DNA from: a virus
Lineage: Duplodnaviria; Heunggongvirae; Uroviricota; Caudoviricetes
Length of the DNA stretch: 14,590 bases
Strand: one strand, 5' to 3'
IMG/VR virus record: IMGVR_UViG_2585427790_000008
Shown here: piece after piece, positions 1 through 14,590 of the stretch
Position numbering within the stretch: position 1 is the first letter of the stretch
Layout: each line of letters opens with the position of its first letter
Translations under genes and position numbers: made by a program
Notes under the pieces: model-generated
Databases searched by the model: none
What the model was told of the DNA's origin: nothing
Seen by the model: the letters and a program-made list of their open reading frames with translations, nothing else

Positions 1-216
1 GTGAAAGTCATCATTGTTGAAGACGAATTCCTGGCACAACAGGAACTGAGCTGGCTAATTAAAGAGCACAGCCAGATGGAGATTGTCGGCACCTTTGACG
101 ACGGTCTGGACGTGTTGAAGTTTTTGCAGCATAACCGCGTCGACGCCATTTTTCTGGATATCAATATTCCGTCGCTGGATGGCGTGTTGCTGGCGCAAAA
201 CATCAGCCAGTTATAG
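1..216 (+). pseudogene. ypdB: 5' fragment (71 codons) of a LytTR-family two-component response regulator; receiver domain cut off mid-domain by the prophage insertion
   Basis: ORF translation MKVIIVEDEF...FLDINIPSLDG has the receiver-domain acidic pocket (EDE) and the phospho-acceptor Asp in FLDIN; it matches my recollection of the E. coli YpdB N-terminus up to NISQ and then hits a stop (QL*) where the native protein continues. Symbol is from memory, not from a search. Confidence 0.6.
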
Positions 217-224
217 CGCGGCGA

Positions 225-302
225 TTTTTTTGATACCGATTTGCATTTCATTTGATACCGCTGAAAAACGCCGATACGCAACTTATTTGATACTAAATCG
301 GC
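225..302. repeat. Three direct copies of TTTGATAC(C/T) (228-237, 251-260, 286-294) plus a 7-bp inverted repeat CGCCGAT/ATCGGCG (270-276 / 296-302); candidate transposase-binding end sites
   Basis: Repeats read directly from the sequence, sitting between the host junction and the mom stop. This is the position of the attR R1-R3 sites in Mu; the sequences are not identical to the Mu consensus. Confidence 0.3.
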
Positions 303-339
303 GCTTTTCTTTTGAGTTTTAGAATGAGTTTTTAAGCGT

Positions 340-1077
340 TCATTCACTCTCTTTCAAACCAGTTTTAACTGTTTGTGGTTTTGGGTAAGGCTGGACTTTG
401 AATAGCTTTGTGTTAAGGCGTTTTCTGGCTCTCTTGTCCAGAAACCGGATGTAACGAAACTGACGGAATTTATGAACACTGGCTCTGTCGATATTAGCCC
501 GCAGATGTTCACCTCGCTGTCCTCCTCGTTTGATTGCATTCTTGCAAATCTCGTGATACCACTCGCCATCAAGTTCATAGAATGTTGTTTCATGACTGCC
601 TACATAATCAAAATTGCTTGCCTGGTACACGACACCAAGACAGCCACAACGCTCATCTGCAAACGACTGAACCCACTGCACCTGCGGATAAAGTTGTCTG
701 ATTAGTTTGAGCGCGTAACTGATTGCCCTTGATTCGGAGTTTCTCGGCATACAGTCATGCAGCCATAACCGGTTAAGCTCCATATATTCGCGGTTCTGCG
801 TGCCAGTTACGACGCGTGCACCATTGTTTGGATTAAGGGCATAACCCCATTGCATTACGCCAACCAGCTCCCGTTCTGAAAATATGCCCAGATGAAGGTA
901 GGAATTATTTACGAAACGATGGCTGTAATGTTTATTGACGACGACCAGCCGGGCCAGCCAGCAACTTATTGTCTCAACCCGTAACTCACGGGAGCCATAA
1001 CCGACGATATTGTCGTTATAGTGAATAAGTTCAGGCGTGCTGATGATACGGGATGTAACTTGCTTTCTGTTCCCCAC
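340..1077 (-). CDS. mom: Mom-like DNA-modification protein (start uncertain; GTG at 1075-1077 proposed, ORF is open up to 1272)
   Basis: Last gene before the prophage end, same strand as com and overlapping its 3' end, as in Mu. I do not recall the Mom sequence, so the call is by synteny only. Confidence 0.5.
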
Positions 1078-1231
1078 GACAGGATTTCCTTGTGTATGTG
1101 GGGTGCTCTGTGGCGCTCTGAGATGTGATTTGATTGAGGGTTTTACAGCGCGGACATTTAACTTCCAGATAACTGAAGCTGGCTCGTGCCAGTAGCTTGT
1201 TACAATGTCGGCACCGTATGTTTCGATACAT
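1031..1231 (-). CDS. com: Com-like zinc-finger translational activator of mom
   Basis: [44 protein letters not shown] has the CxxC...CxxC pattern and matches Mu Com (IRCKNCNKLL...IRCPRCK...EHP). AGGAGG lies 10 nt upstream of the ATG at 1229-1231. The track ORF starts 15 codons earlier. Confidence 0.7.
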
Positions 1232-1276
1232 GGCCGCATAACCTCCTGCTTTGTTGTTGATATCTTTATCACTCAA

Positions 1277-1298
1277 TCGATCGACAAAAACGATCGAT
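1277..1298. promoter_or_regulatory. Cluster of two GATC (Dam) sites inside the short palindromes TCGATCGA / CGATCGAT, 48-65 bp upstream of com
   Basis: GATC at 1279-1282 and 1292-1295. Mu mom has a Dam/OxyR-controlled GATC cluster upstream of its promoter. Confidence 0.35.
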
Positions 1299-1487
1299 TT
1301 GATTTATTTAATTGATACAACAAATAACACGAAATGTCATTAGCGAAAATTTATGAGTTTGATCACTAATTTTAAACGGTGCTGTAACGCATAAGTGCTG
1401 AATGATTGTACATTTGAATACCGCAAAGCAAACAAATCAACTAATTTATAGAAGTCAATTGGTTAATTGCCAGCGTAAGAGGCTGCT

Positions 1488-1781
1488 ATGGACAATCATG
1501 TAACGACGAGAAATCGAAAAATGATTGAAAATGCGGAAATCTATAATGATTATTTTTCCGATTATTCAGATGCCTGCAAATACAGTTCGAGTGCGGGAGA
1601 GTTCATATGCTTCAACTTTTTTATTAAATCTTATGTTTTTCCTCCACAGCAAGAAGATGGAGGTGTGCCACCTCCTGAAATCACTTTGCACCGTATAGCC
1701 TCCGTCTCAATGATGGAGCAACAGGCTAATGAGCTGTATAGCATTCTGGGAACGATTCTACAAAAGCGTGAATCGGACTAA
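1488..1781 (+). CDS. Hypothetical protein (97 aa), AT-rich, no recognisable motif
   Basis: ORF with AAGAGG 6 nt upstream of the ATG; lies in a low-GC island between com and the esterase cluster. Confidence 0.3.
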   Translation: MDNHVTTRNRKMIENAEIYNDYFSDYSDACKYSSSAGEFICFNFFIKSYVFPPQQEDGGVPPPEITLHRIASVSMMEQQANELYSILGTILQKRESD

Positions 1782-1948
1782 TGATACCGGTTCATTTGCC
1801 TGCCCGGATGGGGAAGCAGGATTGACTGCTCCATAAGCAGCTATATTTCTGAATACGAAATACTATCCAGCGATTACATATGGCTGGATAGCGGCAAAGA
1901 TGTTTTCATTAGTGTCAAACCGGCAGAGGACACCACCGGTTTGTATTG

Positions 1949-2203
1949 TTACATCATGGTACTGTCAGTTCCGGGCTGAGCCGGGTCTGGTTGCTCTGGC
2001 TGCGCGTCGGTTTTCGGCTCATTATCAGCATCACTGGCCGCAACTGCTGGCCCAATAAGTTTTGCCAGCACTTCATCAACGTAAGTGTCGATTTGTGCCT
2101 CAAAATCCTTGCGGACCTGCGCTTTCAGCAACTTATTTACTTCACCGGAATACAGTGCCTGTTTTACCAGGTCTTCAGTGACGGTGCCTTTAATTTCTGG
2201 CAT
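1949..2203 (-). CDS. Hypothetical protein (84 aa), acidic Pro/Gln-rich C-terminus
   Basis: Strong RBS (AAGGAGGATATACATG). Preferred over the overlapping + strand ORF 1946..2332, which has no RBS. Confidence 0.45.
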   Translation of the reverse strand: MPEIKGTVTEDLVKQALYSGEVNKLLKAQVRKDFEAQIDTYVDEVLAKLIGPAVAASDADNEPKTDAQPEQPDPAQPGTDSTMM

Positions 2204-2238
2204 GTATATCCTCCTTATGCGGGAATAAAGCCCTGCAA

Positions 2239-2421
2239 TCAGGGCTGGGTCGGGTCTTTTGGGAGCGGAGTTACCTGCGCTGTTTTACTGAGTTTTTCAG
2301 CTGCTGCGTCCTCAATTTTGCGGCGAACATAATTTCTGATGGCCTTATAACCACCACTCACCAGATATAACGCACATACTGCCGTGCAGAAATACAATAA
2401 AATAAGCTGTAAAAATGTCAT
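2239..2421 (-). CDS. Small predicted single-pass membrane protein (~60 aa)
   Basis: Hydrophobic stretch FLQLILLYFCTAVCALYLV followed by a basic region. GGGAGGG lies upstream of the ATG at 2419-2421; the track ORF starts at an upstream TTG (2433). Confidence 0.4.
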   Translation of the reverse strand: MTFLQLILLYFCTAVCALYLVSGGYKAIRNYVRRKIEDAAAEKLSKTAQVTPLPKDPTQP

Positions 2422-2517
2422 TATCCCTCCCAATTATTGACATGGTGTTGACACCGGTAATATCTGTTAGGTAAAAAGGTGCACTGCATTTTTTGCTTTG
2501 GATATAACGATCTTTTT

Positions 2518-2558
2518 GCCGCCGGTTTCTTGTTTTCCCTTACCGGCGGCATTTTTTT
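2518..2558 (+). terminator. Stem-loop GCCGCCGGT-(15 nt)-ACCGGCGGC followed by ATTTTTTTAT on the + strand
   Basis: Perfect 9-bp stem with a downstream T7 run on the + strand, just 3' of the esterase stop on the opposite strand. The loop is long, so this is an uncertain terminator. Confidence 0.35.
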
Positions 2559-2565
2559 ATCCTGC

Positions 2566-4620
2566 TTACGCGTTATTCACTTCCACCACGATACTGTCAA
2601 TCAGTACCGGGTAAGTCGCATTTTTAGTGATATCGGTCACGCGCAACTTGTCTGCCGTAAACGTGCCGACCGGAGACTGCGACAGCATGAATGGTGTCCC
2701 GTCCTTACCATCAATGACCGGCGTCACCTCAATACTGTTGTTACCGGCAAAACGGAAGCCCAGCGTATGCCATTCGTTATTAAATGCGCCGAATGACCCC
2801 AGCTTCGTGTTCTGCGCCGTGTTTCCTTTGTGATACATCACGTTAAGGTCTGTGGCATCGCTCTGTACGTAGAACGATGCCAGCAGGTTATGACCGGCAT
2901 TTCCTTCCAGAGTAACCCCTTGCGGCAGGGCAGAAACCGGCCAGTACAGCGCCAGTGCGTACTGATTAGCCGTAAGCGCGCCATCGAGTTTAAAACGACA
3001 ACTGACAAGACCACCTTTACCCAGCAGGTCCGCACCATTACCAGCATCATGCTCAAGGTACCAGGGGGCTCTTCCTGTTTCCTTGGTCAGTTTCATTGCC
3101 TTACCCCCGCTGGCTCCGGCATCATCCACGATTTGAGCCTTGCCACCTCCGGCAGCCCAACCCTGTGGTGTCAACCGTCCTTCAGACTCAGATGCCCGGT
3201 AAGCAAATAGCGTACTCATCGTCGTGGTGTCTGCGGGTGGCGTGGACGGTTTTGATGGTGTATCAGGTGACGGCTTCTCATCCGGTGGTGTCACGGTCTG
3301 CCCGCGCATCAGTTCAGCCGTGCGCCCTGCATGGAGCATAATAGCTGAGGCCAGACGGTCTGAAATGACGCCCCTGCGTGCCCATGAGCTGAAATGGCTG
3401 TCACGCTGTGTCGAAACAAAACTGCCCTGGGTTCGGGATGCTGCACCGTAATACCCGACAGCCACAATATCCGGGTCTTCCGCCGGAGCATTCGTTGGCG
3501 TGCTCTGTCCATTCTCATCCGTCAGGAACGGTACAAAGAAAATTTTCTGTGCTTCCTTGCCTTTGTAGCCACCGTATACTGCCTCATATTTATCGGTGCC
3601 AGCGTTTTTCCAGTAATACGTGGTATCACCGCAAATCCACGGCACCGTGGTGGCATTTCCACTCACGCACTGCGCAGCAAGCGGAGCCAGGTCAGTTCTG
3701 AACTGCTGAACCATGGCCGTGAATAAACTATTATGCTGCTGGCTTCCTGAGGCAAGGTCTGCCTCTCCCTGCATCCAGACCACAGCCAGAAGTTTGTTTT
3801 TCGGGTTTTTCGCCAGCGCGACTTTGGTGCGGCTTACCAGGTCCTGATACAGAGGTTTACCGGCCCCCCAGCGTGAAGAATCAGCGGAAGCACCGCTGGC
3901 CTCACTGAATGAGCCGTCGGCTCCAGTGGTGAATGCTGACCCGCCACGACAACAGGGCACCAGAAGTATCCCGGCATTCTGTGGGATATAGGGAAGCAGT
4001 TTTTTGGCAATATGCAACCCCTGACCGACAGTCCCGTACTGGCCTTTTGCCAGATCAGCTTTCGGGTGGTTTATCCCGCTCATATCCTGAACATCATGCA
4101 GGCAGTGGTCTGCCGGAATGATGTCGTTGTATGTACACGACGTACCGTTGGGCGTTACCGTACTGCGGCGTGCCAGTTGCTTAATGCGTGGGTCCGGGCG
4201 GTCAAACGAATCCGGTAACGGCAGCCCCTCGCCGTAGGCCATGCCATTTGACTGACCCGCGAGAATGACAACAAAGTAATATTCCGGCTCTGAACTGCTG
4301 CCATTCGTGCTACCGGAAGGCCCGGCGTTATCCGGTGCATTCCAGTCGGAGGGCGTGAGCGTTCCGGCCACGTCAGATGTGATTGGAATGATGCCAGTCA
4401 CGCCTGAACTGGTGATTTCTGCACTGGGATTACCGGATACCGGCATTACCCATAATGGCTCTTTCGTGCTGAAGCGGATCACGCAGTCTGCGAAGGTGAT
4501 CCCCCCTTTATTACCCGAAGGGCGGAAAGGGCTTTCAATAAATGCCACCGTGCCACCGGCAACCTTGACTGAAAACTCTCCGGGCATGGCGGAGAGCATT
4601 TTCCACTTGGAGTCTGACAT
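2566..4620 (-). CDS. SGNH/SASA-family sialate O-acetylesterase-like protein (prophage NanS-p-like), 684 aa
   Basis: GQSN catalytic-serine motif (VVILAGQSNGMAYGEG) and downstream WMQGEAD motif typical of SASA esterases; Ser/Thr/Pro-rich linkers; long C-terminal beta-rich region. Confidence 0.7.
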   Translation of the reverse strand: MSDSKWKMLSAMPGEFSVKVAGGTVAFIESPFRPSGNKGGITFADCVIRFSTKEPLWVMPVSGNPSAEITSSGVTGIIPITSDVAGTLTPSDWNAPDNAGPSGSTNGSSSEPEYYFVVILAGQSNGMAYGEGLPLPDSFDRPDPRIKQLARRSTVTPNGTSCTYNDIIPADHCLHDVQDMSGINHPKADLAKGQYGTVGQGLHIAKKLLPYIPQNAGILLVPCCRGGSAFTTGADGSFSEASGASADSSRWGAGKPLYQDLVSRTKVALAKNPKNKLLAVVWMQGEADLASGSQQHNSLFTAMVQQFRTDLAPLAAQCVSGNATTVPWICGDTTYYWKNAGTDKYEAVYGGYKGKEAQKIFFVPFLTDENGQSTPTNAPAEDPDIVAVGYYGAASRTQGSFVSTQRDSHFSSWARRGVISDRLASAIMLHAGRTAELMRGQTVTPPDEKPSPDTPSKPSTPPADTTTMSTLFAYRASESEGRLTPQGWAAGGGKAQIVDDAGASGGKAMKLTKETGRAPWYLEHDAGNGADLLGKGGLVSCRFKLDGALTANQYALALYWPVSALPQGVTLEGNAGHNLLASFYVQSDATDLNVMYHKGNTAQNTKLGSFGAFNNEWHTLGFRFAGNNSIEVTPVIDGKDGTPFMLSQSPVGTFTADKLRVTDITKNATYPVLIDSIVVEVNNA

Positions 4621-4705
4621 CGTCTTTTCTGCCTGTTTCTGAATTAAACAGAGTCAGAATAGCGACCGCTGAAAAATATGTGTTTTGCGGAAATTCAAAA
4701 AAGCG

Positions 4706-5277
4706 TCACGGTACTTTTGGTGACGGAGCTGGTGAGGCAGGAAAATAACGATAAAGGGTGGAAAGGCCAATATCAAATATCAGTGCGATTTGTTTACGGG
4801 ACTCGCCATTAGCCAGCAAACGGGCGATTTGCTCCCGCTCTTTCTCTGTCAGTTTCTGAGGTCTGCCGCCATGACGCCCCTGAGCACGGGCAGCAGCAAG
4901 ACCCGCGCGTGTACGTTCAATAATGAGTTCCCGCTCCATTTCCGCCAGCGCGCCCATTATATGGAAAAGAAACGTCCCATGGGAGTGGATGTATCAATAT
5001 TGTCCGTAATGCTGCGGAAGTTAACGCCGCGTTGCCGGAGTTCTTCTGTTAAAAGGACAAGGTGCTGCATACTGCGTCCAAGGCGATCCAGTTTCCAGAC
5101 CAGCAGGGTATCCCCTGGCCGGAGTCGCTTTAATGCGCGTTTAAGTCCGGGACGCTCCCTTGTCTTACCGCTTATTCTGTCTTCGAAAAACAGCTCACAT
5201 CCTGCACATTCCAGCGCATTTCTTTGTAGCGCCGTATTCTGGTCATTTGTTGACACCCTGATATACCCAATCAGCAT
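4706..5277 (-). pseudogene. gin: Gin/Pin/Hin-family serine DNA invertase split by a -1 frameshift
   Basis: N-terminal ORF MLIGYIRVSTNDQ...PMGRFFSI* and C-terminal ORF MGALAEMERELIIERT...STLYRY match Mu Gin either side of ...MGRFFFHVMGALAEMERE. One T is missing from a T-run (+ strand A4 at 4955-4958). Confidence 0.8.
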
Positions 5278-5342
5278 ACGATTTCCTTATTATAAAAAGC
5301 CGGAATTGTCGCATGAGGAATAAAACAGAGTTAATCCTGGCT

Positions 5343-5368
5343 TTCCTGAAAACCTCGGTTTACGGGAA
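5343..5368. other. gix/hix-like 26-bp recombination site TTCCTGAAAACC-TC-GGTTTACGGGAA (invertase-proximal)
   Basis: Imperfect 12-bp dyad half-sites around a 2-bp core, resembling Mu gix and Salmonella hix; sits at the outer edge of the inverted repeat. Confidence 0.6.
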
Positions 5369-5481
5369 ACGGTAAACAGGGCGGCGAATGCCCTGCCATC
5401 GGACGGCACCGCCGTTGCCGCGAACAGGCTGGCAAATGCCCACACAATTAATGGTGTTCCCTTTGACGGGACGCAGGATAT
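5355..5481. repeat. Inverted-repeat copy (proximal), ~127 bp, imperfect, paired with 6547..6673
   Basis: The + strand 5355-5481 aligns by eye with the reverse complement of 6547-6673. Both encode [26 protein letters not shown]...[12 protein letters not shown]. Confidence 0.8.
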
Positions 5482-5707
5482 CACTATCTCATCAGGAACA
5501 GTAACCGCCATAAGACTGGGGTCGGTGACCGCACATATGCCCGGAACATGGGAAAGCTGGGATCTGAATCTGGGGGGCGGCAATGTTCTTACCGGAATTA
5601 AAGTACAGGATGTCGGTAAGAATACGGCAGATAACGTCGGCGGCGTGTATTACCGGCCGTTGCAGTATCTGTTAAATGGAGCATGGGTGACGGCTGCAAG
5701 TATATAA
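5356..5707 (+). CDS. Promoterless alternative tail-fibre C-terminal cassette (Sv'-like), silent in the present orientation
   Basis: Frame open from the crossover site to TAA at 5705-5707. Starts with the same 26 residues as the active fibre C-terminus, then diverges (...[21 protein letters not shown]...YRPLQYLLNGAWVTAASI*). Confidence 0.6.
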
Positions 5708-5715
5708 TGATATTC

Positions 5716-5740
5716 AGAAGGCCTTCCGGCCTTCTTTATT
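5716..5740 (+). terminator. Hairpin AGAAGGCC-TTCC-GGCCTTCT followed by TTTATT, between the convergent cassette and assembly-gene stops
   Basis: 8-bp perfect stem with a T-rich tail on the + strand, located between the stop at 5705-5707 and the minus-strand stop at 5739-5741. Confidence 0.4.
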
Positions 5741-6260
5741 ACTGTGGCTGCTCAGGCCATTTAATGGCGTTAAATTCAGCTTCTGTTTTAATGGCGGGGA
5801 GTTCCATTTTTTTTACCTGACTGATGTATGCCATCCATTGGGTAAGTGCTGCTCTGTCTTCATCGCTGATGGTGCCCAGTTGTAGCTCCGTTCTCCAGTC
5901 ATTAATTTTTTCATATGCCTGATTAAGATATGACTGGCGCATTGCTTCCAGTTTTCTTGCGTAGTTAACCGGAATACGGGAGATTATGCCATTATCAAAC
6001 TTCCAGTTTCCTGAAATATCCGTGCCTTCAGGGAGTTCATCGACCTCAACCACAGAAAACCCCGCAGGATACAGCGCCGAGGCGTCCTGTGATATTGAGC
6101 AGATAACGCCGCTGTCAGGTGTTATGCAAAGTTTATATTTTTTGGTGAATAATGGCAGGGATTCGTAGAAATCCTTACCATCTTCACTCTGGAAATACTG
6201 AACATTATTACCATATGGCATATTTTCAGGATAATAACGGGTTGTATTTTTTAGTTCCAT
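5739..6260 (-). CDS. Tail-fibre assembly chaperone (Mu U / Tfa-like), 173 aa
   Basis: C-terminal region ...ISGNWKFDNGII...LQLGTISDEDRAALTQWMAYISQVK...WPEQPQ resembles Mu U (...LGIISDENKQKLTEWMLYAQKV...FPEQPE); lies immediately downstream of the tail-fibre gene. Confidence 0.8.
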   Translation of the reverse strand: MELKNTTRYYPENMPYGNNVQYFQSEDGKDFYESLPLFTKKYKLCITPDSGVICSISQDASALYPAGFSVVEVDELPEGTDISGNWKFDNGIISRIPVNYARKLEAMRQSYLNQAYEKINDWRTELQLGTISDEDRAALTQWMAYISQVKKMELPAIKTEAEFNAIKWPEQPQ

Positions 6261-6311
6261 AAAATCCTCCTGGAAATAAATCTGTTTTAAAATATATTAT
6301 TTACTGACTAT

Positions 6312-7202
6312 TTATAACTGAGATACCGTAATCCATGTACCTCCGACTAATTTTTGCAGGGGTCTGAATGCTATAAAATCGTTTGAAGCATCAACTTTAC
6401 TGTCAATCTGCAGGCCTGCCATAACATTACCGTACGCAGAGTAATATGCCCCACCGTACATTACCTGCCTGTTCTCTGCTCCCAGCCTGATATCCTGGAT
6501 ATATCGGGAATCCGCATCCTGCTGTGTTATACCAGAAGTGATGTTTATGTCCTGCGTCCCGTCAAAGGGAACCCCATTAATATTTCTTGGGGTGGCGAGT
6601 CTATTCGCGGCAACGGCGGTGCCGTCCGATGGCAGAGCATTCGCCGCCCTGTTTACCGTTTCCCGTAAACCGACGTTATCGATAAAAGCCCCTTTATCCG
6701 GAATGTCTGCGCCGTTCTGCTCCCTGCGCAGGTAACGGTTATCACCTTCGCTTTTGCTGTAAACATCCAGATTATTACGGGCGGTTCCCTTATTCTCCAG
6801 GTCGGCGAGATTCTGATCCTTCGCCAGGGCATTAACGTCAGCGGGACCAAGACTGTTTTTTGTGGCAAGCGTCCCCAGACCAAGATAACCACGGGCCAGA
6901 CGCTGGGCCTCCGCACCGGCATCAGCAATTTCTTTCAGGTTATTTTTCCGGGAAAAGGCATTCGCAGCGATAATGGCTTTAATGGACAGCGTAAGCTGGT
7001 TTAACTGCGCCTTATCCGGCTGAATACTGGCTTCAGCCAGAATATTCAGCAGTTCGGCCTGGAGAATATTCAGCCAGTCCTGACCAATCCAGCTGATACC
7101 TTTTTGTCCGTCACCTTCGGTAAACCAGGTGGTGGTATTACTCTGCGCTGGTGCCAGCGCAGGCATATTCGCCACGCCGGAATTATTATCAACATGAAAC
7201 AT
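6312..7202 (-). CDS. Tail-fibre protein (Mu S-like), 296 aa, with its C-terminal third inside the invertible segment
   Basis: N-terminus [27 protein letters not shown] is typical of Mu/P2-type fibres; start overlaps the upstream stop (TAATG coupling). Confidence 0.8.
6547..6673. repeat. Inverted-repeat copy (distal), within the tail-fibre coding sequence
   Basis: Reverse complement matches 5355-5481 apart from a ~22-bp divergent patch and scattered mismatches. Confidence 0.8.
6661..6686. other. gix/hix-like 26-bp recombination site (distal); reverse complement reads TTATCGATAACG-TC-GGTTTACGGGAA
   Basis: Shares the right half-site and the TC core with the proximal site; the left half-site resembles hixR-type TTATCAAAAACC. 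Confidence 0.55.
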
Positions 7203-7762
7203 TAAATAGTCTCCTCTTCATGGCTGTTTGCATACACGTAAATAAACGTCTGCCATGCAGGCTTATAACGGTTCAGAATACATTCCAGCGCACCGCCTTC
7301 ATAAATACGCAGCGGCGTGAGAATATCATCCAGCACATTCATATTCCGGTAGCCGGTTTCACTGTTAATCGTGACAATACTGACCCACTGTGAATCCGGT
7401 GATGGCTGAATATCTATTTCATAACCAAACTCTGCCGCAAACCGGATATAAAATTCACGGTTAAGAGAGGGTTTCATCCGGTATTTATTCCCGGCATAAC
7501 GCTGACGCTCCTGAATGGTTGCGCCGGTCATATCACATTCCGGTAACCCCAGATAACGCTCCCAGTCTTCCAGCAGCAGACGAGATGAATCAGGAAAACG
7601 TTCTGCCAGCATCTGGTTACCGGTCCAGGAAACACGCTCCGTGGAATGACTGAGGCCCAGGCACAAAGCCGCAAGAACGGATGACGGCCGCTTATCCCAT
7701 GCCAGCCCGTCAGGCAGCAACTGCAACAGGGCACGCTGATGCGGGGTCAGGGTTACAGCCAT
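7202..7762 (-). CDS. Baseplate/tail protein, Mu gp48-like (DUF2313/YmfQ-like), 186 aa
   Basis: Size and position between the J-like baseplate gene and the tail fibre; start overlaps the upstream gene end. Confidence 0.65.
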
Positions 7763-8838
7763 GTGATTTCCCCCACGGTCAGCAACTCTGTATCTCCGGC
7801 CATCACGGACTTCAGCGGGCTGCGAACTTCAAAATCCTCCAGTCCTTTCACCCCTGCAACAGCCCGCCAGAATGATGAAGGCAATACAAGTCCACCCGGC
7901 CGCGATTCGTTATAAAGCAGGTCCGTTAATGCCTGTTTTACGGCAGCCTGATTTTCCGGCGTTTTGGGTACAATCCTGATCTCAAACGCCACCGGCTTAT
8001 TGGTCAGCTTAAACACGCTGATTGTCGGCCCAAGTGGCTGACCAACGGGCTGGCCCGTCGCCGGATCATCATGACTGCGGATATAATCCGCCACCCGCTT
8101 CACATCACCTTCTCCGGGGAAAATGTCAGGGTTATTATCCTGAACAAAAGTCACACCAACACTACCCGCCTCAGGCCATTCAGGCTTACACCATGCCCGC
8201 GTCACGCCCGGTACTTCCCGTGCCCAGCGTTCAAAATCATACTGTGTTCCCCCTGATGGCGGGTTCTGTACCCGGAATACCAGCCTGGACAGCAACTCCG
8301 GCACCGTTTCCACATCCGCACCACCGGTGAGTCCCGTGCCGGTGACCGTGGCTGTCTGGTTGATGCCTGCCTGTGGCGTGATAAAGGACAGGCGGGTTCC
8401 GGTCGGGGTATTTCCAGCGCGCCCCGCACTTTCCGCCTCCACATTAACATTCAGTGTTCCAGCTTTTCCGGTCGCAGAGCCGGTGATGCGGTACACAACA
8501 CCATCGCTTCGCTGAAGGAGTACGCCTTCCGTGATCCCTGCATCCGTGGTCAGCATCAGTTGTACCGGTCCGTCAGCGCGGGAAGCCGGTTTACGGATGA
8601 CACCCCAGAATGCGCAGTGTTTCAGGAGTTCGGCTTCATCAGCTTCTGTCGGAATTATCTGCCGGGAGATCCAGGCCAGATGTTCATGCTCCTGTGCTGA
8701 CAGACCCGCCAGTGCATACGCAATGGCATTCAGGGTGGTTTCATTCACGCCCGGCTGCGAACCGGGCAGGCGCTGGCTGATATCCTGTTGTGTCTGTGTG
8801 ATCAGTTGCGCCAGTGGTAAGGGCTGATAAGGCATCAT
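7753..8838 (-). CDS. Baseplate J-like protein (Mu gp47-like), 361 aa
   Basis: Size and order typical of a baseplate wedge gene; overlapping stop/start coupling with neighbours. Confidence 0.7.
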   Translation of the reverse strand: MMPYQPLPLAQLITQTQQDISQRLPGSQPGVNETTLNAIAYALAGLSAQEHEHLAWISRQIIPTEADEAELLKHCAFWGVIRKPASRADGPVQLMLTTDAGITEGVLLQRSDGVVYRITGSATGKAGTLNVNVEAESAGRAGNTPTGTRLSFITPQAGINQTATVTGTGLTGGADVETVPELLSRLVFRVQNPPSGGTQYDFERWAREVPGVTRAWCKPEWPEAGSVGVTFVQDNNPDIFPGEGDVKRVADYIRSHDDPATGQPVGQPLGPTISVFKLTNKPVAFEIRIVPKTPENQAAVKQALTDLLYNESRPGGLVLPSSFWRAVAGVKGLEDFEVRSPLKSVMAGDTELLTVGEITWL

Positions 8839-9272
8839 TCCCCCTTCATATCAGCATAAAAAATCATCGGATGTCTGCTTCCGTCCGGCAGGGTGATTTT
8901 CACGGAAAGCGAAAGGCGAGCATGCCCCACACGCATGGCATGACATACCACGGATGTGGCAGCACCGCTTTTATGCAGCCACGCCAGCGCTTCATCAGCA
9001 TAGGCCTGTGCACGGCTGACCACGGAGGACAGCGTCTTTTCACGGCTTAACAGCCAGAGACGGGAGCCAACGGGGCGCTCCCGGAAACTGTCTCCCCACC
9101 ATCCCCGACGGTCACGGGTGCCGTCAGGGATTTCATCGGAATCCAGCGCCCGCCTGTCCGTAAACAGTGAAATAATGACCGCAGTCAGCAGGCTGTTATC
9201 CGTCAGAAGATCTGCGCCGTTCAGTTGCAGGGAACCGCAACCCTGATCCCAGACGACAGCAATATCAGCCAT
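8835..9272 (-). CDS. Baseplate protein, Mu gp46 / P2 gpW-like (~145 aa)
   Basis: Start placed at the internal ATG (MADIAVVWDQ...), which overlaps the upstream gene end by 8 nt; the track ORF is extended 71 codons into the upstream gene. Confidence 0.65.
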   Translation of the reverse strand: MADIAVVWDQGCGSLQLNGADLLTDNSLLTAVIISLFTDRRALDSDEIPDGTRDRRGWWGDSFRERPVGSRLWLLSREKTLSSVVSRAQAYADEALAWLHKSGAATSVVCHAMRVGHARLSLSVKITLPDGSRHPMIFYADMKGE

Positions 9273-9879
9273 TCTCTGGTCCTCCCGTTTTGCTGCCTTC
9301 ACCGTTATCGTGATGCACATGACCTGAATAGGTGATCCCGGCAATAACCGCTTCGGACATCGTGAACGTCCCCTGTGATCTTCCGGTGCCGTCAATGGAC
9401 ACATTGCCTTTGACATGCAGGTTCTTATCCACTGTGACATTACCGGTAAAGTGAGCCTCCGGTGTATCCACCTGAACACCTTCATCGGCGTAAATCTCCA
9501 GCGTCTTACAGGTCACAATGATCCGGCCGTTCTTTGTCAGACGTATACGGTGCCCCTCATGGTGATACACGCCGGTATCTCCGGCGGTAAGTCCGGTCGG
9601 GCGACTGCGGCGGTCTTCCACCACAAGCACCACGGCCTGATCCCGTTGTCCGCCAGCACAGGCCAGAAAAACTTCCGCACCAGGCAGGGGGACGCTGATT
9701 TGCCCGTACTGCTGGGGGCGTTCAACGTCATCAAAGGTTTCACCATCCATACCGGTGATTTGCACATTCTGGATTTTCAGCGTGTCCGTTGTGCCGGTCA
9801 GTACACCACGCCCGAACAGCAGACGAACACCCCGCATCACGGGGGCCAGAAGGCGGCTGATGACTTCGTCATTCATCAT
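9265..9879 (-). CDS. Baseplate central spike protein (Mu gp45 / P2 gpV-like), 204 aa
   Basis: Size and order; Gly-rich beta-strand-like C-terminus; coupled to flanking genes. Confidence 0.7.
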   Translation of the reverse strand: MMNDEVISRLLAPVMRGVRLLFGRGVLTGTTDTLKIQNVQITGMDGETFDDVERPQQYGQISVPLPGAEVFLACAGGQRDQAVVLVVEDRRSRPTGLTAGDTGVYHHEGHRIRLTKNGRIIVTCKTLEIYADEGVQVDTPEAHFTGNVTVDKNLHVKGNVSIDGTGRSQGTFTMSEAVIAGITYSGHVHHDNGEGSKTGGPENG

Positions 9880-10993
9880 TGAATTTAATCCCCTGTTTTT
9901 TCATCTGTGCCCGCACGAAGGCGTCCACGTCACCCGCATTTCCGCTTCCGCTGTTTCCCGGCTCTGCCGGAACAATAAAGCCGTCACGGGGTGCCAGAAT
10001 CAGACGGGTGGTTTCGCCGTGATTTGCATCCAGCGAAAACTCCACCTGACAGACAAGAAGATCACGCTCTTCCACTCCGGTGCGGGGAGCCGTGACAGCC
10101 GTCAGCAGGTTGATATCCCACAACTGGCCGTTCTCCCGAAACCAGTGCCGCACGGTGGCTGTCAGGCGCACAGAGCGGGCAACCGCCCGGCGCATTTCCC
10201 GGACAGCCCTCTGGCGTGCACCGTCTGCATCAACAGCATGATCCGCCAGCACAATTTTCGGTCTGTAACGGTGGATGGCACTGTCTGTCACCGTACCAAC
10301 GGGTGCGGCCAGCGTTCCGGCTGTCAGTGCATCCCCGGCATGACCACCACCACGCCCGTGCCCCCGTACACGGTATTCACTGTGGCGCAGACGGTGATCC
10401 ACGTTGTGATCCAAATCCAGCAGATTTTCGCCCAGCGTCAGCGTGTCGCCACGCTGACTGCCGGCCTGAGTGAAAACCAGTTCACCGGCGGCATTACTGG
10501 TTACCAGGACGCCTCTGTGTCTCGCGGCCCGTGTCAGCGCATCTGCCACGGTTTCTGAGTTTTCCAGTGTGAAGGTGGAAAAGTGCCGGGCTGCCGTTGC
10601 ATCATTTACCTGCCAGCGCACCGTGACCCCGAACGGAGCACACAAATCTGAAGCAATGTGCTCCAGCGTGCGGTTCCTCCACTGGCTGCCCGGATGAATG
10701 GCTGAACAGTCCACCAGGTCACCGGTTTTATCCCGTCCGCTGAGCGTGATCTGAAAACGCGTGGCGCTGATGCGCTGCCGGACCTGATCCAGCCAGCCAG
10801 TGATCACAGGCTGACCGTCAATGCGCAATTCCAGAGACTGACCGGCACGGACGGATGACGGAAGGCGTACACCGGGCATCATTACCCCCAGTTCAAAGGA
10901 GCCCGCCAGATGTTCAAGAGAGCGACGAACACTCACCGTCAGCCAGCCGGAAAAAATCTCACCGCCCAGATACAGTTCAACCCTGCTGCTCAC
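9869..10993 (-). CDS. Baseplate hub/tail protein (Mu P/gp44, P2 gpD-like), 374 aa, GTG start
   Basis: Size and order; GTG at 10991-10993 preceded by GGAGGTGA; first gene of the retained tail module. Confidence 0.7.
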
Positions 10994-11046
10994 TAATCAC
11001 CTCCACTGAATGGCCTCCGGGAATGAACAGCGGATCAACAATACCG

Positions 11047-11454
11047 TTACGGCGCACAAAACGTTGCCAGCCGGTACTGTTCCCGGTGGCACGGTACAGG
11101 GTCACCAGTGCAGGCTCGGTGGTACGTACAGTCACTACTGTTGCACCGGGTAACGTTAATACAGCCCATCAGGCGAACCGCCTGAAACAGTGCGCGCAGC
11201 TCCTGGACTGTCTGAGTTTCCACAAACTGCGGCGGTTCCGGCAGTGCGCTTTGTTTATTCCAGTTCTCATACCAGGAGCGCAGGGAAGCAGCCACAGCAG
11301 CGTTATCGCCTTTATATTTTCCCTTACGGAAAGCCGATAATGTGCCGTCGGAAATTCCCGCCTCTCTGGCGATGGCATACTGCGTCAGTACGCCGCCATC
11401 AATAAGTTCATCAATGGTCTTGATTACATCGTTAATATCGGTCATATTATTCAC
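11047..11454 (-). pseudogene. Truncated Mu B-like transposition protein: N-terminal DNA-binding domain only, AAA+ ATPase domain deleted
   Basis: ...AIAREAGISDGTLSAFRKGKYKGDNAAVAASLRSWYENW...LPEPPQFVETQTV aligns with the MuB N-terminus (...LPEPPRFVETQTV); the Walker A box (GNPGVGKT) expected next is absent and the frame ends 35-40 codons later. Confidence 0.75.
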
Positions 11455-11527
11455 CTCGCTTGAGACAGCATTCTCCGAGACTGAAACCTCAAATAACCTG
11501 AGTCACCCCTCGGGTTATTTTTTTATT

Positions 11528-13618
11528 TCAGGCCAGCGGATCACTTTCTTTTAATTTCGCTTCGAGCAGTTGCAATCCCCGCTGGAAATTACGCTCGTAT
11601 TCTTCATCAGGTTCATCGTCAGCGACCGGTTGCTGAACGGTCACCGTATTACCCACAGGGCGGTATATGTTTTCCAGCCAGGGCTCCTGCGGCTTGTGCT
11701 CCAGCACGTTGACAACCTCATCCTCGGCATCACGGATTTTTTCCTCTGCGCGTTTACGCATGCCTTTAAGGCGCTGCTGCTGTTTGTAGTATTCCGCGCT
11801 GACAGGGAAGGCTTCGCGTTTATTGCCGTCCCATACCGCCTCGCAAATCACGCTGCCATCCGGGCGGCGCACGGTAATTCGTTCGGCATCATGAATGTCA
11901 TAGCTGATAAGTACCTTACGGCCATGCTCGTCACGCAGCTCGGGCGCGTAGTAAATATTATTCAGCCAGCGTATTTCACAGCGTCTTACAGGGCGCTCCA
12001 CCATCGGCCGGAACATATCCCGCAGTTCAACATCGGACAGCCATTCAATTTCCGTGTCCTCTTCCGCCAGGCGTTTTTTTCTGAACTCCGCCGGGCTGTA
12101 ATGTTTACCGTTCGGCTTCATGGGTAATTCATCGTGCGGCCGGTTGTTGTACCACTCAACACCGTCACGAATGGCATCAATCAGTTCAGACCAGGACGGT
12201 AAATCACGCATCGCTGACTGCTGCCGGGCGTTCAGCCGTTTGCCCTGTTGCAGGGCACTGAATGCCGAGCGTAAATCGCGGTTGGTTTTACGTAACGTCT
12301 CGCGATCTGCTCCTTTCCCGAAATAGGTGCGGTATTTACGGGCTATGCGCATCGGTAATGTGCGGTTAAGCCGTTCGATAATGCCCCGTCCCTGCGGATT
12401 ACCGGCAATCCCTGTCGGGTGATTAATCCCCAGTCGTGGCAGTATCCCCACAATCTCCTTATCCAGGACGTCGGCGGTTTCCCCGGAGCCATTATCCGAG
12501 TAATACAGAAACGGTTTGCCATGATGGCGAATACCGTGCTGTATGGCACCGGCTACGGCGAAAACATTTTCAGCCAGGTCAAGGCTCCAGCCCACCACAA
12601 AGCGCGTGCCACCGTCGATAACAAAGGTCACTTCCGGTGCGAATGGCCGCCCGTGAACCGGGTGCGCGCATTTCAGCTTCATGCCGTGACCGTCACCAAT
12701 CCAGACATAATTCACCGGCATTCTGGACCAGTCGCGGCGCGTGAATCCCTCAAGCTGACGGTATTCACTGCCAGTTACCCGGCCTTTTTGTTTCACCACT
12801 TCCGGCAGTTTCTTCATTGCGCGGCGAATGGTGTCATAAGAGGGCATGATATCGAGCATATAAGGCTCATCAGCGTGCCGGTGCTGCCATTCAGCAACAA
12901 AATCCTCGTAAGCCTCGGTCATTGGTCGGCCGTTTGACTGGCGATACTGCGCCAGAAATTCGGGCAGCCAGTTAATATCTTCGGCTTTTATTTCCTGGCG
13001 TTTACCCGGTGCCAGTAAAAGCAGGCGTTCAGCGGCGTTCTGTGCCTTGTTAAAGGCCGCAATCCAGCGTTTCAGCGTGATTTCACTCAACGCGCGGCTG
13101 TTTCCCTTTTTGGCGTTCGCCGTCTCAACCATTGCCACAATGCGCTCGTCCAGTTGTGATCGTGCCAGGCTGTTAACGAGGAACCGGATAGCCTTAGCGC
13201 AACTAAAGCCGGGTTGTTGCGCGATTTTCAGCACCTCGCTGACGATCGCTATTCGTGCCTCTGCCACTTTACGTTGGTTTTCAGTCAGGGCATTGAGGCG
13301 TTCGACCATCAGTTGGGGTGATCCGCGATATGCCTCCACCGCATCAACCACGGCAGGTGAGCGTCTGGCCTTTGTCACCACCGGAGCCGGTGATTCATCG
13401 GCTTTTTGCGTCATCAGTTGCAGGGCGTAGCGTTCACGTAATGCCTGCTGCGTCACTTCAGGTAAACAGTCGATGCTGTATTCAGTTGCTTTAGAGCCTG
13501 AGCGACGACGGGAACAACAGCTTTTCCCTTGTACGTAACGTTGTAATGCCTGGCGAATACCTTTTGTTGTAGCAGGCATTCCGGGCGCGCCAATCAGTTC
13601 TTTTGCAATGACATACAT
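11528..13618 (-). CDS. Mu A-like DDE transposase, 696 aa, apparently intact
   Basis: Length and position after ner; candidate DDE residues in WIGDGH, YYSDNGSGE and IIERLNR, spaced as in MuA. Confidence 0.8.
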   Translation of the reverse strand: MYVIAKELIGAPGMPATTKGIRQALQRYVQGKSCCSRRRSGSKATEYSIDCLPEVTQQALRERYALQLMTQKADESPAPVVTKARRSPAVVDAVEAYRGSPQLMVERLNALTENQRKVAEARIAIVSEVLKIAQQPGFSCAKAIRFLVNSLARSQLDERIVAMVETANAKKGNSRALSEITLKRWIAAFNKAQNAAERLLLLAPGKRQEIKAEDINWLPEFLAQYRQSNGRPMTEAYEDFVAEWQHRHADEPYMLDIMPSYDTIRRAMKKLPEVVKQKGRVTGSEYRQLEGFTRRDWSRMPVNYVWIGDGHGMKLKCAHPVHGRPFAPEVTFVIDGGTRFVVGWSLDLAENVFAVAGAIQHGIRHHGKPFLYYSDNGSGETADVLDKEIVGILPRLGINHPTGIAGNPQGRGIIERLNRTLPMRIARKYRTYFGKGADRETLRKTNRDLRSAFSALQQGKRLNARQQSAMRDLPSWSELIDAIRDGVEWYNNRPHDELPMKPNGKHYSPAEFRKKRLAEEDTEIEWLSDVELRDMFRPMVERPVRRCEIRWLNNIYYAPELRDEHGRKVLISYDIHDAERITVRRPDGSVICEAVWDGNKREAFPVSAEYYKQQQRLKGMRKRAEEKIRDAEDEVVNVLEHKPQEPWLENIYRPVGNTVTVQQPVADDEPDEEYERNFQRGLQLLEAKLKESDPLA

Positions 13619-13619
13619 A

Positions 13620-13868
13620 TCATGACGCCTTTCTCATATAGCTCTTAACCTGGTATCGACTGGGCCAGATTTCTTCAGGTGATACCCCAAGAGCATCAGC
13701 AATTATTTGCTGATACGGTCGGCAAGGAGTACGTAATACGCTTTTCAGCGAATCCCTGCTGTAACCAGCCTTTAAAGATAAAGAGCGCAGTGATAAGCCA
13801 GCCATGTGTAAGCGCGCCTTGATGATTTCAGGCGGCCAATCGTGATCTGAAACTTCTCTTCTACTCAT
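13620..13868 (-). CDS. ner: Ner-like DNA-binding regulator, 82 aa
   Basis: ...LSLRSLSLKAGYSRDSL...QQIIADALGVSPEEIWPSRY matches Mu Ner (...LSLSALSRQFGY...EQIIANALETKPEVIWPSRY); RBS GAGGAAG upstream; ends 1 nt before the A start. Confidence 0.85.
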   Translation of the reverse strand: MSRREVSDHDWPPEIIKARLHMAGLSLRSLSLKAGYSRDSLKSVLRTPCRPYQQIIADALGVSPEEIWPSRYQVKSYMRKAS

Positions 13869-14059
13869 ACTTCCTCTATTCTAAAAAGTTACCCGCGCGG
13901 ATATTCGTGCGGATATCTGTACGGGTAAATAATGCATCACCAAAAATACCAAATCAAGGTATTTTTGGTATTTTTGGCTAATTTTTGCTTTTACCCTTAT
14001 TTTTCAATTGGATAAATAGAAAGAAACCTTTCCTTAGAAAAGCACCAAGAGGTATCTTT
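13869..14059. promoter_or_regulatory. Divergent repressor/ner control region with operator-like palindromes
   Basis: CCAAAAATACC-7 nt-GGTATTTTTGG followed by a tandem TATTTTTGG, between divergently oriented c and ner (~13941-13976). Confidence 0.5.
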
Positions 14060-14590
14060 ATGTCGCAGGGAAAAGAACCTGTTATTGAACGTATTGGAAT
14101 GCTTACAAAGCGCTACCCTTCAAGAAGTGCAGCTGCCAGAGCGTGGGGAATCAATATCAACACATTAAACAGCTATTTCAAGGGAGGACAAACACAACCA
14201 GCCCCCAGAGAAAGTATCCTTATACGAATTTCTGAAAGTGAAGGCGTTAGTCTTGAGTGGCTTAAAGAGGGCAAGGGTGAATTACCAAACGATATTGGTA
14301 TTTATGGTAATTTTGGTTGTTCTGGTGATAAGGGAGATCAGCTTACACAGATGCTTTCATTCCTTACGAAAGACGAACGAGAACAGTTAACCAATCTCCT
14401 TGCTCGCAAAGGTGTAGAGACGGTTCTGACACTGCTGAATAAAGAAAACCAGGATTTATTACAACTAGAAGGCAGGAAGCGCCTGGCTGCGTTGATGATT
14501 GTAGATATGCCAGACGATTGCGTCAGAGAGATTTTGGAAAAAACCGAGACAAGTAGGCAATCAAATCCGGTAGAATCTAAAGCGGGTTAG
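14060..14590 (+). CDS. Mu c-type prophage repressor (176 aa); stop codon is the last 3 nt of the window
   Basis: Divergent from ner across an operator region; start chosen at the ATG with AAGAGG 7 nt upstream (the track ORF starts 25 codons earlier at 13985). Confidence 0.65.
   Translation: MSQGKEPVIERIGMLTKRYPSRSAAARAWGININTLNSYFKGGQTQPAPRESILIRISESEGVSLEWLKEGKGELPNDIGIYGNFGCSGDKGDQLTQMLSFLTKDEREQLTNLLARKGVETVLTLLNKENQDLLQLEGRKRLAALMIVDMPDDCVREILEKTETSRQSNPVESKAG

Follow-up and report, generated by a model that had tools for sequence, protein, structure and literature searches.

Results

Gene content of the locus

The window (the whole stretch of DNA that was analysed, 14,590 nucleotides) opens with the 5' end of the LytTR-family response-regulator gene ypdB and continues into a transposable element of the Mu type. 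This element is 14,629 bp long, extending from window position 212 to position 14,840 on coordinates carried past the window's end. Its features, together with those of the adjoining host sequence, are as follows.

1-216, plus strand: truncated open reading frame of 71 codons, whose exact 71-aa product occurs on 164 public contigs
208-211: one copy of the target-site duplication, CAGT; its partner directly follows the left end, 250 bp past the end of the window
212-310: prophage right end (attR), with the terminus TATAGCGCGGCG... and three TTTGATAY repeats
340-1077, minus strand: mom, a DNA-modification gene (Pfam Mom, 7.8e-78; RefSeq annotation of the identical protein WP_000528246.1)
1031-1231, minus strand, overlapping mom: com, translational activator of mom (Pfam Zn_ribbon_Com, 7.5e-13)
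1521-1781, plus strand: small hypothetical gene
1949-2203, minus strand: DUF826 gene
2239-2421, minus strand: DUF1378 gene
2566-4620, minus strand: cargo gene for a 684-aa homologue of NanS-p-type sialate O-acetylesterases (Pfam SASA and DUF6645)
4706-5277, minus strand: pseudogene of a Gin-type serine invertase (Pfam Resolvase and HTH_7, split over two open reading frames)
5339-6690: invertible (G-segment-like) tail-fibre region, with inverted repeats of about 140 bp and a gix-like core at 5350
5739-6260, minus strand: tail-fibre assembly gene within the invertible region (Caudo_TAP)
6312-7202, minus strand: tail fibre (phrog_1833)
7202-7762, minus strand: gp48 (Pfam Phage_Mu_Gp48)
7753-8838, minus strand: gp47/J (Pfam Baseplate_J)
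8835-9272, minus strand: gp46 (Pfam GP46)
9265-9879, minus strand: gp45/V (Pfam Phage_Mu_Gp45)
9869-10993, minus strand: gp44/P (Pfam GpP)
10977-11152, minus strand: 3' remnant of a DNA-circularisation (N-like) gene; the alignment to an intact O157-type prophage ends at 11152
11047-11445, minus strand: 132-aa open reading frame in which the start of the MuB-like gene is fused out of frame to N-gene DNA; the exact product occurs on 43 contigs
11151-11152: junction of an internal deletion, with a 2-bp microhomology, TA, from a three-way comparison with intact copies
11151-11445, minus strand: remnant of a MuB-like ATPase gene, about the first 98 codons
11528-13618, minus strand: Mu-type DDE transposase (A protein), full-length at 696 aa (Mu-transpos_C, 2.1e-17; HTH_Tnp_Mu_1, 2.2e-6; phrog_310, 3.4e-211)
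13620-13868, minus strand: ner-like early regulator (Pfam HTH_35, 2.5e-19; phrog_769)
14060-14590, plus strand: c-like repressor of 176 aa (phrog_3037, 6.7e-61; an annotated CDS in relatives)

The transposase has the same length as in full-length prophages, and the repressor gene is transcribed toward the left end and the 3' fragment of ypdB. The invertase gene carries a -1 frameshift near 4957, where a run of five T residues has become four; this T4 frameshift is common to every ypdB carrier that is readable at the site. Despite the frameshift, the invertible segment of strain DLI.5a (L001) and of contig L023 is flipped relative to the window, which suggests that an invertase acted in trans or that slippage occurred at the T run.

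The 684-aa esterase homologue matches two solved structures, NanS (PDB 3PT5, 1.8e-117) and the C-terminal domain of NanS-p (6YP6, 7e-98). Its gene and those for DUF826 and DUF1378 form the cargo of this Mu-type element, with the invertase gene on one side and com/mom on the other. The three cargo genes are all annotated at the same position in a full-length copy that resides in citF, where the esterase gene is marked as frameshifted.

The junction within ypdB

A preliminary description of this DNA had proposed a Mu-like prophage inside a ypdB-like gene, with ypdB as the tentative name of the gene. Both points hold, as the host part is 100% identical to ypdB, RefSeq annotates the gene as such, and the inserted part carries a Mu-type gene set. 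The plus-strand ypdB portion occupies window 1-211, corresponding to codons 1-70 and the first base of codon 71. In 5,423 of 5,426 complete E. coli genomes, window 1-212 matches ypdB at 100%; the match extends past base 212 in only three of those genomes. Where intact ypdB reads ...CAGTTCGCCCATAAA..., the window reads ...CAGTTATAGCGCGG...; in a longer view, the uninterrupted gene has ...ATCAGCCAGTTCGCCCATAAA... and the window ...ATCAGCCAGTTATAGCGCGGCGATTTTTTTGATACC....

The uninterrupted gene thus runs on beyond the break point rather than ending there, and the comparison places the junction at 211/212, with T212 fitting ypdB and phage alike. Codon 71 changes from TTC (Phe) in intact ypdB to TTA (Leu) in the window. 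Because intact ypdB continues differently past the break, the TAG at 214-216 is supplied by the phage; the receiver domain was correctly described as ending after 71 codons at this stop. The 3' end of a mom-like gene, expected within about 120 bp, is indeed met at 340. Only the position of the phage right end, previously put at about 217-235, needs to be moved, since the phage begins at 212.

The product of the 71-codon frame is a partial Response_reg domain (Pfam, 2e-14) covering profile positions 1-66 of 111. This N-terminal receiver stub includes the phospho-acceptor Asp53 and is missing the LytTR DNA-binding domain, the coding part of which lies beyond the prophage. In every carrier record, ypdA is found directly upstream and ypdC downstream of ypdB. 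In the carrier genomes, RefSeq already marks ypdB as a split pseudogene with Mom and Mu-transposase genes beside it.

The ypdB of strain E2863 (L002) was used as the reference for the junction only, and the restoration of the reading frame described below relied on the carriers' own 3' fragments. E2863 is an unrelated STEC strain whose ypdB (L002 2501-3235) has a different lesion, the internal stop Q122*; loss of ypdB is therefore not unique to carriers of the Mu-type element.

The left end and in-silico restoration of ypdB

As the window ends 250 bp before the left end is reached, the second junction is known from other records. In the closed genomes of DLI.5a, AST46, and TOE17, the other end reads ...TGATTCACCTGGTTACA up to the junction and CAGTTCGCCCATAAACC... 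past it, the latter being the rest of ypdB, followed by ypdC. Contigs with the architecture of the window were retrieved by looking up the 132-aa fusion frame, which is specific to the window's deletion; those that continue into ypdB are 99.8-100% identical to the window. One of them, L031 (GCA_000714225.1), is 100% identical to window 1047-14590 and places the left end 250 bp past the point where the window ends, followed by CAGTTCGCC..., again the rest of ypdB. On JARIVZ010000013.1 (L021 plus L033), both junctions and the window-type deletion occur on a single contig at 99.9% identity. Thus, the 3' part of ypdB, which the preliminary description had suggested looking for beyond the window's right edge, is present past the other prophage end in three complete genomes and in window-like contigs. 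In-silico removal of the element together with one copy of the repeat gives a ypdB of 244 codons (L030, L032, and L033).

In L031, the detached 3' fragment of ypdB (6078-6623) has acquired a secondary nonsense mutation, W119*. The same base change is found in L034, where it probably creates the same stop, and is absent from L030, L032, and L033. The mutation is consistent with decay of a pseudogene after the insertion.

Internal deletion

A 38,239-bp copy in citF of strain JE86-ST05 (L014) provided the full-length reference. Relative to this copy, about 24.4 kb is absent from the element of the window, the break corresponding to L014 coordinates 10318 and 34748; its N side was defined by an O157-type copy and its B side by TOE17. 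The lost genes are those for the head, protease, portal, terminase, lysis, sheath, tube, and tape measure. The MuB-like gene, complete (310 aa; AAA_22, Phage-MuB_C) in sister copies at ypdB and in full-length relatives, has also gone for the most part. That the deletion junction shares only the dinucleotide TA points to illegitimate recombination and not to a transposase acting at an end.

Besides its two ends, the remnant retains a repressor gene, the ner-like gene, and an intact transposase gene. Judged by its genes, it is a defective element, predicted to be unable to form particles. The earlier view of a Mu-like prophage is therefore right as to the type of element and needs qualification as to its state, the window's copy being a deletion remnant of 14,629 bp instead of a full prophage. 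The 132-aa fusion frame, with its 43 contigs, offers a convenient marker of the sub-lineage.

Carriers and shared ancestry

Among 5,426 complete E. coli genomes, three carry the same ypdB junction, which is also found on 164 public contigs. The closed carrier genomes come from Hong Kong, Japan, and Myanmar; E. coli 5-172-05_S4_C2 and C3 are named sources of the 71-residue product or the fusion frame. Carriers include isolates as well as metagenome assemblies, at least one of which is from human gut. None of the 185,579 species-representative genomes scanned contained the exact 42-nt junction; the allele is sub-specific. Our search of the literature on ypdB with a Mu-like insertion did not turn up any paper describing it.

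The junction base, the orientation, and the T4 frameshift are common to all carriers examined, and their phage DNA is 99.7-100% identical. At least five deletion architectures exist at ypdB: that of the window, that of TOE17, that of DLI.5a and AST46, and those of L024 and L025. The window has baseplate genes that TOE17 lost, and TOE17 has early and head genes that the window lost. Since each keeps genes that the other lacks, these two deletions must be independent and derive from a full-length ancestor at ypdB. One founding insertion followed by decay is the simplest account of these sequences.

In L025 (12566-14500), a deletion has left only the last 168 residues of the esterase homologue, fused directly to pieces of GpP and of a protease, so the cargo gene has not been kept in all descendants.

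These data bear on three other ways of explaining the locus. Given that this mobile phage family inserts into many different genes, ypdB might be a hotspot at which the carriers gained the phage independently in the same position. Such repeated acquisition would have to reproduce the junction base, the orientation, nearly identical phage DNA, and the same T4 frameshift, and only three of the 283 right-end copies found in complete genomes are at ypdB while the other sampled sites all differ; we consider it very unlikely. A complete and inducible prophage of which the window captures only a part would agree with the presence of the right end, the left-end regulatory genes, and a full-length transposase. 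Yet the window needs only 14.6 kb to reach from the right end to a point 250 bp from the left end, whereas the full copy measures 38.2 kb, and the morphogenetic and lysis genes listed above are absent along with most of the MuB-like gene, which leaves this explanation with scarcely any probability. Repeated prophage DNA often breaks assemblies, and for that reason we also considered a chimera or misjoin, for which no support was found. The same junction recurs in three closed genomes and on 164 contigs assembled from isolates and from gut metagenomes, so the chance of an assembly artifact is negligible. Descent from a single insertion at ypdB is the reading that we retain.

Termini and the target repeat

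Within the right end, TTTGATAY repeats at 229, 251, and 286 (plus strand) are putative transposase-binding sites. On the window strand, the motif occurs at these three positions only in the 14.8-kb element (extended coordinates), and it is mirrored three times at the left end; besides these left-end three, the complement has one further copy, at 4770.

At ypdB alone, the length of the target repeat is ambiguous between CAGT and CAGTT, as the next target base is a T. We therefore compared insertions at other sites. The right-end sequence ATAGCGCGGCG... adjoins 23 different flanks, and the base preceding it is always T; these right junctions include seven other complete genomes, two Stx-phage records, and 13 IMG/VR contigs. 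Both ends could be paired for 11 insertions: ypdB, citF, two Stx phages, five chromosomal sites, and two IMG/VR pairs, the last two matched only by a shared genome identifier and a matching 4-mer. Two further IMG/VR genome identifiers, whose right and left flanks mismatched, were left out, and in JKHS016 the left end was not found at the expected distance.

A perfect 4-bp repeat was present in all 11 paired insertions, with a pyrimidine as its first base in 10 of them. Next to the left end, six pairs have A, A, C, G, C or G as the fifth base, making an extension to 5 bp impossible there. In the remaining five of 11 it is T, a proportion not significantly above the chance expectation of 25% (p = 0.11). 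The records LC727895 and LC727881 carry, without comment, 4-nt duplications that their depositors annotated at exactly these positions. A 5-bp repeat shifted by one base the other way, with a left end one base shorter, was ruled out by the variable right-flank base before the 4-mer.

Since T is invariant before ATAGCG while the fifth base varies in the other copy of the repeat, T212 belongs to the phage. Read in this manner from aligned insertions, the phage starts at 212 (TATAGCG...), the repeat is CAGT rather than the 5-bp duplication anticipated in the preliminary description, and the apparent fifth base at ypdB is a coincidence. The canonical Mu pattern would instead have the phage begin at 213 (ATAGCG...) and leave the repeat CAGTT. 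Mu itself makes 5-bp target repeats and has CA-3' termini, and a 5-bp reading can be accommodated at ypdB and at four other sites (CAGTT, CGAAT, TGCGT, TACGT, and TCACT). Nevertheless, it would not explain a T before ATAGCG at all 23 distinct insertion sites, and true copies of a duplication cannot differ as the fifth bases do in six of the 11 pairs; it also departs from the 4-nt duplications annotated by the depositors. We regard the 5-bp pattern as improbable and proceed with the 4-bp repeat.

The left end begins TGTAACC..., and the right end TATAGCG.... On the transferred strands, the termini are ...GGTTACA-3' at the left and ...GCGCTATA-3' at the right, that is, CA-3' and TA-3', respectively. 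STEC1587, a relative, has TATA at the left end too. These comparisons make it likely that the Sp18-type Mu-like phages of E. coli differ from Mu in their transposition, using a stagger of 4 nt in place of 5 nt and a right terminus that ends in TA-3' in place of CA-3'. A literature search on the repeat length of Mu-like phages (4-bp, Sp18, target-site duplication) found no statement of a 4-nt stagger or of TA-3'.

Discussion

Relation to known elements and systems

The right end of the element (window 213-560) has 283 counterparts with 94-100% identity, spread over 232 complete E. coli genomes, of which many are O157, O26, O111 or O121 (STEC). A survey of STEC CC119 described Mu-like phages similar to Sp18 of O157:H7 Sakai (PMC10132054). 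The element resembles Sp18-type prophages in its baseplate block, which is 99% identical to O157 copies, and in gene order, the locations of these prophages being variable. It differs in that the copy in the window is a 14.6-kb remnant fixed at one site, with its invertase gene frameshifted. A megablast search of the window against the phage collection returned no close deposited phage; the only matches were to the Mu-like inserts of two Stx phage records (about 82%) and Yersinia Mu-like phages (81% over the transposase).

With Mu and D108 the element shares its layout: the repressor, ner, and A genes at the left end, where B survives in the window as about its first 98 codons; com-mom at the opposite end; the baseplate genes gp44-48; a Gin-type invertase gene with its invertible tail-fibre segment; three putative transposase-site repeats per end; and insertion into genes at many sites. 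In contrast to Mu, which has CA-3' termini and a 5-bp repeat, the element has TA-3' at the right and a repeat of 4 bp, and cargo (the NanS-p homologue, DUF826, and DUF1378) separates the invertase gene from com; megablast found no match between the window and Mu. A phmmer search of the transposase against solved structures retrieved no MuA chain at E <= 0.01 and hit retroviral integrase cores only (E about 2e-4). By this measure the transposase is a very diverged A protein, although Pfam detects its Mu-specific N- and C-terminal domains.

The host gene connects the locus to the YpdA/YpdB (PyrS/PyrR) system through the ypdB 5' end in the window and the ypdA and ypdC neighbours in carriers. The regulator differs here in being split after residue 70, with W119* in the 3' fragment of the window's twin contig. 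As to the EHEC NanS-p esterases, the 684-aa product matches NanS and the NanS-p C-terminal domain, but its gene resides on a Mu-type element and not on a lambdoid Stx prophage, and its activity is a prediction.

Proposed mechanism and consequence

We conclude that, almost certainly, an Sp18-type Mu-like phage integrated in ypdB of a lineage ancestor with the target repeat CAGT and then decayed, presumably leaving the regulator null. The junctions, the repeat, the gene content, the deletion, the shared ancestry, and the reading frame restored on in-silico excision were all read directly from the records. DDE transposition would have taken place into codon 70/71 of ypdB in the ancestor of one E. 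coli lineage. The 3' ends (...TACA-3' at the left, ...TATA-3' at the right) would have been joined to target phosphates presumably 4 nt apart, and gap repair would then have duplicated CAGT. Later, an illegitimate deletion of 24.4 kb would have removed the DNA from the N-like tail gene to about codon 98 of the MuB-like gene, if the events occurred in this order.

Because the stub keeps Asp53 but not the remainder of the receiver fold, and the LytTR domain is encoded an element-length away, we infer that carriers have lost YpdB function. YpdA and YpdB form a pyruvate-responsive two-component system, and yhjX is induced by pyruvate through YpdB. This pyruvate-dependent induction of yhjX should be lost in carriers. 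It is possible that ypdC has become uncoupled from the ypdA promoter and that it receives read-through from the outward-facing repressor gene; in a scan of the stretch separating the repressor gene from the ypdB 3' fragment, terminator and promoter patterns were about as frequent as chance predicts.

The locus is an ordinary gene knock-out caused by a known kind of phage and now inherited by a whole bacterial lineage. It would provide a clean natural null allele of the pyruvate-sensing YpdA/YpdB regulator, carried by an E. coli lineage, and a single insertion in at least five deletion states constitutes a small natural series of prophage decay. Neither the allele nor the series alters existing knowledge of Mu-type phages or YpdB. 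The only departure from the textbook is the 4-bp repeat with the TA-3' terminus, which, if true, would be a modest refinement of transposable-phage biology. A 4-nt stagger would then go with a transposase too diverged for a sequence search to find MuA.

A further rearrangement or insertion beside ypdB

On L033 (1-4428; GCA_030205795.1), homology to ypdC ends about 250 bp before the 3' end of the gene. The break abuts early genes of a different transposable-phage-like element, encoding an HTH_3 repressor, DUF3102, GemA, and Mor. This carrier has undergone a second rearrangement or insertion right beside the first.

Follow-up and report, generated by a model that had tools for sequence, protein, structure and literature searches.

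Positions 212-294 of the window, as we call the whole 14,590-bp stretch of DNA that was analysed, very probably represent the right attachment end of an Sp18-family prophage, and the TTTGATACY repeats in it would be the end-distal halves of three transposase-binding sites of about 22 bp. This reading was drawn from sequence comparisons. The initial annotation had likened the repeats to the terminal R1-R3 transposase sites of Mu, and the layout of the repeats, their footprint and their co-variation with the transposase lend support to that proposal. Transposase-binding repeats at the ends of a Mu-like phage are expected biology in a known prophage family. Less expected were the TA termini, a 4-bp target-site duplication, a direct third site, and a natural swap of about 80 transposase residues that is matched at six sites.

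Identity and content of the prophage

The window begins in ypdB, an E. coli response-regulator gene that is split by the prophage insertion. The ypdB part was matched by 5,423 of 5,426 E. coli genomes. In NZ_CP103972.1, which carries the same insertion, ypdB restarts about 250 bp past the repressor gene. From position 212 onward, the window is a Mu-like prophage, with its right end read inwards. The main features were as follows:

1-211, plus strand, 5' fragment of the host gene ypdB (truncated ypdB in the NZ_CP103972.1 annotation; the gene resumes past the prophage)
340-1077, minus strand, mom, the DNA modification gene and final gene ahead of the right end (Pfam Mom, 7.8e-78; RefSeq)
1031-1231, minus strand, com, a mom regulator of the Com family (RefSeq, from an identical sequence)
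11153-11454, minus strand, remnant of the B (MuB-like ATPase) gene (comparison with the full-length copy L002)
11528-13618, minus strand, transposase A, 696 aa, intact (Pfam Mu-transpos_C and HTH_Tnp_Mu_1)
13620-13868, minus strand, ner-like regulator (Pfam HTH_35, 2.5e-19)
14060-14590, plus strand, repressor (c) gene (by annotation and sequence of L001, which has this insertion)

The overall gene order is Mu-like (c-ner-A-B…gin-com-mom). Inward of com lie tail-fibre and invertase genes, followed by an internal deletion. In full-length relatives, a MuB-like AAA ATPase (Phage-MuB_C) adjoins A, and the remnant alone was found in the window. The window ends at the repressor stop codon, and the left prophage end lies about 250 bp outside it.

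Sp18 is a named Mu-like prophage of E. coli O157:H7 Sakai (PMC7430833, PMC10132054). The first 100 nt of the right end were identical in the window and Sakai Sp18, and so were the terminal bases of the left end. Variable loci together with an identical 100 nt at the right end are also shared with the Sp18/STEC 'Mu-like phages' of these reports. Compared with the full-length O157-type copy, the identity was 94.8-99.1% over the shared end and tail segments, and only 75-77% over window positions 2542-3190 and 4737-5496. The data indicate that the window prophage is an internally deleted Sp18-family Mu-like prophage in ypdB. This family was present in 231 of 5,426 complete E. coli genomes (about 4%).

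At the deletion joint, 11152|11153, the beginning of the B (ATPase) gene abuts the baseplate region. Position 11153 corresponds to position 3975 of L002, inside the AAA ATPase gene, and position 11152 to position 28209. About 24 kb is absent from the window copy, including B, gam, mor and the lysis, head, tail sheath, tube and tape measure genes. The element is about 14.9 kb long, versus 38.8 kb at full length (Sp18; L002). The window copy is defective, yet it has retained both ends and an intact transposase. The same ypdB insertion occurs in other strains with different deletions, giving elements of 10.7 and 21.8 kb, which indicates that the prophage is decaying in place.

Termini and target-site duplication

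The phage/host junction was located at 211|212, and the element begins at T212, to the left of the repeats. The initial annotation had named a junction to the right of the repeats as evidence against its proposal, and this was not what we found. It had also been unable to place a canonical 5'-TG at the junction. That reading was correct, as the right end starts with 5'-TA, which is typical of the clade.

212-213, plus strand, right-end terminus 5'-TA (T212, A213); six differently located insertions share TATAGCGCGG... from T212, with unrelated DNA before it
208-211, no strand assigned, target-site duplication CAGT, copy 1; copy 2 lies past the other prophage end, outside the window (flanks of L001)

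The Sp18-type loci were ypdB, icmH, a JAB-domain gene, rhs, the tail gene of another prophage, and sorM (Sakai). Read from the outside inwards, the right-end sequence TATAGCGCGGCGATTTTTTTGATACC… and the left-end sequence TGTAACCAGGTGAATCATTTGATACC… were unchanged beside unrelated host DNA. As is expected of a Mu-type element, the prophage was thus found at many unrelated chromosomal loci with identical ends and short direct-repeat flanks. The right terminus was TA in all Sp18-type copies, and the L007 and P0019 types had TA at both ends. Among the termini of relatives that were examined, all were TA except the Sp18 left end, which is TG. Mu in the strict sense ends in 5'-TG…CA-3', whereas the Sp18 prophage has TG at the left and TA at the right.

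The duplications flanking the insertions were as follows:

ypdB (the window, L001), Sp18 type, CAGT
icmH (L002), Sp18 type, AGCA
JAB-domain gene (L003), Sp18 type, CTTA
rhs (L004), Sp18 type, ATAC
tail gene of another prophage (L005), Sp18 type, AGTG
sorM (Sakai Sp18), Sp18 type, TAAA
L011, L007 type, TTCA
L013, L007 type, GAAA
glpT (L022), P0019 type, AGCC

A tenth insertion came from GenBank record LC727895, which annotates a 4-bp repeat for a phage of this kind. A 4-bp duplication fits all ten insertions, and one of 5 bp was unambiguously excluded in five (L002, L004, L005, L011 and L022), where the fifth base is mismatched. The fifth base is ambiguous in ypdB, L003, L013 and Sakai. A 5-bp duplication starting at A213 fits these four by coincidence and fails elsewhere; in the four, it would also require that the conserved terminal T or A leave the element. 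This indicates that the Sp18 clade duplicates 4 bp on insertion.

The target duplication is 5 bp in Mu and 6 bp in B3 (PMC3145075, PMC8705779). TA-TA ends have been described in the transposable prophages of Leptospira, in which the termini are TA-TA or TG-CA (PMC8705779). B3 and the Leptospira prophages show that Mu-like phages differ in their terminal dinucleotide and duplication length. However, they duplicate 6 bp and the enterobacterial clade duplicates 4 bp, and Sp18 combines a TG with a TA end. In Sakai, Sp18 spans 5040971..5079729 by its RefSeq feature, versus 5040970..5079724 for the ends inferred here.

Repeats and layout of the sites

TTTGATACY was matched three times in the 14,590 bp when both strands were scanned, each time on the plus strand. 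The three direct copies of TTTGATAC(C/T) noted earlier near the right end are therefore real and the sole matches in the window. They lie on the phage side of the junction as stated, and only the limit of 70 bp needs correction, as the third copy starts 75 nt in, slightly further. The first bases of the motifs lie at nt 18, 40 and 75 from the terminus. The similarity extends beyond 9 nt: there is a 16-nt family of three copies, and the pair 236-258 and 271-293 is 78% identical over 23 nt. The proposed sites are as follows:

216-237, plus strand, proposed site R1, nt 5-26 from the terminus; TTTGATACY copy 1, TTTGATACC, at 229-237, positioned as the Mu R1 half (18-27)
238-259, plus strand, proposed site R2, nt 27-48; TTTGATACY copy 2, TTTGATACC, at 251-259, with the Mu R2 half at 40-49
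273-294, plus strand (direct), proposed site R3, nt 62-83; TTTGATACY copy 3, TTTGATACT, at 286-294, with the 23-nt similarity to R2

R1 and R2 are contiguous in a 22-bp register, and the position of R2 is the same in the P0019-type and L007-type right ends. The R3 motif starts at 75 in three phage types.

One could suppose that the repeats arose by chance in AT-rich terminal DNA and have no function. The region is indeed AT-rich (41% GC over 151-450) and the motif is short. However, 0.15 copies were expected and three were observed, none of 200 shuffles contained three or more copies, and both the positions and the motif were kept across diverged relatives. The chance explanation is effectively refuted.

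The other prophage end, at which the initial annotation expected the motif in inverted orientation, carries three inverted copies, of which the first again starts 18 nt in. The left-end motifs, on the opposite strand, occupy 18-26, 113-121 and 165-173, and the right-end motifs 18-26, 40-48 and 75-83. L2 and L3 thus sit about 95 and 147 bp inward of L1. Of the eight strict matches to the motif in the full-length prophage, six fell within the terminal 175 bp of the two ends. In Mu, the ARYRCGAAAR half-sites start at 18, 40 and, inverted, 56-65 at the right end, and at 18, 123 and 163 at the left end. This half was scanned in Mu's own ends only, and the Sp18 sites were judged by reading the printed sequences. 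The positions of the Sp18 sites are within 10 nt of those of Mu (the R1-R2 pair; L1 terminal, with L2 and L3 further in).

The Sp18 ends therefore resemble those of Mu in several respects. The right-end sites lie by mom at the extreme right end. There are three sites per end, inverted between the ends, and the conserved half is the end-distal one, starting at nt 18 in R1 and L1 and at nt 40 in R2. Relative to L1, L2 and L3 are set inward by about 95-105 and 145-147 nt, and the terminal bases of the right end are similar (TATAGCGCGGCG versus TGAAGCGGCGCA in Mu). Unlike Mu, which has RCGAAAR as recognition sequence, the Sp18 ends have TTTGATACY. R3 is direct at 62-83 and that of Mu is inverted, at about 56-77; the right terminus is TA and that of Mu is CA; and the duplication is 4 bp, against 5 bp in Mu. 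The earlier remark that the motifs differ from the Mu consensus was borne out, with RCGAAA in none of the six Sp18 sites. The 22-bp MuA consensus (YGTTTCAYTNNAARYRCGAAAR) does not describe these sites, for which the consensus is (A)TTTGATACYR.

An extra exact TTTGATACC was found on the minus strand at 3659-3667 of L002, the full-length O157-type copy, between the A and B genes. The corresponding region of the window has no such copy, which makes a functional role for it improbable.

The L1-L2 spacer of Mu is where HU binds. In the P0019 and P0002 left ends (L014 1830-1880, L017; …AAAAATCCGGGAGGAAAGTGGATCAAACGGGATTTGATGGGAT…), this spacer is homologous to that of Mu (…AAAAAAACCGGGAGGACATTGGATTATTCGGGATCTGATGGGAT…). 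The transposase sites of these types differ from those of Mu although their L1-L2 spacer is recognisably Mu-like.

Conservation across relatives

Transposase homologues of several types share 93-97% identity with the window protein in the catalytic region and only 34-75% in the first 200 residues. Left ends were recovered for the P0019, P0002, P0004 and P0088 types, and a right end for the P0019 type. All four left ends have TTTGATACY from 18, with further copies near 112-122 and 164, and the motif recurs at 18, 40 and 75 in the right end of the P0019 type. Across 19 unique sites from five transposase types, TTTGATA was invariant. The next base was C in 18 of 19, the C position was followed by Y and then R in all, and A preceded the motif (-1) in 16 of 19. 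The proximal half was weakly conserved and the flanks were variable.

The initial annotation had suggested an alignment with the ends of related Mu-like prophages. When the right ends of the Sp18 and P0019 types were compared, identity was 100% in the motif blocks, 50-69% in the intervening DNA and 34% past R3. Motifs that are kept while their flanks diverge are the pattern expected of protein-binding sites under selection.

One departure was seen at L022 318-326, the P0019-type left end in glpT, in which the L1 motif reads TTTGATGCT and an otherwise invariant position is changed. This change may mark an immobilised prophage.

Co-variation with the transposase

The Sp18-like clade comprises at least six transposase types, in E. 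coli, Shigella, Salmonella and Yersinia. The sixth type (L007, L008, L011, L013) lacks TTTGATAC and carries TTCAAGATAA at right-end positions 18, 40 and 75 and at three left-end positions. When the GTDB representative genomes were scanned with the transposase, two loci only were found, both of the L007 type. L007 was also considered as a phage of the Mu/SfMu type, and this was rejected, as the Mu left-end sequence was not found in it. The L007 and P0019 types agree fully over the first 15 nt at the right end, which indicates that the motif half alone was exchanged. The P0002-type ends use TTTGATACT. The identities between the transposases were as follows:

L007 type versus P0002 type: residues 1-117, 83-87%; residues 118-200, 43%; residues 201-696, 99-100%
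P0002 type versus P0003/P0019 type: residues 1-117, 51-57%; residues 118-200, 99%; residues 201-696, 94-99%

Taken with the motifs, these identities indicate that the motif tracks residues 118-200. The corresponding feature in the window is:

13019-13267, minus strand, transposase residues 118-200, the segment that would read TTTGATACY (comparison of the L007 and P0002 types)

Residues 1-117 differ by 13-17% between the L007 and P0002 types and may contribute to end specificity.

These data also bear on the possibility that the motifs bind another protein, such as the repressor, Ner or a host nucleoid protein, or that they regulate mom. The motifs are indeed close to the downstream side of mom, and a hairpin that could affect mom transcripts encloses the third. 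However, the inverted motif is found at the far end by the repressor gene at the same 18-nt distance, as a mom-specific element would not be. Elsewhere in the window, the repressor-ner control region included, the motif does not occur, and all six sites change in register with one transposase segment. In addition, the mom stop codon of the P0019 type is beside R3, so that the spacing to mom is not conserved. We regard binding of another protein, or a role in mom regulation, as very unlikely, and the sites are taken below as candidate transposase sites.

The inverted pair and the third site

The inverted pair CGCCGAT/ATCGGCG reported by the initial annotation is present at 269-275 and 297-303. 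These 7 nt alone are not significant for a region of such size. They belong to longer arms of 13 nt, 92% complementary and 21 nt apart, with the R3 motif in the loop:

263-275 and 297-309, minus strand, inverted repeat enclosing R3, candidate mom terminator

In the minus-strand RNA, a 13-bp stem with a trailing UUUUU run comes directly after the mom stop codon (folding energy -25.5 kcal/mol, z -3.9). A consensus terminator scan with a loop limit of 8 nt did not call the pair, the loop of 21 nt being atypical. The L007 type has a canonical hairpin and T-run at the equivalent place beside R3. In the P0019 type there is no hairpin and the mom stop codon directly adjoins R3. In L003, a strain of the Sp18 type, a G-to-A change breaks the stem. 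The inverted repeat is thus a variable feature of the clade, and its left arm overlaps the R2-like proximal half of R3. The inverted pair is best read as a putative lineage-specific mom terminator that stands outside the site design, and it is probably unrelated to transposase recognition. Transcription into the Mu ends is reported to disturb transpososome assembly, and Mu R3 is dispensable (PMC3145075). A terminator beside the right end would make sense for this reason.

It is conceivable that R1 and R2 alone are functional, and that the third copy with the inverted pair is a bidirectional intrinsic mom terminator that resembles a site. The hairpin and U-run straight after mom, the canonical terminator hairpin at the equivalent L007-type place, and the dispensability of Mu R3 and the effect of read-through in Mu agree with this idea. 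On the other hand, the third motif stays at 75-83 in three types and switches to TTCAAGATA in the L007 type, changed along with the other five sites, which points to selection. The third copy also shares the 23-nt similarity with R2. The atypical loop, the lack of a call in the scan and the broken stem of L003 weaken the case for a terminator, and the roles of terminator and site are in any case compatible. We consider the restriction to two functional sites unlikely, and we believe that the third copy probably belongs to a set of three sites. Its role is nevertheless the least certain of the three, as it is direct here, whereas Mu R3 is inverted and dispensable.

Transposase architecture and proposed mechanism

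The transposase is 25% identical to MuA. PF02316 and PF09299 were found above their cut-offs. Neither PF09039 (I-gamma) nor PF02914 (DDE_2) matched in the Pfam search of the transposase, and the rve-like core remained below threshold. In a profile comparison with MuA (hhalign), the two were collinear over 591 columns with a probability of 95.5% and low identity; residues ~95-200 were aligned opposite I-beta and residues ~200-270 opposite I-gamma. The N-terminus matched the enhancer-binding domain of MuA (1TNS, 5e-5).

A sequence search of the PDB gave the avian retroviral integrases (ASV/RSV) as the best match for residues ~360-425, with E about 1e-5. This search found the I-alpha domain and integrase cores, and it did not find I-beta, I-gamma or a significant MuA core. 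Unlike that of Mu, the core is thus nearer in sequence to retroviral integrases (rve-like) than to Pfam DDE_2. The likeness to these integrases concerns the DDE core only, and there is no common end-binding domain. Members of the retroviral integrase superfamily have staggers of 4-6 bp. Structure prediction was weak, with a mean pLDDT of 44 at full length and 57.8 for residues 95-275, and a PDB fold search with the transposase models gave nothing at E <=0.001.

By position, residues 118-200 appear to be the counterpart of MuA I-beta. Schumacher et al. reportedly found in 1997 that I-beta binds the more conserved, end-distal half of the MuA sites. The pattern of motif and residues in Sp18 matches such an I-beta reading of the end-distal half. 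MuA uses I-beta and I-gamma to bind three sites at each end (PMC3145075, PMC3362531).

The mechanism that we propose is modelled from sequence, and the roles of the individual sites, the domain assignment and the binding itself are put forward with this in mind. Monomers of the 696-aa transposase would bind each of R1, R2 and R3. A helical segment around residues 118-200 would read TTTGATACY, and the more conserved neighbouring segment, about 201-275 (the I-gamma counterpart), would contact the less conserved half near the terminus. R1, R2 and L1 would form the core of the synaptic complex, with R3, L2 and L3 as accessory sites. Cleavage would leave a 3'-OH on the terminal A, as …TA-3' at the right end and …CA-3' at the left end, and target joining would then occur with a 4-bp stagger.

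Meaning of the Sp18-like clade

We suggest, with confidence a little short of even, that the Sp18-like clade is a distinct branch of Mu-type transposition. Such a branch would be marked by an ancestral TA-3' in place of the near-universal CA-3', a 4-bp stagger in place of 5 bp, a core nearer in sequence to retroviral integrases than to MuA, and the natural swap of a module of about 80 residues, matched by changes at all six end sites. In the literature to which we had access, which was incomplete, no paper was found that described these features, or the end-binding sites, TA terminus or duplication length of the Sp18 family; one GenBank record with the 4-bp repeat was found.

The exact boundaries are now fixed for a prophage family that disrupts host genes and Stx phages, and the RefSeq boundaries for this family in Sakai were a few bases off. 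The cis sites, together with the candidate specificity module (residues 118-200), could possibly serve as an orthogonal transposition tool of the mini-Mu type. The clade also offers a natural set of variants in which to study how a Mu-type transpososome copes with TA termini and sets its stagger at 4 and not 5 bp.

Other observations

An Rfam search of window positions 1-2000 returned no RNA families. The tail-fibre segment at 5339-6690 is flipped in the window relative to the L001 and L003 copies of this prophage, with 99% identity. Inverted repeats of about 140 bp (about 5339-5481 and 6547-6690) flank the segment, which adjoins a Gin-like recombinase gene, of which a remnant lies at 4706-5277. 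The segment resembles an invertible host-range switch of the G-segment type, seen here in both orientations. In NZ_AP022815.1 and NZ_AP022811.1 (hits H5/H6 and H38/H39), flgK adjoins the right end, and the left end is next to a citrate lyase gene about 680 kb off. These separated ends suggest a chromosomal rearrangement between two prophage copies or a split prophage.

Follow-up and report, generated by a model that had tools for sequence, protein, structure and literature searches.

The com-mom operon of a defective Mu-like prophage was analysed, and the reading adopted here, on about an even balance of confidence, is that it is served by a weak local promoter, gated by Dam and OxyR, at which the site for the late activator C is absent. 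Layered control of a toxic gene is classically exemplified by Mu mom, on which C, Dam/OxyR, Fis and Com all act. The window, i.e. the whole stretch of 14,590 nucleotides that was analysed, covers a gutted prophage inserted in E. coli ypdB, with com-mom at its right end. The coordinates of the features are collected in Table 1.

Table 1. Features of the com-mom region and of the surrounding prophage (positions in the window).
Feature	Position	Strand	Description	Basis
com	1231..1031	minus	66 aa, zinc-ribbon translational activator of mom	Pfam Zn_ribbon_Com, Mu Com alignment
mom	1077..340	minus	245 aa, GTG start, predicted tRNA(Gly)-dependent adenine-modifying enzyme	Pfam Mom, Mu Mom alignment, PDB 8bv8
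Prophage right end	212..339	.	adjoins truncated ypdB (1-216)	homology with prophage copies inserted elsewhere starts at 211-212
Gene B, N-terminal ~100 codons	11153..11454	minus	fused at 11152/11153 to 3' end of gene N
MuA, ner, repressor	11528-14590
Candidate weak -10, TAAAGAT	1262..1268	minus	Mu has TAAGAT at the equivalent place	by eye, from Mu Pmom alignment
Predicted Com-target hairpin	1103..1116	minus	stem GCGC/GCAC, loop CACAGA, CC(N)3GAG motif	homologue by position of Mu Com-binding hairpin (PMC6483171)
Translation-inhibition hairpin	1072..1103	minus	CCCCAC (1103-1098) paired with GUGGGG (1077-1072)	minimum-free-energy fold and 14-sequence comparison
GATC pair	1279-1282, 1292-1295		within perfect 9-bp inverted repeat 1275..1299; putative Dam-methylation-sensitive OxyR half-site
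Best match to 37-nt OxyR tetramer consensus	1280..1316	minus	13/20
Orphaned family C-box, TTTTTGAATTTCCGCAAA	4684..4701	minus	-10 TATTCT at family spacing; one mismatch

Intact com and mom in a decayed prophage

Judged from homology, com and mom are intact Mu-family genes, as the first-pass annotation of this DNA had proposed. Com was matched by the Pfam family Zn_ribbon_Com (PF10122) with an E-value of 7.5e-13 (48.2 bits, cutoff 22.9) and was 45% identical to Mu Com; it carries a CxxC-N16-CxxC motif, the N-terminal CCCC zinc ribbon being made up of C6, C9, C26 and C29. A ribosome-binding site, AGGAGG, is found at 1247-1242, 10 nt 5' of the com ATG (A at 1231). Mom was matched over its full length by Pfam Mom (PF25680, GNAT-fold tRNA-dependent adenine modifiers; E 7.8e-78, profile positions 1-202 of 202) and aligned with Mu Mom, ungapped, at 78% identity over 229 aa, which confirmed that 340..1077 belongs to the Mom family. 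The solved structure of Mu Mom (PDB 8bv8) was matched with an E-value of about 2e-123 (2.4e-123), and the coordinates of mom in the RefSeq annotation are identical. Residues R111, S124, D149 and R151, together with W48, H58, Y59, Y159 and W181, are essential in Mu Mom (PMC13219725). Since the ungapped alignment shows all of them to be kept, the predicted activity of Mom is the Gly-tRNA(Gly)-dependent conversion of adenine to N6-carbamoylmethyl-adenine. The helix-turn-helix-like insertion (residues 175-209) is conserved in the same alignment. The com gene lies immediately 5' of mom, and 47 nt are shared between the two genes, which are read in different frames.

The rest of the element is heavily decayed. 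Positions 1-211 match ypdB, gin is frameshifted, and 3.4 kb of cargo separates gin from com. The absence of C, also stated in the first-pass annotation, was borne out: no Mor/C homologue was detected in the window by tblastn with Mu C, Mu Mor or a relative's own C orthologue (best E 0.2), and both prophage ends are in view. The gene was lost through an internal deletion with its junction at 11152/11153, where ~100 N-terminal codons of the transposition gene B run into the 3' end of N; with the stretch in between, from B codon ~100 to the end of N, went C and the lysis, head and tail-tube genes. The suggestion that C lies just beyond the window edge was rejected, as the window closes with the repressor gene and ~245 bp are left between there and the left end of the prophage. 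This family has a single Mor/C-type activator, and the near-intact relative L004 codes, at the same position upstream of the lysis genes, for an orthologue with 40% identity to Mu C. The C protein of the family has the accession WP_000852373.1. The supply of a C homologue from elsewhere, which had been raised earlier, is realistic: in strain TOE17 the same C-less ypdB remnant coexists with a second prophage copy that carries C. Further carrier genomes are DLI.5a, which has no C, AST46 and 23CRST047.

The mom start codon and the RNA hairpins around it

Two candidates had been put forward for the mom start, and the choice between them was settled by hairpin context and homology to Mu. The gene starts with the GTG at 1077-1075, which corresponds in position to the GUG start in Mu. 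The ATG at 1239-1237 is present and in the mom frame, which is open from 1272; it was rejected, lying 2 nt past the ribosome-binding site and 8 nt ahead of the com ATG, and the extension of Mom that it would add is merely the alternate reading frame of com. It is further disfavoured by the Pfam Mom match, which starts 31 residues past the GTG, and by the use of the homologous GUG in Mu (PMC6483171). Annotated Mu Mom also tolerates removal of its first 10 residues, i.e. a start at the GUG (PMC13219725).

The Mu mom GUG sits within the stem of an inhibitory hairpin, and the target of Mu Com is a hairpin with CC(N)2-3GAG in its loop (PMC6483171). A Com-binding stem-loop had been expected near 1031-1080; the RNA elements were found at 1116-1072 instead, 5' of the GTG. 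In the larger of these, the translation-inhibition hairpin, the mom GUG lies in the stem and an AAGGA ribosome-binding site (1091-1087) in the inner helix. The stem was unchanged, with all its pairs formed, in 14/14 sequences, and the basal pair covaries between C-G and U-A. Across the 14 sequences 96% of cells were paired, and the observed score was matched in none of 500 shuffles. An Rfam search matched no family anywhere in the window.

The predicted Com-target hairpin has a stem of 4 bp with one C.A mismatch. Compensatory changes were found in 4/4 of its pairs (14 distinct sequences), and at locus L028 a U in place of C1115 restores the stem. The presence of the same mismatch in 80%-diverged relatives speaks for its being tolerated; even so, binding of Com to the candidate at 1116-1103 is not assured, given a C.A mismatch in a 4-bp stem. 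From homology and covariation, one transcript would code for Com and then, in the other frame, for Mom, with the mom GUG and its ribosome-binding site locked within the conserved hairpin at 1103-1072. In Mu, the binding of Com to an adjacent small CC(N)3GAG hairpin opens the inhibitory hairpin and Mom is translated; the homologous hairpin at 1116-1103 may serve the same end here.

The GATC pair and the com-mom promoter

The two GATC sites earlier reported in palindromes upstream of com were located about 48-64 bp upstream of the com ATG, in a perfect inverted repeat, AATCGATCG-N7-CGATCGATT. Taken alone, neither the pair nor the repeat is statistically unusual in the window: 36 GATC sites occur there in total, further pairs among them at distances of 12-21 bp, and so do 20 short inverted repeats of a comparable kind. 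The significance of the pair comes from conservation. A GATC pair with 13-bp spacing was present in 29 of the 35 distinct com-upstream sequences from other elements, and the dyad is invariant in the clade, except for a change just 3' of the proximal GATC in L044. The pair is homologous to Mu GATC II/III, with the identical 13-bp spacing and the flanking ATCAATTAAAT and GATCGATT in common, and the OxyR consensus score of 13/20, reached at only 6 of ~29,000 window positions, equals that of the established OxyR-bound region of Mu. The likeness to the Dam/OxyR switch of Mu mom, which the first-pass annotation had noted, was thus upheld. Mu GATC I has no counterpart here, and the OxyR site of this locus is a predicted one. 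A third GATC lies at 1361-1364, outside the conserved module. A plus-strand terminator-like call at 1275-1299 was attributed to the GATC dyad, there being no plus-strand gene with its end at that place.

At Mu Pmom, the C dyad is centred at -43.5 and is followed by ACCACA as a poor -35, with a 19-bp spacer (PMC2582627). The ~30 bp with the Mu C-binding dyad (TTATgccccaATAA; TTATN6ATAA), the ACCACA -35 and the T6 run are missing upstream of com, and the -43.5 position is taken up by the GATC/OxyR half-site. The same ~30 bp are equally missing in near-intact relatives that code for C, the com upstream region of which is identical to that of the window. A family C-box, TTTCTG-N6-CGCAAA followed by TAyGCT, was derived from Plys and PI of L004, where it is exact at both, and was invariant across 29 loci; this dyad replaced a first guess, CCGCAAAnCCnGCCCC, after comparison across relatives. 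No match to it was found within 170 bp upstream of com when up to 3 of 12 mismatches were allowed. A single-sequence scan meant to find a C orthologue in the more distant short-class phages L049-L051 matched close relatives only, so that no C-box was derived for those phages. The earlier claim that mom is necessarily C-dependent or silent presumes a promoter of the Mu Pmom type; the Mu C dyad and -35 and the family C-box are absent near com, also in the C-encoding relatives, and since the family C-box is found elsewhere, not near com, silence without C is unproven.

The orphaned C-box in the window lies just 3' of gin and 5' of the DUF6645 gene, the place of Pmom in Mu. It is very unlikely that com-mom is read through from this late promoter as the end of a long operon (DUF6645, DUF1378, DUF826, com, mom), with the GATC module vestigial. 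The promoter does stand right after gin, at Mu's Pmom place, and the cargo genes and com-mom share a strand, but between them lie a gene in convergent orientation (1488-1781, plus strand) and hairpins that resemble terminators. Moreover, the ~110 bp proximal to com, GATC dyad included, are conserved though the cargo modules differ between relatives, and at the Edwardsiella locus L006 gin directly abuts com and the short architecture is still present. A divergent gene precedes com in every cargo variant examined, so that a local com promoter is needed.

A scan for consensus sigma-70 promoters found none on the com strand upstream of com, and no recognisable -35 element was found there. The candidate weak -10 has counterparts in other short-class relatives, which carry TATACT, TATAGT or TGnTAGATT at equal distance from the GATC pair; in some short-class lineages near-consensus -10 hexamers lie 8-10 bp past the pair. 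This short promoter architecture was found in several separate lineages, in which Mom is 78-81% identical to that of the window. If the local promoter is used, transcription would start at ~1255 from the -10 at ~1268-1262, and the -35/spacer region would be occupied by the GATC pair and OxyR half-site at ~-40 and ~-27, so that at unmethylated GATCs reduced OxyR would block the promoter directly; Dam methylation would lift the block. With such a short architecture, which has no C-binding site, the loss of C is real yet probably not limiting for mom expression, and a low output would be expected. The -10 is poor in the E. coli clade, and an as yet unrecognised activator may be required.

A rival reading, in line with the view of the first-pass annotation, is that the promoter still needs the C-type activator of the phage, which would bind a site that has diverged or escaped recognition, so that the operon would be silent in a C-less remnant unless a co-resident relative supplied C in trans; we consider this possible, at clearly less than even likelihood. 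Transcription from Mu Pmom strictly requires C (PMC3378877, PMC2582627). The local com promoter looks too weak alone, and the pairing in TOE17 of a C-less ypdB copy with a C-bearing one provides a setting for such complementation. In Mu, Mom becomes toxic once its control is lost, a point in favour of coupling to the lytic cascade. The C sites of Mu Pmom and Plys are themselves very unlike, for which reason a motif search could miss a degenerate one. The lack of a match to a C-box that is invariant elsewhere, the occupation of -43.5 by the GATC/OxyR half-site and the good -10 hexamers of the other short-class lineages all count against C-dependence and favour the local promoter.

The -10 block differs between close relatives and is destroyed in some (AAAGGC, GCAAAC). 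This variation, the C.A mismatch in the Com hairpin and the heavy decay of the element (the B'-'N deletion and the frameshifted gin) are what would be expected of dead cargo, i.e. an operon that is intact merely through recent prophage decay, with a promoter and a Com hairpin that no longer work. We nevertheless consider that explanation very unlikely. The Com and Mom protein sequences are identical among independently decayed and near-intact prophage copies, every catalytic residue of Mom is kept, the GATC dyad is unchanged across the clade apart from the L044 change beside it, and the C.A mismatch is shared with the 80%-diverged relatives.

Relation to known switches and implications

The locus shares with the com-mom operons of Mu, D108 and SfMu the gene order, the right-end position, the com/mom frame overlap, the mom GUG within an inhibitory hairpin and a Com-target hairpin with CC(N)3GAG in its loop, as well as the flanked 13-bp GATC pair and the level of identity in Mom (78%) and Com (45%) given above. 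It differs from Mu in that two of the three Mu GATCs are kept, the pair lies 51-64 bp from the com ATG (78-91 bp in Mu), gin is not adjacent to com, C is absent from the element and the family has one Mor/C-type activator. As at the C late promoters of Mu, the family dyad box stands ~23 bp 5' of the -10 hexamer at Plys, PI and the post-gin promoter; its sequence is unlike that of the Mu box, and the post-gin C-dependent promoter of this family drives cargo genes, not com-mom.

In P22 gtr, GATC pairs 13 bp apart lie inside OxyR half-sites, and the promoter-proximal pair, GATC3/4, is at -46/-33 (PMC2909390). Like the gtr and E. coli agn43 switches, the locus described here has a 13-bp GATC pair in a predicted, ATAG-N7-CTAT-like OxyR half-site and no dedicated phage activator site (PMC2909390), and, as in gtr, the half-site would overlap the core promoter (-46/-33 in gtr, predicted ~-40/-27 here). 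The gtr system differs in having four GATCs in two of three half-sites, with OxyR acting both as activator and as repressor; here there is one GATC pair, with a predicted upstream half-site that has no GATC.

A broader proposal, which we put forward as speculative and rather unlikely, is that this E. coli clade, the Edwardsiella prophage and several IMG/VR genomes represent a class of Mu-like phages in which the Dam/OxyR half-site has moved into the core mom promoter and the C site has been dropped. In such phages mom would be controlled by GATC methylation alone; it would be either repressed by OxyR in the lysogen and turned on once replication outpaces OxyR, or subject to phase variation, as gtr and agn43 are. 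In that case host adenines could be hypermodified from time to time even by prophage remnants that lack C. According to PMC2909390 it was not known whether expression of mom can vary in phase, a question that the present locus would open to testing if the short promoter is active alone.

If the com-mom promoter is inactive, the locus is a case of ordinary prophage decay, and the practical gain is a fixed mom start codon and a corrected annotation. A widespread relative of Mu nonetheless appears to keep the Dam/OxyR layer and the layer of Com and the inhibitory hairpin while doing without the C site, and is thus a variant, in its regulation, of a known system. Should the short promoter work unaided, remnants without lytic regulators could still modify the DNA of their host.

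Prophage remnant and loss of the activator C

The features of the remnant are listed in the table below. The prophage was compared with a near-intact relative in E. coli 23CRST047 (locus L004), which located the breakpoint of an internal deletion at 11152/11153. Transposition gene B breaks off there after its first ~100 codons and continues into the 3' end of N (11047-11454), as a chimeric ORF of 135 aa. Between B and N the remnant lacks the semi-essential early region, the activator of Mor/C type, and the genes for lysis, head, sheath, tube and tape measure. In strain DLI.5a, with the same insertion in ypdB, the end of the repressor coincides with the end of the window, and ypdB picks up again with its 3' part ~245 bp further on; the prophage is thus a ~14.6-kb remnant. 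Deletions differ among the ypdB copies of strains DLI.5a, AST46 and TOE17, so the insertion is old and has been decaying independently in each lineage.

Features of the prophage and of the com-mom region
Feature	Position	Strand	Basis
ypdB, 5' part (E. coli)	1-216		
Mu-like prophage, read from right end	~212 onward		
mom	1077..340	minus	
com	1231..1031	minus	
Predicted Com hairpin stem	GCGC 1116-1113 paired with GCAC 1106-1103	minus	homology to Mu layout and covariation
Com-hairpin loop, CACAGA	1112-1107	minus	
Inhibitory stem	CCCCAC 1103-1098 paired with GUGGGG 1077-1072	minus	
mom ribosome-binding site, AAGGA, within inner helix	1091-1087	minus	
ORF	1488-1781	plus	
DUF826 gene	2203..1949	minus	
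DUF1378 gene	2433..2239	minus	
DUF6645/sialate-esterase-domain gene	4620..2566	minus	
gin, frameshifted	5277..4706	minus	
Invertible tail-fibre segment and baseplate genes gp48 to gp44	up to 10993	minus	
Transposition gene B, first ~100 codons	11454..11153	minus	
Transposase A	13618..11528	minus	
ner	13868..13620	minus	
Repressor	13985-14590	plus	

The frameshift splits gin (4706-5277) into two ORFs. The tail-fibre segment (5339-6690), flanked by ~143-bp inverted repeats (5339-5481 and 6547-6690), lies in the orientation opposite to that in relatives L001 and L004, and is therefore now locked. The ner-repressor intergenic region has a likely operator at 13939-13977, a perfect 14-nt inverted repeat (CCAAAAATACCAAA / TTTGGTATTTTTGG).

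No Mor/C homologue was detectable in the window, as the first-pass annotation had claimed for C; the gene was lost with everything else between B and N. The only Mor/C-family protein of L004, encoded immediately before the lysis genes, has 40% identity to Mu C (E 5e-38) and 27% to Mor. The Plys and PI promoters of L004 have in common the box TTTCTG-N6-CGCAAA and, 23 bp after it, TAyGCT; over 29 loci (C proteins 82-100% identical) this C-box and -10 are invariant and the spacer between them varies. A C-rich element just upstream of the L004 activator gene (32767-32782; two mismatches to the first trial motif) may point to autoregulation, or to an analogue of a middle promoter, in a one-activator phage family. 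The third C-box copy, in the window at 4701-4684 (minus strand; TTTTTGAATTTCCGCAAA), has one mismatch and is spaced from its -10 (TATTCT) as elsewhere in the family. It lies between gin, which it directly follows, and the DUF6645/sialate-esterase gene, at the post-gin position that in Mu is occupied by Pmom. This putative late promoter apparently drives the cargo genes, and was orphaned by the deletion of C.

A C homologue from elsewhere had also been envisaged. The ypdB copy in TOE17, with other deletions, likewise lacks C, and another member of the family, located between citD and citE in that strain, retains C and has identical com-mom. A possible source of C in trans thus does occur in nature.

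com and mom products and translational control

The com product is a 66-aa zinc-ribbon protein (Pfam Zn_ribbon_Com, E 7.5e-13) with 45% identity to Mu Com. The mom product (245 aa; Pfam Mom, E 7.8e-78) matches the solved Mu Mom structure 8bv8 (E 2e-123), and the alignment to Mu Mom proposed in the first-pass annotation is ungapped, at 78% identity. Conservation extends to all the Mu Mom residues reported to be essential or important (W48, H58, Y59, R111, S124, D149, R151, Y159 and W181; PMC13219725). The two genes were thus correctly described as intact and of Mu type, and the region, already annotated as com-mom by RefSeq, belongs to the Mu com-mom family as an ordinary member.

RefSeq names Com (WP_014334043.1, 1031-1231) a "DNA-binding transcriptional regulator", whereas the literature describes an RNA-binding translational activator; the identical Mom protein is still labelled "hypothetical" in several genomes. 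About half of the retrieved Mom homologues (62-79% identical; L005, L008, L013-L016, L019 and L070-L103) have no com upstream, so Mom is often used without Com control. Many of these com-less loci lie mid-way in 40-80 kb viral contigs and not at a Mu-type end.

In Mu, mom starts at a GUG within the stem of a translation-inhibition hairpin, and Com binds an adjoining short hairpin with CC(N)2-3GAG in the loop (PMC6483171). The window has the same layout of Com hairpin, inhibitory hairpin and GUG start. A Com stem-loop had been anticipated around 1031-1080; hairpins were indeed predicted, but at 1116-1103 and 1103-1072. Of the two starts left open earlier, GTG 1077-1075 was chosen, being the exact positional homologue of the Mu start (window tgt cGTG GGG; Mu cat tGTG GGA). 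ATG 1239-1237 was rejected: it is only 2 nt from a ribosome-binding site, it merely opens an alternate com frame whose added residues have no Mom homology, and RefSeq annotates the GTG instead. Mu Mom tolerates loss of its first 10 annotated residues, equivalent to a start at the GUG (PMC13219725).

Covariation was tested on 14 distinct sequences (alignment A1) with 500 shuffles and slid controls. Pairing was found in 96% of cells and fell to 23-57% in the slid controls; all four Com-hairpin pairs had compensatory changes (AUGC/GCAU, GCAC/GUGC, GCGU/ACGC, GUGC/GCAC), and none of the 500 shuffles reached the observed score. The inhibitory stem was invariant in the 14 sequences except for the basal pair and one C-to-U change that preserves a wobble pair. 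The 4-bp Com-hairpin stem of the window's clade has a C.A mismatch at 1115/1104, restored to U-A in a close variant (L028). C1103 can pair with G1116 of the Com hairpin or G1072 of the inhibitory stem and covaries with both, which would fit a mutually exclusive switch, the independent events being few. Translational control through Com, the inhibitory hairpin and the GUG start is well supported.

The com leader of relatives L049-L051 has a hairpin whose stem shows compensatory changes (GCCAC/GTGGC versus GCCG/CGGC) and whose loop (CCTCCA) is complementary to the ribosome-binding site of com; translation of com may thereby come under an additional control. This type of hairpin is absent from the window's clade.

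The GATC pair and the com promoter region

Two GATC sites (1279-1282 and 1292-1295) lie within a perfect inverted repeat (AATCGATCG-N7-CGATCGATT, 1275-1299). The window has 36 GATCs, other close pairs included, and 20 similar short inverted repeats; taken alone, the pair and its repeat are not improbable. Of 35 distinct com-upstream sequences (from Mu, D108-like phages, Edwardsiella, Symbiopectobacterium and many IMG/VR genomes), 29 have the cluster noted in the first-pass annotation, as a pair with unchanged 13-bp spacing. Compared with the 37-nt OxyR consensus, the best site near com (1316-1280) scores 13/20, equal to the experimentally defined site of Mu and within the top 0.02% of window positions. 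The 13-bp spacing is shared with P22 gtr, where GATC pairs lie inside OxyR half-sites, the promoter-proximal pair at -46/-33 (PMC2909390). Positions 1-1278 (ypdB', mom and com) contain no GATC (~3 expected at the window's average density), so that the first met from the left end are the two regulatory ones.

Mu Pmom has the order GATC I-N14-GATC II-N9-GATC III, then a C dyad (TTATgccccaATAA) centred at -43.5, ACCACA as -35, a 19-bp spacer with a T6 run, TAAGAT and com (PMC2582627). The window shares ATCAATTAAAT (the 3' end of gin in Mu), the GATC II-N9-GATC III pair and GATCGATT; the ~30 bp of Mu with the C dyad and -35 are absent, and just 6 bp separate GATCGATT from TAAAGAT. Near-intact L004 and nine IMG/VR loci share the 256 bp upstream of com without any difference, so this absence is not decay of the present remnant. 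That com-mom is a dead locus is quite improbable.

The proximal GATC lies 51-57 bp from the com ATG in a short class (the window's E. coli clade, Edwardsiella L006 and IMG/VR L049-L051) and 71-93 bp from it in a long class (Mu and relatives, L007/L018, L052 and L054). L049-L051 and L006 have TATACT, TATAGT or TGnTAGATT 8-10 bp past the GATC pair; core promoter elements at that place are weaker and variable in the E. coli clade. With a predicted -10 at ~1268-1262 the GATCs would be near -27 and -40, and a protein on the dyad would therefore cover the -35 and spacer region.

Upstream of com, ATCAATTAA (1308-1325, minus strand) matches the final codons and the stop codon of gin in Mu; the window's real gin ends differently, 3.4 kb away. 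Differing cargo modules of the relatives meet the conserved com block at the same point (…tatttgttgtatcaattaa); this may mark a recombination junction, or be left over from an ancestor in which gin was adjacent.

A divergently oriented gene precedes com in every cargo variant examined, so com needs a local promoter. Read-through from the post-gin promoter is considered very unlikely. Conservation upstream of com extends for only ~90 bp, and the promoter should therefore lie within this block. The first-pass annotation held mom to be C-dependent, or silent without C; C is truly absent, but no comparable match to the family C-box was found within 170 bp upstream of com, and a C-box promoter is probably not what drives com-mom in this family. 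Since the Pmom and Plys C sites of Mu itself differ markedly and the local promoter is weak by consensus, com-mom may depend on some activator. The same points favour a cryptic dependence on C, with the missing C-box against it; it ranks second and is considered doubtful. From sequence we infer transcriptional control of com-mom, and expression from the weak local promoter gated by Dam/OxyR ranks first, with about an even chance of being correct. As judged by comparison, the arrangement is not the textbook one: the putative Dam/OxyR half-site has shifted into the core promoter, and a whole class of relatives lacks the C site.

Follow-up and report, generated by a model that had tools for sequence, protein, structure and literature searches.

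A lambdoid-type esterase module with a Mu-specific N-terminus as a probable near-universal accessory block of a family of Mu-like Escherichia coli prophages

Discussions of NanS-p esterases usually treat them as lysogenic-conversion genes by which Stx phages help pathogenic E. coli to live on mucin; the chromosomal NanS, which belongs to the host sialic-acid regulon, has a single domain. The esterase activity of NanS-p relatives has been reviewed, and NanS-p enzymes enable growth on Neu5,9Ac2 and also act on mucin glycans (PMC8065619). The fourth SGNH block of NanS-p reads RSSH or RASH, and genes for DUF826 and DUF1378 have been noted between nanS-p and S (PMC10462455). A 2026 preprint reports that the gp84 esterase of the Stx phage phi24B docks as a hexamer on the capsid hexons via DUF1737, that the DUF1737 of this NanS-p homologue serves to decorate the capsid, and that fresh virions contain the esterase in full length (10.64898/2026.04.10.717836).

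We analysed a stretch of 14,590 nucleotides, the window, from the virus record IMGVR_UViG_2585427790_000008, which holds a defective Mu-like E. coli prophage. Its backbone is of Mu type by Pfam (Mu-transpos_C, HTH_Tnp_Mu_1, GpP/Gp44, Baseplate_J, Phage_Mu_Gp48, Resolvase, Zn_ribbon_Com, and Mom), and we found a Mu-type transposase, a Ner-like regulator, Mu-type baseplate genes, gin, com, and mom, the set that defines a Mu-like transposable prophage here. The mom gene has 72% DNA identity to Mu mom. The middle and most late genes are missing from the window prophage, as is the region that in Mu codes for the late activator, and because of this loss phage-driven expression has probably been lost in this copy. 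Related copies occupy seven different sites in the chromosome, which is what transposition would produce, and the copy in DLI.5a is 99.8% identical over window positions 1-5478, with its gin also marked as frameshifted in RefSeq. In Mu, 94 bp separate the gin stop from the com start and contain only Pmom. Here the gin stop at 4706 and the com start at 1231 are ∼3.47 kb apart, which bears out the preliminary description of this DNA, where ∼3.4 kb between gin and com/mom was said to be an interval that Mu lacks; each feature listed there was located at its given position or close by. The features of the interval and its flanks are given in Table 1.

Table 1. Features of the gin-com/mom interval and its flanks (window coordinates; a point marks features without strand).
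Feature	Coordinates	Strand	Basis
gin invertase, frameshifted, left flank	4706..5277	-	two ORFs with Resolvase and HTH_7 domains
Spacer from gin stop to esterase start, 85 bp	4621..4705	-	GC 0.39; weak ribosome-binding site
NanS-p-type sialate O-acetylesterase, 684 aa, chimera, without signal peptide	2566..4620	-	Pfam SASA and DUF6645; PDB; PHROG
Esterase N-domain, aa 1-82, predicted all-beta	4375..4620	-	position of DUF1737 in lambdoid NanS-p
Flexible linker, aa 83-110, Ser/Gly/Pro/Thr-rich	4291..4374	-	pLDDT <50 over residues 83-111
SGNH/SASA catalytic domain, aa 111-430	3331..4290	-	aligns to NanS 3pt5 residues 16-331; four SGNH blocks
Lectin-like jelly-roll C-terminal domain (DUF6645), aa 469-684	2569..3216	-	6yp6 E 7e-98; DUF6645 E 7e-68
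Tract common to the lambdoid nanS-p/DUF1378 module (recombination mosaic)	2293..4287	.	DNA identity
GC-rich 10-bp hairpin then seven T, putative intrinsic terminator antisense to the module	2517..2559	+	folding
DUF1378, 60-aa single-pass membrane peptide, basic tail	2239..2421	-	Pfam E 1e-31; PHROG_494
DUF826, 84-aa acidic protein	1949..2203	-	Pfam E 6e-16; PHROG_311; pI 4.2
Variable slot, DUF826 to com control region	1327..1916	.	unrelated DNA there in FORC_069
Orphan AT-rich ORF, 97 aa	1488..1781	+	GC 0.40; AAGAGG upstream; dN/dS 0.36
com/mom upstream control region	1232..1326	-	GATC palindrome 1275-1299; family-wide conservation up to 1326
com (1031-1231) and mom (340-1077), right flank	340..1231	-	Pfam Zn_ribbon_Com, Mom; RefSeq annotation

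The largest gene of the interval was rightly described as a NanS-p-like SGNH/SASA esterase. The 684-aa protein matches SASA (E 1.5e-13) and DUF6645 in Pfam, PHROG_143 (E 2e-296), and two structures in the PDB, NanS (3pt5, E 2e-117, aa 110-428) and the NanS-p C-terminal domain (6yp6, aa 469-683). The SGNH blocks are GQSN at 122, GGSAF at 226, WMQGE at 282, and RDSHFSS at 406; block IV is thus RDSH, with the His retained. The catalytic domain and the C-terminal DUF6645 domain each have 92-94% amino-acid identity to lambdoid NanS-p alleles. From the identity of the catalytic domain we infer the substrate: the enzyme, by type a sialate 9-O-acetylesterase, would strip O-acetyl groups from sialic acids, for example Neu5,9Ac2, and from mucin glycans, as experiments have shown for lambdoid NanS-p. 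A scan of the N-terminus for a hydrophobic stretch found none. Timing of expression and route of release are likewise inferred: with no signal peptide, the protein should be released only when the phage lyses the cell, as free enzyme or bound to virions. The ribosome-binding site of the gene is weak, and no promoter belonging to it could be recognised; a search of the 85-bp spacer upstream found no consensus promoter. Downstream, the putative terminator hairpin folds at −23.9 kcal/mol (z −4.4), and 0 of 200 shuffled sequences were equally stable.

The esterase gene and its two small neighbours have counterparts in lambdoid prophages. In 3/3 lambdoid prophages inspected, nanS-p, DUF1378, and DUF826 occur in the same order between the antiterminator Q and the holin/lysis cassette, and since the two small genes follow nanS-p in this order in both phage types, the three genes are one module common to lambdoid and Mu-like prophages. 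This location, which is also described in the literature (PMC10462455), replaces the earlier statement that such esterases lie downstream of tail fibres in lambdoid prophages. DNA identity to lambdoid versions is 91.8% over 2293-4287 (L093), 91.6% over 2542-4290 (L092), and 76% over 2288-4290 (EDL933). The edges of the mosaic are thus at 2288/2293 on one side, inside DUF1378, and at 4287/4290 on the other, where the catalytic domain starts directly after the linker. Judged by these alignments the esterase is a mosaic, in which the SGNH domain, the lectin-like domain, and most of DUF1378 appear to have recombined with lambdoid alleles.

The part of the protein outside the mosaic is its N-terminus. 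The Pfam check proposed for the 684-aa protein had named both SASA and DUF1737; the first was found and the second is absent from the window protein and from three other Mu-like versions (0/4), whereas 3/3 lambdoid proteins carry DUF1737 (E 1e-13 to 1e-15). The preliminary description missed this chimeric N-terminus, in which DUF1737 is replaced. A Pfam search of the N-domain gave no match; among 1.84 billion representative proteins searched there were four, all of them fragments with the N-domain followed by the start of an esterase. The AlphaFold2 model has five strands (pLDDT 69). Of all parts of the protein, the N-domain is under the strongest constraint (dN/dS 0.044 against strain CI5; 0.32 for the linker, aa 83-110) and was found only in Mu-like prophages, two distant lineages included. 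In these two, a diverged N-domain esterase lies at the same place, adjoining tail-fibre/gin genes. By fold prediction and distribution, residues 1-110 consist of a beta domain specific to the Mu lineage and a linker, placed exactly where DUF1737 lies in the lambdoid proteins.

One tentative extension of this picture is that the N-domain tethers the esterase to the capsid or tail of the Mu-like virion, mirroring DUF1737, so that a catalytic and lectin cassette common to the phage types might carry a different anchor in each. The capsid-decorating role of DUF1737 in the phi24B homologue points this way, as do the positionally exact replacement followed by a similarly disordered linker, the strong constraint on the N-domain, and the position of the gene on the late strand adjoining tail-fibre genes. 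The catalytic part has also crossed between Mu-like and lambdoid prophages at 92% DNA identity, while the N-domains stay with their phage type in the contexts examined (13/13 Mu-like; 3/3 lambdoid, with DUF1737). However, DUF1737-type esterases occur in P2-like myoviruses, so DUF1737 is not bound to one capsid type, and an additional sugar-binding or oligomerisation domain predicts the same genomic pattern. The general form of the proposal, in which NanS-p esterases would be virion-displayed enzymes with an exchangeable catalytic/lectin cassette and a phage-type-specific anchor, and the Mu N-domain would be an unrecognised virion-binding module, we regard as somewhat doubtful.

Closeness to the tail-fibre genes and the invertible host-range segment also bears on an adsorption role, in which the esterase would act on O-acetylated sugars of the bacterial surface, such as O-antigen, capsule, or K1 polysialic acid, and ease access to the receptor, in the manner of the deacetylating tail proteins found in other phages. 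The possibility has been raised for NanS-p in a review (PMC8065619), and the catalytic core weakly matches PHROG_25867, ‘tail protein’ (E 1e-6). We consider this role improbable: the substrates demonstrated for the family are sialic-acid and mucin substrates only, at ∼93% identity to lambdoid alleles the catalytic and lectin domains give no sign of a new specificity, and a search for similarity to baseplate-binding or fibre-binding domains found none.

The two small genes on the same strand were correctly described as a ∼60-aa single-pass membrane peptide and an 84-aa acidic protein with a strong ribosome-binding site, and both have a known family, although the small proteins had been thought to lack a recognisable motif. 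The first is DUF1378 (PF07125; 109 bits against a gathering cut-off of 25, profile positions 1-58 of 59), with a single hydrophobic stretch at residues 3-21, a pI of 9.3, and a dN/dS of 0.14-0.32. The second is DUF826 (PF05696; 58.7 bits against a cut-off of 25, profile positions 1-58 of 75), with AAGGAGG five bases before the ATG and a dN/dS of 0.09-0.22 within Mu-like lineages; in PADLOC it has one insignificant match only (PbeC, E 0.008). Neither occurs in the two distant Mu-like lineages that carry the esterase, indicating that the esterase does not need them. This absence, the position of both genes directly before the holin in 3/3 lambdoid contexts, and the recombination boundary inside DUF1378 would suit genes that are functionally part of the lambdoid lysis region and entered the Mu-like phage through linkage to the esterase. 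We doubt this account, since purifying selection keeps both DUF1378 and DUF826 in two Mu-like sublineages with strong synonymous divergence and no neighbouring holin (dS 0.5-0.8, dN/dS 0.22-0.32), and the Mu-like DUF826 proteins form subtypes of their own.

The preliminary description would have been contradicted by the lack of a SASA match or of conservation in the small ORFs; SASA was found, and all four ORFs of the interval are under purifying selection. The com/mom family is present in 233 of 5426 E. coli genomes and the N-domain in 28-32 plus 205 (∼233), where totals were compared and not genome by genome. By these totals, nearly all members of one E. coli family of Mu-like transposable prophages carry the interval as an accessory block. 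The family is common in O157:H7 genomes and in other STEC. In related copies the block lies between gin and com/mom, with tail-fibre genes replacing gin as its border where gin is absent.

This distribution qualifies the earlier proposal of a moron insertion hotspot, which holds for the part of the interval that is a variable accessory slot; the module itself is not sporadic. As a moron, the esterase and its partners would serve growth of the lysogen on O-acetylated sialic acids rather than the phage. The growth on Neu5,9Ac2 and the action on mucin glycans reported for NanS-p (PMC8065619), the lack of the interval in Mu itself, the variable slot alongside, and ORFs that stay intact in a decayed prophage are all consistent with such a role. 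We nevertheless consider it unlikely. Nearly all members of the family have the block, which also occurs in distant Mu-like lineages, the genes are on the late strand with no evident promoter, and nanS-p expression in lambdoid phages goes up on induction (PMC10462455). With no signal peptide, a living lysogen could not export the enzyme. The window copy is also identical to those in fuller prophages, so its intactness may reflect recent decay and not selection.

Within the block, variation is confined to the stretch between DUF826 and com. In the window this slot contains the orphan gene on the opposite strand, the AT-rich 97-aa ORF of the preliminary description, which RefSeq annotates as 86 aa with a start at 1521. 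Its homologues are in E. coli and Shigella only, its AlphaFold2 pLDDT is 52, and it has no match in Pfam, PHROG, NCBIfam, or PADLOC. Elsewhere the slot holds a 175-aa zinc-ribbon ORF (M18), a 154-aa ORF (O157), or a 66-aa ORF and a fragment (FORC_069, HCP4S3_I4), and a search with PADLOC defence models gave no match for the 97-aa ORF or these alternatives. The low-GC leader proposed for 1272-1490 is indeed low in GC (0.34-0.35 across 1232-1487) but is not one unit: up to ∼1326 it is the conserved com/mom control region, where a ATCGATCG-N-GATCGAT motif aligns with the same motif upstream of Mu com.

Taken together, the interval is probably a late-strand trio of lambdoid type that serves as a near-universal accessory block of this Mu-like family, with a mosaic esterase whose N-terminus is Mu-specific. 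Points that count against this reading are the RDSH form of block IV, the weak ribosome-binding site and missing promoter of the esterase gene, the deleted state of the window prophage, and the lack of DUF1378 and DUF826 in the two distant lineages. The same esterase cassette with two small partners is thus near-universal in an unrelated phage type, with only the N-terminal domain exchanged. If the virion-display reading is true, a mucin-sialic-acid esterase is carried on a Mu-like myovirus particle, and mucus interaction, not feeding of the lysogen, would be the purpose conserved across unrelated phage architectures. The capsid-anchor position in phi24B and the N-domain swap make a modular virion-display system directly testable. 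The slot beside com/mom, unlike the stable three-gene module, is the better place to seek new accessory genes.

Compared with the chromosomal NanS (YjhS) of E. coli, the window protein aligns over the full catalytic domain and has the same SGNH block variants, but it adds N-terminal and C-terminal domains and is phage-borne. As in the Mu beta region, gin, com, and mom occur in identical order and orientation, with a GATC palindrome upstream of com and an invertible G segment adjoining gin; the gin-com distance is 94 bp in Mu and ∼3.5 kb in this family, and the GATC cluster is much closer to com here than in Mu. Like phi24B gp84, the window protein joins a small N-terminal domain through a flexible linker to the esterase and lectin cassette common to both. 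The DUF1737 of gp84 has one helix and three strands (preprint) and has been shown to bind the virion, whereas the window N-domain is known from its sequence and a predicted all-beta fold of five strands. With the NanS-p proteins of Stx and lambdoid phages (933W L0105/z1466; phi24B vb_24B_21/gp84) it shares catalytic and lectin-like domains of 72-94% amino-acid identity, DUF1378 then DUF826 downstream, and the lack of a signal peptide. The lambdoid proteins begin with DUF1737 and are encoded between Q/stx and the holin gene S, whereas the window protein begins with an unrelated ∼82-aa beta domain and linker and is encoded between gin and com/mom of a Mu-like prophage.

The esterase gene lies in the interval between gin and com/mom. 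In Mu, 94 bp separate the gin stop from the com start and only the mom promoter lies inside; in the window, the gin stop is at 4706 and the com start at 1231. All of the features that a preliminary description had listed in this interval are present by Pfam, structure matches and composition, so its observation is confirmed, and its interpretation, a moron insertion hotspot with uncharacterised small partners, is partly supported. The NanS-p-like esterase that it had proposed is borne out by its Pfam domains and by two solved structures: residues 110-428 match NanS (3pt5, E 2e-117) and residues 469-683 match the NanS-p C-terminal domain (6yp6, E 7e-98). Four SGNH blocks are found in the protein (GQSN 122, GGSAF 226, WMQGE 282 and RDSHFSS 406).

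Features of the gin-com interval and its surroundings (window coordinates)
Feature	Position	Strand	Remarks
5' part of ypdB	1-212		
97-aa ORF	1488-1781	plus	GC 0.40; AAGAGG site; RefSeq has an 86-aa version
DUF826, 84-aa protein	1949-2203		Pfam; pI 4.2; AAGGAGG ribosome-binding site
DUF1378, 60-aa peptide	2239-2421		Pfam; one hydrophobic stretch; pI 9.3
684-aa esterase ORF	2566-4620	minus	Pfam SASA + DUF6645
gin, frameshifted, two ORFs	4957-5277 and 4706-4957		
Invertible G-like segment	5339-6690		tail-fibre tip and assembly genes; inverted repeats 5348-5433 and 6595-6680

By sequence comparison, the esterase is a mosaic. Window positions 2293-4287 share 91.8% DNA identity with the lambdoid module of 2017.17.03CC, 2542-4290 share 91.6% with FEA3, and 2288-4290 share 76% with EDL933. 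In every comparison the lambdoid similarity stops at the EPEYYF codons at residue 111, the first strand of the catalytic domain, and the second boundary of the shared tract falls within DUF1378. The catalytic and C-terminal domains are each 92-94% identical in amino acids to the two closest lambdoid proteins, and residues 1-105 have no lambdoid counterpart in the protein comparison. Pfam DUF1737 is present in each of the three lambdoid proteins, and the four Mu-like proteins lack it. The locus is a NanS-p module that resides in Mu-like prophages and has an alternative N-terminal domain. Its genes are already present and annotated in many public genomes, and a search of the available papers found none connecting Mu-like phages with this esterase.

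The small partners, described earlier as uncharacterised, are DUF1378 and DUF826, members of the lambdoid nanS-p module. We inspected the lambdoid prophages of EDL933, FEA3 and 2017.17.03CC, and in all three the gene order is antiterminator Q, SASA esterase (645-650 aa), DUF1378, DUF826, holin and lysozyme. The earlier statement that lambdoid esterases lie downstream of tail fibres fits none of the three, as the esterase follows antiterminator Q in each. A published description has a similar arrangement: nanS-p lies between stx and S, and genes for DUF826 and DUF1378 separate it from S (PMC10462455). A structure-database search found no PDB relatives of DUF826 or DUF1378, and neither matched a known defence system in PADLOC. 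The homologue search with DUF826 returned only Mu-like subtypes, and tblastn of DUF826 and DUF1378 against phage records returned only Mu-like inserts. The tract in common with lambdoid modules includes, in the gap that separates the esterase from DUF1378, a 10-bp GC-rich hairpin followed by seven T (2517-2559, plus strand, z -4.4); it has the layout of a terminator only when read antisense to the module, and it could end transcripts from the opposite-strand ORF. In P2-like E. coli phages, a DUF1737-type esterase gene immediately follows the lysis genes (L007 1-1464; phage record PV468777), and its C-terminal domain is 76% identical in DNA to that of the window gene, indicating that the esterase cassette spread to a third phage type.

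We searched residues 1-115 against 1.84 billion representative proteins with HMMER and obtained four matches, two of them fragments of the same protein and two distant fragments (32% and 26% identity); as these representatives are clustered at 50% identity, full-length proteins with this N-domain (residues 1-82) are probably hidden behind DUF1737-type representatives, and its rarity is therefore not proven. In both distant fragments a Pro/Ser/Thr linker joins the N-domain to PEYYFVIPVAGQSN. The gene for one of them belongs to a different Mu-like prophage, where it follows the baseplate and fibre genes, the invertible segment and gin; two small ORFs separate it from gin. A scan of viral contigs yielded a third lineage at one distant locus (L035), a 784-aa esterase whose gene comes directly after those for the tail fibre and its assembly in a Mu-like prophage that lacks gin, DUF1378 and DUF826. 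Compared with the window esterase, this protein is 39% identical in its N-domain, 69% in its catalytic domain and 35% in its C-terminal domain. At 13631-14840 of the same locus, a C5 cytosine DNA methyltransferase takes the place of mom after com, a pairing also found in one E. coli genome (SW070917). Of the deposited phage records, only two, both of Stx phages, contain the N-domain, within an annotated inserted Mu-like phage. A word-indexed search returned only near-identical fragments, a metagenome scan only E. coli-type copies, and two scans of genome contigs for wider relatives gave no matches.

The com/mom segment of this Mu-like family was found in 233 of 5426 complete E. coli genomes, window-type N-domain DNA in 28-32 genomes and the diverged O157-type in 205; compared as totals only, the N-domain and com/mom counts match closely. 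The Mu-like prophage of O157 Sakai is named Sp18. Eight related E. coli copies were inspected, which together with the window occupy seven insertion sites (ypdB, next to rhsC/ybfB, xdhA, elfC, flgL, a type I restriction gene, and next to frvB); the spread of related copies over the six sites other than ypdB is as expected for transposition. In each inspected copy the block is bounded by com/mom on one side and, on the other, by gin or, if gin is missing, by the fibre genes. This constant position and the matching totals indicate that the esterase is a stable feature of this Mu-like family and not a sporadic insertion, and the hotspot proposal draws its support from the variable slot between DUF826 and com. 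FORC_069 matches the window up to 1326 and again from 1917, and the DNA between is unrelated. The slot holds a 97/86-aa ORF in the window, CI5 and M3, a 175-aa zinc-ribbon ORF in M18, a 154-aa ORF in O157, and a 66-aa minus-strand ORF plus a fragment in FORC_069 and HCP4S3_I4; none of the slot ORFs had a convincing Pfam match or a PADLOC match. The 97-aa ORF (dN/dS 0.36) also gave no NCBIfam or PHROG match. Its homologues are confined to E. coli and Shigella, and its AlphaFold2 model (pLDDT 52) was too poor for a fold search.

NanS-p enzymes have been assayed as esterases on sialic acids (reviewed in PMC8065619). By homology to them, the window esterase is predicted to de-O-acetylate Neu5,9Ac2 and the sialic acids of mucin, and its lectin-like C-terminal domain may help substrate binding. 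The protein has no signal peptide, and its gene is on the strand of the late genes and lacks an evident promoter; together these features suggest that the esterase would be made during lytic growth and leave the cell at lysis. According to a 2026 preprint (10.64898/2026.04.10.717836), the phi24B homologue gp84 is a structural protein; its DUF1737 domain assembles into hexamers that plug into the hexons of the capsid, and the full-length gp84 found in fresh phi24B virions is cleaved later in its linkers. Could the Mu-lineage N-domain be a Mu-specific virion anchor? It replaces DUF1737 exactly, and a flexible linker is kept after it. It is also the most constrained part of the esterase (dN/dS against the CI5 variant of 0.044, as compared to 0.086 for the catalytic domain and 0.12 for the C-terminal domain), and it stayed with the phage type while the catalytic cassette recombined between types. 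An extra sugar-binding or oligomerisation domain would account for these data too, and we regard the virion anchor as a tentative reading, less likely than not.

On its minus strand the window carries a Mu-like transposable prophage that has integrated into E. coli ypdB, and the right end of the prophage (window 1-216, at about 212) adjoins the truncated response-regulator gene. Pfam matches include Mu transposase, a Ner-like regulator, the Mu-type baseplate proteins GpP/Gp44, Baseplate_J and Gp48, a tail-fibre assembly protein, Gin (Resolvase + HTH_7), Com and Mom. This copy is defective. Near 11123 (about 11047-11454) a MuB N-terminal fragment is joined to the 3' end of the DNA-circularisation gene, a fusion that leaves this copy lacking the middle region and the lysis, head and most tail genes. 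The region where Mu has its late activator is missing, making phage-driven expression of this copy doubtful. Strain DLI.5a is 99.8% identical over window 1-5478 and shares the ypdB insertion with another deletion (window 7556-12773 unmatched). The gin gene, frameshifted in the window, is intact in JE86-ST05 and FORC_069, whereas CI5, M3 and M18 lack it. The G-like segment has the opposite orientation in DLI.5a, JE86-ST05, CI5 and FORC_069, indicating that inversion happened among near-identical copies despite the frameshifted gin of the window.

The low-GC leader of the preliminary description is indeed low in GC (0.34-0.35 across 1232-1487) and is not a single unit: its first part is the com/mom control region and its second the beginning of the variable slot. 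Positions 1232-1326 are conserved throughout the Mu-like family. Counts in promoter and terminator scans of the window did not exceed those in shuffled sequence, and an Rfam search of window 1-5400 gave no RNA matches. TTAT-N6-ATAA dyads, putative C-protein binding sites, number 10 in the window as compared to 4.7 expected, judged not significant. One exact dyad, TTATGCGGGAATAA at 2215-2228, lies just upstream of the DUF826 ribosome-binding site and resembles TTATGCCCCAATAA in the Mu mom promoter region. For com, in-frame ATGs occur at 1239 and 1231, with AGGAGG 2 nt and 10 nt before, respectively; this spacing favours 1231, in agreement with the RefSeq annotation. At 1275-1299, ATCGATCG-N-GATCGAT, a palindrome that the promoter scan flagged as a terminator-like hairpin, lines up with the GATC cluster that precedes com in Mu. 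In the window no more than about 40 nt separate this cluster from com, far fewer than in Mu, and the layout of the mom promoter therefore differs from that of Mu.

Follow-up and report, generated by a model that had tools for sequence, protein, structure and literature searches.

A single-chaperone form of the invertible tail-fibre switch, very probably of the Mu G-segment type, in a Mu-like Escherichia coli prophage

Invertible tail-fibre segments are a textbook example of host-range hedging by temperate phages. Phage Mu and a classical Mu prophage have two tail-fibre assembly (tfa) genes each. In the C segment (Cin system) of phage P1, the crossover sites enclose inverted repeats of ~0.6 kb that code for shared fibre sequence, the P segment of the lambdoid element e14 carries two stf/tfa sets, and the Min system of p15B has fewer tfa genes than alternative tips. 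Mu-type fibres require Tfa, which remains bound to the fibre tip; in Mu, it is retained on the virion, where it takes part in recognising the receptor (North et al. 2019, as summarised in PMC9608196). In E. coli O157:H7 Sakai, the Mu-like prophage Sp18 was noted in 2009 to have an invertible host-specificity region with genes unlike those of Mu (PMC2669165). An invertible region in this prophage family is, accordingly, already known, as is the presence of fewer tfa genes than tips in other phages; for the Sp18 family, we found no publication that describes the sites, the point of crossover or the layout with a single tfa.

Here, we describe positions 5343-6685 of a 14,590-nt stretch of viral DNA (hereafter, the window), which, judging from sequence, very probably form an invertible segment of the Gin/G-segment type in a Mu-like E. 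coli prophage resembling Sp18. The segment, which contains the expressed fibre tip, one tfa gene, a likely hairpin terminator, and a silent alternative tip, is a pared-down form of the well-known host-range switch that has a single chaperone gene; in the copy described here, the invertase gene is broken. The compact single-tfa form is present in ~237 of 5,426 complete E. coli genomes, O157:H7 among them. The features of the locus are as follows.

4706..5277, minus strand: Gin-family serine invertase gene, a pseudogene in the window
5124..5184, minus strand: candidate Fis-bound recombinational enhancer inside the invertase gene, with G-N13-C, AT-centred 15-mers at 5170-5184 and 5124-5138
5343..5368, plus strand: invertase-side gix-like crossover site, core TC at 5355-5356
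5355..5496, plus strand: left arm of the inverted repeat, inside the segment, encoding shared fibre sequence
5357..6671, no strand: invertible segment, 1,315 bp between the two cores, from the in-silico flip and a natural flip
5357..5707, plus strand: silent alternative fibre 3' end (S'v), the tfa-distal 'type D' tip, ending ..AWVTAASI
5716..5735, no strand: GC-rich hairpin, AGAAGGCCTTCCGGCCTTCT, separating the stop codon of tfa from that of the silent tip
5739..6260, minus strand: tail-fibre assembly gene tfa, 173 aa, the only tfa in the segment (Pfam Caudo_TAP, E 4.8e-19)
6312..6671, minus strand: expressed variable 3' fibre part (Sv), the tfa-proximal tip, ending ..WITVSQL, stop codon included (ORF 6312-7202)
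6532..6673, minus strand: right arm of the inverted repeat, pairing with the left arm
6660..6685, minus strand: fibre-side gix-like crossover site inside the fibre frame (..IDNVGLRE..), core TC on the minus strand, that is, GA at 6672-6673 on the plus strand
6674..7202, minus strand: constant 5' part of the tail-fibre gene (Mu S-like Sc), residues 1-176 and the first base of codon 177

Crossover sites, fibre ends and invertase

The two 26-bp sites lie in inverted orientation and have imperfect dyad symmetry, with the same TC core in the fibre sense. They read TTCCTGAAAACC-TC-GGTTTACGGGAA (5343-5368, plus strand) and TTATCGATAACG-TC-GGTTTACGGGAA (6660-6685, minus strand), and both align base for base with Mu gixL/gixR, TTATCCAAAACC-TC-GGTTTACAGGAA, whose position in the fibre reading frame they occupy, at the same codons. 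A degenerate gix pattern, built from Mu gix and from these two window sites themselves, has with up to three mismatches exactly two matches in the 14.6-kb window, with no third crossover site, against 0.00 expected from 200 shuffles. Such sites with matching cores had been claimed in a reading of the letters alone (hereafter, the sequence-only reading), together with an imperfect inverted repeat of ~127 bp coding for shared fibre sequence. All of this holds up, and ungapped pairing of 5355-5496 with 6532-6673 extends the repeat to 142 positions, 120 of them identical. A repeat search delimits the arms as 5348-5433/6595-6680 (86 nt, 93%) and 5447-5496/6532-6581 (50 nt, 84%), the second-longest inverted repeat in 4500-8500 being just 23 nt. 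The same reading was right that these repeats are longer than the 34 bp of Mu, but not in seeing here a departure from the family of invertible segments, because P1 has long ones too; by analogy with that phage, long inverted repeats within crossover sites are not unusual.

The fibre gene comes after Mu gp48-like and Baseplate_J genes. Its constant 5' part, which keeps its place on inversion, is 47% identical to residues 1-191 of Mu S and matches PDB 5yvq_A, 'Tail fiber protein S', with E 4.9e-51, and the last ~66 aa of the expressed tip are homologous to the Tfa-binding tip of Mu S (5yvq_A residues 435-502). The frame of the silent tip is open from 5336 and has its first start codon not before 5525; the protein it encodes is related to the SfMu S', P1 and P2 H tips, the best phage match being one P1 fibre tip, at 52% identity. 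Flipping in silico turns the present fibre of 296 aa into one of 293 aa, with residues 1-177 in common, and each is found annotated as a protein in genomes. The 93 aa that run from TPRN to the C-terminus are thereby swapped for an alternative of 90 aa beginning with NAHT, in agreement with the C-terminal replacement proposed earlier, for which ~94 and 91 residues had been given. The first ~45 codons inside the segment are inverted repeat and so are nearly the same in both fibres; the tips comprise ~75 residues each beyond the shared repeat. Annotation pipelines call the silent cassette, and even the expressed fibre, 'hypothetical protein' or a partial pseudogene.

The invertase gene has Pfam matches to Resolvase (E 2e-36) and HTH_7 (E 1e-15), and the intact invertase of relatives is 74% identical to Gin, with the motif RVS(9)TNDQ and the catalytic Ser9; FORC_043, NCCP 13983 and JE86-ST05 are examples of genomes with the intact gene. 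In the window, the A-run at 4965-4968 has four bases where intact alleles have five, and this 1-nt deletion splits the gene into ORFs 4957-5277 (Resolvase domain) and 4706-4957 (HTH_7); the frameshift allele, labelled 'frameshifted' in RefSeq, is common to three other genomes, DLI.5a, TOE17 and AST46. No cis-encoded activity is, therefore, expected, and this copy, which is in the tfa-co-oriented state, can flip only if another Pin/Gin-family invertase acts in trans, in the way that the invertase of one prophage can flip the segment of another, PinQ acting on e14 (PMC12529663). Inside the broken gene, the pair of Fis-like 15-mers has its centres at nt 101 and 147, matching the codon positions of the only such pair in Mu gin, where we take the recombinational enhancer of gin to sit; the likeness is at most suggestive of a Fis enhancer at the predicted place.

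Inversion in natural genomes

Both orientations exist in natural genomes, with the crossover exactly at the predicted cores, which removes the doubt, voiced with the sequence-only reading, that the inverted orientation might be absent from every population. FORC_029 and NCCP 13983 are same-clone isolates with the same insertion site, and the intact invertase WP_000904914.1 is encoded in each. Over 22,702 positions they differ in nothing but an exact inversion, whose breakpoints are confined to the 19-nt TCGGTTTACGGGAAACGGT, which begins at the TC core; this pair is the closest stand-in for the coexistence of both orientations in one culture. When flipped in silico (5357..6671), the window becomes colinear with JE86-ST05, at 99.74% over 2,701 nt, and the predicted flipped fibre is 100% identical to the annotated 293-aa fibre of that genome. 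In junction searches, where types were defined for exchange at the core and the genome lists cover all close relatives, the flipped junction was recovered at full length with at least 98.8% identity in 17 genomes and with 100.0% in 10, and the window-type junction in 4. In a second lineage (O157/Sp18-like, ~85% identical), the pair L009/L010 narrows the crossover to the 13-nt TCGGTTTACGGGA. Three independent comparisons place the breakpoint within 13-19 nt from the TC core, a resolution bounded by the identical repeat sequence around the cores.

The records of the second lineage divide into ~50 in one state and ~150 in the other; in both lineages, the flipped state, with tfa convergent to the fibre gene, is the commoner one among E. 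coli genomes by counts in which clonal relatedness is a confounder. Where isolates differ in orientation and are identical otherwise, the difference should not be taken for an assembly error. A published Mu-type inversion confirmed by long reads (PMC9881135, CP066032) was considered as confirmation and rejected, given that it concerns a classical two-tfa Mu prophage. When one genome per species was searched with the constant part of the fibre, 18 loci came back, with an invertase at only one of them (Citrobacter braakii), and with so few loci the survey of the architecture rests mainly on E. coli genomes.

Taken together, the element is in all likelihood explained by a host-range switch similar to the Mu G segment, with inversion at the gix-like cores. 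A serine invertase of the Gin family, whose gene lies immediately outside the segment, would pair the two inverted 26-bp gix-like sites, cut at the 2-bp TC core, and rotate the 1,315 bp between the cores. The fibre-side site lies within the fibre gene, so that the constant part of 176 codons would join either the end ..WITVSQL (296 aa) or the end ..AWVTAASI (293 aa). The tfa gene, now downstream of the proximal tip and co-oriented with it, would after the flip face the fibre gene from behind the hairpin terminator. Inversion would presumably depend on Fis and the enhancer, and the two tips may well differ in receptor specificity.

One chaperone gene, two tips and the rival explanations

The window and 12 of 12 E. 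coli relatives read have a single tfa gene each, with two complete Sv-U / S'v-U' sets absent from all of them, in accord with the claim that there is no second assembly gene. The convergence of the fibre gene and tfa in the flipped state, which had been claimed as well, is found in the in-silico flip and in natural ones, and the structural part of the sequence-only reading (sites, repeats, alternative C-terminus, one tfa, convergence after the flip) is, as a whole, borne out. Tfa matches PDB 5yvq_B (Mu U) with E 6e-16 and is 32% identical to Mu U' and 28% identical to Mu U; its start region has an AGGAGG Shine-Dalgarno of its own after a 51-nt AT-rich spacer. The hairpin at 5716..5735 is likely a bidirectional terminator, and other lineages have an equivalent hairpin with a T-tract after tfa. 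Consensus scans of the spacer and the invertase-side flank detected no sigma70-like promoter above chance that would drive tfa in the flipped state, and none was found when the inverted repeat was inspected by eye, no candidate being conserved across lineages. Co-variation of Tfa with the neighbouring tip, expected of a dedicated chaperone, was rejected as it does not occur across lineages: the N-domain of Tfa is 72-94% identical and the neighbouring tip 29-99%, an identity pattern that fits a generalist chaperone. Our guess is that the Tfa of the flipped state would be one such generalist, produced from some further promoter or by another prophage. Speaking against a switch between two working fibres, the distal tip is homologous to tips with a dedicated Tfa (Mu, P1, P2), so that a flipped phage might assemble its fibres poorly.

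Homologous recombination of the RecA type, acting on the 142-bp inverted repeats, could conceivably make both orientations in place of site-specific exchange, and one genome behaves in this way: in NCCP 13905, both repeat copies have stayed on their original sides, as a homologous crossover would give, and the change of partner occurs within 24 nt of identical sequence near the segment-inward end of the repeat (window ~5457-5480). Homologous crossovers, however, would spread along the repeat instead of clustering at the cores, whereas all other flipped relatives have the whole repeat swapped, the 17 genomes match the core-exchange junction, and the three comparisons confine the breakpoint next to the TC core, so that this origin of the two orientations appears very improbable. 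An inner crossover in GTTCCCTTTGACGGGACGCAGGA, considered when the window was compared with NCCP 13905, was likewise rejected as a general mechanism: by eye it makes a poor gix half-site, and 17 other genomes and two further pairs put the exchange at the outer cores. The rearrangement in NCCP 13905 was probably a one-off homologous crossover and, being located at the inner end of the repeat, implies that not every rearrangement here is made by the invertase. A more serious possibility, to which we give slightly less than an even chance, is that the window holds a frozen relic, with a dead invertase, the ..WITVSQL tip locked in, and the silent cassette heading for decay. The 1-nt deletion in the invertase gene points this way, especially as the genomes that also have the allele (DLI.5a, TOE17 and AST46) contain truncated or mosaic copies of the prophage, and the silent cassette has a frameshift in FORC_043 and is a mosaic in AST46. 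Yet both crossover sites are intact in the window, which, unlike DLI.5a and TOE17, retains full YmfQ and baseplate J genes; DLI.5a, TOE17 and AST46 each hold a second copy, with the predicted flipped junction, elsewhere in the chromosome; and Pin/Gin-family invertases work in trans across prophages (PMC12529663). Decay of the plus-strand cassette, a possibility raised already with the sequence-only reading, does not apply to the window, where the cassette is intact, encodes the same protein as the expressed fibre end of JE86-ST05, and is the expressed tip in other genomes; in two relatives (L011 and L003), the cassette is frameshifted or mosaic.

The solitary tfa gene allows two further interpretations. 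The segment could be an ON/OFF switch, in which assembled fibres are made in the tfa-co-oriented state only and the flipped state yields fibre-defective particles. In that state, tfa and the fibre gene are convergent, with tfa behind the terminator and no promoter detected for it, and Mu-type fibres need a Tfa that stays on the tip (PMC9608196). We nevertheless consider an OFF state distinctly unlikely. The distal tip is an open frame of about 118-128 codons in 6 of the 6 lineages compared, with 69-92% identity among the five lineages other than that of the window, whose own tip is 41-43% identical to those and has a motif common to all; the majority of genomes in both lineages are in the flipped state; and the Citrobacter prophage and the isolated Erwinia phage ENT90 also combine several tips with a single tfa. 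Alternatively, the flip might change the tip and chaperone production together, exchanging a lineage-specific, Tfa-capped tip for the 'type D' tip with no tfa transcribed, an idea that seems to us rather doubtful; the 'type D' tip holds the tfa-distal position in every lineage. If this were true, the 'type D' tip would either fold unaided by a chaperone dedicated to it or rely on that of another prophage, and we would be dealing with a host-range switch of two layers and with a natural case of a Mu/P2-type tip that can do without a Tfa of its own. For Tfa research, the question is whether one self-flipping chaperone gene serves both fibres or one tip manages without it. The host-range switch similar to the Mu G segment, which is the explanation we prefer, is a minimal, well-delimited example of its kind (two sites, one chaperone gene, two tips) that could suit the engineering of switchable receptor-binding tips.

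Comparison with known invertible segments

The Mu G segment with Gin, and likewise those of D108, SfMu and the FDAARGOS_1059 Mu prophage, have the same gene order as the window family (gp47, gp48, S, tfa, silent cassette, invertase, com/mom) and homologous sites at the same fibre codons, and the kinship extends to Gin, the constant part of S and U/U', at the identities given above. The window segment measures 1.3 kb versus about 3 kb in Mu (PMC3575834), with variable fibre parts of ~119 codons versus ~330, one tfa gene versus the U and U' pair, and inverted repeats that run inward from the sites for ~140 bp versus 34 bp; in the window family, but not in Mu, the invertase gene and com/mom are separated by an additional DUF6645/SASA esterase gene. 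P1, which is not a Mu-like transposable phage, has two tfa genes (U, U') in its C segment, whereas the window has one. The P segment of e14, with the invertases PinE and PinQ, is a fibre switch of similar size (1,797 bp) in a defective prophage and is flipped in trans by the invertase of another prophage (PMC12529663).

The Citrobacter braakii Mu-like prophage (L015) and Erwinia phage ENT90 resemble the window in having fewer tfa genes than tips and in that their single tfa can end convergent to the expressed fibre, but these two and the Min system of p15B have three or more crossover sites, in contrast to exactly two in the window. Sp18 and its relatives, with ~85% DNA identity in O157 genomes, belong to the same family and are laid out alike, with invertase, silent tip, one tfa gene and fibre; the window represents a sister lineage to Sp18 in which the tips differ and the invertase is frameshifted.

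The segment, its crossover sites and its gene neighbourhood

The invertible tail-fibre switch proposed in the sequence-only reading is real, and that reading interpreted it correctly. The segment (5357-6671; 1,315 bp) lies within the following arrangement:

2566-4620, minus strand: DUF6645/SASA esterase gene, then com/mom
4706-4957 and 4957-5277, minus strand: serine recombinase, split into two ORFs
ending at 5707, plus strand: open frame without a start codon
5739-6260, minus strand: Caudo_TAP tfa gene, 173 aa
6312-7202, minus strand: fibre gene, 296 aa
7202-7762, minus strand: Mu gp48-like/YmfQ gene
7753-8838, minus strand: Baseplate_J gene

The inverted repeat postulated there is present, with arms at 5348-5433/6595-6680 (93% identity) and 5447-5496/6532-6581 (84%); between 5355-5496 and 6532-6673, 120 of 142 positions are identical without gaps. 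The outer ends of the repeat carry the crossover sites, namely, TTCCTGAAAACC-TC-GGTTTACGGGAA at 5343-5368 and, on the opposite strand, TTATCGATAACG-TC-GGTTTACGGGAA at 6660-6685. Their suggested gix-like identity is borne out by base-for-base alignment with gixL and gixR of phage Mu, TTATCCAAAACC-TC-GGTTTACAGGAA, and they fall on the same fibre-gene codons as those of Mu, where the S protein reads ..IQNLGLQETVNRA... A degenerate pattern built from Mu gix plus the window's own two sites has no other match in the window when as many as three mismatches are tolerated, and none in 200 shuffles. The residue counts assigned to the two fibre tips were correct to within one.

Mu-like prophages in E. 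coli DLI.5a and TOE17 share 99.9% identity with the region; among 5,426 complete genomes of E. coli, 237 have a related stretch, and O157 genomes match at about 85%. Its family is that of Sp18, which is the Mu-like prophage in O157:H7 Sakai. Compared with NCCP 13905, identity is 86.7% to the right of the segment (window 6547-10223) and 99.5% to the left; prophage lineages meet at the switch region in a mosaic boundary. Between the invertase and com/mom sits the SASA (sialate O-acetylesterase) ORF of 684 aa with DUF6645 at its C-terminus, where Mu has no gene; it is kept in all relatives read, with DUF1378 and DUF826 genes after it, and could encode a surface-glycan-modifying or tail-associated enzyme. 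The RefSeq "hypothetical protein" WP_071995513.1 (65 aa; 5291-5488, minus strand), antisense to the invertase-side repeat and ending 13 nt ahead of the invertase start codon, is probably a spurious ORF, the antisense of fibre coding sequence.

Natural inversion and the point of exchange

In many E. coli records, the flanks match the query and the middle does not, with the total length the same; when such records were read, tfa was found on the opposite strand. In the first pair compared, the window and NCCP 13905, the switch point falls at the repeat's inner end, in apparent conflict with exchange at the outer sites; comparison of both arms in eleven loci resolved this. In JE86-ST05, the entire repeat is on swapped sides, as predicted for exchange at the outer sites, and in an O157-like pair, the exchange is confined to TCGGTTTACGGGA. 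Ten genomes carry the junction constructed for exchange at the TC core with 100.0% identity over 256 nt, and 17 carry it with 98.8% or more; the window-type junction is found in 4 genomes. Flipping 5357-6671 in silico yields a sequence colinear with JE86-ST05 (99.74% over 2,701 nt) and a 293-aa fibre identical to its annotated protein.

In FORC_029 and NCCP 13983, which encode the same intact invertase, the prophage occupies the same chromosomal site, and an exact inversion is the sole difference in 22,702 positions compared; its breakpoints are restricted to 19 nt, TCGGTTTACGGGAAACGGT, the first bases of which are the core. Both are Korean isolates, with genomes of 5,189,944 and 5,189,943 bp, and orientation-only differences of this kind could pass for assembly errors.

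Given the core exchange in the other comparisons, the NCCP 13905 arrangement (NZ_CM167690; locus positions 3741-5092) is an exception, probably the result of an occasional homologous crossover in the repeat rather than a product of the invertase. Its endpoints lie in a 24-nt identical patch at the repeat's inner end (window 5457-5480/6548-6571) that encodes VPFDGTQD, and each repeat copy stays on its own side.

Roughly 50 records of the O157-like lineage are in the window's state, with tfa and the fibre gene co-oriented, and roughly 150 are flipped, as read from identity bands (because the opposite orientation still aligns at 80-90%), with clonal relatedness inflating both counts. DLI.5a (NZ_CP103972; 1244345 and 3517880), TOE17, and AST46 each have, as well as a truncated prophage copy with the frameshifted invertase, a second match to the predicted flipped junction at another chromosomal location.

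Invertase, fibre tips and the single tfa

Intact invertase alleles, found in FORC_043, NCCP 13983, JE86-ST05, and others, encode 190 aa with 74% identity to Gin and the catalytic RVS9TNDQ motif. The window gene (4706-5277) is one base short, with A4 at 4965-4968 in place of A5, which splits it and disables the invertase in cis. The same allele recurs in DLI.5a, TOE17, and AST46, which marks the frameshift as inherited and not a read error. Gin/Pin-family invertases work in trans on segments of other prophages, as PinQ does on e14 (PMC12529663), and the frameshift, therefore, need not freeze the segment. Two Fis-like 15-mers lie within the invertase gene where gin has its own pair, suggestive of a conserved candidate enhancer.

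The tip lying in the same orientation as tfa is specific to each lineage, with identities of 29-99% from one lineage to another. In every lineage, the tfa-distal tip belongs to one family, with the common motif ..VQDxGKxxADNxGGVYYRPxQ.., and is homologous to the tips of SfMu S', P1, and P2 H, each with its own Tfa. Some loci carry altered tips or a tip remnant: in AST46 (1043-2924), both tips are frameshifted mosaics of each other, resembling gene conversion; in FORC_043 (~1040-1400), the silent cassette is frameshifted despite an intact invertase; and in CP55_Sichuan (1849-1968), a 120-nt remnant that follows the fibre stop codon and precedes tfa encodes the final residues of another tip (..LINGSWRTAGSA*), a scar of recombinational tip replacement that left tfa in place.

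There is one tfa in the window and in 12 of the 12 relatives read, and the convergence of the fibre gene and tfa after flipping, as anticipated, holds. The Tfa N-domain is 72-94% identical across lineages, irrespective of the preceding tip, and this near-constancy alongside varying tips argues for a putative generalist chaperone. Upstream of the gene there is always about 50-85 nt of AT-rich, untranslated spacer, together with a strong Shine-Dalgarno sequence of its own; a search for a promoter from which tfa could be transcribed in the flipped, commoner state gave nothing above chance. In the window and twelve relatives, a GC-rich hairpin lies 3' of tfa, facing the silent tip's stop codon.

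Relation to known inversion systems

The window's switch works on the same principle as the Mu G segment and has those defining features of Gin/Hin/Cin/Pin switches that sequence alone can reveal; the mechanism is well known, and this is a compact variant of it. It departs from a strict G segment in one feature, the paired Sv-U and S'v-U' sets: in Mu and a classical Mu prophage, U and U' stand back to back, whereas the window has one tfa. The S-U gap of Mu is 2 nt, compared with the longer spacer preceding tfa in window-type loci. The layout recalls the P1 C segment, with its long repeats inside the crossover sites.

An excess of tips over tfa genes is not unique to the window. The Mu-like prophage of Citrobacter braakii ATCC 51113 (6819-9223) has three inverted gix-like sites, two silent cassettes, one tfa, and an adjoining Gin-like invertase, and Erwinia phage ENT90 (5468-7265) is similarly laid out, with a single tfa and a Gin-like invertase alongside; both are multi-cassette relatives of the window's layout. 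That Sp18 has an invertible host-specificity region with genes unlike those of Mu was already stated in 2009 (PMC2669165), and among the targets of programmed inversions, phage tail genes form a recognised class (PMC9881135). The anatomy itself seems not to have been described before; this covers the sites, the position of the crossover, the one tfa that flips, and a tfa-distal tip of constant identity.

Follow-up and report, generated by a model that had tools for sequence, protein, structure and literature searches.

A deletion places baseplate and tail-fibre genes behind the early genes of a decayed Mu-like prophage in Escherichia coli

The window, that is, the whole 14.6-kb stretch of DNA analysed here, is a decayed, defective prophage of the Mu type that interrupts ypdB in a human E. 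coli clone, with the order attL–c–ner–A–B′–(deletion)–N′–P...U–G segment–gin′–esterase–com–mom–attR. The 5-bp target duplication CAGTT lies at both prophage ends inside ypdB, as in a transposition-type insertion, and three TTTGATAC repeats (229–293) form terminal transposase-binding repeats at the right end, while GTATCAAA repeats are present at the left end of locus L004. Divergent repressor and ner genes are followed by the genes for a DDE transposase A and an AAA+ protein B (Pfam, PHROG), of which only the first 98 residues are encoded in the window, and an invertible fibre segment, a Gin-type invertase gene and com/mom (Pfam Com, Mom) lie at the right end. The remaining hallmark of the group, a Mor/C-family activator with activator-dependent late promoters, is missing: tblastn detected no Mor/C homologue in the window, in agreement with the preliminary description, which had considered the late activator C lost. 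Because the activator gene is absent and one orphan C-box promoter remains, the window is a defective member of the Mu-like transposable prophages that lacks the Mor/C activator.

The c gene (14060–14590, plus strand) is intact and divergent from ner, and its 176-aa product (PHROG 3037, transcriptional repressor, E = 7e-61) has the same sequence as the repressor encoded by the intact JE86-ST05 prophage. The genes that follow all lie on the minus strand, beginning with ner (13620–13868; Pfam HTH_35, E = 2.5e-19; PHROG 769) and A (11528–13618), which encodes an intact 696-aa transposase with the Pfam domains Mu-transpos_C and HTH_Tnp_Mu_1; this exact A protein has entries in 2479 index blocks and is found at many different sites in chromosomes. 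Next comes the fusion ORF B′ (11047–11445), consisting of 98 B codons and 34 out-of-frame codons of an N remnant, with its true start at the ATG at 11445 rather than the GTG at 11454. The N remnant itself (10977–11150) corresponds to the last 57 residues of the DNA circularization protein gp43 of L002, an intact relative that appears from its O157 matches to be Sp18. As a correction to the earlier reading, 159 nt of N persist upstream of gp44.

The baseplate module starts with the hub gene gp44, or P (9869–10993; Pfam GpP-like_1st, Gp44-like_2nd and GpP_4th), which has a GTG start codon with GGAGG upstream, and continues with the gp45 spike (9265–9879; Phage_Mu_Gp45, Phage_spike), gp46 (8835–9272; GP46, with the start position taken from the L002 annotation), gp47 or baseplate J (7753–8838; Baseplate_J, E = 4e-61) and gp48 (7202–7762; Phage_Mu_Gp48). 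The tail fibre gene S (6312–7202; PHROG 1833, E = 4e-129), whose 3′ part is inside the invertible segment, and the tail fibre assembly gene U (5739–6260; Pfam Caudo_TAP) complete the predicted fused unit. The preliminary description had taken ner, A, B′, the baseplate and fibre genes and probably the esterase and invertase genes to be co-oriented with only short gaps. This is correct from ner to U, where gaps are at most 82 nt (ner/A, 1 nt; A/B′, 82 nt; B′/gp44, 53 nt; S/U, 51 nt) and the genes from gp44 through S overlap, but it does not extend to the invertase and esterase genes, since 461 nt separate U from gin; the gin/esterase gap is 85 nt.

Base-by-base comparison with both parents places a deletion junction at 11151–11152, where B codon 98 is joined to the final 174 nt of N, 159 nt before the gp44 start. 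Sequence on the B side, running upward from 11151, shows 100% identity to intact prophages, sequence on the tail side as far as 11152 shows 99.9% identity to prophages of the Sp18 type, and the only sequence common to the two parents at the junction is TA. The structure is the product of a single illegitimate internal deletion of ~24 kb with 2-bp microhomology. The B-derived part of B′ ends three residues short of the Walker A motif GVPGVGKT, which is lost, and PHROG 296 (DNA transposition protein) matches only residues 1–98 of B′. The missing segment comprised the B ATPase, the remaining accessory early genes, the one strong intrinsic terminator that the early operon possesses, the sole Mor/C-family activator, the genes for lysis, head, sheath, tube and tape measure, and everything upstream of the last 174 nt of N, including every upstream late promoter.

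Beyond U, inverted repeats at 5348–5433 and 6595–6680 bound the invertible segment (~5348–6680), both orientations of which were seen among clones. The gin-type invertase gene (4706–5277) is frameshifted by a 1-nt deletion in a T run near 4962, as revealed by alignment with the intact L002 gene, and its Pfam domains Resolvase and HTH_7 fall on two separate ORFs. A hairpin followed by T6 comes after gin on the minus strand (4703–4726, d −7.4), and the SASA/DUF6645 esterase gene (2566–4620; Pfam SASA, DUF6645) is preceded by a C-box late promoter (4656–4690, minus strand) with an exact CCGCAAA (4690–4684) and a correctly spaced TATTCT (4661–4656). This site, which is itself among the six underlying the model, has a PWM score of 29.7 compared with at most 9 elsewhere in the window, and the same element precedes the esterase gene in L002, L014 and L024. 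Barriers in the form of a hairpin at 5716–5735, the 461-nt untranslated gap and the hairpin with T6 lie between U and the esterase gene, as does the frameshifted gin. On present evidence the esterase gene appears to lie outside the read-through unit, and the proposals that the esterase and the invertase belong to the early unit are not upheld: the former has its own promoter behind these hairpins and the untranslated gap, and the latter is a frameshifted gene separated from U by a strong hairpin and 461 untranslated nucleotides.

The divergent c–ner control region (13869–14059) contains putative operators and the candidate early promoter, Pe. A palindrome, ACCAAAAATACC/GGTATTTTTGGT, occupies 13939–13969, and 9-bp repeats of GGTATTTTT are found at 13957–13975, with a copy number of 2, 3 or 4 among clones. 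The best sigma-70-like site on the minus strand consists of TTGATT (13957), a 17-nt spacer and CATTAT (13934–13929). Because its score of 8.2 is no better than that of the best site in shuffled sequence, the assignment of Pe to 13957–13929 is a positional prediction. Tandem 12-bp repeats at 13894–13917, which are possible Ner sites, sit within a hairpin (13890–13929) that is followed by T5 (d −5.2) and is also present in intact relatives; in the ner leader, this hairpin with its U5 tract could cause transcription attenuation.

To assess other sources of transcription, we considered the region upstream of gp44 (10994–11560), where an independent promoter would have spoken against dependence on the early promoter. 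Neither a sigma-70-like site (best PWM score 4.6, compared with 7.9 ± 2.0 for the best sites of shuffled sequences) nor a C-box (PWM score at most 9, compared with 25–33 for the six model-building sites) was found there, and the esterase site was the only C-box in the window. Built from just six sites, the C-box matrix fails to detect the mom promoter, and divergent activator sites may escape it. The late promoter of the P operon in Mu and D108 lies 328–413 nt upstream of the P start, inside N, whereas the window keeps only 159 nt, which bears out the earlier view that the late promoter upstream of P had been lost.

Terminators were scanned with a d-score calibrated on phage Mu, in which d > 0 is positive and −8 is the listing cut-off. 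The sole positive in Mu 1–11000 was the site at 9179–9193 (d 24.1), immediately after mor, and the minus strand of the window contained no site with d > 0 from 14590 down to 2245. All six intact relatives with an identical A protein have an early terminator, which the four deletion forms all lack. Two hairpins lie between A and gp44, where a blocking terminator would have interrupted the proposed read-through; both are sub-threshold, are no more stable than shuffles and are transcribed through in intact phage. The A–B intergenic inverted repeat (11491–11520) is identical in intact prophages, where transcription has to cross it to reach B and later genes. It resembles a terminator on the plus strand only and folds weakly in minus-strand RNA (approximately −7 kcal/mol in a permissive scan, z −1.1, under the −8 cut-off). 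The second hairpin (11064–11092), in the N remnant 70 nt ahead of gp44, is followed by TTTT (d −2.7, ΔG −15.4, z −1.5) and could cause partial transcript termination; the early operon of Mu holds a comparable sub-threshold site (d −2.3) upstream of its early terminator. Directly after the U stop codon, a GC-rich hairpin at 5716–5735 has a ΔG of −14.8 kcal/mol (z −4.4), and none of 200 shuffles folded as well. It lacks a U tract on the minus strand and is the probable 3′ boundary of the fused unit, at which transcription would be expected to terminate.

The ~8.2 kb from the control region to the end of U thus contain no sigma-70-like promoter, C-box or above-threshold terminator, and their absence leaves read-through from the early promoter as the only identifiable expression route predicted for gp44–U. 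The earlier suggestion that early-promoter read-through is the likeliest route is therefore retained for gp44–U, for which no other signal was identified, and is not supported for the esterase and invertase. Intact c would keep the early promoter off and gp44–U silent. When c is inactivated, RNA polymerase starting near 13930 would run ~8.2 kb through ner, A, B′ and gp44–U, probably ending at or after the hairpin at 5716–5735 or through Rho action in the untranslated stretch that follows. Baseplate proteins alone are insufficient for tail assembly. Because gp44–U, which seem to have no transcription signal of their own, sit 53 nt behind the B′ stop codon, we consider it probable that the deletion passively fused them to the repressor-controlled early operon in the course of prophage decay.

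An assembly or sequencing artefact joining two different Mu-like prophages could explain why the best matches differ by side, with a JE86-type early region and an Sp18-type baseplate module, and why the junction is absent from RefSeq complete E. coli genomes. However, an identical 132-aa fusion ORF is present in 43 contigs of independently produced NCBI, ENA and Logan assemblies, among them two complete chromosomes in GenBank and metagenome assemblies of independent origin, and the flanks agree in all of them, so the junction is not an assembly artefact. Moreover, the right-hand module is again JE86-type, which fits a mosaic parent rather than a chimera of two loci, and we assign the artefact a negligible probability. 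The ten fusion loci that were read all occupy a single chromosomal site and, outside the invertible segment, show no more than four SNPs relative to the window, plus the difference in operator repeat number. Other deletions are found in sibling strains that share the ypdB insertion, which argues for prophage decay and not for a designed circuit, and we interpret the fusion as most probably a decay accident that serves no selected function.

Decay may also have gone further, so that the baseplate and fibre genes are already dead, pseudogenes in waiting for which derepression yields little or no gp44 transcription owing to partial termination at the sub-threshold hairpins, Rho, H-NS or rapid shut-off by Ner. 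The hairpins with U4 at 11064–11092 and U5 at 13890–13929 would favour such an outcome, as would the frameshift already present in gin and the ongoing decay in sibling strains, and since the clones are 0–4 SNPs apart, the intact ORFs are uninformative about selection. On the other hand, intact phages keep both hairpins upstream of genes that need to be expressed, Mu tolerates its own comparable site, and the untranslated gap before gp44 is just 53 nt and G-rich rather than C-rich, a poor Rho substrate; we regard this outcome as rather unlikely. It is improbable that the late genes of the remnant are instead activated in trans by a Mor/C-type activator of a co-resident intact Mu-like prophage. 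The phage family is active, with the same A protein at many sites and packaged Sp18 DNA (PMC2669165), matching places of related prophages have a median of 2 and reach 8 per genome in many E. coli genomes, and a canonical C-box promoter still precedes the esterase gene; yet that promoter would serve the esterase, and perhaps com/mom, and not gp44–U, which have no C-box between the control region and U, and MuC-dependent transcription also requires the sliding clamp (PMC12867686). Finally, there is a slim chance that the element, with both ends, repressor, ner and intact transposase, acts as a natural mini-Mu in which a complete cassette of baseplate and tail-fibre genes is driven by the early promoter. 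Once it is derepressed, or a related helper phage in its host cell is induced, it could supply alternative baseplates or fibres, or be mobilised and packaged as a satellite-like host-range donor, at a frequency that the variable 9-bp operator repeat could tune.

The favoured reading, passive fusion to the early operon, can be compared with known systems. The Mu early operon (Pe–ner–A–B...mor, controlled by c and Ner) resembles the window in its divergent c/ner genes, repeat-rich control region, ner–A–B order and Mu transposase domains, and the predicted fused unit (~8.2 kb) is comparable in length to the distance in Mu between the ner start (1099) and the terminator (9179–9193). However, Mu and the intact relatives close the early unit with one strong intrinsic terminator, whereas the window lacks this terminator and the genes from B codon 98 to the N end, and structural genes replace the accessory early genes. 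The control region had no match to Mu in a megablast near-identity search, and the phage family of the window has a single Mor/C-type gene, compared with mor plus C in Mu. Laboratory mini-Mu and Mud derivatives and Mu X mutants keep both ends, c, ner and A and have lost B function and the lethal and lytic functions, and cargo downstream of the early genes comes under Pe control. Unlike these, the present element is natural, it carries the baseplate and fibre module of the phage itself as cargo, and with all ten fusion loci at one site there is no sign of transposition. In classical deletion operon fusions, such as those of lac to a neighbouring operon, loss of an upstream terminator and a downstream promoter confers the upstream regulation; by contrast, the present fusion is a sequence-based prediction and has neither a phenotype nor selection to back it.

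The closest relative of the structural part is Sp18, a Mu-like prophage of E. coli O157:H7 Sakai, together with its STEC relatives, to which the baseplate module (6522–11152) is 98.9% identical overall and 99.9% identical beside the junction. The Sp18 type and the window share the same right end, comprising the invertible fibre segment, invertase, SASA/DUF6645 esterase, DUF1378, DUF826, com and mom. Unlike Sp18, which is reported to be intact, spontaneously inducible and packaged, with no induction by mitomycin C (PMC2669165), the window lacks ~24 kb, a loss that extends to the replication helper B and to the genes for lysis, head, sheath, tube and tape measure.

The late-promoter motif, ttcTGAaatTCCGCAAA... 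followed by TAyGCT 30 nt downstream, and likewise the early terminator should aid the annotation of Sp18-type prophages. At present, the fusion chiefly illustrates one way among several in which a single prophage insertion has decayed within an E. coli lineage. If confirmed, it would be a natural single-deletion rewiring of structural genes from late, activator-dependent to early, repressor-dependent control, and would offer a well-defined starting point for studying whether the baseplate and fibre genes of a remnant are ever expressed, or exchanged with Mu-like phages resident in the same cell.

Six-frame ORFs together with Pfam and PHROG scans of the window outline a Mu-like prophage read on the − strand, with only the c repressor gene (14060–14590, +) divergent from the remaining genes. 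On the − strand lie ner (13620–13868), the transposase gene A (11528–13618) and B′ (11047–11445), a truncated B. The baseplate and fibre block is also on this strand and comprises gp44/P (baseplate hub, 9869–10993), gp45 (spike, 9265–9879), gp46 (8835–9272), gp47 (7753–8838), gp48 (7202–7762), the fibre gene S (6312–7202) and the fibre assembly gene U (5739–6260). Inverted repeats at 5348–5433 and 6595–6680 bound an invertible segment. A gin-type invertase gene (4706–5277, −), frameshifted by the loss of one nucleotide from a T run near 4962, and a SASA/DUF6645 esterase gene (2566–4620, −) are followed by DUF1378, DUF826, com and mom. The Rfam scan of the window gave no match at E ≤ 1. Nucleotides 1–216 are taken up by the 5′ part of ypdB, a host response-regulator gene; the prophage right end comes next, with three TTTGATAC repeats, and the 5-bp duplication CAGTT is found at both prophage ends. 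The response regulator of the YpdA/YpdB system is thereby split after codon 71 (window 1–216; 6380–6630 in the compared locus L004), and ypdB is inactivated in the clone carrying this prophage. A contig of E. coli assembly GCA_000714225.1 matches the window at 100% identity. One assembly (L006, 1–5000) carries, ~1 kb beyond the ypdB remnant and where other strains have ypdC, a different phage-like region encoding an HTH repressor, DUF3102, GemA and a 129-aa Mor-family protein.

B′ contains the junction of a deletion of ~24 kb, as measured on the JE86-ST05 relative. Intact prophages with full-length B match the window at 100% identity from 11151 upward; from 11152 downward the match is to Sp18-type prophages of STEC strains (99.9% identity), in which the tail-side sequence forms the 3′ end of N (encoding gp43, the DNA circularization protein). 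Base-by-base comparison showed that the TA at 11151–11152 is the sole overlap of the two parents. The 98 B residues kept end three residues short of the Walker A motif and are followed by 34 out-of-frame N codons up to a stop at 11047; the GTG of gp44 lies 53 nt past this stop, with GGAGG retained. The fusion ORF was found on 43 contigs (NCBI, ENA and Logan assemblies), and all ten fusion loci read have it at the same site, with 0–4 SNPs outside the invertible segment. Source databases assign the B′ protein to E. coli 5-172-05_S4_C2 and C3. The junction is absent from RefSeq complete E. coli genomes, an exact search of a one-genome-per-species collection gave no match, as expected for a strain-level feature, and a literature search by accession numbers found no mention. 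The junction is real, yet limited to one young clone. Module comparison indicates that the prophage is a mosaic: the early and right-end modules (11151–14590 and 212–4772) are ~99.3% identical to JE86-type prophages, whereas the baseplate module (6522–11152) is 98.9% identical to the Sp18 type and only 83% to JE86. Three compared loci (L005, L006 and L007) differ from the window in U at 5799, 5811 and 5814; these synonymous differences, within 16 nt, look like a small recombination or gene-conversion patch rather than independent mutations.

In intact relatives, one strong intrinsic terminator lies on the transcribed strand between gemA and a single Mor/C-family gene (39262–39279, d 24, in L002, an intact Sp18-type relative), whereas Mu has two genes of this family. 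The scan used a d'Aubenton-Carafa-type score, d, calibrated on Mu and intact relatives, with d > 0 taken as positive; an earlier, permissive scan that listed dozens of irregular hairpins was discarded. In a control scan of phage Mu 1–11000, the sole positive site was 9179–9193 (d 24.1), directly after mor, where the Mu early terminator is placed. A pattern search found the early terminator in 6/6 intact prophages encoding exactly the A protein of the window and in 0/4 deletion derivatives. No Mor/C homologue was detected in the window by tblastn; the Mor/C-type activator was taken out by the deletion. In intact relatives, CCCCAAAtCCCGCC immediately precedes the early terminator hairpin and TATTTT follows it (39245–39295 in L002; 13750–13790 in L001); this arrangement resembles a late-promoter box and might be the promoter of the Mor/C-type gene, overlapping the terminator.

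A terminator between A and gp44 would block read-through from the early promoter, Pe, but the scan of the − strand from 14590 down to 2245 revealed no d > 0 site. A hairpin at 11064–11092 followed by UUUU reached d −2.7 (z −1.5 against shuffles), and the A–B intergenic repeat at 11491–11520 had z −1.1; both are also present in intact phages, upstream of genes needing transcription, and the Mu early operon has a site of similar terminator score upstream of its terminator. A hairpin made by the junction was likewise considered; no terminator-type hairpin is present there, and folding of the junction region barely exceeded shuffles in stability (z −1.95, 7/200 shuffles at least as stable). Rho-dependent polarity is unlikely in the untranslated gaps of 82 and 53 nt, since these are short and G-rich rather than C-rich. 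An independent promoter just upstream of gp44 would also count against read-through. The best site in a sigma-70 weight-matrix scan of 10994–11560 (−) scored 4.6, below the mean best of shuffles (7.9 ± 2.0), and a consensus scan of the same interval found no − strand site. A promoter created by the junction itself was also considered, but no promoter-like site was found there.

The c–ner control region, from which read-through would start, spans 191 bp and contains a palindrome, 9-bp repeats (GGTATTTTT) and two tandem 12-bp repeats adjoining the ner ribosome-binding site. Its best − strand promoter-like site, TTGATT-17-CATTAT (13957–13929), does not score above shuffles, so the location of Pe is a candidate only, placed by analogy with Mu. 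The repressor c is intact, and an intact relative encodes the identical protein. The tandem GGTATTTTT repeat at 13957–13975, just upstream of the candidate −35, varies among near-identical clones, with two copies in the window, three in L006 and four in L005, while the intact JE86 prophage has one full and one 8-bp copy; this variation could alter operator number or spacing.

The Mu C-binding motif of the CATAACCC type, taken from Mu promoter oligonucleotides (PMC4461284), had no meaningful match in the window or in Sp18-type relatives, and this phage family has a late-promoter box other than the Mu C-box. In two relatives, ttcTGAaatTCCGCAAAnCCnGCC is common to the sequences ahead of the lysozyme gene and the protease (I) gene, and TAyGCT begins 30 nt after the CCGCAAA. 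A position weight matrix built from six sites, a small training set that missed the mom promoter, scored these at 25–33 and all else at ≤ 14. It matched the − strand of the window exactly once, ahead of the esterase gene (4690–4656), with no match between the control region and U. The tail region of intact L002 also contains no match; head and tail genes of this prophage may therefore share a single long unit that starts at the I promoter. A fragment used in experiments as the P-operon late promoter (PMC4461284) maps within N in both Mu and D108, 328–413 nt ahead of the P start; the window retains just 159 nt of N upstream of gp44. Whether it lay in N or at I, the promoter that served gp44–U has been lost. 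A weak box-like sequence in N of L002 (~21563, ~370 nt upstream of gp44), corresponding to the part deleted from the window, was not accepted as a P-operon promoter because it has two core mismatches and wrong spacing. Another exact CCGCAAA box lies at 1421 (+), with TTTGAATA before it and less good −10 spacing, ahead of an ORF of 97 aa (1488–1781, +) oriented against com/mom.

These results bear out the preliminary description in that ner, A, B′ and the baseplate/fibre genes are co-oriented (all −, with 82 nt between A and B′ and 53 nt between B′ and gp44) and that the late activator and the late promoter upstream of P were lost. Its proposal that the tail genes, if expressed, would rely on early read-through fits gp44–U, where this is the sole route that the sequence allows; the predicted read-through passed every sequence-level test applied. 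For the esterase and invertase genes the proposal is not supported. Directly past the U stop codon lies a GC hairpin (5716–5735, dG −14.8, z −4.4) without a U tract on the − strand, and the next 461 nt, in which C slightly outnumbers G, run antisense to the alternative fibre end. Beyond these follow the frameshifted invertase gene, a hairpin with T6 (4703–4726, d −7.4) and the esterase C-box promoter. Given these barriers and its own promoter, no evidence found in the window ties the esterase to derepression. It is an orphan late gene that would need an activator in trans; the Mu activator of late genes also needs the sliding clamp (PMC12867686). The esterase promoter is conserved (window 4656–4690, −; L002 ~14837; ~7495 and ~20770 in the compared loci L014 and L024) and belongs with the late promoters of the lysis and head genes, having a CCGCAAA box and TATTCT/TATGAT 29 nt downstream, suggesting that the esterase is an activator-dependent late gene in this phage family. 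Both orientations of the invertible segment (5348–6680; compared with L003, L011 and L021) occur among clones that share the deletion, although the nine loci reaching gin are all 99.7–100% identical to the window across its frameshifted gin; inversion is presumably catalysed in trans by another invertase.

The A protein of the window is listed in 2479 index blocks, and its presence at many chromosomal sites shows that the phage family is active. Sp18 has been reported to be intact, spontaneously induced and packaged, whereas mitomycin C does not induce it (PMC2669165). Deletion derivatives were also found in other strains. In L022, ypdB carries the same insertion, and the sequence matches the window exactly in the flank, left end, c, ner, A and 5′ part of B, but B is complete and a different internal deletion joins gp11 to the G–I–T head genes. 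L021, in the same neighbourhood as the window insertion, has lost ypdC′–ypdB–attL–c, and with it the insertion-side flank, left end and repressor, and has two other internal deletions. L024, located elsewhere in the chromosome, carries a deletion associated with an IS that separates the early genes from the fibre gene. All three lack the early terminator and the activator. Decay has therefore yielded several independent derivatives, of which the window is one, and this speaks for accident rather than design. The window holds a defective Mu-like prophage in which a deletion has produced an operon fusion, a normally repressed and probably functionless remnant.

Follow-up and report, generated by a model that had tools for sequence, protein, structure and literature searches.

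The window analysed here, meaning the whole stretch of 14,590 nt held in IMG/VR record IMGVR_UViG_2585427790_000008, whose numbering is used below, is very probably a defective Sp18-type Mu-like transposable prophage lying within the chromosomal gene ypdB of E. coli. It is a deletion derivative of the Sp18-type prophages and a case of ordinary prophage erosion, in which the first part of the B gene has been joined to the last codons of N, the gene that normally precedes the baseplate hub gene P. The element spans approximately 14.6 kb, from its right end at about position 212 to its left end at about position 14840, some 250 bp past the edge of the window.

The features of the window are collected in Table 1. 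All phage genes lie on the minus strand except the repressor gene, and a MuA-type DDE transposase gene stands beside ner and this divergent repressor, the arrangement that defines a Mu-like early region. These three genes are full length and collinear with those of the relatives at 99-100% identity, the transposase having the same length as WP_000289280.1 in TOE17 and JMF1. Also full length are P, gp45, gp46, gp47, gp48, the tail-fibre gene and the fibre assembly gene. The baseplate wedge and spike genes gp45-gp48 (7202..9879) are 99.84% identical at the DNA level to those of E2865, and no Pfam match was found for the tail-fibre protein. The early reading had listed transposase, repressor and ner as intact, which they are, and had called the baseplate block complete, which is not strictly so, the hub component N/gp43 being gone.

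Table 1 Features of the window, in window coordinates, with strand and the evidence for each assignment
Feature	Coordinates	Strand	Evidence
Host ypdB, 5' part (response regulator)	1..212	+	annotated ypdB fragment in AST46, DLI.5a and TOE17; 100% identity over junction
Right end (attR), repeated TTTGATAC(C) motifs	213..339	-	sequence read
mom	340-1077	-	identical protein annotated in collinear relatives (mom/com pair WP_000528246.1/WP_014334043.1)
com	1031-1231	-	identical protein annotated in collinear relatives (same pair)
SASA esterase/DUF6645 protein, 684 aa, cargo between gin and com	2566..4620	-	Pfam SASA 1.5e-13, DUF6645 7.4e-68
gin invertase pseudogene	4706..5277	-	ORFs of 106 + 83 aa; 1-nt loss in T5 run
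Invertible G-like segment	5339..6690		aligns inverted in L004 (DLI.5a), L005 (JMF1), L007 and L015
Fibre assembly gene	5739-6260	-	full length
Tail-fibre gene (S-like), 296 aa	6312..7202	-	ORF; annotated phage tail protein in relatives
gp48	7202-7762	-	Pfam Phage_Mu_Gp48
gp47	7753-8838	-	Pfam Baseplate_J
gp46	8835-9272	-	Pfam GP46
gp45	9265-9879	-	Pfam Phage_Mu_Gp45, Phage_spike
P/gp44 baseplate hub gene, 374 aa	9869..10993	-	Pfam GpP-like_1st, Gp44-like_2nd, GpP_4th
N/gp43 remnant (DNA circularization/hub protein)	10977..11152	-	last 57 codons + stop; 176 nt
B' fusion ORF, 132 aa	11047..11445	-	MuB residues 1-98 + 34 out-of-frame residues through N remnant
Deletion junction	11151..11152		TA dinucleotide common to both parental sequences
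A transposase, 696 aa, intact	11528..13618	-	Pfam Mu-transpos_C 2.1e-17, HTH_Tnp_Mu_1
ner-like HTH gene, 82 aa	13620..13868	-	WP_001310454.1 annotated in collinear relatives; HTH_35
c-type repressor, 176 aa, complete	14060..14590	+	WP_005136380.1 annotated in relatives

The gin defect is the shortening of a T5 run to T4 near position 4960; with an additional base at 4964, the JMF1 gene is uninterrupted at 190 aa, and the gene is annotated as 'frameshifted' in AST46, DLI.5a and TOE17. The G-like segment next to it contains the fibre assembly gene and, from the tail-fibre gene, the 3' part, which is variable. On the other side of gin, the 684-aa SASA/DUF6645 gene is followed by DUF1378 and DUF826 genes (1949-4620, minus strand in all), and the SASA/DUF6645 region is present between gin and com in all relatives of this Mu-like type. 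Similar SASA esterase genes are paired with DUF1378 in plasmid matches, and we take the SASA/DUF6645-DUF1378-DUF826 region as a whole to resemble the nanS-p modules of lambdoid Stx prophages. A separate observation concerns the operator region between c and ner, where a short run of 9-10-nt units (GGTATTTTT / TTTTGGCTAA, 13958-13994) is the sole indel hot spot among otherwise identical copies, with extra bases in CP050199.1 and in the copy L010 and about 11 nt fewer in TOE17.

The deletion is seen most directly in the B' ORF, which runs from an ATG at 11445 (with a GTG upstream at 11454) to a stop at 11047-11049. Its residues 1-98 are identical, at 98/98 positions, to the 310-aa MuB homologue WP_000129789.1, which itself matches the solved structure of Mu B (PDB 8xvb, E = 3.8e-84) and also PDB 2mqk. 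The Walker A box of that homologue, GVPGVGKT, occupies residues 101-108, so that the break falls three residues ahead of it; the stump consists of the N-terminal HTH domain and the linker, the Walker A box and everything beyond are deleted, and the ATPase of the MuB-type AAA+ target-DNA activator is therefore missing. The first-pass annotation had the B-like frame losing its similarity just where the Walker A box should be and stopping at 11047, and both points hold; the similarity itself extends about 20 residues beyond the '...PEPPQFVETQTV' at which it had been thought to end, the shorter match having come from comparison with the more distant Mu B itself. A Pfam search returned no family for B' or for the N remnant, since neither is long enough and Pfam lacks a model of the B HTH domain; both were identified by direct comparison.

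On each side of the join the window follows a different stretch of an intact phage. In several complete E. coli genomes, full-length Sp18-type prophages have a B/A region that matches positions 11151-11700 at 100%, and positions 10400-11152 share 99.9% identity with the N/P boundary in 196 complete E. coli genomes; the nucleotide matches have E = 0 on both sides. In a three-way alignment with the two parental sequences, N/P and B/A, the window switches cleanly from one parent to the other at a shared 2-bp TA, which places the join at 11151/11152. The agreement with full-length phages, which on either side continues at 99.9-100% to the breakpoint itself, also disposes of the idea that a short B gene followed by a baseplate module is the natural state of some Mu-like family. 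The gene upstream of P proved to be N, in a frame other than that of B'; its remnant and the start of P have 17 nt in common, an overlap identical to that in the intact relative E2865, where N is annotated. It had been suggested that a frame outside B might hold the last 30 or so codons of the gene preceding P, and this was correct as to the gene end, which amounts to 57 codons. The internal deletion is thus real, and what was described as a direct fusion of truncated B to P is a fusion with the 176-nt N remnant in between. P itself starts with a GTG at 10993, the same start as that of the annotated E2865 gene, behind its native RBS GGAGGTGA and 53 nt from the B' stop, in agreement with the approximately 50 bp and the separate RBS noted from the sequence alone.

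In HH35 and 2012C-4502 the two halves lie at coordinates which indicate that approximately 24.0-24.2 kb are missing, in line with the earlier estimate of 20 kb or more. Judged by the gene content of the relatives, the lost early functions comprise the remainder of B and a dozen small genes of the early region, gam among them (kil/gam-type), and the lost regulatory and lysis functions comprise Mor-family activators (Mor/C-type), lysozyme and other lysis genes. Gone as well are the head genes (terminase, portal, head morphogenesis protein, protease, major head protein and head-tail connectors) and the tail genes for sheath, tube, tail assembly protein and tape measure, along with most of N. No ORF for any part of the lysis, head and contractile-tail set of a viable phage occurs between B' and P, and the element is predicted to be unable to form particles or to lyse the cell, as had been proposed for particle formation at the outset.

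The ends of the element are those of an inserted Mu-like phage, with terminal transposase-binding repeats and a short target duplication, and this phage type occupies many different chromosomal sites. The pentanucleotide CAGTT at 208-212 is repeated at the opposite end when the flanks of both ends are compared, and in citF of JE86-ST05 the 5-bp flank repeat is CGAAT at both ends. Where this phage type has inserted independently, its matches to the window start at 211-212. The right end in the window adjoins the 5' part of ypdB, and the left end, TGTAACCAGG..., adjoins its 3' part in JOQT01000004.1 (L008); with the two halves of one gene on the two sides and matching CAGTT repeats, the ends belong to one prophage and not to two. 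The right terminus reads T-ATAGCGCGG (208-216) and would thus end in TA, as against the canonical CA of Mu. A T precedes ATAGCG in 4/4 independent insertions, which makes the host or phage origin of this base ambiguous, and the flanks of the JMF1 copy (in rhsD) agree at 4/5 bases (ATACT versus ATACG), so the target duplication may be 5 bp with a preference for T or 4 bp with a terminal T.

Two further observations concern the surroundings of the insertion. In the copy L013 (Logan ERR6375143, at about 6606), 123 bp of ypdB are lost right beside the left end, where the flank TGCTGCAAAAACTGG replaces CAGTTCGCCC; this could be an end-adjacent deletion of the kind that Mu transposase can make, or an assembly quirk. 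In L010 (GCA_030205795.1, 1-4266), a second early region resembling that of a transposable phage, with repressor, DUF3102, GemA, Mor and D12 methyltransferase genes, adjoins a shortened gene that stands where ypdC would be, immediately beyond the ypdB element. A search of the literature library yielded no paper tying a Mu-like prophage to ypdB.

The junction is not confined to the window. An exact-protein look-up in a public protein collection found the 132-aa fusion protein on 43 public contigs (72 index blocks), under the name hypothetical protein and with E. coli 5-172-05_S4_C3 and 5-172-05_S4_C2 given as sources. Ten places were listed out of these 43 contigs, from NCBI isolate assemblies, the closed 5.8-Mb chromosome CP050199.1, ENA gut metagenomes and Logan assemblies, and all ten have the ypdB-ypdC-ptsP context. 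One of them, JOQT01000004.1, matches the window over 13,544 nt at 100%; overall the listed copies show, relative to the window, 0-5 substitutions per ~13.5 kb, counted outside the invertible segment and the boundary repeats, and 0-1 substitutions in 1.1-3.9 kb of their chromosomal flanks. Near-identical copies within near-identical flanks at a single site argue for vertical descent in one clonal group. The two halves were joined in none of 5426 RefSeq complete genomes, a 60-mer over the junction had no match in genome_contigs (one genome per species, and a single E. coli genome), and the 40-mer spanning it, CACTACTGTTGCACCGGGTAACGTTAATACAGCCCATCAG, had none in JGI metagenome contigs; the lone match in the viral collection is a prophage call from an isolate genome.

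The ypdB junction and the 1-nt gin frameshift recur unchanged in three complete genomes, those of TOE17, AST46 and DLI.5a, whose prophages are 99.9% identical to the window in the parts shared; the B'-N' junction occurs in none of the three. In TOE17, B is full length, the early genes are present, the head module survives in part and the sheath gene for the most part; two other deletions are found there, one of which removes the stretch from the tube gene through gp47. AST46 and DLI.5a have the sheath-to-gp48 deletion in common with TOE17, together with a larger deletion reaching from about residue 282 of A into the sheath gene. Since the window lacks the sheath fragment that these sisters keep, and keeps the P-gp47 genes that they have lost, the deletions are independent, and the ancestor of all of them, as reconstructed from these shared and private features, would be a complete ypdB prophage that already bore the gin frameshift. 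TOE17 differs from the window by about 5 substitutions over 11 kb, which makes all of the decay events recent. Every retained ORF except gin is intact in all copies seen, which might be taken for conservation, but we infer that this reflects the youth of the event and not selection; the ~5 substitutions per 11 kb that separate the sister lineages carry no statistical weight as a measure of selection on these ORFs.

No complete ancestral prophage was found in ypdB, and relatives inserted elsewhere served to reconstruct the undeleted parent. On the two sides of the junction the best matches are of different types, JE86-type for B/A and STEC-type for N/P, which means either that the parent was a mosaic or that 7556-11152 came from elsewhere; this interval is deleted in the sister strains and so has no counterpart in them for comparison. 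As an observation on the phage type at large, nearly every close relative in complete genomes (TOE17, AST46, DLI.5a, JMF1 and 23CRST047) is defective in its own way, the one ypdB insertion showing two to three different deletions, the JMF1 copy in rhsD having its own IS903B-associated deletion and the 23CRST047 copy two insertions of IS66-family elements. The G-like segment, for its part, differs in orientation between copies that are otherwise nearly identical, L007 and L015 having it the other way round from the window and L008, and DLI.5a the other way round from AST46. As gin is frameshifted in every ypdB copy and both orientations nevertheless occur, inversion seems to be ongoing, presumably through a related invertase acting in trans.

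Other origins of the junction were weighed against these data. Short-read assemblers break at repeats, Mu-like prophages are often present in several copies, and no RefSeq complete E. coli genome has the junction, all of which would suit an assembly artefact joining two contigs or two Mu-like prophages. The same junction with its exact product recurs, however, in assemblies from independent projects and assemblers, a closed chromosome among them, and chimeras of assembly form inside shared repeats, whereas the sequences joined here share 2 bp only; the agreement of independent assemblies over so short a match excludes a mis-assembly, to which we accord practically no probability, and the reservation that the junction might be of this kind, raised when it was first described, can be dropped. 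It is also very unlikely, if a little less so, that two prophages recombined, one contributing c-ner-A-B' and the other N'-P through mom, in place of a deletion within one. The sequences to the two sides do have different affinities, JE86-type prophages matching at 100% to the right of the junction and only 92% to its left, and STEC-type prophages at 99.9% to the left and only 94% to the right. The outer flanks are nevertheless the two halves of ypdB with a matching duplication, and the single ypdB prophage of TOE17 shares 99.95% identity with the window in 1-7555 and 99.65% in 11151-14590 (one substitution, the rest being indels in the c-ner spacer), so that both arms were already present in one prophage; JMF1 likewise combines both arm types, at 99.7-99.8%.

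Somewhat more credit, though still little, is due to the possibility that the element is a natural mini-Mu, transposing by means of A without B, or with B, replication and packaging supplied by a co-resident Mu-like helper. Laboratory mini-Mu elements keep both ends, the repressor and A while the internal morphogenesis genes are lost, and the window element, with both ends, c, ner and a full-length A, has this same build. Many E. coli hold several Mu-like prophages (up to 8 matching places per genome), the 123-bp loss beside the left end in L013 is such as Mu transposase can make, and the occurrence of both G orientations despite the gin frameshift suggests that trans-acting phage functions reach the element. 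If it were a mini-Mu, it could be mobilised by a helper, amplified and packaged, with host DNA filling the rest of the headful, and it could confer superinfection immunity or supply variant baseplate and tail-fibre proteins to helpers. Against this, the fusion protein lies at ypdB in all of the listed places, with no second insertion site among them, and the near identity of copies and chromosomal flanks fits vertical descent; the viral-collection match comes from an isolate, the JGI metagenome scan was negative, and the whole ATPase domain of B is absent. The window element differs from its laboratory counterparts, moreover, in being spontaneous in a natural lineage, in keeping the distal tail module and in giving no evidence of movement.

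The account that we favour is accordingly one of decay within a single prophage. A complete Mu-like prophage would have integrated in ypdB, then suffered the 1-nt gin frameshift and then the deletion, in which a single event of illegitimate, homology-independent recombination would have joined codon 98/99 of B to N, 57 codons short of its end, with only the 2-bp TA match at the join and about 24 kb excised. A deletion mediated by the transposase or by the invertase was considered and rejected, neither breakpoint lying at an end of the element or at the repeats of the G segment. The late genes that were left would depend for transcription solely on read-through from the early promoter, and the intact repressor would keep that promoter shut; the element would since have been passed on vertically as an inert remnant in one clonal lineage. 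The breakpoint, the parentage, the gene content, the recurrence in other assemblies, the common insertion site and the separate deletions of the sisters are observed, and the recombination mechanism, the transcriptional silence, the immobility and the neutrality are inferred from them, illegitimate recombination being the simplest reading of the breakpoints.

The Mu late promoters require C (PMC2582627), and the Mor/C-type activators are within the deleted stretch. The annotated P promoter of Mu lies 335-401 nt ahead of its gene, and here just 159 nt upstream of P remain; judged solely by that annotated position in Mu, a promoter at the homologous position would be gone. On the minus (coding) strand between A and P neither a sigma-70-like promoter nor a terminator was found. 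Plys and PI of a full-length relative have TTCTGA..CCGCAAA.CC.GCCC in common, and this motif, at up to 6 mismatches, is absent upstream of P both in the window and in the intact N gene of E2865. The search for a late-promoter motif did not find the TTAT-N6-ATAA dyad, which is a feature of Mu, either. The late genes have lost their activator and probably their promoter too, and the baseplate and fibre genes would now form the end of an early ner-A-B' unit that the intact repressor should keep off.

Among known elements, the closest are the Sp18-type Mu-like prophages (Sp18 of O157:H7 Sakai and its STEC and commensal relatives), whose genes follow the same order and whose DNA, to the left and right of the junction, is 92-100% identical to that of the window. 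Shared with them are the ends, the c/ner/A/B early module, the P-to-U tail module, the invertible segment, the SASA/DUF6645 cargo and com/mom; in contrast to them, the window element is about 24 kb shorter, lacks the B ATPase domain, Mor/C and the lysis, head, sheath, tube and tape-measure genes as well as most of N, and has a frameshifted gin. Sp18 itself has been described as an intact prophage of the Mu-like type (PMC2669165). The relation to Mu (AF083977) is seen mainly in the proteins, through the MuA-type transposase and the match of the B parent to Mu B given above; the DNA is too diverged to align except for 127 nt at the N/P boundary, where the two are similar at ~74%. The element is not a tailocin, only the baseplate and fibre genes being left after deletion of the sheath, tube, tape-measure and lysis genes, nor a phage satellite of the P4-like or PICI-like kinds, every gene being collinear with and nearly identical to that of a full-length phage, and no additional modules being present.

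The significance of the finding lies mainly in annotation: the element should be labelled a defective Mu-like prophage, with B and gin as pseudogenes, N as a fragment and ypdB as disrupted. The insertion splits the gene for the response regulator of the YpdA/YpdB two-component system, and the carrier lineage should lack that pathway. Beyond this, a single ypdB insertion has undergone at least four independent large deletions and a frameshift, and it offers a small and clean example of how fast a prophage can be inactivated by deletion.
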